Source: Eledone cirrhosa (lineage: Eukaryota). Taken from it: a stretch of 64,000 bases of DNA. The notes under the pieces are model-generated. The model ran no database searches, was not told where the DNA came from, and saw only the letters and a program-made list of their open reading frames with translations. Each line of letters opens with the position of its first letter. The stretch's first letter is position 1. Below, piece by piece: positions 1-64,000 of this stretch. The position numbers were made by a program, and so were the translations under genes. The DNA is taken from NCBI GenBank assembly GCA_964016885.1, contig OZ024746.1, positions 57,350,001-57,414,000 on the forward strand, given 5' to 3'.

Positions 1-10
1 TATATATATA

Positions 11-55
<45 letters not shown>

Positions 56-799
56 TCACAGACACACGTTCACACACACACACATATATATGAAGTGACG
101 AGGAGAATATATGTATGCATTTGTGTGTAAATATTTCATAAGGACTTTTGGACTCACTCCTGTATTGTACATATAAATAATATGTATGTGTGAGTTTATG
201 TGAGTACACATTTTACATTGTGTATGACTGCTTTTATGGTATATGAACATATTGCTGTGTGTTAAGTTTCTCAGACCTCAGAAGTCAACGCTTTGTTAGA
301 GGCAGCCGTTACTACCGTGAGATCTATCTCACTTAGTTTTAATTGGTAACGAAGCCATTTGGCATAATAGATGTTTGATTGGCAGGGCTATTCTGCTATA
401 AACGGTTTACATGTGGTTGAGCTCGATACGGCCACAACATACAATGGTTAGTTGTCATATATGTGGTCTCCCACCGTACCAACATGCAACACTTCAATAT
501 ATCTAGCAAGGTATATCTATATGTATGCCTTGAGAATGAGATTAGTAATCAGTATCTAACGAGGAAGCCTCTAAATAATGATTATTGCCGCATCATATTC
601 TGAACGATTTGGGGTTGATAATAACTTCAGTGTGAAATTTGGTGGGGTAAAACTACGAGGACGCCCTTCATATATATATATATATCCCGAGTCGCAGAGC
701 GGAGAAGACAACTCTGAGTTACAGGCAGCTTTTACTCGGTCGTCTATAATTCGTTGAATTGTGTGTCTTTGTCTCTCGTAATTCAACGGGTCACAAGAG

Positions 800-1500
800 G
801 AGTTTTTGATAAATACATATCATTGTTACCCCACCATGATCGAAATCTAATGACTAACAACAGAAAGGAATAAAATAGCAAAACTTTGATTTGTCACTCT
901 TATTAAATCTTCTGCGAAAGACATTAATAACAGCCAGCCACACTAAGCATTGATGTCCAGGAATCGCACGTCCATTGGAAGTTGTACCTTCGTCGGTCCC
1001 GACGATGAGTGTTCTGGTTATTTTATTCGTGGACAGTAGAGCCTGTTGTTGAAATTAACGTGCTAGGGACTGGACATTCCATAGACTAATATATATATAA
1101 TGTAGTTCTTGGTCTAACACTGCTTGACATTCTGGATACTATATTGTTCAATCAATCTTGTTATATAGTGTAGGAAGTTGAATATTCCACAATCACATGC
1201 ACCATTTAACTTGTTCTTAGAGATATTCAGTGTCAAGCAGGGTGCGACAAGACTGGCACTTTGGTTTACTGGTATACCTCAACATTTTTCCCGCTGAGAA
1301 TATTTTAACAACTTACAATATTATTCAAGGACACAGCGAGCTTGCTCAAACTAACAATCTTATGATCATGAAGCAAACATCCCTGCAACTAAGCCACGTG
1401 CCTTCATATCTGTATGAGATTCATAATTACTATGTAACCCATTAAGATTGTGTGTAGTGGGCTGTCTTCGTTGAAGAAAAGAAGTTTTTAATATAATATA
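800..1500 (-). mobile_element. Highly decayed Gypsy-like LTR retrotransposon integrase remnant
   Basis: Minus-strand fragments TAHYTQS/NG (cf. TTAYHPQxNG) and HRRDRRRYNFQ (cf. VRxDxxRxPLQ); many stops and frameshifts. Confidence 0.25.
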
Positions 1501-1977
1501 TGATGTGGTTGTTTAGTAAACAGTGTGGGCTTATGACAATATTTACACCGGTAAGGAAAGACTGTATAACATTACATCTTCCGCATGATTCACTGATGCT
1601 TGGCGAGTGTGATATTTGGAGGATTTCTTCAAGAAAGACGTATTAATTTTATTTACTTTAAAACAAGAACAATATTGAAAACCACTCTCGATCTTTTAGT
1701 TAAGCTATAGAGCAGCAAAATTGTAAACTTATTAGATTATCGATTATTTCTGTTGCCATCAACTATTTCTGGCTTTGTTATAACAAATTTATATCGAAAT
1801 CCAATCAGATACTACATGGTTATCTCTTTCTCTAACAAATAAGGAAGACATCAGATATTGTTCAGAGCGAATTCGTCGGTAAACAAATATACGACTAGAT
1901 TAATGTTACTGTGTACACGTCGAGATTCGATCCAGTACTGCCTGAAATAAACCAGGTACACAAATAAAAGCCGTGTC

Positions 1978-2029
<52 letters not shown>

Positions 2030-2794
2030 TATCAGATTCAGTGTTTTCCTACCTTTAATGCCTAGAGCTGTCGGTTTACACAAGTAGAAAGTTCTGATAG
2101 AAAAAGAACATAAAAGTGATATTAGAAGAGATATAACATATGTCGTGTTGTAAATGTTAACTATATAATGTTATAGTACATACGCCACATCCATTATCAC
2201 CCACACCAGTATCTCTATAACCTAGCACGTGGCTATTTCTGTATTCACTTTGTTTGTTCTTCATGAGTGCTTCTACACCAGAAGGTCAATACCATAAGGT
2301 CTATATCACACGCTTCTTCACACATATATATATATACACAGATACACAAACATACACACACACACATACACACATACACACACATACATGTATATATATA
2401 TATATTATCTGTTTGAGATTCTGTTGTACACAATGAGAGATATATATGATATATCTGTTTGTGTGTCTATGAATGCGGCTGGTATCTTTTTAACTGAACA
2501 CATGTATGAAAGCGTCTCTCTCTCTCTCTATATACATATATATAAATACAAATTTTAGTACACCATTAACGAAGCTTTTAGCTGAGGCCAAGCTAACGAA
2601 TGCAGCTTAGCACTCGATGGAGAATAATACCCCAGAGTTATAACAATACGTTTAGACAGCTTTGCAAATCAAATATAGCGACCGTCAGTCTAGCCGCATT
2701 GCCATAGCAACGAAAAAAACTGAACTCAGGGAAAGATTTTGACATATATATATACATATTTGCGTGTGTATGTGCCTGTGCGTGTGTGTATATG

Positions 2795-2885
<91 letters not shown>

Positions 2886-3511
2886 GCATAAATATACATA
2901 TGTATATATATATATGCATGTATATATACATGTGTGTGCGCGGGTGTGAGTGTGTGATTGTGTAAGTTCCTGCGTGAGTGAATATGTTTGCGAGTACATG
3001 TCTGATTATATTACGATTTAAATGGGATATCTATTGTCATATATACTTTTCATTTATATACATTCAGTGAGATCTAAAAAATAAACAAAAATTACTCAAA
3101 CTGAGTTTAAATATCGCACATAATTTTACAATATTTATATAAATCGGTATAATCGTGTAATTATACTAGCTTAATTAAAACAATAATTATTTCTCAATAA
3201 TTGGATGCAATAATTAATTGGATACGTTCATATTGTTGTATAGTCATCATCATCATACTCTATCGATTAAGAACTGCAATTGTGTTGAGCAGAATCATGG
3301 TCTTGAATGACACTCATTAATATTACACGTAAGCTCATTACGCAACGGTGATGCAAATATGGGTGATTGGTAATGTGAGGTTGGAAATGCTGTAAAACAT
3401 TCTCTCCAATTCTTTTGTCACATGTAATATTACATTTCTCTTCATACTCATCAATCTATTTCTGTATGTCTGTCTTTTTCTCTGTCTGTCAGGCTCCCTC
3501 TCTATTCTCTC

Positions 3512-3576
<65 letters not shown>

Positions 3577-3603
3577 GGTTACACAACAGTTAGTTCACCA
3601 TAC

Positions 3604-3641
3604 CGAGAACAATTGTTTCACCTTAGCGAATCCTCAGCTCG
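3604..3641 (-). ncRNA. Minimal type I hammerhead ribozyme motif
   Basis: CGAG-CUGAGGA-uucgcuaaggu-GAAA-CAAUUG-UU-CUCG; stem I CGAG/CUCG; palindromic stem III; weak stem II. Confidence 0.7.
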
Positions 3642-3834
3642 TAATGAGTATGGTTATAGGAACAGGAAGTACAACCGTACAAACGCGCATGCGCAGAAAC
3701 CGGTCACTTCACACAGGAAATACTCGAATGCGTGCGAGAGGTGTAAGGGAGATAACTGCGAAAGTCCGAAAAGTTTTTAGTTGATAAAAAAATTACAATG
3801 ATTCAATCTGGAGCTTTGTAGTTATGCAATAGGT

Positions 3835-4588
3835 ATTTGGTGACGTGTGGACAACGTGTGAAACATTCCTTTTTCGTGTTTAGGCAATCACTATTGCATA
3901 ATCTCTTTAGAATAGTTATTCGAGCGTCAATACATAAGCCACACGACGGATTTCCCTTTGCGTATGGCTTGGAGTTAGTGATGACTTTCCATTGAATGGA
4001 GTAATCTATACCTGAGTCCTTGAGGGACCATACGTGGCTCGCGAGTTTCGTGGATGAACGTCTGTCCGAGTACCTAAAGGTCGACTGGTGGTTCAGGAAA
4101 CGTTCCTTAAATCGGCCCTCCGCTATGCCTACATAGGATTTGACAACCTCTGGTTGGTTTGGTGGTTGGAAGTGACCAGAGCTTCATACATTACAGCTGG
4201 TGTGTTGCATTGCTGTTGAAGGGGGAAAGTTTCGGGCTTACTGCAAGATCACCCTGGTGGGATGTTGATCCTAGGGCTGCTGATGATGTGGGCCTTCGTG
4301 TTCTTAGCGCAGGAGTGTCCTAGTTTAAATTTGTGTCGGTTAAAGATGGAGCGGTATTTATGACCTATGGGAAAGTGTCTATCTAAGAGGGCTAGAATTT
4401 GTTTCCTACATTGGTTTTAACGTTGAGTGAGAAGGAAAGCGAGAACCAGATAGTTTGTCTATTGTTGCGCTTACTTTTCCTAATGCTGTTGTTGATAGTG
4501 GGAGAGTTAGTCATAGGTTGTAAGAAACCGCTGTTATCTAACGCCGTGTTATAGTAGGGTGTCACCCTGTCAAAGAGAGACTTATTGA
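3835..4588 (-). pseudogene. PLE RT C-terminal region plus GIY-YIG endonuclease, frameshifted
   Basis: Translates to RQTIWFSLSFSLNVKTNVGNKF..LLDRHFPIGHKYRSIFNRH and SYVGIAEGRFKERFLNHQSTF..SHVWSLKD..CGLC, typical PLE motifs. Confidence 0.85.
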
Positions 4589-4781
4589 ACCTATTGCATA
4601 ACTACAAAGCTCCGGATTGAATAATTGTAATTTGTTTATCAACTAAAAACTTTTCGGACTTTCGCAGTTATCTCCCTTACACCTCTCGCACGCATTCGAG
4701 TATTGCCTGTGTGAAGTGACCGATTTCTGCGCATGCACGTTCGTACGGTTGTCCTTCCTGTTCCTGTAACCATGCCCATTA

Positions 4782-4819
4782 CGAGCTGAGGATCCGCTAA
4801 GGTGAAACAACTGTTCTCG
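4782..4819 (+). ncRNA. Minimal type I hammerhead ribozyme motif
   Basis: CGAG-CUGAGGA-uccgcuaaggu-GAAA-CAACUG-UU-CUCG. Confidence 0.7.
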
Positions 4820-4914
4820 GTATGGTGAACTAACTGTTGTGTAATCACTTCTAACTAACTTGTCCCATGGACTGAGTTCTCTACCACTACGGATATTACC
4901 TTCCAGTGTTCTAC

Positions 4915-4968
<54 letters not shown>

Positions 4969-5059
4969 GATGTATGATATAGACGTATGTTAATATTGTC
5001 TAGGATCCTGAAACCTTTGGTAATGGAGTAGTTATATATATATATATATAGATGCACAT

Positions 5060-5120
<61 letters not shown>

Positions 5121-5121
<1 letters not shown>

Positions 5122-5445
5122 GTGTGTATAATGGTAGCTATGGTGCTTCCATAGGCGGTATGCCAAAATTATCACTCAATATTCATACAGAGCAGAGTGT
5201 GGATAGTATAAAAATACGAAAAATCAGTGATGCATCTGGACTCAGTTTATTGCTTGTTACAATTGTTTCGCCGGCAGGTAGCTCGAGACATGATCACTGT
5301 ATGGATCTGGCTGATTCTACGGCTGCAGGTTCCTTCGGACACGGGCAGTTCGTTCGGATCAAATTTTCTCACTGCCGGCGAAACAATTGTAACACGCAAT
5401 AAACTGAGTCCAGATGCATCACTGATTTTTCGTTTTTTTATCCTA
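5121..5445. mobile_element. Fold-back PLE-type pseudo-LTR unit in (TA)n
   Basis: About 5200-5277 is the reverse complement of about 5372-5443; each arm carries GGC-GAAA-CAAUUG-UA (HHR 3' half) followed by AATAAA; left arm has extra tail. Confidence 0.7.
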
Positions 5446-6979
5446 TATATATATATAAATTATGTCTCTCTGTGTGGCTGTCAGTCTCCCTTCCAATATA
5501 TATATGTATGGCAAATAAATTTCAAGTTTTTGTAGAGTGTATCCATTTATTGTAATGTAGCGTGGCGGTGCATTTATAAAAGTGATAACGCAATTTACCG
5601 ACTTTGTTGTGTTCGATTTATTCAATTGAACTATGTACCACTAATATTTAATAATATCAGTGGGTGCTGCCAACTAAGAGAAATCAGTCCAATATAGCTA
5701 ATCCACAGGTTAATAGAAAAACAAGACATATATAATGATATTCCGTGAATCAATTATTGAATACTGGAAAGTCTTACACGTGTTTCCATGTGTTGTGTGT
5801 CAGGCTGGGAAATCTACATTATTACCAAATCCATTATTCCACTGCTCGAGTTTATTAACCGTATATCTTCAGAGAACAACCAAGAAAATATTATACTAAA
5901 AGTTCGAAGTCCTCCTCATATAGAATGTTCTACTTACGTACCCAGATATATATCCACCGATAAACACATATACAATTATATCTGCACCTTTTTTAAAGAA
6001 CGAGTATATACAAATCCATTTGTACATGTAGCCAGGCATATAAACACACATTAACTACGTTTATTAACCAATATCAATGTTAGTTGAGATGGTCTGTATG
6101 CTTGAGATTAGTCAATAAGTGGCACGCATATATAGTTAGATATCTGGTTTGTGGTAAAGTTTACAGCAACAATGCTAACATTAGGGGTAGTAACTTGTGC
6201 AGTACGGTATGTGGTAGGTGGATAGCAAATTGTTTGGCAGTTGTCCAATAACTAGTGACAAAAGAAAAAAGCAGTAAAAAAATTAGCCAAACAATAAAGT
6301 ATTCAACTAGGGTAGAAAATGAAAAGCTATATGTAGGGAGAAGTGGTATACATCAGTGTTAAATGAGAGAATCTATAGGCTTTGAAGTGTAGAAGATAGT
6401 GGAATGAGTAATGGGGACGAAAAATAGGGTTTCATATATATGTCTGCTTGCGATACTGTGAAAGCCAGGGATGCTGGAGAATGGATCTGGAGAGATATAT
6501 GACTGTGATAAGGACGAATTTCATGAGGGAGTGCGTAATGAAGATGTTCAGACGTATGTGTAGTTGTTGTAGCTACATTAGATGTGAGGTTGGATTTTAA
6601 GGGATCGAATTATGCACTGTGTGTTTTGCGGTAATACATGTGCAGTAGTTTATGCTAGATGTATGAGTGTGCCGAATGAGTTTAGATTGTATAAGGTTGT
6701 ATAAGCTTGAGCTTTACTAATAGGTGTGAATATTACCTAAATTCTAATGTTATTTATGTTATACAAAATGTACTAGCGATAGTGTGTGTATAGCAGTAAA
6801 ATATGTTTATCATCAATGTTCGATGTGTATGTGCATATATTAATGTTTTATGGCTGTCGTTTATTGTGTAATTATGAGAAGATTTATTCATGGGATTCTT
6901 AGTAAATGTACAGATATGTGCTAACATGGATTGCATGTGGGGTAAATGTTTAAGGATATATATTGTTAATGAAGATTGG

Positions 6980-7073
6980 TTGTATCTTGAGTTTAATAGT
7001 TCCTTTCGAGTCATGATGTAAAGCACAGTTTCTGAGGAAATTTTAAAATCTCAAATTGTCTCCTTGATGTATA

Positions 7074-7162
<89 letters not shown>

Positions 7163-7254
7163 GGACGACAGACGACAATTTGAGAATTTAAACTTTGCTA
7201 AGAAAATGTGCTTTAAATCATGAGTCGAAGGGAACTATTAAACTCAAGATACAA
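6980..7254. repeat. About 90-bp inverted repeat centred on a (TA)n tract
   Basis: ttgtatcttgagtttaatagttcc...tgatgta (6980-7071) vs tacatcag...ggaactattaaactcaagatacaa (7155-7254). Confidence 0.8.
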
Positions 7255-7745
7255 TTAGCAATGCATGTTTGTAGAAGCTTTTAAGTCTCTGTATTAAGAG
7301 GGCCGAATGATCTCGTGTTTACCCTTGTTGTAAAGTATTATTTGAATGGCGCGACTTACAGGGCACCTGTTTTACAATATCTCAACGGCTGAAGCTTCGC
7401 ATGGTTAATCTAATTGGAAATGCCAACCTTATATCAGAATAAGAAACAGAAATTAACACAGGGATACAAGATAGGTGGAAACAATGATAGTAACTGCCAT
7501 GCTTAAATCTTTGAGAAATTGTAAAAGGTGTTCACAATCTCATACCAATTATATTGTATTGCTACGCGGTACACCAATAAGACAGATTTATGACCATTCC
7601 TATCCTGAGCGTGGAGACCTAAATGTTAATAAACATATTGATTTAGAAACGCTAATATACATACACACACACACATATACACACACATACACACACATAT
7701 ATATATAGATGGACGTTGGACGTTAAACGAAGATGATGATGATGA

Positions 7746-7894
<149 letters not shown>

Positions 7895-8214
7895 TATATA
7901 AATATTTGCTCTACAGTTCTTATATATTTGATATATATTTATCCTTATCGAGCCCTCTTTGGATTTTAGTCTTCAAATTTATTATTATTACTATATATAT
8001 ATATATTTCGTTTCTGAATTTATTTAACAAGATTCTTTATGTGAAAACGTGTGTTGAAACCGATATTGTTATACTTGGGAGGGTCATGTTGCCAATAAGA
8101 AACACACGCAACAGTTGCTTCAGTTCAATTTATTATAATAAATTTATAAATTTAGGAATTTATAAATTTCCTGTTGGTTGGTTGGTTCCACAACCAGATG
8201 GTTGTTTATATATT

Positions 8215-8257
8215 GTAAAAGTTATTTCGTCACACATTATGTGACCTCTTCAGTGAA
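8215..8257 (-). ncRNA. Hammerhead ribozyme motif in PLE pseudo-LTR (degenerate copy)
   Basis: UUCA-CUGAAGA-gGUCACAuaaugUGUGAC-GAAA-uaac-UU-UUAC; stems I and III carry mismatches relative to the 11862 copy. Confidence 0.6.
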
Positions 8258-8382
8258 TGGGGATTATTTTCTTTGTTTTTTGTGCCTCTCCTTTGTTTTG
8301 TCCTACGCCATCTTGTTTTTGTTTGTATGTTGTGTGTTTAGTTTGCGGATGTGTTACATCCGGGTGTCTGTGTGTGTTTATA

Positions 8383-10800
8383 TTCGGGTTGCACATGCGG
8401 GACACGTTTCTCATCACCGGTACCAAATCCGCAGCCAGTATGTTGATTTTGTTATGGTCCGAAACAGCTGAGTTTCGGTAGATCAGATATTTGGAAGTCA
8501 TGGGTTTGGCATAATGGGAATGGAGGATTTGTTTTTTGTTATTAATGGTATCTAACCAGAGCTCGGTGTCTAGTACAGGTAATCGATGGTTGGGGTGTTT
8601 GCTTGGGTAGTCTATAGTAACTCTAATACTCTGGTGGATGGAGTTAGCTATTTGCTGGATGCTTTCCATTGTGTTTTTCTCTAATTCTTGACTGTTCTAT
8701 AGTGGAGGTGTGTTAACTACGATGTTTATATCATCAACGTAGCGGGAGTACATTATCAGGGTTAAGGGCTTTTCTAATTGTTCTTTAAGTTTAAGTTTAT
8801 GTCTACTGTCCCACCATACCATGAATAGGTTAGCTATGTCGCCTGCAATGCTAACACCAATGGCTGCTCCCTCCTCTTGGGCATATGTTTTTCCATTAAA
8901 GTTGAGCATATGTTCCTTAAGGGTTAATTTTATGCTGGCCCCCACCGCGTGTGCAATCATTTTCTTTAGTTCATCTTGGTTTTCGGTGGTCCGTATGTCT
9001 CTGGTCCACCCGTTCCATCTATCTGTGTGGGTTTTCTTGGCCATTGAAGTAATGGTAGGTGGTCTGACTCGTTCTGGTCTTGTAGGGCACAGGTTGCTAA
9101 GATCATATGTGACTAGATAATTATTACTATAGGTAAGTTTAAGTAGGAGTCCCAGCTCACTGGTATCAATCACACAGAATTCAACATTGCTCTCACTGAT
9201 CATTTCTACGCATTTCTCCACAACAAAATCCACGTCAATAGATGGATACAGAGACACAACATCAATACTACTTATTATGCAGTTTGTTAGGTCCATAGAT
9301 CGGTTACTCTCGCCGATTCTGCTGAGGAGGTCCTCCGTGCTGTCACATACATCTGGGGACATTTCAATGATGGGGCGTATGATCAGGGAGAGGAAGTAGG
9401 ACAGTCTGTAGTTACTAGCAATGTTAGTTCCACAGACTGGCCGTGTTGGTGGTCCTGTGACAGGGTCACTGCTGGTTTTATGGTCTTTTCGAAGCCCATA
9501 CAACGCTGGCACGTCATTGTTCCAGGCCTGCAAGTTGTTGGCAGTCCTTTTGTTGGGCTGCATTATATTTGTCCACATCATCATAAGGGCATTGAGGGCT
9601 TTTTCTCTATCCGCATGTACTTGTGGTGTTACTTCTCTTGTGTTATTGATGTGGGGTTGCATTGCCTGGATGTAGTTTGGCAGACTGTCAACCGACATTC
9701 TGCCAGATTTGTCTGTTGGAAAGCATGCTATCTCTCCATTACGCGTGCGCTGCATGAGCTTACGGAAGCCATTTGTAGATTTTCCTCCCAGTTGCTGGGC
9801 TCCATTCTATTATGTTTCTTGCTATACTGTTCTATAATATTTCTAAGATTAGATCTACATTTACTAAATTGTGCTTCTGTTTGTTCATCGATCTGCGATG
9901 GCAATTGCGTGCGTTTGTTAAAAGCTAAAGTCGTGGCGTGAACTCTTCGCAGGTCGAACGACTTATCGAAGGGATTATAACAAGTAGACTTCCAGGCTGC
10001 TGCTTTATGTGCACTAGTGCTATTGTTATTGTTAGTTGTGTTGTTTCTATTTCTATTTCCACCAACAGCCTCATGGTTGTTTCTATGTCTCTCATTATTA
10101 CTCCTTTCTCCTTCCTCTGGCTCATTGCTATTATCTACTCTAGTTTGTGTGTCTGTGTGATCGTCTTGGTTATTTTCTCTGTCCATAGTCTCTCTTCTCC
10201 TTTCAATCCTATTACCTTCCCTTATTTCTGTGCTACTGCCATTACCTGTTGTCTGTGTCTGTGTGTTTATTAAGATTGTGGTGGTGGTGAGAAGCATTGA
10301 ATGTGTGTGTCTTGTTGTTGTTGTTGTTGTGGTGGATGTGTCCTGTTGTTTATGTGTGTTGTTGTTGTTGTCTCCGTGTATGTTATTATTGCTGTGTGTG
10401 TTTTTATTGTTGTTTGTGTCTGCGTGTCTGTTGTTGTTGTTTCTGAGTATGTTATTAGTGTTGATGTGTGTGTTGTTGTTATTGTTGTTTGTGTATGTGT
10501 GTCTGTTGTTATTGGGATGTGTGTTGTATATGTGTGTGTGTACGTATGTTGTTACTTTTGTTTTTGTTTTTGTTTTTGTTTTTGAGGCTCCAACGTAATT
10601 TTGTCAATTATTTTCCTATTTCTGACAAGCATTTAATCATATTTGCCTTATTAAATGTGGCATACATAGGTGGCAGCTGTAATACAGATAATTCATCAGA
10701 GTCGACCGTAGTGTTGCCGTATATATTTGTGTTGTTGTTGTTGAATTCATCTGTTAATGAGATGTCGGCCATATTTATACCGTCAATTTTGTCGCGATAT
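8383..10800 (-). pseudogene. PLE reverse transcriptase, 5'-truncated, GIY-YIG deleted
   Basis: DELSVLQLPP..KLRW N-terminal motif; PTDKSG, LYGLRKDHK, RPV, SIDVVSLYPSI, GAAIGVSIAGDIANLFM, YSRYVDDI, LPVLDTELW, HYAKPM; TAA stop near 10610, frameshift near 9790, TAG stop at 8697. Confidence 0.93.
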
Positions 10801-11659
10801 CAGCTGTTTCGGATCATACCAAAATCGACATACTGATTGCGGATTTGGTACGGCTGAGGAGAAACGTTCCCGCATGTGCAACCCCGAAGAACTAGAGAAA
10901 CACATACAACACTTCATCCACCGTATGCAGTTCTCTGGTAACAATCAGAGAGATAAAATCAGAGTGTATAGAGGAGCCAGAATCAAATGGGAAAAAATGG
11001 TAAATAATGACATAAATGGGACCTGCCTCTTGTATAGGAGCAAATTTTGGAATGGAATAGAAATAACTAGGAATAACGCTAATAGAATAAACTCATGGTA
11101 TGATAGCAATAAATACCAGAGTGTAATGTTCATCAATACAACCCCAAGAGGTGAATTAGCTTACAAATTTAGAAGGGCCCTAGATAAACATAAACTCAAT
11201 ATTAAGAAAGTAGAAATACCAGGTACCTCCATAAAAACACTTATTAGCAAGACATACCCTTTTCAAAGACCTCCCTGTATAGATAAGGAAGGTATAATCT
11301 GTAAATTAAGTCCCCATATTAACTGTAAAACTAGAAATGTAGTATATAGCATAAGATGTACTGAAGGACAATGTAGAGATAAAAATATAGTTTACATATG
11401 TGAGACAGCTCGTAGTATAGGGGAACGGATAAATGAACACTGGCGAGACCTTCAAGATAGTAAAGAATCATCTGTACTCTACCAACATGCTAAAATAGGA
11501 CATAAGGTTAAATTAGAGAACATAGACATAAAAATAGAATCTTCACACAGAAAAGACGCAATGTTTAGACAAATCACAGAGGCAATAAATATAAATGAAT
11601 TACAACCAAAATTAAATAGAAAACATGAGTGGAACAGCAACATCACAACTTACAATTAA
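10800..11659 (+). CDS. PLE C-terminal fragment with GIY-YIG endonuclease (no RT); long open frame
   Basis: RMCNPEELEKHI..CKTRNVVYSIRC..YICETARSIGERINEH..RQITEAININELQPKLNRKHEW; homology to the left arm starts at about 10800. Confidence 0.88.
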
Positions 11660-11861
11660 GGACAAAATAAAAACACACACGCACATAGAACAAAGAACCA
11701 ACCAGTAACATGTAAATAAACAAATAAATAAACGAATATAAACACACACAGACACCCGGATGTAACACATGCGCAAACTAAGCACACAGCACACACACAC
11801 AAACAAGATGGCGTAGGACAGAACAAAGGAGAGGCACAAAAAACAAAGAAAATAACCCCCA

Positions 11862-11904
11862 GTCACTGAAGAGGTCACATAATGTGTGACGAAAGAACTT
11901 TGAC
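11862..11904 (+). ncRNA. Minimal type I hammerhead ribozyme motif in PLE pseudo-LTR
   Basis: GUCA-CUGAAGA-gGUCACAuaaugUGUGAC-GAAA-GAAC-UU-UGAC; 4-bp stem I, 6-bp stem II. Confidence 0.75.
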
Positions 11905-12216
11905 AATATATAAACAACCATCTGTTTGTGGAACCAACCAACCAACAGGAAATTTATAAATTCCTAAATTTATAAATTTATTATAATAAATTGAAGTGAA
12001 AGCAAAGGCTGCGTGTGTTTCTTATTGGCAACATGACCCTCCCAAAGTATAACAATATCGGTTTCAACACACGTTTTCACATAAAGAATCTTGTTAAACA
12101 AATTCAGAAACGAAATATATATATATATAGTAATAATAATAAATTTGAAGACTAAAATCCAAACAGGGCTCGATAAGGATAAATATATATCAAAAATATA
12201 AGAACCGTAGAGCAAA

Positions 12217-12269
<53 letters not shown>

Positions 12270-12273
<4 letters not shown>

Positions 12274-12466
12274 CGAAGGAAATGTGGTAAGGAACCAGGA
12301 GGACCATACCGCACCAAAGTACTCAATACTTGGGGTAGTAGAGTGGGTAATAGGAACCAGTAAGACCCCGAAGGCTGAGCTCAAGCTGTTTCGACGGCTA
12401 ATTCTGGTCCAGAATTAGCCGTCGAAACGGCTTGAGCTCAGCCTTCGGGGTCTTACTGGTTCCTAT
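12270..12466. mobile_element. Palindromic mini-element (fold-back pseudo-LTR) in (TA)n
   Basis: 58-bp inverted arms around ctgg-t-ccag plus about 80-nt tail; same family at 63145-63341 and 35265-35378. Confidence 0.85.
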
Positions 12467-12715
12467 CTATATATATATATCTTCATCATCATCTTCGTTT
12501 AACGTCCAACGTCCATCTATATATATATGAGTGTGTGTATGTGTGTGTATATGTGTGTGTGTATCTATGTATATTAGCGTTTCTAAATCTATATGTTTAT
12601 TAACATTAAGGTCTCCACGCTCAGGATAGGAATCGTCATATAACTGTCTTATTGGTGTACCGTGAAATCATTGGTGCGTGTGTTTCTTATTGGCAACATG
12701 ACCCTCCCAAAGTAT

Positions 12716-12757
<42 letters not shown>

Positions 12758-13045
12758 ATCAAAGGTATATTGCGTTAGAAAGTCAAAATACCCTCTTACA
12801 ATTAAATAGCCCAAGGAAAGAAATGTTTCCGGGCTAAAATATAATTGAATAATTGAATTCCGGGCTGTAATATAATTGAATATAAAAGGGAGTTAAACAC
12901 GGATATATAAATATATGTGTTCAAAACGTAAGTGACCAGATTCGCTAAGGTGAAAAAACCCAAAAAACTATCAATAATAGGGTTTGCCTTACGATTTCAA
13001 CACTTATATGTATATATCTGTGTTTATGTCTCTTTTATATTCAAT

Positions 13046-13109
<64 letters not shown>

Positions 13110-13154
13110 GAAAATAAAACAAAGAAGCCTTGAATACATCAAAAGTCTTTATTA

Positions 13155-13192
13155 GCCAACAATGTTTCGTCCTATTAAGGACTCATCAGGGC
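13155..13192 (-). ncRNA. Minimal type I hammerhead ribozyme followed by AATAAA (PLE 3' end)
   Basis: GCC-CUGAUGA-GUCCuuaauaGGAC-GAAA-CAUUG-UU-GGC, then uAAUAAA and (TA)n about 45 nt further. Confidence 0.85.
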
Positions 13193-14626
13193 AATCAAAA
13201 CCACAAGAAGTACTATCGGCCCACACAAGCCGAAAACTCCGAAGAATATGGAGTGTACATACACTAAAGTATTGTAAGATTATGGGTAACAATATATAAT
13301 AAAAATCACTAAGGAGGTGTATAACATTTTGAACTATATTACAAATATAGTCCAAAGCAAAAAAAAACCTAGAGCTAAACAAAGGTGGATATATAGAGCG
13401 GGAATTATATATAATACTATATAATATACAATAATATACTTGTAACAATATTAAAATTAAAATTAAAAATTAAAATTAAAAGGCACAATATACATATGTA
13501 TATATGTACGCATACGTACGCACATATACATATACATCAATACACATATCCATCATTAACAGCACAAATTAAACCTTATTAAGAGTTTAAATATAAATAA
13601 GCATAATAGGAATAAACATAATAATAATACTACGTATATCTAATATACATGAAGTAATGAAATGATTAAAAGTAACACATATAATATATAATAAACTATA
13701 TAATTATATAATATATAATATAACATAATAGATAAGCTCCCGTTAATTTACACAAACAATAAAGATGTCACAATAATACTATAATAATAATATAATAATA
13801 TATATAATATATAATGGCATGTAAGTTAACAAATCAATTCATATAGAGTTACAGAGTAGGTGAGAAAAAAATATAAATTGTACAATACCCAAAATTATGA
13901 TGGTACAAAAATATAAACATCTTACATGATATATAAAATTTAACATATCATAATGGTACATAAAATCAACGGTAAGTAATAAGGATCAATAGTACGATAA
14001 CAACTTCAATATAAAATAATGAACATAATATAATATATAATTACTTATAATTACAAGGTTTGTAAACAGACATATATGTGGATGAGTGAATAAGGGCCAG
14101 ACAGAAAATAGAATGCACAGTAGTATTAATAAATAAATAAAAAAATCAACCGGAAATTAATAAACAAAAACAAAAGTATTTACTTAGGTCTCACATGCAG
14201 TTAAGTAAAAACTTAGGAAACAACCCAGGTAAGTGACTCGAAAACCCTATTTGATAAATTAATATTGAAAATATTTAAAATACCTAATAAGGCAATACAT
14301 TATTAGTTATGGTTTAAGTAATCAAAATTCATAAACATTAATATTTCACTATAAATATATATATAAAAGAATGAAATATTCTACTATCATTTACATAACG
14401 ATATCTAAAAAACTGACTTAAGCAGAATTATGGTAGGCTAATAGGGACAGAAAAAAAGAAATGTATGTAGGATACAAAGGAGCATAAAATCATAATCAAT
14501 ATACTGTATTATATATATATTTTCATAATTCTTCGGCTCTGTTTAATTACATTGAGCTATACCTTTTACTGTCCTTTCTATAATACGTAGAGGGTGTTTA
14601 ACTCCAACACGCTCCACTATTTTAAT

Positions 14627-14662
<36 letters not shown>

Positions 14663-14664
<2 letters not shown>

Positions 14665-15041
14665 AGTAAGTATGTTTTGAAACAGTGAGAAGGTTTGAAA
14701 TTAGAAAATATATAGCTTTCACCGTATTTATGACTAAAGGAATTTTAGCCTAATAATGGGGTTTAGAACCCTCAGATAAATGGAAAAAAGATGTGTATTG
14801 ACGTACATGGGAGTCGAACCCACATCTTTGGTTATCGTGACCACTGTTCTACCATTGCACCAATACATGGGTGATGTGTTGGGTAATGGTAGCACATTGG
14901 TCGCGATAACCAATGATGTGGGTTCGACTCCCATGTACGTCAATACACATCTTTTTTCCATTTATCTGAGGGTTCTAAACCCCATTATTAGGCTAAAATT
15001 CCTTTAGTTAAAAATACGGTGAAAGCTATATATTTTCTAAT
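14663..15041. mobile_element. Fold-back element with two divergent tRNA-like units, in (TA)n
   Basis: About 14700-14869 is the reverse complement of 14873-15041; left arm has about 37-nt extra tail; diverged partial copy at 15058-15172. Confidence 0.85.
14873..14942 (+). ncRNA. tRNA-like cloverleaf (non-canonical anticodon loop) followed by T6
   Basis: Acceptor GAUGUGU/GUACGUC, D-arm with AAUGGUA loop, UUGGU/ACCAA arm with 7-nt loop CGCGAUA, T-arm GUGGG-UUCGACU-CCCAU; TTTTTT about 9 nt downstream; mirror copy at 14799-14869 (-). Confidence 0.7.
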
Positions 15042-15612
15042 ATATATATATATATATAGTAGTAATATTTTCGAATCAGCGAGCAAGTTTGAAATTATTA
15101 TAAATGTAAGTTATCGCCGTATTTTGACTGAAGAAATAAAAATAAATTATTTAGCCTGATAGTGGGGTCCATTTAAGGGTGAAAGCAGTTAAGTGTGAAA
15201 GATTCTTTGCTTAAACTTTAATCTGTTATTTATATATATGTATGCTCCTTGATATGGTAAAATAACTCTGATTGTTCATTTACCTTCTGTATTAAACACA
15301 GAACTGTCTCTTACCTAACTTACTTAGGTCCCTAAAATCACAGCGTGATTTGATATGTTATTTGCCTTTATATGGTTGTATTATCATCTCATCTAAACTC
15401 TTATATATATATAATTTGTCGGGAATGAAAAGATTTGTTTTCTATTCTCCCGCCACCACGTAAAATGTGTGAATCAGTGGCTAGTTGAGGGACAAATTTC
15501 TATCGGATTCCAGTTGCTAATCCCTTTACCGTGTCGGTTGTCACAAACAGTCATGACCGGTATGGGCTGGGGTTTGGATTCTGTCGATCGATTGGTTATT
15601 GATTAGGCGATA

Positions 15613-15723
15613 CCTGTTGATGAAGCCCCATAAGCCGATTATGCATTGTTGCATAATATATGCAGACGGAGGGTGCAGTGCACCTTACCGCTGCATTAAG
15701 TGCGGCCGAATCTCGAGTCCGGG
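15613..15723 (+). ncRNA. Mutated hammerhead motif (UUGAUGA, GAAU)
   Basis: Aligns with 16466-16576 but both core boxes carry a substitution. Confidence 0.65.
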
Positions 15724-16461
15724 AACTATTATAGGCACCTGTTTTACGTGTGTTGTATTGAAGCGAATAACTATGTGTATACTCTGGGAATGTATCTTAT
15801 ATTGCCTATTGAGTACCCTGAGATACAACCGGTCCTTGCATTGATAAATATGCTGGGTCCGTCAACGCCTTATTATTATTATTATTATCTTCCAACTAGC
15901 GGACTAATCAGAGTAAGGTAAACAATTTTTCACTTTTTTATTGTGTTTTTGTTTTGATATGGGCTCTAATTTCCTGCTATTATTTTATCTCTCACTCTTT
16001 TAAGTTGAGAAATAGATTGGTTTTTCCGCACGCGGCTGCCACATTTCAGATCGCTACTCTATCGCCCTATAATGGATAATAGTATTTAAAGTCCGTTAAA
16101 GGATATTGGCACTACCGTTGTTAACATCGCTTTCCTCTAGCCACGGGACTTGGAGACATGAGTCGAATGCTACCATCCTATTATACATTGATGGGGAACT
16201 GCTATTTCTAATAACCATCCTTTCAGCTCTTAATAATTTGTGTGTGAGACACGTTGGGTGAGTGCTTTTGTCGGGAAAGAAAATATTTGTTTTCTATTCT
16301 CCCGCCACCACGTAAAATGTGTAAGTCAGTGGCTAGTCGAATGACAGAGTTGTATCGGATTCCAGTTGTTAATCCCTTTACCGTGTCGGTTGTCACAAAC
16401 AGTCGTGACCGGAATGGGCTGGGGTTTGGGATTCTGTCGATCGAATGGTTATTGATTAGGC

Positions 16462-16579
16462 GTTACCCGCTGATGAAGCCGCATAAGTCGATTATGCATT
16501 GTTGCATAATATATGCAGACGGAGGGTGCAGTGCACCTTACTGCTGCATTAAGTGCGGCCGAAACTCGAGTCCGGGAAC
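16462..16579 (+). ncRNA. Type I hammerhead ribozyme with large branched stem II insert
   Basis: guuaCCCG-CUGAUGA-aGCCGCA[about 70 nt]UGCGGCc-GAAA-CUCGAG-UC-CGGGaac; GUC triplet; palindromic ACUCGAGU stem III. Confidence 0.85.
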
Positions 16580-16728
16580 TATTATAGGCACCTGTTTTAC
16601 GTGTGTTTTATTGAAGCGAATAACTATGTGTATACTCTGAGAATGTACCTTACATTGCCCATTGATTATGGTTAGATACAACCGGTCCTGGCGTTGATAA
16701 ATATACTGGGTCCGTCAACTCCTTATTA

Positions 16729-16903
16729 TTGGCAGTATCGGTAGAGGGTCAGAGATCCTGCTTTCCAGCATAGTTACGTCCCTTTATGGTCTGAGTTCAA
16801 ATCCCGCCGAGGTTGACTTTGCCTTTCATCCTTACAGGGTCGATAAAATAAAGTACCAGTAATGCACTTGGGTAATTGCTGGCCTTGTGCCTAAAGTAGA
16901 AAC

Positions 16904-16908
<5 letters not shown>
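16729..16908 (+). mobile_element. tRNA-derived SINE (family A, Nin/Deu-like central domain tentative)
   Basis: tggcagtatcggtaga A-box, gagttcaaatcc B-box, gcctttcatccttacggggtcgataaaataaagtaccag core, ends agaaacaatt; about 18 copies in window. Confidence 0.9.
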
Positions 16909-16960
<52 letters not shown>

Positions 16961-17611
16961 ACCTGTTGTAATCAAGGTTGCCCTGAAAAATACGACTCAG
17001 TCAGTAGAAAATGTCTGGGAAAGTAATAATTTCAACTCTGCATAAATATATTATTTGGAGCATTTACATTCAGTGTGTTTTTCTGTGATTTATGCGTCCG
17101 TCTGCACGTGTGTTCATGCTTTTGTCCCGCAACGTACTACTTCAGTAGTAATGAGTAACAAACTAAAAAAATGTATTGGCATCAAAATAATTGACGTAAT
17201 GCTAAGACGTTGCCCTATATGACCGCAATCGACTGACAGAAACCAAAACACTACCACAACACTACATCAACCGCAACCTTACCATGATACCACGCAGCAC
17301 CATACAAACATATCAACATACAACAGACCGCCGACACGACTACCACCACTACAACATCGACCGAATCAATTTCATTGGTTATGCAGATTGTCCTTTTTTT
17401 CTATTTTTAATAAAAGAATATCTCAAGTACAATAAACTGTCTTGCTAGCCAGATACTTCTAGATACAATAAGTGGTCCCCCAAAACACCTTCAGATGGGT
17501 TTGAGTGAAAACTAAAGTAAATGACCCAAATAGAGTGAGGAGAATGAGAAATGGGTGATACACACACACTTTATATATGACAACCATTCATACTCACACA
17601 CATAAACTCAC

Positions 17612-17687
<76 letters not shown>

Positions 17688-18593
17688 GTGTGTGGTATGA
17701 AATGCGTGCATGTGTGCGTGTGTGTGAGTGCATGTATGTATGCGTACATGTGTATATGCATATGTACATACATACCAATAAATGTATACACATATGCGCA
17801 CATTTACATATGTTGACCAAAGAACCCTGTCTCTTACAAAATGCCCCTTTCTTTTTATAAATTTTAATAAACGTTCGTTTCTCCCTCTATCGCTTTGTTG
17901 TACCTTCACTGTCGTCCTTCTTCTGCCCCCTCCCTCGTTATCTCTATGGAATGAAGAAACATAGTTGGCAAACAAAAGAGCCTTGTGAAAAAACCTTCAG
18001 TTCAACAGAAAGAGAAGTCTGGGTCAATACATAAAATACCACGGATCAATTCGATGTATCCAAGAGATTATTCGATAATGATCTATGAGATTTGGTGAGT
18101 GTATATATTTTGGCCATACAACCAGCCCAATGACCAAACTTACCTACAGCACTGTACCTTGTCAATGGACTAGGATCAAGCATGCATAGAAGCGACTATG
18201 ATACTTTTCTAAAACACTGAATAATTACATTTAACGAGGTGGAACAAAATGTACAGTGGCCACCAAACTGACTCGCGTCAACAGCTTAGATGTCGCCCTA
18301 GATGTTCAAACACAATGATTACATAAAGTTAATCAGAAATGAAGACATATACACAAACATTCCTGCTACACAACTACGGTTCTTAAACATCTCATCCAGA
18401 ACACAAGCAATAGAATCTATAACCTATCTATAATCCTAACACCGGACGTAATAATTGTATCAGACTGAGAAGCTGCAGAAGAAAGCAATTCCGAAGCAAA
18501 CGGGCCTATTCCTCAGATGAAAATGTTGTAAATTTAACCTAACGTATATATACATACATACATAAATACATGCATATATATATATATATATAT

Positions 18594-18635
<42 letters not shown>

Positions 18636-19169
18636 AAACAGAGAGACGAACCAAGAGAGAAAAAATGAGGTTGAAATGGAACATCATTCAAGGTTCTGAA
18701 TATTATTTTTTTTATTATAACATGGACACTACACTTGAAGCAGGATATCGTTAAACTTCGCTGGTATTTGCCGAACAGGGAATTGGTAATGAGCCAATAT
18801 TTACCAAATTGTACAAGCAGGGGATGGGCAAAAATCAATAGGAGAGTTAATAATTGATCTACCTGTAAATAGGTGAGCGACATGTAACGTAATTAAACAT
18901 ATACACCGCATATTTGCAGCAAATGTTTGCACACAACCGTGCATTCATCAAACATGTAATAATCTTTGCAGCAATGTAACCATCATTTGACTAACCACCT
19001 ATCTATCTATACATTCACATACAACTACACGTATGAAATCGTATAAGTATGGTTTCTGTGTGTGTTTGAGTATGTGTGACTATTATTCTATAAAGTTGTA
19101 AATATATTGTATTATATCGATAAGTGTTCCGTGCAATAGTAGTGCACGTACACCCAAATACCATATATA

Positions 19170-19230
<61 letters not shown>

Positions 19231-19232
<2 letters not shown>

Positions 19233-19614
19233 TGGTAAACGGAATAGAAAATGCTGACAAATTGTTCACAGTTGAAAAATGGTTTAATTAGGAATAAAAG
19301 AGTATTAGTGATTGTATGGGTTAGTATTCAGTTGTGGTTTTAAGTTTTTAAGTTTTTACCGGTTGCGCATTTCTAAATGCTTTTCAAAAATAATTTTGAG
19401 ATAGAGTGTCCGTGCTGTTTGCTCTGATCTGATTAGTTTTGGGAATTCTACCTGTTTTTATGTTAAAAAAATGGCTCCAGCGTTATTTTTGTGTTGCAAA
19501 AATGCTTACTCTTTTATTCCTAATTAAACCATTTTTCAACTGTGAACAATTTGTCAGCATTTTCTATTCCGTTTACCAATATATAATAACTTGTGTGTTA
19601 CACCTCTATTCTTT

Positions 19615-19619
<5 letters not shown>
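19231..19619. mobile_element. Fold-back element in (TA)n, no recognisable HHR core
   Basis: Perfect 73-bp inverted arms 19231-19303 and 19508-19580 plus 39-nt tail; same family at 59456-59830. Confidence 0.85.
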
Positions 19620-19689
<70 letters not shown>

Positions 19690-19876
19690 TATTGCACAAG
19701 ACCACCACTTATCGATATAATACAATATCATGTACAATTTATAGAAAAATAGTCACACATTCACAAACAAAATTTTATATATATATATAATTATTTAGTA
19801 TAGAAATCACTTCTACGGAACTAGAACTGTTTCATTCGTGTGAAAGTATCATGTATATATACATATATATATATAA

Positions 19877-20005
19877 TAGTAGAACACTGGAGGGTTATAT
19901 CCGTAGTAGTAGAGCCATCAGTTCATGGGACGTGTTTGGTAGAAGTAGTTCCACAACAGTTGGTTGTTCTCGGTATGGTGAACTAATTATTGTGGAACTA
20001 CTTAT
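19877..20005. mobile_element. Shortened fold-back copy of the 3571/62361 PLE family
   Basis: agaacactgga..atatccgtagt tail and gttctcggtatggtgaactaa short arm; HHR core lost. Confidence 0.7.
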
Positions 20006-20466
20006 ATATATATAACAGAGAGAGAGATAGGGGGGGGGGGTGAAGTTGGTAGAACACTCAGAACAAAGGACGGGTTCGGTATAGAGTTAGTTCCACAACA
20101 ATTTAGCAAACGATAGTCAACTCGTGTATGGTTAGAGTGAGAACGGATGTAGATATGAGCTGGCACCATTATGTGCGACAGATGTCGGTAGTTGTAATGA
20201 CAAGGGAGACAACTTAATTAGGACTATTGTGGTCGTTCAGTCGGAGTTAGGACTTCTGGTTATCCTGGGACCACATGCGAGCGCCCTTATGCGCTGTATG
20301 TCGGTTGTGTTTGATGCTCAAGGGCGTGTCTATGCGTACACCTAAACGACCACACACACACACTCGCTTGTCTCCCCCTCCCCCACCACTATATATCTCT
20401 CTCTCTCTGTCTATCTCATTATCAATCTCACTCTCTGTCTCCCAAACACACATATACACACACACA

Positions 20467-20527
<61 letters not shown>

Positions 20528-20586
20528 TCTCTCTATTTATAGCCTTCTGACTCTTTCAATGTTATATATTATATACATTGCTTCAA

Positions 20587-20703
20587 TGAGTTCAAATTCA
20601 GCCGAGGTTACCTTTGCCACTCACCCTTACGGGGTCTATAAAATGAAGTACCAGTAATGCACTTGAATCATTGCTGTCCTTGTACCAAAAGCAGAAACAA
20701 TTA
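20587..20703 (+). mobile_element. SINE family A, partial
   Basis: B-box to 3' end matches family consensus. Confidence 0.75.
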
Positions 20704-21012
20704 TATACAATGCTTCAAGCATACTATAATATTTTATTATATATACATATATAGGTATATATTTGTACATAGATAGATAGGGCAATAGATATAGATAGAT
20801 AGGTATTCAAATTTATCGTTGTTGTAGTTCTACGCTCTCGCTTCATAAACCTGACTTATTCATGGTGTTATACTTTTTTTAAATTTTGTGTATACTCTGA
20901 ACAAAAAATATAGTAACTATTCATACCACCGTGTGCTTTGTGACCACTTCAACTTGTTCTATTGGTATCTGCACTATTGCATCTACAACTTTGATTTATA
21001 CCTAATATAATA

Positions 21013-21185
21013 AAATTGTTTCTACTGTTGGCACAAGGCCAGCAATTATCCCAGTGTATTACTGGTACTTTATTTATCGACCCCGTAAGGATGAAAGGCA
21101 AAGTTAACCTCGGCGGGATTTGAACTCAGACGGGAAATGGCCTTAACTGTATGCTGCAAATCATGGCATCCGGTACTCCACCGCC
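21013..21185 (-). mobile_element. SINE family A
   Basis: Reverse complement of consensus. Confidence 0.85.
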
Positions 21186-21242
21186 GTGTAGATATAATAT
21201 AATATAATTTAATATAATATAATATAATATAATATAATATAA

Positions 21243-22559
21243 TGCAGTGGCGGAAGCAAGTGAGACCCTTGTGCCGAGGAGAAAGAACAAAAGAAGCACG
21301 TCAGCTCTGCAGACACAAAAGTGTGTGCAGCCAGAGAACACCTGAGAGCTGCCAAGGACCAATTCTATTCTGATCCTACGGAGGAGAGGATGGAGACTGT
21401 GGAGGTGACGAGGGAAGAACTCTGTACCGCTTACACTGAGGCCAGAGAGGAGGAACTGATAGAGAAGATCAGAAGTGTGGAGAGAGCGGTTGACAAGTCT
21501 GGATGTAAGGAGAGCTGGATGATCATCAACGAGATCACAGGGAGGAAGAGAAGGTGTTCCAATCAGATCCAGGGAACAGAGCCCGAAGATAGGAAGAGGA
21601 CCCTACTAGGAGAGCCACCCTCCTCAGCCCAGAGCACTGGGGAGATCAGGCGGCTGTTTGAAAAACTGTTTGAAGACAGAGCCCTTCACCAGAGAGGAGC
21701 TTCAAGAGCCAAGAAGAGGATCAAGGAGGGCAAGGCTCATGGAAAAGATGTAGCACCGGCTCAGAGCAGGAGAGTTAGGCGAAAAATATATCAGATGCTG
21801 TATTTGCCACCGACATAGTTTTGGTGACAAATACAGAGAAGGAGGCAGATGACTTGATGCAGGAGGTTGAGACTGTATCGATGTGTGTGGGTCTGAGAAT
21901 GAATGAGACTAAAACAAAATATCTGGTAGAGAATGTTGAGAAGCCAGAGGGGATCACTAATGTAGGCGGGAAGCCGCTAGAATTAGTTGAGGACTTCCTG
22001 TATTTGGGAGCAAAAATTGGGAATACGGAAGATGATGTGATTGAGAGGAAGAGCAAGGCCTGGGCGGCGTGCCACAGCTTGAGATCGTTGTGGTAGTCGA
22101 ACCTTCGTAAAGACCTGAAAATCCGCCTCTTCATTGCTGTAGTGGAGTCTGTGCTGCTGTACGAGCTGAGACTTGGACACTGACTAAGAAACTCACTCAG
22201 ATGGTGGATGGGTGCTACACGAGAATGTTGAGGAAGGGTGTGAACATTAATCACTATACACTGAGGATGAAAATCTCAGAGCTGTATGGGGGCCTCACAA
22301 ATGTCAGCTCAAAAGTGACACAGAGGAGACTGAGGTTAGCTGGACATGCTCACCGATATCCAGAGTTGACATTGCACTCAGTGCTCCTATGATAGCCCCT
22401 ACATGGACACACTGGAAGGTGAAGCCCAAGGTTACCGTATATTAATGCCCTAAGGACAGACACTGGTATTTTGGAGACACATGATATGGCAGCGATAATG
22501 AGGGACAGAGACCGCTTGAGAGAAGTCGTCCATGGATCTCGGGAATTTTACCCGCCCTA

Positions 22560-22560
<1 letters not shown>
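21243..22560 (+). mobile_element. RTE-clade LINE remnant, internally deleted, with 3' end
   Basis: GLRMNETKTKYL..VEDFLYLGAKI..RKSKAWAACHSL; KVTQRRLRLAGHAHR..; ends ttttacccgccctag before (TA)n. Confidence 0.85.
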
Positions 22561-22620
<60 letters not shown>

Positions 22621-22789
22621 ATTATAAAAGGATAAGAAACAAGGAATCAGTTTTGCATCATAACATATTCAATATAATATTAAATATGTTTCACTATTGA
22701 TTTGTTCTCATATTAGAACTCATATACTAAGCATATCTGACGACCTTTCGATTATAGAGTCAGGTTCCATCTATAATAGGTCTTGCCTG

Positions 22790-23900
22790 GAGTTGATCGA
22801 TAGTGAAACATAAGTAATATGTTATTAAATATGTTATGATGCAACATGGAATCCATAGAAAAGTACCTGGAGACCATACATGCTAAACTGACGAAGACAG
22901 TGAACACAATTTATGCCTACCAGGCGTTCTTGCTTCTGAGGAACTGTTTCGCACTCACCACACTGTTTTTTAGAGCACCATGTCATACTCACGCACATCA
23001 ACAATTCGAACACGACACCACCATTCAACTTCGTGCTGATTTCATCTGCAATATTACTTTCAACAGTGGCGTCTCACAACAGATGAAACAGCCCGTGAAA
23101 TTCGGTGGCCTCCGCCTCTGAGATAGTTCACAGCTAGCACTACACGTCTATCCTCACTCATCTTCAGCCCTACGCTCATCGTCGAGGTCTTCCATAAGTC
23201 AGCAGAAAGTGAAGTGCACCGCTAGCCGGACTTAGCTCTGGCCGATTGGATTGTGTAAGTCCTCGTCGTCCCCCAGTATGGAGATGTTCGATACGACAAG
23301 GATCACATCTAGTGCAGATTAACTTTCAGACAGATCGAATCATCATTACACCAACACTCTTTCGCCTGGTTACGTTATAACACCGAACCAAATAGCACCG
23401 AATATCTGAATCATGTGCCCTCCCCATCAACAACTTCCGTACCCTTCTTCACGAGGAGTACACTCGCATTAGATTAGCCCATCGCCTTGGGCTCGGTGTT
23501 TGTGAGTCGTACAAATCGTTGTACCTATGTCATTAACGAGAGCTCTGTATCCTCGACATGATGATCTGAACTACGTAAGCACAAGTAGTTTCCACGTGAC
23601 TGGCGTCCAGTCATAACAAGTTTGCCTTAAATGTGTTGATGATAAGCACTCAGACATGATGACCCTCTTCCCATTAGTACTCTCCGCGCTGTGACGCATT
23701 TTCCCCCTTAAGACTTGTAGATTCGACCGGAAACGCGAACGCTTATCTCAATGTAGTGGAGAGGAAAAAAAAACAACAAATATTGGCCTTGGCCGACCGC
23801 TTTATTTCGTGGCGTTTGCCATCGAGACCTTACATGATATCGGTCTTCGAACTGCTGTTTTCTTCACCAAAATCGGGAACAGCACTGACAGCCTAAGGAA
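22790..23900 (+). mobile_element. Decayed CRE-like non-LTR retrotransposon (RT C-terminus plus restriction-like endonuclease)
   Basis: AFLLLRNCFA, QPVKFGGLRL (cf. LPVRxGGLGI), RIRLAHRLGLGVC, RHDDLN, DKHSDMMTLFP (cf. KRPDGxTLxP), FVAFAIETL. Confidence 0.7.
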
Positions 23901-24110
23901 GAAGCAACATTGGGCGGAATGGTTGGGGCAGTTTGAGTGACTCTTGTCATTCTCTTCGGTAATGCCTCCCCCATTCTTCAGCGGGTCACAACTGAAGCAT
24001 GATACTTGCACCGGAATGTGTTGTCTGTGGCTTCATCCACACTTTTCCTTTCTTTCGTTGCTTAATTTTTCTTTCCGTTTGTCCGATTTTATCTTTCTCC
24101 TTCAATATTT

Positions 24111-24290
24111 ATGGCAGTATTGGTAGAGAGTCAGACGCCATGCTTTGAAGCATATACTTACGTCCCTTTATGATCTGAGTTCAAATCCGGCCAAGGTTAA
24201 CTTTGACTTTCATCCTTACGGGGTCGATAAAATAAAGTACCAGTAATGTACTGAGTAATTGCTGCCCTTGTGTCAAAAGTAGAAACAATT
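24111..24290 (+). mobile_element. SINE family A
   Basis: Matches consensus. Confidence 0.85.
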
Positions 24291-24702
24291 ATATAAACTT
24301 TACCATCTAATATAAAGATCTGCGAACGCAGATTTAAACACATTAAAATATTGGTTTGATTGGTATTAGCGCGTTCGCATACGCTACGTGCTTACACCAG
24401 AAACATCTCTTTTTATGACGGACAAATTCCTTCCGGGATATATATGAAGTAAATGTACTAAGGCTGAATGTAAGTAGAAAATCAATTTTAGAAAGTACCT
24501 GAATGAACTATAAATACTAAACAACTTCATCATCACATACATATAACAAATATATCAAACGTATTTAGCAAAGGATTTTAGGTACATAAACTAAGCAACT
24601 TCTTAAAAGCAAAGTAGAGTGTCATGAAATTCTGATGTCTACAATGAGTTATGACAATCCACTGCGAAGTCACAGCCAATGTATCATGAATATATATATA
24701 TA

Positions 24703-24990
24703 TTAATATAGAAAAGCTTCTACAAGACTAGAACTGTTTCATTCGTGAGAAATCATCAGGAAGCTACTGATGATTTCTCACGAATGAAACAGTTCTAGTC
24801 CTGTAGAAGCTGTTCTATATTAAAACATTTATACTCTGCTATGTATTGAGTATCTTACTTTCTGTGGTGACCCCCGATTCAACCCGGAATATCAATCTTA
24901 GATTTTATCTAATGAAAACGTACTTAAACACCATTGTACCTTTGAAATATGTATAATAGAATATATATTTTGATTATGAGAATATTTTTC
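24703..24990. mobile_element. Fold-back pseudo-LTR unit with HHR cores on both strands
   Basis: About 57-bp inverted arms around 7-nt loop gaagcta; right arm continues as tail; related fragment at 19800-19853. Confidence 0.8.
24763..24799 (+). ncRNA. Minimal hammerhead motif
   Basis: GCUA-CUGAUGA-uUUCucacGAAu-GAAA-CAGU-UC-UAGU; stem III register ambiguous. Confidence 0.6.
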
Positions 24991-25005
24991 ATTTATTAAT
25001 ATTTT

Positions 25006-25051
<46 letters not shown>

Positions 25052-25095
25052 TATATGTGAGTGTGTGTGTGTGTGTTTGTGTATGGGTGTATGTG

Positions 25096-25170
<75 letters not shown>

Positions 25171-25582
25171 ATGTGGGTATGTACATATATACATATATAT
25201 ATATACATATATATACAATTTAAGTTATCTTGATCACCAATGGGCAGAACTGGTGGTTCTGGTCGTTAAACCATGATGTAAAAAATAAACAAAGCACTCA
25301 ACGTTAATGCAGTATCCATTGGTTGGTGCAGGAGTGGAGTAAAGTAATTTATAAATGACAACAGAAGGCTGGACTGGAAAATATGCTTTAAGGTTTTAAT
25401 TCTGTGAAATCACTATACATATTTTGATGACCCAGCTCCATCTTCCAAATATTATGGAGGAAAGTATAGTAAAAGGAACATAAATTTGAAAATTGAAAAT
25501 GCAATTATATATATATACTTTCTTATCTTATATATATATATATATATACATATACACAGACACACACATATATATATATATA

Positions 25583-25635
<53 letters not shown>

Positions 25636-25637
<2 letters not shown>

Positions 25638-26110
25638 GTGAAGAAACAAGTCAATTGCATGAACTCATAATCCTTTATTTACTGCTATATATACTTCGAT
25701 GATAGCCATTGAATGACTATGACCTCATCAGGCAGTTAGTCAGTTCTTTGATATGCCAGCTCTGTGTGTATAGTGTTGATCGTATCAGAGCCTTGGGACA
25801 TATGAGCTTGTGAGGAATATATTTATGTTGTCAGCAGGAATAGTCTTGATTCTCATTGGTCAGTTTGTAGATGGTAGTAGGTTGGTAATTAATCTCAAAG
25901 AGGCAGGTGGTTCTGTAAGGTTCAAACCATCAGGCAAGATTACAATAGTTCCAGATGACTGATTTTCACAAAAGGCATTCTTGGGCAGAAATATTTTCAA
26001 ATAAGGTTAATAGTATGAAATAGATACTACAGGTCATTCTTGAGGAATTTATGTGGAGTAGTGCAACTGAAAATTATGGTTGGAGTAGAAAGTTTACAAA
26101 TAAAAAAACT
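25636..26110 (-). mobile_element. PLE 3' remnant
   Basis: Minus-strand TIVILPDGLN (GIY-YIG C-terminal PxGLN), then HHR, AATAAA and (TA)n. Confidence 0.6.
25681..25736 (-). ncRNA. Hammerhead motif with GAAG in place of GAAA
   Basis: ACUGC-CUGAUGA-long stem II (ggu c auagucau/auggcuau c auc)-GAAG-UAUAUA-UA-GCAGU then AAUAAA. Confidence 0.7.
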
Positions 26111-26371
26111 TATGTAGGTTGGCTTGCACTACACTCACACACACCTCCACAGATGCAGACACACTTCCACACATACAAAAAGTGGGGTGGTAATACTTAA
26201 TATAATGGTTAGAGTCCAATACTTAGATAGTTTAGAAAATTTAAAAATAAAAGGTTTATGCTGGTTCACTTGTACATACACTCATACCTACCCCCTCAAA
26301 CACACACACATCTACACACACGAATCCATACAGGTGTGTATATATATATATGCATGCATGAATGTACGCAC

Positions 26372-26526
<155 letters not shown>

Positions 26527-26810
26527 TATATATATATAAAATATATATAAACATAGAACATACATATATATAAAATATATACATACTAAAATATAAAAAA
26601 ATATATAGATACATAGAATACACACACACAAAATATATACACACGTAAAACATACATATATATACATAAAAAAATACACACACACATACACTTATATATA
26701 TAAAAAATATATACATACAGATAAGCACACATATATAAAAAATACGCATACATACAGATATAAAATACACATATATATAAACACATGATACATATATACA
26801 TATATATATA

Positions 26811-27626
26811 AAATCAGGTTCAATAAAACATTGTTTAGATGACTCCTAACGAGTAGAGGATCCGGTGTACCATCCACCATAGGGACCGCAAACCATGGGT
26901 GGTTGTTGTTGTCCATTGGTCATTGGTACGGGGTGTAGGGGACCTACTATGGGGGACTTGTGGGAGGCCGTAACCGGGGTTTATCCATATAGCTTGAGGA
27001 AAGTTCCCATCCTTAGGTGTCTGCAGGCACCGAATAACTCGGCCCTTCTGTTTAATAGCTTGGTTCCGCCATGAAGAATCTCGAGTGTCTCACTAAGACA
27101 GAGGTTGCAAACACCAGACTCGCCTTTGTCTGGGGGAACCTTTCTAACCACGGACCAGACCAGAGAGTGCGGGGTCTTTTCAAGTTTGAGCTTCCAGATG
27201 AATTCAGAAAGGGCCGTACATTTCCTCTTATCTATTCTGTTGAAGGAATGACGATGGTTATACCACCGAGCTTTGAAGCTCGTGGCTGTGGACCCTATGT
27301 AGTGGTGCTCCGAGTTAGGGGTTGTCACCTTGCACCTGTAGACCACGTTTTTGGTCATGCATTCATTACTAAGGGGGCATAGCGACGGGTCTCTGCAATT
27401 ACATTACTTCTTAAGCCCCACCACATATACGGCGTGGTTGGCATCACTTGGGTTTGGCTGGGCAGCCTCCGCAATCAGCACAGGGTCGTTGAGTTCCGGT
27501 GTGCTAGTTGGGCCTGTCCGGGTTCCGATGCCTCCCGCGTGCTGCTTCTTGAGCCTATTCCTATTTATGCCAGCTATGTGCTGGGCTACGGAGCGTGCGG
27601 TTGAGTAGGAAAGTTTCACCGTGTGC

Positions 27627-27630
<4 letters not shown>
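26811..27630 (-). mobile_element. PLE 3' fragment with GIY-YIG endonuclease ORF (26981-27358), in (TA)n
   Basis: CNCRDPSLCP..KNVVYRCKV..YIGSTATSFKARWYNH..LSEFIWKLK..CNLCLSE..LLNRRAELFGACRH. Confidence 0.88.
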
Positions 27631-27691
<61 letters not shown>

Positions 27692-27939
27692 TACATGAAA
27701 AAGACCAAACATACACAGGAATGCGAAAATACACAGTTATATTAGTTTCACGCTTGGAGGAAGTGGAGGTAAGTACCACGTTTCGGACAAATCTCATCCT
27801 TTTGAATAACTATGATTGTTTGTTTTCTTTCATAAATTAACTATTTTTTTTCACGATTTCGCGGCTTACGTGCCTTCCGGACCTGGATAATTACCCGGAT
27901 AACGCATTACCAAAGGTTTACCAGCCCTCGGATCTCCGA

Positions 27940-28720
27940 ACTTGGTTCTAATTTCGAGATTTTACATATCCCCTTCTCTCGCTGTGACTTCGTTAACGAC
28001 TAATTTGTTATTTTGTGTCTCTACTTTGTTCTGTCATACAACATCTTCATTTTGTGAGTTGTGTGTGTACAGGTGTAAATGAAAAGTGAACAAGAAAAAC
28101 CAATACAAACAAAGAATGCAAACTCTAATGGAACATTAATTTAAATCCTGGTATAGTGGAAAAAAATGTTGATAATTCGGATGTTAATCCTTCATCCAAC
28201 ATAAATGTAAAAAAGGGGTAAAGTAGATTGGAGGAAAGAGAAGGAATACAAACGAGTAAAAATAAATGAGAAACGATGACAACCCGAAATATTGTTAATC
28301 AATCATATTGAAAATAATCGAAGATTAACGATGTTTTGCAGGATAAAATATACCCAGTATTGACAATATAAACATAGACGTAAGTGCAGTAAGCTCTGTG
28401 ATAAATAATAATGTTTTGTAAAAGCCTCCATGAGTAGTTATATAACAACAGTGTGACATTCGAACGGCAACGAGCAAAGGCAATTCTCTGAAATCTTTTG
28501 ATAAATAAAATATTAAGTGAAATATATATAAACTGAAAATATATAACGCCAAAACGGATATAATATTCAAATTGGAATTAGGAATGTTTAATATTTAATT
28601 TGAAGTGAAAATAGTAAAATATACAAATAAATAAATAAATATGGTTGGTAAAATAAATATATAAATAACATCTAGTGAGTAGGATGTTATAATAATATTA
28701 ACAGTGGAAATCAAAATAAT
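27940..28720 (-). pseudogene. Probable decayed class A GPCR (peptide/chemoreceptor-like)
   Basis: Ordered hydrophobic segments VIYIFILPTIFIYLFV, NIISVLALYIFSLYIFHL, YKTLLFITELTALTSMFILSIL-IFYPAKHR, FVFLLFPPIYF, VPLEFAFFVCIGFSCSLFIY, then SQREKGICK; several stops; canonical DRY missing. Confidence 0.5.
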
Positions 28721-29309
28721 GAGGGAAAATTTATCAAAATTTCTGTGAAGTAAAAATGCAAAAATACAGTTTTGTAATGCATAACTAATATATTTCATCA
28801 ACATCCTCTTATCGTGGTTTTAACAAAATTCCTAGTGTTGAATAATGGATAATATTTGTGCGCAGTGAAGATGGTGGTGGTGGCGGTGGTGGTGGGAGGG
28901 GGTGAATTGGTGTGTCGCTGCTGGCGGTGGATGTGCGCGGGTAGTGATAATCGATTGCTTTACTATATAAGTTAAACTATATACTTCCTATCATCTAGCA
29001 TGTGATGTCATATTCCTCGTTGTAGTGGTGGTGGCAGTGACAAATTTTTAGTAAAGAGATATTGATTTCTAACGCCAGTACTTTGATGGCCAACCACACG
29101 AGAGGAGAAAGACAGTCAAAATGACGCCGTACTTTTGAGTGAGAATGATATTAATCCAACCCGGTGGGGTAGAAGGTTATAATGTCTGAGGCAGAATTTG
29201 TTCATGAAATGTAAAGTTACAGATGGTTCTACTCATCGTGAAAATCTGAAGCCATATTCACCCCAGCCCCTACCATTGTCAGCATCATCATCATTATTAG
29301 AAGGTGCAA

Positions 29310-29500
29310 GGGCGGTGAATTGGCAGTATCGGTAGAGGGTTGGACGACATGTTTTCTAGCATAGTTACGTCCCTTTACAGTCTGAGTTCAAATCCCACCG
29401 AGGTTAACTTTGCCTTTCATCCTTACGGGGTCGATAAAATAAAGTACCAGTAATGTACTGGGTAATTGCTGGCCGTGTGCCTAAAGTAGAAACAATTATT
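29310..29500 (+). mobile_element. SINE family A, full length
   Basis: gggcggtgaattggcag head to agaaacaattatt tail. Confidence 0.9.
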
Positions 29501-29786
29501 AGAAGCTGCAGCAGCATCTTATGATAGAATGAATTGGACAGGTGGTGGTGTTCCGAGACAAGACATGTCTAATAACGGTGATTGGTTAATACATTCTATA
29601 TTTTTGCTAGTTTTCTACGGTTGGATGCATTTCCTAATGCTAATAATCTTTTAGAGTCTGATTGGGAATTGTTATGCTAACACCAGTGCTAGAGAGGTTG
29701 TCATGTACTCGGCACGACATGTACTGGAGGAATTATGTCGTACCGCCACCACTTAAACTATAGTCTATAATAATTTATCACCATTA

Positions 29787-30070
29787 TTTGGCAGTATCGG
29801 TAGAGGGTCGGACGCCATGCTTTGACGCATAGAGTTACGGGCCTTGCCATTCTGAGTTCCAATGCCGCCGAGGTTAACTTTGCCTTTCATCCTTACGGGG
29901 TCGATAAAATAAAGTACCAGTATGCACTGACTGGGTAATTGCTTGCCTTGTGCCAAAAGTAGAAACAATTATTTAAATCTCGCCGAGGTTACCTTTGCAT
30001 TTCATCCTTATGGAGTCGATATGCACTGGGATAATTTCTGGCCTTGTGCCAAAAGTAGAATCAATTATTT
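29787..30070 (+). mobile_element. SINE family A plus tandem partial copy
   Basis: Copy 29787-29972 followed by 3' part repeated. Confidence 0.85.
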
Positions 30071-30631
30071 AATACGCCAAACTAAATTTGAGGGACTAAT
30101 GACACGGTGAAGCTCCCAGATTTCATTTATACATACACATGCAAGAATGGACCTAAAACATGAATGATTAGGGATTTCTGTTCAGCAGGATGATACATGT
30201 GTCTGTTGTTTCCAGTAAAAGTGAGATTCATTTATATGTAAAAAAACAATACACTGTCGAGTTATTATTGAACTTAGACAATAGCACCACAGTCATTCGA
30301 AACTATACTATTATATGAAAAATATATGTAAAGTTACTGTATAATACTTTGATAGCCGCTAATCCAGAACCGTCCATATTGCTATGAAAAAAACGACCAA
30401 TGTTAAGAGTTTCCTACTTAAATTAATGTCTCCCAACATAATTGTCTATAACATATATGTTAATTTATTCTAGTAGCAATAACATCATTTATTCTTTGAT
30501 ACCAACCAGATAAAAGCGGTCATAGGTATAGAGAAAACAACACGCATTTTAAAGGGTTCCCATATTAATAATTTCCAACATCATATTATATAATAATTAT
30601 ACGTTAAGTTACATGTTACTAATGAGATAAT

Positions 30632-30735
30632 TAATAATTGTTTCTGCTTTTGGCACAAGGCCAGCAAATTACCCAGTACATTACTGGTACTTTATGTTAT
30701 CGACTCCGTAAGGATGAAAGGCAAAGTCAATCTCA
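30632..30735 (-). mobile_element. SINE family A, 3' half
   Basis: Reverse complement of consensus 3' part. Confidence 0.8.
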
Positions 30736-31436
30736 ATACGGTTCTAACAGAATCACCCCTCCCCTTTAATGAGAAATAATGCACAAATAAGTATACGGCA
30801 AATATATTGCGAGAAAATGACCAAATTTCGTCGAAAGACATCACTAGCCGTGTATCATTGTTAAATAGTTGCTACCAGCTGTGGATTGTTACAGCTACAT
30901 CGGTGGTCTGCCAGCTAGTCTCCATTAATATAACACTAGGATACATGATCGCAGGACCAGAATCTGTCCTAGTATGAGGTAAATTAATATCATTCAGAAA
31001 ATATGGCACCACGCCAAGAAAGCCTTCCAATTCACTGAAGAAAGACGGCTGTTTCTTTACCGTGATATTTAAAAAGGTACAGGCGGATGGGTAAAGAACA
31101 GATATACGAGGATTGGTCTGGTGGCAACATAAATGAGAATATAATTACACGCGCTAAATGTGGAACAGCTGTCACTGGCAGATTATTCTGGATACAAAAT
31201 GATAATGATAATGATATAATATAATGATTAATATAATGCGTGAGATTGAATCAGGAGAGATTTTAAATTACATATTGCAATACCATTAAAATTTAATAGA
31301 ATAATCACACTCTACATTACTTTCATATATTATACAATGCTAAACAACATATAGTTCTGCTACCGGTTGCACAATAGAATATGCACTACACATAACTACT
31401 GCACATATACAATTATAAATATTATGTATATTGATA

Positions 31437-31620
31437 TGGAGGCGCGTGGTGTAGTGGTAATGGTGTTGGACTCTACGGTCATAATATCTTGTGTTCGTGT
31501 TCCAGGATACTCAGCTGAAAATATGTGCAGGCGTCCTGTCCAGGACGGAGTCGTGTACTCTCAGTTGCTTCACGCCATGAAACCAGGATAAGCACTGGTC
31601 TAATGAGCCTTCTGGCTTAA
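31437..31620 (+). mobile_element. Other tRNA-derived SINE remnant
   Basis: ggcgcgtggtgtagtggtaatggtgttggact tRNA-like head, degenerate B-box. Confidence 0.55.
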
Positions 31621-31961
31621 AAATCAATTTAGATTAAGACTAGACATTTAGATGTATATTGATACTGATACTTATTATAAAATATGATAAATAAAATGCT
31701 ACTACACATACTGTGATATTAAATGAAGATGGCATAAGAGGTTCTCTAAGTTGTCTCGCAACCTACCAGGAATAACAGCTAAATATCTCTCAAATGACAT
31801 ATTACTATCATATTAGTATCTTAATAGAACGCAAAACATATTTGATGATGTTAACATAGATGTGATTTAAATAGGACACAGTGTTTACACAGTACATTAT
31901 GAAAAGGAAGCATGTAAGGATGAAATGTAAATATAACCTCGAAAACAATATGTTTTATATA

Positions 31962-32050
<89 letters not shown>

Positions 32051-33159
32051 TGTGTGTGTGTATGTGTGTGTGCGTCTGTGTGTGTTTGACCCTGGCAATA
32101 TAAAGAAACATGCATAGTATCAAAGGAGAGATTAGTATGTACTTTAAATTATGTTATAAACATTATTTTGAGTTTCTGAATAATCCATTTCAAAATCTGA
32201 TGTAATGTTACCCTTTCTTTGTTTAAAAGTAGTGAACCGTTTTACTGAAATGGTGTGTTAATACTAGGTAGGGTTTTTTCAAATATGTATTTTTAAAATA
32301 TAGTAATGTTATTTGGAGAAACGTTATTTCAATAGCGAACGTACTATTTATCTAGGATGTAAATAACGATTATTTCAACACAGTTCTTAGAGTTACCAAC
32401 TGTCTATTTGAAAGTAGAATACAATGAATTAAGAAACTTTATTTCAACAATGTACATAGATGTTTACAATGTTCCTTTGAAAATAGAATGAATGCGTTGA
32501 AACATTATTTGAATACAAGGCATATAATTATACATAATATAAATAATCATTATTTTAACACTGGATTTACCGGTACGCATTCTCTCTTTGAAAGTAGAGT
32601 GAAACGAATTAAGAGAATGTTTTCAAAACTGGACATAGTGTTGTCTAAAGTTCGTTTGAAAATAAAATGAAGATATTATTGGAAGATAAGACGCTCTATT
32701 ATCCAGGTTTTAAAGGAGCCCCATCCAAAATTGGAAGTGTATAAGTAGCGAGAATACAATGATATCTAGTGGCAGCCTCTTTCTGAAGGACAGTTTCAGT
32801 TGTTCTCACTTGACACTCAGATCCGTCTTTTTTAACCCACATAATGGTAATTGCTTATAGTAACAGGCTAAACTTTGATAGGGCCTGAAAAACTGGAGAG
32901 GAGATGGTCCCTGACAAACAAGGAAGGCAAATCAGGCTTGATTTCTGCTTGAAGACTAATTTTTCAAATTCTTTTAAAGACTTATAGTTTTTTGTCGCTT
33001 CGGTTAACCAAGGGAGAAAGCTTTGGATTTATCAGTTATTTTTTAAATAATTAAAATAATTAAAATAAAATTATATTAGATAAAACTAAAAATAATTATA
33101 TACATAGGAAGAGAAACACGCGAGAGCGCACACACGCACACACACACATATACACACAG

Positions 33160-33190
<31 letters not shown>

Positions 33191-33206
33191 CACATATCTA
33201 TCTATC

Positions 33207-33467
33207 TAAGGCGGGTAAAATTCCCGAGATCCATGGACGAGTTCTCTCCAGCAGTCTCTGTCCCTCATTATCGCTGCCATGTCCTGCGTCTCCAACAGAC
33301 CAGTGTCTGTCCTTAGGGCATCAACATATGTTAACCTTGGTCTTCCTCTTCCAGTGTGTCCATGTAGGGGCTCCCAAAGGAGCACTGAGTGCAATGTCAA
33401 CTCTGGATGTCGGTGAGCATGTCCAGCCAACCTCAGTCTCCTCTGTGTCACTTTTGAGCTGACTCTT
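33207..33467 (-). mobile_element. RTE LINE 3' end (same family as 21243-22560)
   Basis: KVTQRRLRLAGHAHRHPEL..LLWEPLHGHTGRGRPRLTYVDAL..WRELV. Confidence 0.88.
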
Positions 33468-33472
33468 AATAT

Positions 33473-33526
<54 letters not shown>

Positions 33527-34764
33527 ATGTGTGTGTGTGTGTGTATACGAAAACCAAACGAGCACAACAAAGTAAACAACACAGCTCAATGAAGAAATAT
33601 GTTCGTTTTATGTTTGATATAAATAGGATAAAAAGCTCAAGGTTTCGGACACTATTCTTTCATCAAGACATCGAATGGAAAATAACAGATCAAATAGAAT
33701 AAATAGAAAGTTAGAGAGTGTGAAGAGAGTGAAGGTGACAAACTTTGAGAAAATGCACGTCTGTACTCAGTCAGCCATATATATATTTACAGAAATAGAT
33801 AGATGTATATATAGAGAGAAAAAGAGAGAGAGAGAGAGAAAGAGAGGGACATGTAGATAGACAGACTCATAGATAGATAGATAGATAGATAGTTAAATAG
33901 ATGTTTTCTAGGAACCCTTCAGCAATGGCTTGTAAGTGATAGAATGTATAACTGACTGAGTACTTTACTTTGGTTTTACTTCTTGTTTTTTAATGCACAG
34001 AGAGAAGAATAACGATACAATAAATAAATGTAAAGTCTATTTAAAGTCTCCATAGCATCTACGACGTCATTAAATGATTGCTGCTTGATTAAGACATTAA
34101 CACTGATATTTACTATTAGAACGCCTACCTATTTACGGCTGATAAACGACTATGCTTTCATATCAGCATTTGCGATCACCGTTCTCTTAAGATACTATCA
34201 TCATCTTGCTGCAGTGTAAATATAATTAAATAAATATGTAAAACAAACAAAGTTTAGCAGCGTAATTTAGATGGTTGATAATCGTGAACAGAATTTTTTT
34301 AATACTACATACATTTCATTATTACTTCAGGCAAATAGCCTTTTTTTATTTGCTTTCGTTCTTTCTATGTTTCTTTCGGCTAATCCTGATGATGATGTAT
34401 AAAACAAGTTGACAGATGGTTTGCTCTTACGCGTTTATCATCACCTATTTAAACTAGAGAAAGGTTCATTATAGGGTTCTTAATACATTGGTGTAAATAT
34501 ATAAGTAATACTTCCTTTAATGATGCTGACGGGAGGAAATTCCCTGCTAGAGTTTAACAAGAAATATTAATGACATACTGGTCTGTTGCTGTCTTTGAAT
34601 TAAAATTCCGACAGTTGCAAACACAATCATGCACACACACAAACACCTACTCATACGCCAGACATGCGCACATACACACCTCAAGAATAACACATGTGTA
34701 TGTAGTAAATAAGTGTATTGTATATAGATATATAGACATACATACATAAATACACACACAGAAG

Positions 34765-34889
<125 letters not shown>

Positions 34890-35042
34890 ATTAATTAAAA
34901 CAACAGATGGCAGGACTGGGGGTTCTTTTTAAAGTGTTATTGTTGCAAAAAGCACTATATATATATAAATGGCCTGGTTACGTAAGATATATGTATACAT
35001 GTATGTAAGTATATATGTCATCATTATTATTATTATTATCAA

Positions 35043-35227
35043 GGGCGCTGGATTGGCAGTATCGGTAGAGGGTCGGACGCCATGCTTTCCAGCATAGTTA
35101 CGTCTCTTTACGATCTGATTTCAAATCCCACCGAGGTTGACTTTGCCTTTCATCCTTACAGGGTCGATAAAATAATGTACCAGTAATGCACAGGTTAATT
35201 GCTGGCCTTGTGCCTAAAGTAGAAACA

Positions 35228-35232
<5 letters not shown>
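35043..35232 (+). mobile_element. SINE family A, full length
   Basis: Matches consensus; (ATT)n on both sides. Confidence 0.9.
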
Positions 35233-35260
<28 letters not shown>

Positions 35261-35264
35261 TATA

Positions 35265-35378
35265 TAGGAAAAAGTATGACCCGAAGGCAGAGCTCAAGCC
35301 GTTTCGACGGCTATTTCTGGACTAGATTAGAATGTTTAGCCTGGTGAATAAATAGCCTTACCGCAATTCCTTTGTTAT
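35265..35378 (-). mobile_element. Internally deleted copy of the 12270/63145 palindromic element
   Basis: ataggaa..gagctcaagccgtttcgacggcta arm and ccttaccgcaattcctttgttat tail. Confidence 0.7.
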
Positions 35379-35977
35379 ATATATATATACCATACACATC
35401 TTGACTGATGCGTTCAAACAACAATACACAAAATGAGTTTCAGCCGAATATCCAAGCAGTCATTTCAGTTAGTCTTATATATAAATAACTTTCAGATAGT
35501 TATCACTCGACATGGCTGAATACAATAAATGTAAGTGTTTTTCGAATATTAATAACAATATTCGATTCGTTTTCAACTGTGCAAAGTGGCTCTTTAGAGC
35601 CATGTCAGTAGAATGAGCCCCTCATTCTTGCTCTTGTGTTGCCATGTAAACAGAACTGCAGACACTAATGTTTCTAGGTGATTTTTCTTCATCAGTGCGG
35701 TTTACTGCTCACCGGCCAAGTGTCAGAGCTAGTGAAAATATACGATATTTTCTGAAATATACAGTGAATGATCGGCTTGATTTGCATATTAGCAGTCACC
35801 GTATATTTAAAACAATATGATATATTTTCACTAGCTTTGACAGTTGTGTGTGTGTATGTGTGTGTGTGTGTTTGTGTGTCTGTGTTTGTGTGTGTGTGCG
35901 TGTGTGGGATGGGGGGGGGGGTATGTGTATGTGTGTGCGCGCGTGATGGCGGCTGAAACGTGTTAGCTTGAAAATGC

Positions 35978-36009
<32 letters not shown>

Positions 36010-36012
<3 letters not shown>

Positions 36013-36540
36013 CGCGTTGTAGGATATGTGGAAGCTGGGGCTCACATCGTATCTGAGTGTAAACACCAAGACCAGACTCACTATAAAGGATATATGGATA
36101 CTATCACAGGAAATATGATTTACTGCCATATATGCAAACTGAACAAATTAACACATTCTGAGAAAAGTACGAGCATACGCCATAGTCTTTAATAGAAAAC
36201 GGTCGAGTGATGGTACTGTGGGACTTCAGGATACAAATGGACAAGGAATTAGAACACAATAGGCTTGACGTGATAGACAAGGATAAATGATCTTGTGTGA
36301 TTATAGATGTAGCTTGCCCCTTTGACACAAGAGTCTAAGAAAAGGAGAAGGGGAAAATTAACCGGTACCAGGATCTAAAGTGGGAACTGTAATTAATTTG
36401 TGACTGTTATGTGATCAAGTTCATCCCCAACATCAAAGGAGCAATAACTACTATCTGGAACAGGAAGGAACTTTCGATATGTCTAGCTTATTCTAACGCT
36501 GCCTGCAGGTAGCGACTTGTTCATTAGGGTACATTTTCTG
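36010..36540 (+). mobile_element. R4/Dong-like non-LTR retrotransposon remnant (CCHC plus restriction-like endonuclease)
   Basis: AHIVSECK, LWDFRIQMDKELEHNRLDVIDK, CVIIDVACPFDTRV, KINRYQDLKWEL. Confidence 0.75.
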
Positions 36541-36569
36541 GTAAACATCATCAATGGTTGGGATATCAT

Positions 36570-36963
36570 AATAATTGTTTCTGCTTTTGGCACAAGGCCA
36601 GCAATTATCCCAGTGTATTACTGGTACTTTATTTTATCGACCCCTTAAGGATGAAAGGCAAAGTTAACCTCGGCGGGTTTTGAACTCAGTCCGTAAAGGG
36701 ACGTAACTCTGCTGCAAAGCATGGCGTCCGACCCTCTACCGATACTGCCAATCCACCATAATGACAATAATAATTGTTTCTACATTTGGCACAAGGCCAG
36801 CAATTAAGCAGTGCATTACTGGAACTTTATTCTATCGACCCCGTAAGGATGAAAGGCAATGTTAACATCGGCGGGATTTGAACTAAGAAATAGCAAGGGC
36901 CGTAACTCTATGCGTCAAAGCATGGCGACCGACCCTCTACCGATACTGCCAATCCACCAGCCC
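36570..36963 (-). mobile_element. Two tandem SINE family A copies
   Basis: 36570-36757 and 36770-36963, both reverse complement of consensus. Confidence 0.9.
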
Positions 36964-37269
36964 TTATGACAATAATAACAATAATGACAATAATAATAAT
37001 AATAATAATATTCTTAGAAATGGAGCAGATCTCAAATGCAGGACATGTGACAGACTAGCACCAACATTTCCAGACTAGCACCAACTGAATATAAGGTCAG
37101 ACATGATTAAGTGGTGCAACATATCTACTGGAGAAAATGCAAAAGCTACAATGCAGAATATTGAGAAAACTCGTCTGGACACAAACCACAAGCTTGCCGT
37201 GGTTGATGATGCACAAAGATGCGCAGAAGCAACGCCATCTACAGATATTAGAATACGGTGAACATGTGT

Positions 37270-38060
37270 ATCGCTGTTTGTTTTGATGGCCATCCCACAG
37301 CTTGTCTCTTTGACTCAGCTGTAATATATCATTAAAGACCTAGAGTGGATAGCTAGAATGCTACCAGGCATTTACTGGCCGCTACTGGGCGGATAATGCG
37401 GTCGATCGATATTCCCCTCTAGTGTTCTATTGGAGTTTAGAGGTGGGGAAATGTGACGGTGCTCTGAGAGAGACTCTTAGCGTCGACGAATTCGAACTAA
37501 CCAGTCTGTTCCCGAGGACCGTCGAGAGGGTGACCATAGACAACTTCCAGATTACCCTCATTTGTCAGTGTTACTGGGGTACATTGCCTGTTTGAGATAA
37601 ACTCTAAAGGCACAAATTGCGGTTGGATGGACCTGTCCGAAATGCATGCAGAAACCATTCTGCACGGACACATCCTGTGCCCGTGCATTTCTGACTGGGA
37701 AGTTCTGTCGAATAACTATTATTGCGTGCGGTACGGATCCGGCTATCAACCGAGTACATAGTAAAGATCACCACTTCAGCTTCTTTGGGTCGGGAACTGC
37801 AAAGAGCTTTAATCTGCCTGCTGGTTGTAGCAGAATAGGTCGCGTTGTGGCTGATGTTGAAGGACGGAAGCCAGACTATTTTCTCTTCGGTCAAATTCCT
37901 CATCATTTTCATGTTTCACATGGAAAGGAACGTGAGGGTGGAAAGGGAAGTGCTACCTCCCAAAACTTTGCTAAAAGGTAGGTGAATGTTGCGAAAATGA
38001 ATCTGACATTCCTCAGATAGCCTCGCTTATTTGAAAATGAGAGTGCTGCCTCTCTCGGCT
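37270..38060 (-). mobile_element. Possible DIRS-type tyrosine recombinase remnant
   Basis: ATTSRQIKAL, AICAFRVYLKQ (cf. CPVRALxxYL), IIRPVAASK (cf. HSxRxxAAS), QAVGWPS (cf. AAGWxS) in the expected order across frameshifts. Confidence 0.45.
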
Positions 38061-38211
38061 GCACACAGAGCATCGGGGTGTTCAGGATTGGTGGGATTTG
38101 TGAGTTGCCCCATGGTGGCTCTACCATATTGGGGAATTTTCATTGTAATATTTTTGGGGGGTTTATTTTTTGGGTGTTTATTGTTATTGTATTATATTAT
38201 TATAATTATCT

Positions 38212-38403
38212 AGGGCGATGAATTGGCAGTATCGGTAGACGGCCGGACGCCATGCTTTGCAGCAAAGAGTTACAGCCCTTTATGGCCTGAGTTCAAATCC
38301 CGCCGAGGTTAACTCTGCCTTTCATCCTTACGGGGTCGATGAAATAAAGTACCAGTAATGCACTGGTTAATGCTGGCCTTGTGCCAAAAGTAAAAGCATT
38401 TAT
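38212..38403 (+). mobile_element. SINE family A, full length
   Basis: Matches consensus. Confidence 0.9.
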
Positions 38404-38503
38404 TATAATTATCTATATACATATTTACAACATGCTCCCTAAAATTGTATACACACTTCAATAGGATTCTAATAGATCATTAGGGGACATCCTGTATATA
38501 TCC

Positions 38504-38640
38504 TGTGGCTGAGTGGTTAGAGAATTGGATTCACAATATTGAGGTTGTGAGTTCGATTCCTGGACCGGGCGATAGTTATGTCCTTGAGCAAGGCACTTTA
38601 TTTCACGTTGCTCCTTCTACCTGGAGTTGCGACCGATAGA
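38504..38640 (+). mobile_element. Second tRNA-derived SINE family
   Basis: tggctgagtggttaga A-box, gagttcgattcc B-box, gtccttgagcaaggcacttt core; degenerate relative at 47650-47770. Confidence 0.7.
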
Positions 38641-38712
38641 TAGTATTAGCAACTGGAAAAACCAACGGAAACATTGTTTCCTCGGTCCGATTTGACGAAA
38701 ATCGAACGCTAG

Positions 38713-38760
<48 letters not shown>

Positions 38761-39409
38761 GTGTGTGTGTGAATAAGTCTATATGCGATACATTTTTAAT
38801 TACACCTTCATTGTTCACAGTCGACATGATGTCATATCTTGTGTGTGAAAGAGGAATGTTATGCTGCAGCTAAACTGACGGTGTTTAATGATAATTAGAT
38901 GTGAACTTTGAGAAGATTAAACCACGAAATCAATAACGCTAAACGATTAACCATAAATATTCTAAAAAACAATCTACTTGGCATTATTTTGAGAATACAT
39001 CGTTTCTTTGGAAGATATGGTGATGTATAATACTATTGAAATGAAATTAAGAAGTCGTAAATCATAAGACAGAGATATTTTTAATCATTCTAAATGGATT
39101 TGTTTCTGTGTTCTAACGATCTGTGTACTTTTTCGTAAGCCATCATTAACGAGCACAATATATATATATATATATATATATAAATTTATATATATATATA
39201 TACATATATACATATATATATTTACACATATATATATATATATATATATAAATTTACATATATATATACATATATACATATATATATTTACATATATATA
39301 TATATACATATGTATATATATATATATATGTATGTATATATATATATAGAGAGAGAGAGAATCAGACAGAAGAGATAGATAAGCATAATATATAAACTGG
39401 TATGTGTGG

Positions 39410-39481
<72 letters not shown>

Positions 39482-40479
39482 TGCGTCAAAGCAAGTGTTT
39501 GGCTGCATTACATACTACTACTGTGGTACTAATACAGAAACATACTTGGCTTGGTTGAGTCGGAAGCAATTGTAAGTGTCCTTGATTGAAAAAATAACGC
39601 ATTGCAATATTATCTGTAACCCATTTACTTGCAGAATCTAATGTGAAATTTGCCTTTCATTCTTCTGTGGTCGATAAAATTTAGTTCCAACCAGTCCAGT
39701 GCTCTGGATCCGCAGAATTTATACGGCGCCTGAATTAAGAATTTATTACAATATTATTTGTGGCATTTTACTTTTTGATTCAGTGACCAACTTTGCCTTT
39801 CATCTATTCAGATTCGACAAACACAGTTCCAGTACAGATGCATTGAATTTGTAGCATGTTTAAATAGTCAGGCATGAGGCTTTGCAGTATGTGCTAGAGC
39901 GCATGACTGAAACTATTGCCTTACAATATTTTTTTTACTTTTTGATCACAAATTCAGCTTTGATTTTCATCTTGTCAGGGTCTACAAAGATAAGATATCA
40001 GTCTCAAAGTGCTGGATTGTTGGGTTTTTAACAAATTAGACGGGATTCTATGCAATATCCGATCTGAATCTGTGGGTGCGTGAGTCTAGATTCCCCCACC
40101 TTCAGTTAGGGGTTACGAGAGGCAGATAGAATCAGCAATGTAGAACCCGATAAATCATTTTTACTTAGTCTAATCTGACGATCAGCTCCCATTTTTCTGA
40201 TTTATATTAATGGAACGAAAAACAGTCAACTACACATGTTATTATCAACGACGTGATTTCTGCTCCGATTATGAGAAATAGTCTGCAAAACCTTTCATCC
40301 TGAACCCATCATCAGGTTTGACACCAAAACAGAAAGCGTATGTCATCATTGATGTTCACTCTGAGGCAAGAATTCTTGCTCTGTCTCTTGTCGGGTAATA
40401 ACTACCAGACCATCTCTCCATCAGTCTCGGATAACCTAAAAAGTTGTCATTGATATTGTTCTTCTATCTCAGACTCAGC

Positions 40480-41130
40480 GATAATAACTGTAAAAACAAT
40501 CAATGGCATTAACATCATGCCTTTATATACAATATCCGTGAATCAAATAAGATTATGATCGAGAGATCTTTAGTACTGTTGAACCAGCGAATATTTGAAG
40601 AACGCTCTACGAATAACATGACGTATGAGTAAATTTTTTGAATGGCTATCTAATGAAATATATACATTGAAATTTCTCTAGACATTTAATGAGATCACCA
40701 ACATTACTGTCTGTGGGATCAGTTTATAGGATACGCCGGCGCCATGATTCTACATTGTCTTTGCTTAAATTATATTGGATTGCTCTAGTTTCACCGAAAT
40801 TGTCTAGAGAATCGACCCATTTAGAGATGATGGATGAGAACGAAGATTTCTCCATCAGATCAACTAGTGACCTACTGCTGGCTGCTAAGAGAAAAGTGAG
40901 AGTGGATGGGAGAGATATATAGAGGGAAGAATAGTAGAAGAGAGAGAAGGGTTCTGTTATTACTGCACTAGTGGATGCGTCTGTTCATTATATATTTCTA
41001 TAACAATGGAAACATTAGATAGCGGACTTGAGTAGAGTGGAGAGGAATGGTTGGTGGGTGCTTGTAATTTCTATAGTGTATCTCTTAGCCGATGCTATAA
41101 AGAAGATTTTGGCACGTTTCCAAGTGAGTG
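40480..41130 (-). mobile_element. Decayed Jockey/CR1-like LINE RT remnant
   Basis: KWVDSLDNFGETRAIQYNLSKDNVESWRRRIL (cf. WxxSLDxxGExxxVxLDISKAFDRVWHxxLL). Confidence 0.5.
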
Positions 41131-41188
41131 GAGTGAAATATTGATGTGAAATATTAATGTAATTTATGGATATCACAAAGAAGTGAAG

Positions 41189-42320
41189 TTATATTTTAGA
41201 TTTCTTATCGCAGACACAAATGTCAAGATAGCTGTGATTTTTAAAAATGATATGCCAAAATATTAAACTAGCGGCATTGTATGATAGATTAATACCGAGA
41301 TATTCTACACGACACTTAAACAAGTTTGCTTTATATTTATACTCTTCATTTGATTTTTTTTTTCTGCCTTTCATAGTTTTCAGAAATTGAAAGTCAAGGA
41401 AGACGATGATAAAGAAGAAAAGAGGTCAATAGAAAGAAGGAATGATAACCAAGTATTGGAATTATTAATAACGTTCATGAATTCTAGCCAAAGCACTGAG
41501 AACATTTGTGAAAATTAAAAAAATAACAGTACTTTATTTCCAGCCATTCAGATAATATTTGACAATACTGTTTTAGCAAGATTGGTATCTCTTCGAATTA
41601 GGTCCACATAGAAAAACCATGTTATAGATAGTGTGGGAACCACCTTTGTAAAGCAATTATGTAGGATTTCTAGACTCACACATTGCTGAACCATCGATAT
41701 AGATCTAATACAGGTTCGATATATTACTCTCTCAAGTTATATGCAATTTATTGGAGTTAATCGATAGCCAACATTGACTGAAGCAATGTCATGAAAGAGA
41801 AACATCTTACAAATCAATAGAAAAAATTACAAAGCATATTCAGTTGAAATACGTATAAATTATGATGTTCTTCATTGTATTAGAAAATTTCGTTACATCT
41901 GAAATTCAATTAACAATCTTGTTTTGATTCCTGCACTCAAATTATCTCTTCTCTCTTTATATATTTCATTCCCCCATGAGGTACCGATTTTTAATTATTG
42001 CTTAAGATAACAATCTTTATATCCCAGACGACACAGTAAAACAAAATGAAATAAATGATAAATAAAATAATGTTTAAATAGAAAGTAGACACCATTTTAC
42101 TTACTTGAATTCTGTAGACAAATTCCATTTGAAATAGGAAATATTTGTGTATGTAAAGCACATTTAGTATAACATTGGTAGGTATGAATTACATTTATCA
42201 ATACAACAAACACTCTAGATAATTGTATAGTGTGAATTGCAAATACGTTATATTCCTCCTACACCACATCCTCCACGTCGACAATTCCCCATTATCCAGA
42301 CGTATTTAAATTAAGTATCA
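41189..42320 (-). pseudogene. Possible decayed, intron-containing class A GPCR
   Basis: GCGVGG(N), SRVFVVLINVIH, donor GTAAGT near 42104, acceptor TTTCAG near 41899, LCNFFY*FVRCFSFMTLLQSMLAID*LQ*IAY (TM3-like), PLFFFIIVFLDFQFLKTMKGRKK (TM5-like); many stops. Confidence 0.4.
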
Positions 42321-42995
42321 ATATTGTTCTGTTACGTCAGCACAAACTTTCAGCTGAAATCAATATTATAACGGAATTCTCGCTGTTGTGGAATTCAACT
42401 TTAATTGATTTCATTTCTAATTGTTTCTTAACCAACTACTTCTAACAGCTCTAGACATAGCCTGTTCAACATTCTAAGACAATTTTAGATTTCATCCTTT
42501 CTACGTTTTATTACCTTTGTGAATTTCGTTCAATCATTATTTCAATATTATTGTCTCTGTGACCCTAATTAGTATATTGATACTGTTTTCATCAATACTC
42601 TCTGCGATACTTTTCTTAAACCTCAGTCTTTATTAATATGTTCTTTATTTTTGTTATTTTATTGATTGCAGTCATTATACTGTCGATATGATGGGGCATC
42701 GCCTTCAAGGCGTTTGATGGCTCATTTTGATCCTAGCACATATTATCGTTTCGGTCGAGTACACACTTTAACAAATATTATCCTCCATGTTCTCTATGTT
42801 ATATGACATAAACCAACAAACACATATTATGTGTTCGTGTGTTTGGCATTGAATATACGACGGGTTTGTGTGTTTGGCATTGAATATGCGACGGGATATT
42901 GTTCAACCGAATGTAATAGAATATGTCATATGGCCTATGTGCGATTCAACAGAACTCTAAACGAAATTACGTGGGTGCGAAGCAAACAACTGAAC

Positions 42996-43057
42996 TAGAT
43001 TTCAAATATGTGATATATAGTCATTCCTGTGCCTATATATCACATATTTGAAATCTA
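42996..43057. repeat. Perfect 25-bp hairpin with 12-nt loop
   Basis: tagatttcaaatatgtgatatatag / ctatatatcacatatttgaaatcta. Confidence 0.9.
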
Positions 43058-43599
43058 TTCTTTTTCAGTCAAAACAGCCCTTATAAGCATGTGATTCCAA
43101 ACAGTGTTATGATGAAAACGTCTCGCGCTGTGTCACCTCGTCGCACTTCCAATCAAATATATTATCGGTAAATACATATTTCTGTATAACTCCTTGCGAA
43201 ATCAGGACAACACTGAAATTAAATATAAGAAAAACACGATACCAGGGAATAAACTTTGAATATAAGGTTATCTATATAATAAATAGAAACGAACAATGGT
43301 CTCCCATATATAAATACAAAACTATAATATTATCAATTCATTAACAAACAAGCACGATATCTTGAATATATAAATAGAGAAATACAATGTTATCAATATA
43401 TAAACACCGACTATTTATACTCATATATTCTTATTCCATAGCCACGGCATTTAAATATTCATAATATCCTCGCTTTGTCTCGTAATTAAATATCGATTTA
43501 TATATTGAATATTAAAAAGTCATTATGCAGAGTGGTTCTATGCGTCTGGAGATGCGTGTGTGCCGCACCTAGGAATGTTCTTTGAGACTCCTAACAGTC

Positions 43600-45610
43600 C
43601 TCATTTTCAAACATTTCTCTCCTGCGTACGAGGAAAGGGGGATAATGTCGTAAAAATGGACTCTAGTCCGTCATCAGAAACCACAATGAGAAATTGAAGA
43701 AGACATAGAAATATACAGGAAACTGAGCAGTAGTTGGAACGAAAAATTTATTCCTAGAGAAAAACAGTTCTATTCACGTCGCCTCCTCTTGAAATAGCTG
43801 TTGATGCTGACGTTTTCCGTAAGGTGGCGACGAAAAAGGAAAAACAAATCGTTTTTTATATAGAGCGTGAATTTGTGTGTTTCTTATTCGTTCGCACGAA
43901 CTTTTGAGTATGTGTGTGTGTGTATATAAGGATGTGCGTGTTTGTGTGTTCGTTGTTTGTTTGTATAAGACGTAAGGGTGTGTGTTGTGGCCATATCAGA
44001 GCCATAGGACGGTAGGGGTCAATGCACACGCGCGTTTCTGACAGCGGGCAAAGTAGTAGTGTCAGAGACTAGATTAGAGAAATAAGCACAGGCGATTGTG
44101 TACTCTTGTAAAGAAATTGGAGCGAGGAGTTGAATCCATCAGGAAAACAGGACACAATGTGAAACATTTGATTTCCTCTGTCCCGGTGCGCGGGGCCAGT
44201 GATGCGTGAGGGAAAAGGACACCAAGAAGTGAGAAATATAGGGAATAGTGGACTGGATGACGAGTAACAGGGTATCCGTGCCGATTCGTCTGTGTTTCAA
44301 GTGTTCACCGAAGCAGTCAACCAGACGGTGGCCCGTTTGTCCGACGTCTATGGACACGCAAAGAAAACAGCGTAGGACATGGGTAATATGAATGAAAGTG
44401 CAAGTGAAGGAGTGGCGGATAAGGAATAACCCGTTAGTGGCTGTAAGCTTGCTGAGATTAGAATTGAAGACACCGGTGGTACAGTGGGGACGAGAACAGA
44501 GACGGGAGCTGGGTTGATTTCTGGGCATGAGTAGATTAGTGGATGTGGAAGCGGTGATGGGTTACAACTGGGCAAGGAGGAAGTCAGTGTATTGGGAGAT
44601 TATTTCGGTAGGGTAGTTACAGGTAGAAATTATAGGGTAGTAGGGATTATCTAGAGAGGAGGAATTGCCTTGCCGAATGGTGAAGGACACGAGCCGCTGT
44701 TAGCCTGGTGTTGGGTCAGAAGATAAAGGCTTGTAAAATTGGTTATTGTGAAACTGGCGGAGAAAATTAGTCCTGGAGATATCTGCACATCATACAACCA
44801 CCTTCATCAGCGGACTTCATGAAAATATCATCGTGGCGTCGTTGGCTGTGTAGAGTGGAGAGTTTAGCCTGAGTAACTTTGGTGCAACAAGTACTTTTGG
44901 AAATCGAAGCTGTTCAAAGTACGTCGGCCAGTCTCCACAAAAGGGTCAAAGGTGCTGAAATGCCCTGAGGGCGGGGTCCACTATGTTTGTCGGCGAGTAA
45001 GAATTGTAAAGCATTCTGTTTGGGCCTATGACGATGTACTATAGAAGAATGTTTGTAGCTTTAGGACACGTAATAAGCGCTCAACTTCAGCACTTGTTTA
45101 GAACTCATTGCATATGGATGTGTTAGGTATAAGCGCAAACATCTGGTGATAAGGCTGGAGGTGACGTGAGTGATTTGGTTGATGGTAGACCGGGAGCGAA
45201 TTGTGTCAAGTTTTGGTTTCTTGACGGAGTAAGAAAACTGAAGAGGCCAACGAAGTGGAGGTTGAATTGGAGTGTGGATTGGGTGAGGGGAGGGTGACCA
45301 GTTTATGAGTGAACAAGGTAGGCCTTCTGGAGATCTTGTTCGAGTGAATGGAGGATCACCAGCATGAGATCGCATGAGGAGCGGGTAAGGATTGGTTTAC
45401 TGGTGTGAGCTGAGTAGGAAACCTCGAGGAATAAGGTGGTGATGAAGACATCGGTTGAGAAATGTGACATGACAGTCGTAGCAAATGTTGGTGAAGACGG
45501 GTTGGGAGAGATGCAAAGAGGATTGGATGTAAATGGAGGGAACAATTGTGGTTGGTATGGAGCTGGCAGAGGAAGGGTTTCAGACTGGTCATGGTCTCCA
45601 TCTAACACAT
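43600..45610 (-). mobile_element. Decayed, internally deleted PLE
   Basis: KSADEGG, DNPYYPIISTCNYPTEIISQY (RT), VGQTGHRLVDCFGEHLK (GIY-YIG); 3' end has CUGAUGA-cGGACuagaGUCC with GAAA lost. Confidence 0.75.
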
Positions 45611-46169
45611 GCTAGCTTGGAAAATAGACGTTCAAACGATAATGATGATGATAATAACGATGAACTCGACGACGACGACGATGATGATGATGATGATGAT
45701 AAATGAATGTGGGGAGAGGGTGGAGAGATGACAAGAGGAGACTAGAGGTACGGCAAAGTAAAGACGTGACGGGGCGGAGAGAAGAGGCGAAAACACACTG
45801 GTGAAGAATAGAGTAGCCGGGAGCAAAAAACAAATAGGGGTACCGGGAAGAGAAAGAATTATAAATGTGAGTAGGGAGTAGTCGGAAGAGAATAGTGGAG
45901 AAGACTAAAGCCAAACAAAATAATACATCCTCCCTAAATACTGACTTTTTCAGTATAAATAATCTACCTTATCGCTCTTATACATATTCCGTCACTCCTC
46001 TCTATACACATATCACATAAATTACGTGAACCCATATATACACAAGTAGACACACACACTCAAAACACCTACTTTAGACTAATCAACGATCAAACTTATT
46101 ACTGCAAAAACATATGCACACACCTAGAAACACAGACATATCTAACCTTACGGTCATTATTGTAAACTA

Positions 46170-46500
46170 GGGCGGTGGATTGGCTAAATCGGTAGAGGGC
46201 CCCGCCGAGGTTAACTTTGCCTTTCATCCTTACGAGGTCGATAAAATAAAGCACCAGTAATACACTGGGATAATTGTGGGCCTTGTGCCAAAAGTAGAAA
46301 CAATTATTGTAAACTAGGGCGGTGGATTGGCAGTACCGGTGGAGGGTCGGACGCCATGCTTTCCAGCTTAGTGTTATGTCCCTTTACGGTCTGAGTTCAA
46401 AACCCAACGAGGTTAACTTTGCCTTTCATCATTACGGGGTCGACAAAATAAAGTACCAGTAATACACTGGGATAATTGCTGGCCTTGTGCGAACCAATTA
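46170..46500 (+). mobile_element. Two tandem SINE family A copies (first internally deleted)
   Basis: Both start after ttattgtaaacta; match consensus. Confidence 0.88.
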
Positions 46501-47174
46501 TTTTAAATTACATAAAGCTATCTAAGAGATTCCAGTCGTCCACAGACAGCAGTCAGTTGAAGCGTCCAAGCTGAAACTCCAAATCTGGTAGCGTTTTTCT
46601 ACTTCTACACCCCAATCATCAGTATTGAAGGTTCATTCACTTACTGTTTGAATGAATTATGCACTACTATTACTGAAGGTTCATTCAGTTAAGCTTTGCA
46701 TGAATTTAATCACTCATTCTAATACATATATAAACATTACGTCCTCATTTCCATTACGCCGGCTTGTAACTCAAGCTTAGATAATGGTATTTTCACACAA
46801 TCCAATACGTAAACGAATCTCAGAATCAAAAATGAACACCGACATACCCACTTCAACAATGTTTTGTTTGCTATTATCTCTAACTTGAAGTGGGAATATG
46901 AAATATCATTATTATTGTTTTTACCAATAGGGCTGTTATTATTCTATGCTATACATTATTTACATTATATTACAGTTACTACATGGAAACTTATCTGCCA
47001 AAAACAGTTGTAGATTTTAATTCAAATTTTTGAACAAGAGATATTACATTGCAAAACAATTGAAATGTTCAATATAAGATGTAGGTATCTGATATGTGTG
47101 TACAAGATGTACAAGAGCTGTGTTATAATATAAGTGTTATATTATTTACAAGAATCGTGGCGTATGGTATGTGT

Positions 47175-47205
<31 letters not shown>

Positions 47206-47997
47206 GCGAGTTGTGCTGTAGTAGTATTCGTTTAGCAATATAGATCTCCAATTCAGTTACGATTCCCAATGGAGTCATTTCGGTTCGCTTAATCGTATGA
47301 TTTCTTCTTTGCACGCAATATCTCGGAGAGTATAGCGATCTGTAATGTAAATCTCAATTAAATTCACCGTCAAACGCATGGGTGTGTATATGGTCACAAC
47401 GTGTGCTAGAAATAGTAAACATATTTTATAGAAATCAATCCCTCTCAACATTTAATCGAGGTTAAACGACACATTTATCACTTAAAATCTTGCTTAGAGG
47501 CTTCAGTGTGAATTTCATTGTTACTTTTATGCTTCATCTCGAAACAAAGCATGGGTCAAGCATACTTATGAATAACGATATTTCATTACTAACCATTACC
47601 TATTCATTTCAGGAATGTTATATATAAAATTATTTTGTACAATGTGTCAGTGAAGGCGCATTGGGCTTGCAATCGAAAGGATGCGAGTTCAATTCTTGGA
47701 CCGAGTGATGTGTTATTTCCTTGACACTTTATTTCGTGTTGCTGCAGTTTATTTAGCTGTAGAAATGAGATGATAGGACTGGGATCCCTATCATTAAATC
47801 ACCCAAGACACCTCCAACGAGTTATACCTTAGAGGAGGCCAGCTAAATCTGCATAGGTGTGGTCTGTAACAACAAAAAAAAAAGAATGTGTCAGTCTTTT
47901 TTAAAACAGTAAGGTATATTATTTCTAGTATGTAATGCATACATATAGCTAGCACCTCGCAAACTCCAATAACATTTTTTATTTAGTTGCATAGAGT

Positions 47998-48190
47998 ATT
48001 GGCAGTATCGGTAGAGAGTCGGATGACATGCTTTGCAACATAGAGTTACAGGCGTTTACGATCTGAGTTCAATTCCCACCGAGGTTATATTTGCCTTTCA
48101 TCCATACGGGGTTGATAAAATAAAGCACCAGTAACGTACTAGGTTCGATTTAATCGACTTTTCCCTCCGCCAAAATTGCTGGTCTATATA
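47998..48190 (+). mobile_element. SINE family A, older variant
   Basis: Consensus plus extra tcgatttaatcgact segment, also seen at 55517-55734. Confidence 0.8.
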
Positions 48191-49170
48191 AGAAACCATT
48201 GTAAGATACCATTATTTAGCTGTATAAGGATAAAGGAGTGAGAAACTTAAAACGTCACCTTGTTTATCACCTTCACCTGTCCCATTAGTAACTTTAGCAG
48301 TACCCATATTAGTCCATGCATTGAGCGCAAGCCATTCGATTCAAAATACATACTCCCTCAATTCCAACGCTCTCGGTAGCACTGTTTATTGTTATAGAGT
48401 ATACCTGCACTTTTGAAGGAAACAGTAAACAGAGAACTTCACGTCGTTAGGCAGAATTGAGAATGATGTTAATGGTACAGGGAAGTTTGTTTTCTATACA
48501 CATTTATTTACTCAACAGGATGGTTAGATAGGGGGAATATTTCCCTCCTGTCATGGGTGGCGTACTGACTAATTTCAACAATTTATACAGCTTCATCCGA
48601 GCCATGCTACACAGAAAAAAAATATTTCTCTATAGAAAATATCTTATTTTGCGTAATAATTCTAAAGTTGGCAACTGGAATATATTTGTGATTGCATTTA
48701 TATATGTATGAACCAGAAAATCCTGATGGAGTCATAGGGTGTCACCATAATATTCTGCTTGTCATGAGCATCGTTTAAATCAAGTGGAGCACAACAGGAC
48801 TCCATCTTGAAGACTCCTGATTCCTTACAGGGAATGACAGCGAAAGAGAGGAAACGAGAATAGATGTATATACCCCAGTATTAGACACGTACTTTTCATC
48901 AACCGGCATTCATTTATGATTATTTTCATTACCACTAAAAAAATGGCTTGAGGATTAACGACAGTGTCCATGTTTTCCCGATAAACAGGTCTGTGATGTG
49001 GACAAAACAGAGAGGCTTCTCCGGTTTGGCCTTATCTCTGTATTTAATCTGCACACAAATATATATTGAATCGTATCCTGATATGTGGCCAACGTATGCT
49101 GATGGGTTTCCAGACCTGTGAACGCATAACACAATCGATATATAGATATATTATTTGTACAGATTAAATT

Positions 49171-49266
49171 TTAAGCAAATATTCGCTGCTTTAACCCTTT
49201 TACGGGATCTTCTGAAGAGTTTCAAAAGATTCCGTAAAAGGGTGAAAGCAGCGATTTTTTGCTTAA
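49171..49266. repeat. Imperfect fold-back, about 41-bp arms
   Basis: ttaagcaaatattcgctgctttaacccttttacgggatctt / aagattccgtaaaagggtgaaagcagcgattttttgcttaa; related fragment at 15175-15230. Confidence 0.7.
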
Positions 49267-49335
49267 TACACCCCCCCCCCCCTCTCTATGTCTCTCTCTC
49301 TCTCGTCCCCTCAATCTATCTTATTTCTCATTCTT

Positions 49336-49371
49336 TCTTCTGATGAAGGACTAGCGTCTGAAACGTTAAGA
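49336..49371 (+). ncRNA. Minimal type I hammerhead ribozyme motif
   Basis: UCUU-CUGAUGA-aGGACuagcGUCU-GAAA-CG-UU-AAGA; AACGUU palindrome replaces stem III. Confidence 0.8.
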
Positions 49372-49409
49372 CCTTCTTCCTGCTATATAAAGCGTTAACC
49401 TAATATAAC

Positions 49410-49594
49410 TGTTTCTACTTTTGGCACAAGGCCAGCAATTACCCAGTGCATTACTGGTACTTTATTTTATCGACCCCGTAAGGATGAAAGGCAAAGTCAA
49501 CCTCGGCGGGATTTGAACTCAGATCGTAAAGGGACGTAACTATGCTGGAAAGCATGACGTCCGACCCTCTACCGATACTGCCAATCCAACGCCC
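49410..49594 (-). mobile_element. SINE family A with target-site duplication
   Basis: Flanked by direct repeat ttaacctaatataac on both sides. Confidence 0.9.
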
Positions 49595-49656
49595 TTAACC
49601 TAATATAACCCTTCCATATAATGTACCTATTGTGTTGTTATTTATGTTTACCTTTT

Positions 49657-49695
<39 letters not shown>

Positions 49696-49832
49696 CATAT
49701 AGTGAAAGAATTAAGAGTAACATGGTTGTCTGTACAACAAGGGGCCTTATTTCAGGTATTAACAATTGTTACATTGATCAGGTTAGTCTAGAGGCCGCTA
49801 ATCGCAGAGTACTGACAAACTCTATCTGGATT

Positions 49833-49886
<54 letters not shown>

Positions 49887-49889
<3 letters not shown>

Positions 49890-49950
49890 CCTTATAGAGC
49901 CTTCTTCGGATTTTAGTCTTTATAATTATTATTACTATATATGTATTAAC
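49887..49950 (-). mobile_element. Solo 3' tail of the 7900-12220 PLE family
   Basis: atccttatagagccttcttcggattttagtctt..attattattactatat matches 7941-8000. Confidence 0.65.
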
Positions 49951-51174
49951 AAAGAGTAAATGTCTAGTCCATCGGTGCATTTGATTTTCTCACAGGGGAA
50001 AACACACCAGTTGCCCTCTTCCTCAATTCAGAAAATTTGTTGATTTTTGTTGAATCAAATAAACGACCGTGATAATAAATATATTCACAACCATTGATCA
50101 ATTGCCAGGAAGCGATAACACTACGAGATATGATTGAAATACATAAATTAAGCAAATATATATGTATATAGGGAATCAGAATAAAAGAAAGTTAACCTTT
50201 CACCTGTAAACAATATATCATTTCTATGAACCTTACACCTCCCTCTATTTCAATATCTAAACAGCTCAGTATAGTGGTGAAAAGATGAGGTTAGGGGCAT
50301 TATTTGTGTCCGAAATGGTTTCTTGACAAGATACATAGTCGATTGAAGTGACCTATTTGCAAATGGGAGATTTATTTGGAATCAAGTTTGATAATAAGTA
50401 ATAAATGTAGAATCGTAATAATTAAGAGATAGAGGTAGAGGTAATGTATGCTAAATAAACAAATAACAAAAGAAAGTGAAAGATGAAACACAGAGACCAC
50501 ACGAATGAATTATGGCATTTATCAGGAGAAAGTTTAATTATAAAACTGCAAAGACATTAAAGAAATATTTCTCAGACGAATCGATGGCCGACTTATGAAT
50601 ATATTTATAATGAATTATTCCACTTTCGTGGCGTAAAATTTTTTACTACTAACGGCTGAGCAGTAGGTTATCGGAGCAGTCGACCAGGTTTTAAAAGGCC
50701 TGGCTTTATATTATAATACTGTATATTTTCTATTGTTCATATTTATCTGAAACCGCTCTGTAATATTTAAAATGGTGTTTACAATAATTAAACAGGTGTT
50801 TCTTGTATAGCCTAACAAACATTTAATAATGCGACATATATATATATATTAGTAAATCGTTTCAAATGTATGTTTATGTCTGTATTTCTATCCTGTAAAG
50901 AAGAGTTCGAGAAAAAATGATAGATAAACTAATTGCAAGTCTTGGAGAAACAATACTGGTGTCGATACGATCGATTCAATGCAATCAAGGTTATCCTCAT
51001 GCATGACTGCAATGTAATGAGTAAAACCAGTAAAAGAACACAAAAAGAATAGAAAACCCAGATCGCGACTGAATTACACTTTAGAAGCTTATAACTCAGA
51101 TAATACAAAACTCACCCTTTTTTCTTTGAATATATATATATATGCACAGATATATGTATCTCTCTCTCTCTCTC

Positions 51175-51212
<38 letters not shown>

Positions 51213-51244
51213 TTATGTATATATCATATATGTAGAGATATATG

Positions 51245-51351
<107 letters not shown>

Positions 51352-52098
51352 CCCGTAACTATTTTGTAATCTAAAAGACACCATAAACATTTATCAAGCA
51401 ATCACGCTATTGATGAAAATGAAAATAAAATGAATAACATAAGCAAAAGCTAACTGAAATATATAAAGGAAAATTACTCCCGATAAAGTAGGAAAAAACA
51501 CAACAAAACAAACACAAAACAAAGTATCTCCTAAAAGTAACAAAAACTTTATTGATAACGGAATGGTAAAAATGTAATCAACAACACTTAATTTCATAAA
51601 CGGTATATATTACATGCATTATTCCACCGCCAGTTCTCTCTGTATAACAGAACATTGCAATTTGTTAAGCGTATACATAATACAATGTAACTATATGGTT
51701 TTACCGGTAAGTGGACTGGTGGGGAGATAATTTATTAATATTTCAAGTTCCAGCAGTAAACAGGTTGCAAGGAATGCAATTTTCGTTCAGAATATATCTA
51801 CCAATTTATCATATTACTTCTACAATCAGAGTGTATCGCACGCCATTTTACTCTTTCTCCCTCTTCCACTCACCACTCCTTCTTTCCCCTCTCTCTGAAC
51901 GTTAACCAGCCACAAATTGCATATTCTTTATATTTAATAGAATATTACGTGAATTGCTTTCTTCTATAATATATGAGGGAATGTGGCGGGGATGAACCTG
52001 GATAGAATAAAGTATTGTTTTGACAAAGATATTTAAACGGTATATATGTTTTATCGAACAATCAATATATTTAGAATTATATTTCGGTGTAATGCTGG

Positions 52099-52131
52099 AG
52101 TAGTAGTAGCAGCAGCAGCAGCAGTAGCAGC

Positions 52132-52199
<68 letters not shown>

Positions 52200-52289
52200 C
52201 AGCAGTATTAGTAGTAGTAGTAGTATCAACAGCATCAGCAGCAACAGTAGTAGTGTTAGAATTAGTAGCATTATTATTATTATTATTAT

Positions 52290-52327
<38 letters not shown>

Positions 52328-52438
52328 TTATTATTATTATTATTATTAGTAGTAGTAGTAGTAGCAGTAGTAGTAGCAGCAGCAACAGTAGTAGTATTAT
52401 AATCAGTAGCATTAGTAGTAGTAGTTGTAGTAGTAGTA
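52099..52438. repeat. Compound trinucleotide microsatellite (AGT/AGC/ATT)n
   Basis: Directly visible. Confidence 0.97.
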
Positions 52439-52666
52439 AAGAATGAGAAGGAAAGAGACAGTGAGTCTAAGGACGTTAATACAAAGTCGCCATTTATAAC
52501 TATTACATCCTTTACGCTCTGAAAATAAATGGCGTTTCTCCGAATTTAAGAATAAATCTCAGAGAATATGAACAAGATTCGTATTATCATCCTCCCATGC
52601 CATCGAAATATACTACTAATTTCCCTTGTTTTGCTCAGGTTTCTCTCTCATATATATATATATATA

Positions 52667-52799
<133 letters not shown>

Positions 52800-53128
52800 C
52801 CTGTGTTGGAGTGTGTACGTATGTCTATGTATATATGTATGTTCTTATTGTTTTATAATTTCAGAATTCTTTGCCAATGGAGAGAGAGTCGGTTTCTAAC
52901 ATAGACACAAGACTCTCTCATTGGAATTTACACAACATCAACTAGGTAGATGTGTATGCATGGCTGCAGGCATGCATGTGTCTGCAGGTATGAATGTTAA
53001 TGTATGTGCGGGTGTACATGTTTTGAGTTGTATGTGTGCATGTGCATATGCCTTGTATCTGTACATGTGTATATGCAGTTATTAGATCAATATGGAATGT
53101 TTTACATTGTGTATGCATGTATGTATGT

Positions 53129-54210
53129 CCCTGCAGGACAAAAAACAAAACCTGACAAAGGGAGGAACAACTCATAAGAGTAAACGACCATCCCAAAATG
53201 TGTAAATATGTATATACACATGTACATATGTATGTATATGTGTATATATACATGGGTGCATGTGTATGTATAGGCGCTGGGACATAGACATAGTCGGGCT
53301 GGACACCCGATCGCGCGTTTAAACCCTGGGAGTCAAGGACACTTAGCCTTTGTCAGGGCATTCTTCTAGTAGGAGGCAACTCAGGAAACTGGGCTAACTC
53401 CGACATAAAAGCTGCGGCTCAGTAGTTACCGATAATGTTGATCTTTTCTTCTTTTGGGGTTATAGCTACTGTCGCTCAGGAAGTGTGATTGGCTCAGATG
53501 CAGTCTTTTCTCACTTTAAAAAAATATCTTCACGTACAGGCATTGAAAGATAGAATTAATTAATAATTATTAATAATGGTATATCGTGCAATGGCTATAC
53601 TCGATAACGAGGAGACAGCCATCATGTATGTATGTATGTAAGTATGTTTGATGTGACCTCGTTTGTGTTTACTTGGTGAGGAGGGTGATTTTGGACACCC
53701 TGCAGGACAAACAACAAAACCTGACAAAGGGTGGAACAACTCATAAGAGTCAACGAACATCCAAAAGTGTGTAAATATATATATACACATGTACATATGT
53801 ATGTATATGTGTATATATATACATGGGTGCATGTGTATGTATATGCACGGGGACATATAAATAGTCGGGCTGGACGCCCGATCGCGCGGTTAAACCCTGG
53901 GAGGGAAGGACCCCTAGCATTTGTCAGTGCATTCTTCTAGGAGAAGGAAACTCAGGAAACTGGGATAACTCCGATATAAAACCTGCGGCTCAGTAGTTAC
54001 CGATACTGTTGATCTTTTCTTCTTTCCGGGTTATAGCTACTATCGCTCAGAGAGTAGGATTGGCTCAGTACATAGTCTTTCCTCACTTTAAAAAATATTT
54101 TCACGCACAGGCATTGCACGATAGAATTAATTAATAATTATTAATAATGGTATATCGTGCAATGGCCATACTCGATAACGAGGGGGCAGCCATCATGTAT
54201 GTATGTATGT
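53129..54210 (+). repeat. 569-bp-period tandem duplication containing an RTE-like 5' UTR segment
   Basis: 53129-53640 matches 53698-54210; ctaggagaaggaaactc motif resembles RTE 5' UTRs. Confidence 0.8.
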
Positions 54211-55516
54211 TTGTAAGCATTTTTGTGTATGTCTATATTTCTATCCATGTTCGGATTTGAAATACCACAAACGTTTTTGTTCTATGCTATGTGATAGTGT
54301 AGTACGGCACACATTCTGCAGGTCAGATGCAATGATTTGTATTCAACTGTCTTTAGAGTAAATGATTCAATGCAGCAATTTTAATTATGGTTTCCAGAAA
54401 TACTTTTTCATTCCATTCCAACAGAACGCAAACACGACATTTCACATGTGAAAAAAGATTGCGCAACTGCAATATTCATAGCATTGTACTTTGTACATTT
54501 AATACATTAAGTGGTTGGTTGCATGTCGTTGCTGTCGCTAGAAGTAGGGAATAATTTTACACTGAAACACACACAGATGCGCAAGCAGTAAAGCTAGCAC
54601 ACATGCGCGCACCCTTTAACAAATGTATCATAATAATAGTGATTTCTTGCAAAGGCAAATTAAAACTATTGCTCACAATAATGGCTTATGATTTAGGTAC
54701 ACTATCATGATTTTGAAAACAAGTGAATGTCGATAAAATCAAAGCAGTACTTGGGTGGTACTGTATTTTACTGACTTTGTAAGTATGAGGGGTGATTGGG
54801 TGTCGTTGTTATTTGAAATTAGAACTTAATGAACTTGAAAACTATCGCGACGAAGTATTTTTCGAACAACTTTGTCATTCTTCCTTATTTTGGGACTTGG
54901 TTATTAGTTCATATATCTTTAACATAATATGAATTTACAAAAGTAAATCATTGAAGAGAAGGGATGTGTTATCAGGTGTAGGTTGTTTGAACAATGTGTT
55001 AAATAGTTCGCAGTAGCTTTAGCGCAATATTATTCAGAACAGAGGCGTAGGTTTTCACCAAGTATGTATGTATATTATACATAAACATGTCCGTATAAGG
55101 TACATATTTACCGTTAGGTTGACTATGCGATAGATGGCAGTCACACTTCCACACATTCGAACGTTATTTATCTATGAAGTTATAATATTTCACTATATTG
55201 TTAGTAGGTTGATTAATTAAATCTAAGGTTCCTACCTATTCTAAGGGAGATATTCATATTGAATTGCTTTGGTTTCGTAATTGCGGAAAAACGGAAATCA
55301 GGTGAGAGTCATATTGGACCAAGTAGATTATGTTTCTATTGATCTTTTAACTGTTGATACGGTATCTCGGTGGCATATATATACTTGCAGAAATATCACT
55401 TGCCATTGGAGTCAATATTTGAACTCAGAATACACAGAGCTGGAACGTAGAGGGTAATATCCGATGCCTTAACAAGAATTTATTTGAAATGTGAATAAGT
55501 GATTCGCCTTATAAAT

Positions 55517-55734
55517 GATTTCTAGTATAGGTACAAGGCCAGAAATTAGGGAAGAGGGGGAAAGTCGATTAAATCGACCCTGGTACGTTACTGGTACTTT
55601 GTTTTATCGACTCCGTAAGGATGAAAGGCAAATTTAACCTCGGAGGGATTTGAAAAATCAGACCGTAAAGGAACCGCAACTCTATGCTGCAAAGCATGGT
55701 GTTCGCGTTTACTGATACTGCCAATCCACCGCCC
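55517..55734 (-). mobile_element. SINE family A, older variant
   Basis: Reverse complement of consensus with extra segment. Confidence 0.8.
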
Positions 55735-57515
55735 TTGATTTGCCTTATAAATAGCCTTTCTAATCTAAACCACGCCTAACATATCACACCTATTTAATGA
55801 ACACGAAATCTCTGTGAAAACACAATCGTCCGTGATTTCGCGAGTGCCTTTTCGTATGTAAATATATGGGTGGAACATTTTATAGGCGGACTATGAAGGG
55901 GTTTTGCTAGAGTTGTGAAATATCGTATTCATTGATTTCAACTTTTCTTATTAACTTTCCAGGAACTATGTTTTAAAAATGAATCGCATTTTGCCATTTC
56001 AGAAGAATGTCTTTGTCAGCGTATGATGTTTTCAACCTATGAACATTTCAACCGACTTAATTATATATGGAAATGTGGGCCAGTGTGAATGTGCGTGTAT
56101 GTATAGGAATATATGTGCAAGAGTGTTCGCTTGTGTGTTTGAGTAGGTGCGTTTGCCTGAATGTGTGCAGGCGCGTATTCGTTATTTTTCTTATGTCTAA
56201 AATTTGCTAGTACTCCGATGATGCCAAACGAAAGTTTGGAAGAAACGATTGTCAGCAATAACATGTTTTGAACATAGTTTTGATTATTCTGTAATTTATA
56301 TTCCGGCTCTGTAAAACATCTGATGTATTTACATTGAGCTATTTTTCTTACTGGTAATAAGGTGGTAAAGAATCACTGAACTTTCCCGTTTATAATTATA
56401 TATAGTGTATATATAAGTATAAATCATATTATTATTATTATTTTTCCTATATATTCTCATGGAGAATTCACATTGTATGGTCTATAATCAGAATTAATTT
56501 CTCATTCAAAGATGCCTATATCCTCCCCCTACATATCGTCACCTCAACATCAACTATTCCCCTATCCACATGTCCCACTTTCTCTGATATTGTTAATGTT
56601 TTCCAACATTTTGTATATCAATGACGTAAGCAGTAAATCTCTCTCAGATATGTTTATAACTATCCCAGTGTGTTCTTTTCCCCCCGCTCATGTATCTGCA
56701 CTTTCATAAACCTCTGCACTTTCACAAACCTCTGCACTTTCTTAAACCTCTGCGCTATCTATCTTCTAATACCGTGAAAGGAGGTTATTTCGTATTATAG
56801 CCATATGGTAGATGTCTTACAGCGCTCCATTCTCAGCTATTGCTACCTGTGTTCTTTTGGTCTCTACAATCACCTATCGAATCTCTGTCTACAGGCAGCA
56901 ATTGTTGTTTAAGTCTCTAGCAGAGCGTTTCTATGATTAATGACAGAGAATAATCCTGTGGTGTTGTCCTGCTATTTCAAAAACAGCCATCGCTATGATA
57001 GATTATACGACACCGATCTGCGGATTTCACCTCAAACTTAGCGTTGTGTTTCATGGAAATATCGCATTTTAAAAACTAATTACCGCCTCGTCACCTTATG
57101 CAATCCATTTCCACAAAACGTCTTAAATGGAACGAGGGAGCTTAAGACATTCTGATCATTGCGATATTTATTTCCTGTACATAAAAGAATGGAAACTAAC
57201 GAATATTTAGTGGAGTGGATGCTTGCTAATCTAAGCAGCAAGACATTATTAGGGGTGATCTCCTCTAAGCAAGTGAACGTATACTAACACGACCCCACCA
57301 TTTTCAATTACTATATCGCTCTCTTAGTTTCCATTTTCTATTATATATTTTATCTTCTTCGTAAATTCTTTTTTTCTTTTTTCCTCAACCAGCACATATA
57401 TATCCAAACTATATATTGTTAAATCAAGCAGTAATTCTGGTGTAAATAAATAAATGATAGTTCAACAGAAACCAGGCATTTCCTCGACTGAAAGATTAAA
57501 CGGATACACACACAG

Positions 57516-57597
<82 letters not shown>

Positions 57598-57601
57598 GTG
57601 T

Positions 57602-57657
<56 letters not shown>

Positions 57658-57668
57658 ATATATATATA

Positions 57669-58002
57669 GAGTTACGGCCCTTGCCATTCTGATTCGAATC
57701 CCGCCGAGGTTAACTTTGCCTTTCATCCTTACGGGGTCGATAAAATAAAGTACCAGTAATGCACTTGTAATTGTTGGCCTTGTGCCAAAAAGTAGAAACA
57801 ATTATAAAAGAAAATCACACGTAATAATTGTTTCTACTTTAGGCACAAGGCCAGCAATTACCCAGTACATTACTGGTACTTTATTTTATCGACCCCGTAA
57901 GGATGAAAGGCAAAGTCAACCTCGGCGGGATTTGAACTCAGTTCGTAAAAGGACGTAACTATGCTGGAAAGCATGGCGTCCGACCCTCTACCGATACTGG
58001 CA
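57669..58002. mobile_element. Tail-to-tail pair of SINE family A copies
   Basis: 57669-57804 (+) and 57824-58002 (-), about 20-nt spacer. Confidence 0.9.
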
Positions 58003-58162
58003 TTGTACAGATATCAACACATAGGCATACACAATATGGAAAACAGTGATATTCACTTGCATAGGCATACATACACATCCACTCATATGCACATACACAC
58101 ACAAACACACACAAAATGCACACACATAACTATATATATGTGGGTGCGTGTGGGTTTTTGTA

Positions 58163-58197
<35 letters not shown>

Positions 58198-58199
<2 letters not shown>

Positions 58200-58538
58200 T
58201 GTCGGTTGTTACAAACAGCCATGACCGGCGCGGACCGGTGTTTGGATTATGTCGATCGATTGGTTATTGATTAGGCGATACCCGCTGATGAAGCAGCATA
58301 AGCCGATTGTGCATTGTTACATAATATATGCAGACAGATGGTGCAGTGCATCTTACTGCTGCATTAGTGCTGTAGAGACTCGAGTCCGGGAACCATATAG
58401 GCACTCGATTTACCTGTGTTGTGTTGAGGCAAATAAATATGTGTATACTCTGGTAATGTATCTTACATTGCCCATTGTGTACGCCGAGATACAACCGGTA
58501 CTGGCATTGATAAATATGCTAGGTCCGTCAACCCTTCT
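58198..58538 (+). mobile_element. Solo copy of the 15415/16267 repeat in (TA)n; HHR with GAGA substitution (58281-58390)
   Basis: CCCG-CUGAUGA-aGCAGCA..UGCUGUa-GAGA-CUCGAG-UC-CGGG. Confidence 0.85.
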
Positions 58539-58598
58539 TATATATATATATATACGATATTAAATAAATGGAAACTATATTTATAAAACCATATTTAT

Positions 58599-58658
58599 TT
58601 CATTATATATATTTCAGGGATATCATATTAAAAATATGGTATGCCTTCTTCAGACAAA
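58599..58658 (-). ncRNA. Hammerhead motif in solo arm of the 62683 family
   Basis: UUUGU-CUGAAGA-long stem II (agg..cauauu/aauaug..ccu)-GAAA-UAUAUA-UA-AUGAA. Confidence 0.65.
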
Positions 58659-58736
58659 ATGCAATATAAACAGTCTTATAAATAGATAGATTTGACATAC
58701 CTTTCAACTTCAACTTCCATTTAAAAAGTTGATATA

Positions 58737-58775
<39 letters not shown>

Positions 58776-59382
58776 TATATAGATATATATATAATTGGTG
58801 TTGGATGCTTAAAGAGTCTGGATGCGGTAGGCCGTATGAGCACTCGATGCTCTCATAGAGCAGAGTATGAAACGTTATGCTAAATATTTTTGTAATATTT
58901 TTCTATTTGATTTTAAAATTCCCTCCAAGCATTACATACGGTGATCGTCGCATATAATACAGCTGCGGGTGAGAAGACATCGGTGTAGAAGTGGGTACCT
59001 AAAGACAGTGAAGACGTCGAAGTGCCGCCAACAGTTCAAACATACAGACCCTTACCTACTACAGTAGTAATTCCGACCTAAGAAACAAATTTGACTGACA
59101 GGTGGAGAAAGAAAAGAACCAAATAGTAGACAACCATGAGTGGCGAGAAATACCGATGACGTTTACAATTATTGACCACTCATAGAATGACAACAGGATC
59201 TAAGCCGACAAGCGAAGTATACCGATGTAAAAGGACATAGGAACATCTGCTTCGTAGAATCAAGACGTATCTGAGGACCTTGCGATTTTCAGATTCAGGT
59301 TCGATCATCAAATTGATCGTGCCTCGAGCTGGTCGCCAGAGAAACGATTCCATTCGTCGCAACTCTGATTCTTTTTTTTTCT

Positions 59383-59455
<73 letters not shown>

Positions 59456-59458
<3 letters not shown>

Positions 59459-59826
59459 AAATAATAGAGGTGTAACACACGAGTTGTGATATATTGGTAA
59501 AAGGAAAATACTGACAAATTGTTCCCAGTGAAAATGGTTTAATTAGGAATAAGTAAAATTTAGTAATATGTATTGGTTAGTATTCAGTTTTAGTTTTAAT
59601 GTTATACCGGTTGCGCATTTCCGTGATGTTTGCTCTAATCAGATTAGAACAAACATCACGGCCGCTCTATCTCAAAATTATTTTCGAAAAGCATTAGAAA
59701 TGCGCAACCGGTAAAAACTTAAATGTAAAGCTGAATACTAACCAATACTTATTACTAATTATTACTTATTTCTAATTAAACTATTTTTCACTGGGAACAA
59801 TTTGTCAGCATTTTCCTTTCCTTTTA

Positions 59827-59830
<4 letters not shown>
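59456..59830. mobile_element. Fold-back element in (TA)n, same family as 19231-19619
   Basis: Inverted arms around ctaatc-a-gattag; left arm has tail and an internal deletion. Confidence 0.85.
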
Positions 59831-59867
<37 letters not shown>

Positions 59868-59949
59868 GCACACACACACACTCAAACGCATGCAAACAAT
59901 TCATTTAGTTGTGTCAATGGCGAGAATAAACTAATAAAATTTTTCCTTT

Positions 59950-60700
59950 GTGTCTTAATCTAATAAGAATATTCTTCTATGACGTCCATATATTTATTGC
60001 GGAAGCATCGTTTGCCAAGTTACAGTTCTTGAGTTCTTGATTTCTTGAGTTCTTGTCAAACCCGTATAACATCGGTAGAGAGAAATATATGAATCTAAAT
60101 TAAGACCTCTTTATAAGAAGAGACATAAACTGAACAGCACATTGTACAGAATTATCCCATTGAGAAGTGTCGTAATCAAATGTTGCTACGGATGGTATGA
60201 GGCCGTTAATCGTGTGAGAATTTATTAAATACACCTCTATATTTTACGCCAAACACCATTTTTATTTACTCGCTTCATATTCCCTTTTTAGCTTTTACAT
60301 TTTTCTTCACGTTTTACATTTTTCTTCACGAAAGAGTTCCGCGCATGGTGATAATACTCTTTGAAACAGAGTATTTATTTTGTTTAATTAAATCTTCCTG
60401 GAACGGAAAACAATTTCCGACATTATAATGAATTCTCTGCACGAAAATGTCGTGAACCTTTAGTAGTGCCACGGGGTTTTTGTGCTGTACGTCAGACATT
60501 AACTCCACTAGCACTGTTCAGTCGACTACATTTAAACGAATTTCATGCCTTTTTACTTTATCAGTTCCAACTCTGGCTGTTTTTTTTTTCTGGAAATATT
60601 GTAGATTTGTCGCGAATTACGTTTGAACTTGTTTTTAGTTACAGGATCTCACGCTTTCGACTATTTTTATTGCTAAATCGTATCAGACATCAATAGAATA
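59950..60700 (-). mobile_element. Possible Tc1-like transposase remnant
   Basis: PRGTTK (cf. GRPRxTT), NVLFS and LNLDS (cf. VLFSDExxFNLD); heavily decayed; no TIRs found. Confidence 0.35.
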
Positions 60701-61065
60701 TAATTGGATAAATAACATGAAACGATTTGAGGTGTATAGAAGATAGCAAAAAAAGAAAGTAAATGTCAGAAACCCTTTCTATCAGACATTCTCTATTTGG
60801 TAATGACTCTCTCTCACCCTCTCTGTCTCTCCATGGCTTTCGCTCTCTCTCGCTCTCTCTTAATCTCTTTGGATAGTAAAAGACTAAACATATTTATAAC
60901 GAATAAAACCGTATTAAAATGTACATATATATATGTGTTGGTGTGTGTGTGTGTGTGTGCGTGTATATGGTGTATACACACACCCAAATACATATATATA
61001 TATATATATATACACACACATATATATATGCAGAGAAATATATTAGTCCATCTGTGTGTTTCCGT

Positions 61066-61157
<92 letters not shown>

Positions 61158-61468
61158 TATATGCACAGAAAAATATTCCATCTGTGTGTTTCTGTCAAAA
61201 CGATAAACGGATTTATTGAAACACACACTCAAAGAATGATATTAACACATATTTATGAGTTTATTTATATGTAATATACTTTTAAACATATACTTTATGT
61301 AAACATTGAAATCAAATATGCTTTTATAAAGACCAACAATTGTATTATATATCAAATTTACTATAAAACATGTAGTAAATATTGGTTTGAAATGCTTTCA
61401 AATATCAAAGTGTAAACAAAAAATCTACGATGAAAGATATATATATCTATATATATATACATATACAT

Positions 61469-61534
<66 letters not shown>

Positions 61535-61704
61535 GAAAGATATATATATATTTAATATTGTTTCTTTTGAAACTATTATATTTTATTTTCTTTTACCTCG
61601 ACGATCCATTACGTGTGATATAACGGTAATAGCAGCGAGTGAACTTGAGAGGAAAGCGCTCCGATTTAAAATGTATAACAGGTGAAAAAAAGGAATGGCG
61701 AATT

Positions 61705-61738
<34 letters not shown>

Positions 61739-61837
61739 TAAATAAATAAATATATAAATAAATAGATAAATATATATTTATATATATACATAGATAGATA
61801 AATAAATATATTTATATACAAATATCTATACATGCAT

Positions 61838-61883
<46 letters not shown>

Positions 61884-62202
61884 GTTAACAAAACAGGGGC
61901 GCGTTGTGCATTGATATTCTTAGAAAATGTAGAAAATATCAAACGCAAAAAATAGCTAATTTGTTAGTCGAATCGTCTAAACATTGCTTTGAAGGTGATG
62001 AATTAACTAATATCTAGACTCATGCGGCAGACAAAAGTAATTCAACTTAATGGTACAGGGAATACAGAGGAAGGACATGTGGTTATATGTAGCAGCTATC
62101 GCCCTCCTTTCAGCTTCTCTAAGGGATATTTTACCCGGTTTTCCAAGCTATTGTATCAGTGTTTATCAGTATCTTATGTGTTTGAAATTTTCTAAATTCC
62201 TT

Positions 62203-62332
<130 letters not shown>

Positions 62333-62360
62333 CTCGATATATATATATATATATATATAT

Positions 62361-62636
62361 AGTGGTGGAACACTGGAAGGTAATATCCGTAGTGGTAGAG
62401 CACTCAGTCCAAGAGACGAGTTAGTTAGAAGTGGTTACACAACAGTTAGTTCACCATACCGAGAACAATTGTTTCACCTTCGCGGATCTTCAGATCGGGA
62501 TGTGTATGGTTATAGGAACAGAAAGGACAACCAATGTTTTCCTTCCTGTTCCTATTACCCTACACATCCCGAGCTGAAGATCCGCGAAGGTGAAACAGTT
62601 GTTCTCGGTATGGTGAACTAACTGTTGTGTAACCAC

Positions 62637-62640
<4 letters not shown>
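62361..62640. mobile_element. Fold-back mini-PLE (3571 family) with two HHRs, no ORF
   Basis: HHR (-) 62459-62498 and (+) 62569-62608: CCGAG-CUGAAGA-uccgcgaaggu-GAAA-CAGUUG-UU-CUCGG; (TA)n flanks. Confidence 0.9.
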
Positions 62641-62682
<42 letters not shown>

Positions 62683-62689
<7 letters not shown>

Positions 62690-63103
62690 ATATTAACAAA
62701 TGGAAACTATATTTATAAAACCATATTTATTTCATTATACATATTTCAAGGGTCACCAAGTTAAACTATGGTGCGCTTTCATCAGATAAAATATAATGTA
62801 GGTTAGTTTTATAAATAAATATTGATATACCCTTAAAAAATGCAACCATTCTGGTTGGAATATCCAGGAGATTCCAACCTGAATGGTTCCATTTTTTAAG
62901 GGTATATCAATATTTATTTATAAAACTAACCTATATTATATTTTATCTGATGAAAGCGCACGATAGTTTACCTTGGTGGCCCTTGAAATATGTATAAATA
63001 AATAAAAATAGTTTCCATTTGTTAATATATTGTATATTTACAGGAATAGTTTGTTGAGTGCTTTATTTTGGTTGTTGTATCCCAACAAATTAAATATAAC
63101 CTC

Positions 63104-63106
<3 letters not shown>
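62683..63106. mobile_element. Fold-back mini-element with two HHRs, no ORF
   Basis: About 180-bp arms centred near 62865; HHR (-) 62731-62790 UUUAU-CUGAUGA-aagcgcacca..uggugacccuu-GAAA-UAUGUA-UA-AUGAA; HHR (+) 62942-63000. Confidence 0.88.
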
Positions 63107-63144
<38 letters not shown>

Positions 63145-63147
<3 letters not shown>

Positions 63148-63341
63148 ACGAAGGAAATGTGGTAAGGAACCAGGGGGACCATAACGCACCAAAGTACTCA
63201 ATACTTAGAGTAGTAGAGTGGGTAATAGGAACAAGTAGGACCCCGACGGCTGAGCTCAAGCCGTTTCGACGGCTAATTCCGGTCCAGAATTAGCCGTCGA
63301 AACGGCTTGAGCTCAGCCGTCGGGGTCCTAATCGTTCCTAT
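63145..63341. mobile_element. Palindromic mini-element, same family as 12270-12466
   Basis: Same tail, same apex, same end point; carries GAAA-CGGCU-ugagcuc-AGCCG-UC-GGGGUCC. Confidence 0.88.
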
Positions 63342-63344
63342 ATA

Positions 63345-63380
<36 letters not shown>

Positions 63381-63883
63381 GATTTAAACCGTAGATAATC
63401 CATTTCATTGAGTTAAATAAGTAAAAAAAATATGCATGGAAAGCTTTTTGTGTTTACACAATGTAATTCATAGAATTCATAGTTCAGAAGCTTCTACAGA
63501 ATTTGTGACACTCTCGTGCATCTTTAAAGCTTGCAATTTCTTAAAAGCACACATTATTAACATGAAAACTTAGACCAATGTGTTACGTCTTTTTTAAAGA
63601 GAATTATATATCCGAACACAAACAAATAGATATAAACATATGTATATATTTGTAAATCATCAATCGGTATTTAATACAATACCTGTATATTTTTTCAGCA
63701 TGTGTTAAAAGCGTTCTTTTTTTTTTTTTTCATATTTCAAAGAACGTAAGTGCAAGACAAAATGGAGATGGCAAAAGTCTTCTTAAATATGCAAACATGC
63801 GTATTTTCGTTTCAAAAACAGGTTCTTCTTAACAATGTTATTCTCCCACACCACGTCTCATATATATATAGATGATATGCCAA

Positions 63884-64000
63884 TAATTGTTAATACTTTT
63901 GGCACAAAGCCAGCAATTATCCCAGTACATTACTGGTACTTTATTTTTTAGACCCCGTAAGGATGAAAGTCCAAGTTAAGCTCGGCGGGATTTGAACTGA
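63884..64000 (-). mobile_element. SINE family A, runs off window end
   Basis: Reverse complement of consensus 3' part. Confidence 0.85.

Follow-up and report, generated by a model that had tools for sequence, protein, structure and literature searches.

The fold-back at positions 14663-15041 of the 64,000-nt stretch of Eledone cirrhosa DNA analysed here (the window) is genuine, has two tRNA-like arms and is one copy of a genome-wide family. We propose that this family is likely a non-coding element made of tandem units, with an intact tRNA-like head and ends of the Penelope-like (PLE) type, which would be mobilised in trans by a Penelope-like RT/GIY-YIG protein and whose RNA would be made by Pol III from the internal promoter of the tRNA part.

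The two arms of the fold-back (14700-14856 and 14885-15041) are 157 nt long with 96% identity (93% over 343 nt if the centre is included), the left arm is 37 nt longer than the right one, and (TA)n adjoins the copy on either side (Table 1). The original prediction that the fold-back carries a complete tRNA-like cloverleaf is borne out, as both arms pass the cut-off of the Rfam tRNA model (RF00005, 29 bits) and ARAGORN agrees for the right arm with a tRNA call at 14872-14943. Within the right cloverleaf, we take positions ~14880-14889 (with a 1-nt deletion) to be the A box and 14921-14931 to be the B box, according to the general consensus of these boxes. The first 2 nt of the right-arm leader are common to the left arm and constitute a microhomology at the junction. 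Several details predicted from this copy hold for it but not for the family. This applies to the cloverleaf at the start of each arm (most arms of the family are cut inside the T-arm), the GUGC/GCAC D-stem (GUGU/GCAC in the family), the 5-bp anticodon stem (the fifth pair is a G-A mismatch in the family) and the T6 run, which is T5 in 42/45 units.

Table 1. Features of the fold-back copy and its surroundings. Positions are those of the window; u numbers refer to the unit of subfamily A (cloverleaf u54-124, A58 = u109, T run u134-138).
Feature	Positions	Strand	Evidence
(TA)n target, left	14630..14662	.	sequence
37-nt tail of the long arm, u223-u259, between the two fixed 3' ends	14663..14699	-	
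Left arm, trailer and 3' body (u125-u222)	14700..14798	-	
Left tRNA-like cloverleaf; A58 at 14814	14799..14869	-	RF00005 31.8 bits
6-nt leader of the right arm (u48-53), putative Pol III start	14867..14872	+	
Right tRNA-like cloverleaf; A58 at 14927	14873..14942	+	RF00005 31.2 bits
T run (six T in this copy, five in the family), which may be a leaky Pol III terminator	14952..14957	+	putative function
Right arm, trailer and 3' body, to the proximal fixed end u222	14943..15041	+	
(TA)n target, right	15042..15059	.	sequence
Separate 5'-truncated copy of subfamily B (3' body and tail), same TA run	15058..15168	-	

In the 3.0-Gb genome, exact patterns for tRNA part, 3' body and leader matched 277, 679 and 379 times, with no match for the reversed patterns, and the tail pattern with up to two mismatches gave 7,283 matches (reversed control 0). 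The unit of subfamily A is non-coding and repeats head-to-tail with a period of 259 nt; that of subfamily B has ~270 nt, is 83% identical to A and has the same tRNA head. Copies differ from their subfamily consensus by 4-5%, and seamless multimers reach ~2.9 units. Presence of the cloverleaf in both subfamilies rules out that the tRNA part is a one-off insertion.

The ends of insertions were analysed at 74 sites (133 arms) behind the first 100 of the 679 3'-body matches, a set chosen only by a 3' 30-mer, located entirely on contig C1 and including two pairs of near-identical duplicates. The 3' ends of these arms were found at u259 for 35 arms, at u1-4 of the following unit for 23, at u222 for 31 and at u214 for 15. 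The main fixed ends u222 and u259 are 37 nt apart (u214 is minor), the same offset as in the copy in the window. For 109/133 arms, the 3' end continues into (TA)n. An inverted arrangement was present at 53/74 sites, head-to-head in 53/53, and the other 21 sites had one orientation only. Inverted sites combined a long with a short arm in 49 of the 53 cases and never two long or two short ones; at the remaining four, a tail-bearing arm was paired with another end. Furthermore, copies of the family have ragged 5' ends, occur as partial tandems and include inverted arms truncated at the 5' end; the (TA)n on either side of them would mask any target-site duplication. At diagnostic bases, both arms of a site match each other (43/43 sites at one, 37/41 at another), consistent with a single template per insertion, or with a snap-back copy.

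The available part of Craig et al. 2021 (PMC8557442) describes as PLE features a tail of 30-40 bp, partial tandems and inverted copies truncated at the 5' end, and the tail and inversion pattern found here agrees with that description. The two fixed 3' ends likewise agree with two internal RT starts as reported by Frangieh et al. 2024, according to whom, in the part of that paper at hand, tail length equals the distance between the two internal start sites and RNA 3' of both sites is required (PMC11167929). An in-genome control was provided by a tRNA-free repeat, linked to a frame of 703 aa in which RT and GIY-YIG-type motifs are present; this repeat shows two fixed ends (21/72 and 24/72 arms) and the same kind of fold-backs. 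A Pfam search of this frame gave no match; we presume the control family to be Neptune-like from its motifs, along with the linker description in the accessible text of PMC8557442. Fixed 3' ends, (TA)n targets and the inversion pattern together support the predicted mobilisation by Penelope machinery.

An ordinary LINE-dependent tRNA SINE, or a MITE or fold-back DNA transposon, would also account for some of these features, namely the tRNA-like head with A and B boxes and the inverted arms at 53/74 sites. However, the units are arranged head-to-tail with a leader upstream of the tRNA, there are two fixed 3' ends but no A-rich or repeat tail, and fold-back centres vary, arms are unequal and 21/74 sites have a single orientation. 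A terminal inverted repeat pattern as in MITEs did not appear in the other copies. Because of these end patterns both readings fail; they are largely refuted, and we consider them very improbable.

The tRNA-like head scores up to 42.4 bits with RF00005 in the family. Between the consensus sequences of A and B (29 and 18 units), the module of leader, cloverleaf and trailer has 4 substitutions in 107 positions compared to 24/148 outside the module (P=0.002), although this test involves two subfamily consensuses only and recombination between A and B could mimic selection. Changes within the cloverleaf concern loops only (two anticodon-loop bases and a D-loop indel). The predicted lack of U33 applies to the commonest anticodon loops and thereby to most units, but 5/54 units have the loop CTGGATA, in which U33 is present. 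As the anticodon loop differs between the subfamilies and mostly lacks U33, decoding is unlikely; a fixed anticodon loop with U33 matching an isotype, as in a functional tRNA gene, was not found. The nearest host tRNA is that for Gln (38-40/72 positions match) in a sample restricted to Gln, Thr and variants, in which most Gln genes had been fetched by a D-arm pattern derived from the element, which favours Gln. Relative to host tRNA-Gln, 8-9 of 21 stem pairs differ on both sides yet pair, and one is broken. Sampling covered Gln, Thr and variants alone, so such pairs do not prove covariation, nor does the match to Gln establish the source tRNA. Leader u36-53 is complementary to trailer u125-143 including the T run (e.g. 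L005:1448-1710), extending the acceptor stem by ~17 bp; when A is compared with B, three positions of the added stem are changed, one of which is a mismatch, and the stem may be an inversion scar.

Other tRNA-related sequences were observed in the genome as well. A multi-kb dispersed repeat with internal inverted repeats, seen at ten loci on six contigs (L192, L194-L202), carries an intact tRNA-like gene (53-72 bits) at ~1501-1573 of each locus, with a variable anticodon (GGC, GAC, GTC, AGC or GGT); possibly, this is a DNA transposon with a captured tRNA. On contig C1 near 168.2 Mb, a tandem tRNA-Gln cluster (L171-L189) contains repeated copies in which the anticodon is CTA (amber) and the anticodon stem is altered. 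A very abundant tRNA-type SINE, mostly of full length, is present at window positions 16728-16911, in ~15 further copies and as a tail-to-tail pair at 57670-57960. This SINE served as control for the analysis of 5' ends at the T-loop.

Most arms of the family stop within the tRNA-like head. Among those reaching u119, 68/104 end at u109-119, that is, at or just 3' of A58, while the bins before this stop hold 3/107 (u120-130) and 6/113 arms and the bin after it, covering the next 11 nt, 0/36. In subfamily B, 27/32 arms from the 29 best BLAST hits end at u109-121. The junctions lie on self-complementary 4-mers, or on AT/TA common to the target. A single truncated master starting at u114 was considered and rejected, as the junctions vary (CATG, GTAC, ACGT, TA) and the stop is seen in both A allele classes and in B. 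Templates that contain the leader behave differently: in a leader-selected set (83 sites behind the first 100 of the 379 leader matches), they lack the stop (2/32 on the second pass, 3/21 partner arms). The two template classes (42 versus 14) share none of the 74 sites (P=1e-6).

The furthest ends of stopped arms (u109-112) correspond to A58 or lie just 3' of it. It is documented that RT stops at m1A58 and that pre-tRNA receives this modification, as stated in the available parts of PMC8599865 and bioRxiv 2026.05.17.725798. The majority of stops, however, fall within the acceptor/T helix, 4-9 nt 3' of position 59, and an m1A stop would therefore have to be combined with trimming to microhomologies. 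The ordinary tRNA-SINE in the same loci lacks a stop of this kind, as 9/67 copies end near the T-loop and 37/67 are full length. The tRNA-free control PLE family has a 5' cluster too (43/72 arms within 30 nt, in part owing to alignment limits of related families), so that a stop hot spot can occur without a tRNA head and is no proof of m1A. From DNA alone, which does not separate modification, fold and T-loop cut, we regard an RT stop at m1A58 as a serious candidate, a stop at the folded acceptor/T helix as an almost equal one, and a T-loop cut as a doubtful source of the arm ends.

The 5' cluster of the control also bears on the question of whether the tRNA is just a passenger that was acquired a single time by a PLE-derived unit transcribed by read-through only, with plain secondary structure as the cause of the stop. 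Such a relic could still look intact in a family as young as this one (4-5% from the consensus). On the other hand, the tRNA module is ~4x more conserved than the rest when A and B are compared, leader-containing templates contain the same hairpin but show no stop, and there is a second 5' edge where a tRNA gene would start. A passenger tRNA is thus, in our opinion, quite unlikely.

This second edge is formed by the 8 arms, out of 31 reaching u61, that end at u47-61; of the 23 left, one ends at u32-46. It is best seen in a query-biased set of 364 distinct arms, in which 34 end at u48-61 versus 6 at u34-47. Of these 34 arms, 20 retain bases of the leader (u48-53), and no arm has its end exactly at u54. 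The edge at u48 contains AT, a possible microhomology. Judged from the sequence, a position ~6 nt before tRNA +1 appears to fit a Pol III start better than an RNase P/Z cut, and this lends support to the Pol III unit that was one of two predicted roles of the tRNA mimic. A T5 run after a tRNA normally terminates Pol III transcription, for which reason read-through has to be assumed in our proposal.

The other predicted role, RNase P/Z processing, was not supported as the main one. According to this alternative, mobilisation would be of the PLE type as well, but the cloverleaf would be a processing or stability signal, with cleavage of multimeric Pol II transcripts by RNase P/Z (or a T-loop nuclease) into unit-length and possibly circular RNAs. 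It would be consistent with the lack of a hammerhead in the tRNA-headed family, with conservation of the whole cloverleaf and the ~17-bp leader-trailer stem beyond the needs of A and B boxes, and with the seamless multimers; circular templates have been proposed for PLEs and retrozymes (PMC7229834, PMC4209133, in the parts available). Nevertheless, the retained leader bases and the lack of ends exactly at u54 speak against cleavage at the tRNA 5' end. An RNase Z product would be expected to start at u125, close to which (u120-130) only the above-mentioned 3/107 arms end, and the main stop retains the 3' strand of the acceptor rather than starting after the discriminator. Moreover, the leader-trailer stem is not strictly kept, given its three A/B differences, one of which is a mismatch. 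We therefore consider the processing alternative unlikely and prefer transcription by Pol III from the tRNA-like head.

The predicted absence of a hammerhead was confirmed, with no core on the sense strand of the fold-back. Dimers of A and of B contain no CUGANGA on their sense strand, and an Rfam hammerhead search of four multimer loci gave no match at E<=0.5. A decayed hammerhead half in the 3' body, suggested by a GAAA motif in A only, has no support in B and is at most a lead. The hammerhead core pattern was present in 5/12 other fold-back regions of the window. PLE-type fold-backs with hammerhead core motifs are located at 24693-24833, 49171-49266, 62426-62641 and 62678-63040, and a type I hammerhead match of 29.1 bits, below the gathering score, was seen at 13151-13195 (-).

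No ORF was attached to the element in any locus seen, contrary to the idea that it is the pseudo-LTR of an autonomous PLE linked to an RT/GIY-YIG frame. An autonomous RT/GIY-YIG partner sharing the 3' end was not found in ~0.83 Mb of loci, nor was a recurring sequence abutting the 5' ends of the element. The window and the loci examined contained no other homologues of the 3' half, and the 2-mismatch tail search gave only exact A/B-type strings among the first 100 matches listed. The Neptune-like family, as candidate partner, resembles the element weakly and without significance (nhmmer E 3-8). The resemblance concerns the hairpin and the flanks of the proximal end in A but not in B; for A, 0-4/500 shuffles score as high; among 1,500 random genomic windows, 31 score as high as A, in a pair picked post hoc, and 596 as high as B.

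The Neptune-like family itself is abundant (at least 150 endonuclease copies), with examples at window positions 12272-12466 and 63104-63355 and at four loci (L045, L266, L316, L319). Its two fixed 3' ends have an offset of 78 nt, about twice the usual tail, and its 5' ends cluster in the hairpin region of the pseudo-LTR. The window further contains a broken PLE in inverted arrangement (7567-12662), with RT fragments at 8250-9806 (-), a GIY-YIG-type frame at 10745-11659 (+) and a hammerhead-like core at ~11866-11897.

According to our proposal, rare masters of at least ~1.2 units would be transcribed from ~6 nt before the cloverleaf, and their RNA would pass the T5 run and thus extend through the tail into the beginning of the next unit. 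In the leader-selected set, 11/161 arms qualify as masters (full unit plus start of the next). A PLE protein, as the presumed enzyme behind the observed ends, would nick (TA)n and prime cDNA synthesis internally, at two sites separated by 37 nt, so that one arm becomes long and the other short. Reverse transcription would usually halt in the T-arm, at or just 3' of A58, where arms are seen to end, and the ends would be joined at 2-4-nt microhomologies, leaving dead, promoterless fold-backs. A minority of arms, as in the 14663-15041 copy, extend to what would be the 5' end of the RNA. A second class of longer, leader-containing templates, produced by read-through or circular, may escape the stop and give rise to the tandems of 1-2.9 units that would renew the masters.

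As to known systems, SINE2 elements resemble the family described here in that a body follows a tRNA-derived head containing A and B boxes. SINEs borrow the 3' end of a LINE and prime at the RNA 3' end, whereas the present family appears to be primed at two internal sites and its masters seem to require tandem units; the two internal fixed 3' ends and the tandem unit therefore place the family outside the SINE class. Sm-alpha and Sj-alpha of Schistosoma are of tRNA origin. These are the closest precedent, being short non-coding tandem units reported to be transcribed by Pol III, as we propose here, with the upstream unit transcribing the next one, but in their case a hammerhead cuts the multimer, while the tRNA-headed family has no hammerhead, a whole cloverleaf and PLE tail and inversion ends (PMC6765202, available part). 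The non-LTR retrozymes of animals, regarded as non-autonomous PLE derivatives, are likewise tandem and non-coding (~170-400-nt units); they are defined by a type I hammerhead per unit, and the tRNA-headed family, which has none, is for this reason not a retrozyme. No tRNA head is mentioned for retrozymes in the accessible portions of these sources (PMC7229834; bioRxiv 2026.07.22.740005).

The hammerhead-less Naiad/Chlamys PLEs and non-autonomous Chlamys elements such as MRC1 share several features with our family, namely pseudo-LTRs, head-to-tail copies, inverted 5'-truncated arms, a tail of 30-40 bp, microsatellite targets and lack of a canonical hammerhead. However, the available text mentions no tRNA-derived part, and they have 3' ends in common with a known partner, whereas no partner was found for the tRNA-headed family (PMC8557442). 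Helenus TRIMs are non-autonomous as well and have a captured tRNA-derived Pol III promoter inside the terminal repeat, yet they belong to the LTR class, with PBS, PPT and 4-5-bp target-site duplications, and their conservation is reported around the A and B boxes rather than as a functional cloverleaf (PMC10886601, as far as its text was available). In the literature searched, which excluded subscription journals, Repbase and supplements, there was no tRNA-headed element mobilised by PLEs, and an octopus repeat annotation (PMC13282606) and PMC4209133 mention nothing alike in their accessible parts. The family is likely a variant of the non-autonomous PLE for which we found no prior description.

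One might go further and view the family tentatively as a SINE-like class that is parasitic on Penelope elements instead of LINEs, in which the hammerhead has been replaced by a whole, Pol III-transcribed tRNA mimic methylated at A58 by the host, and whose thousands of genomic copies record how m1A stops a germline PLE RT. Parasites with a tRNA promoter have been described both for LINEs, as SINEs, and for LTR elements, as Helenus; the tRNA-headed family would add the third class of retroelements, without the hammerhead by which PLE-derived retrozymes are defined. Should m1A58 cause the stop, the ends of genomic insertions would map both an RNA modification and a transcription start. The element offers a natural template of ~350 nt for testing two-site cDNA start by PLEs, the origin of both arms from a single RNA and the need for a hammerhead.
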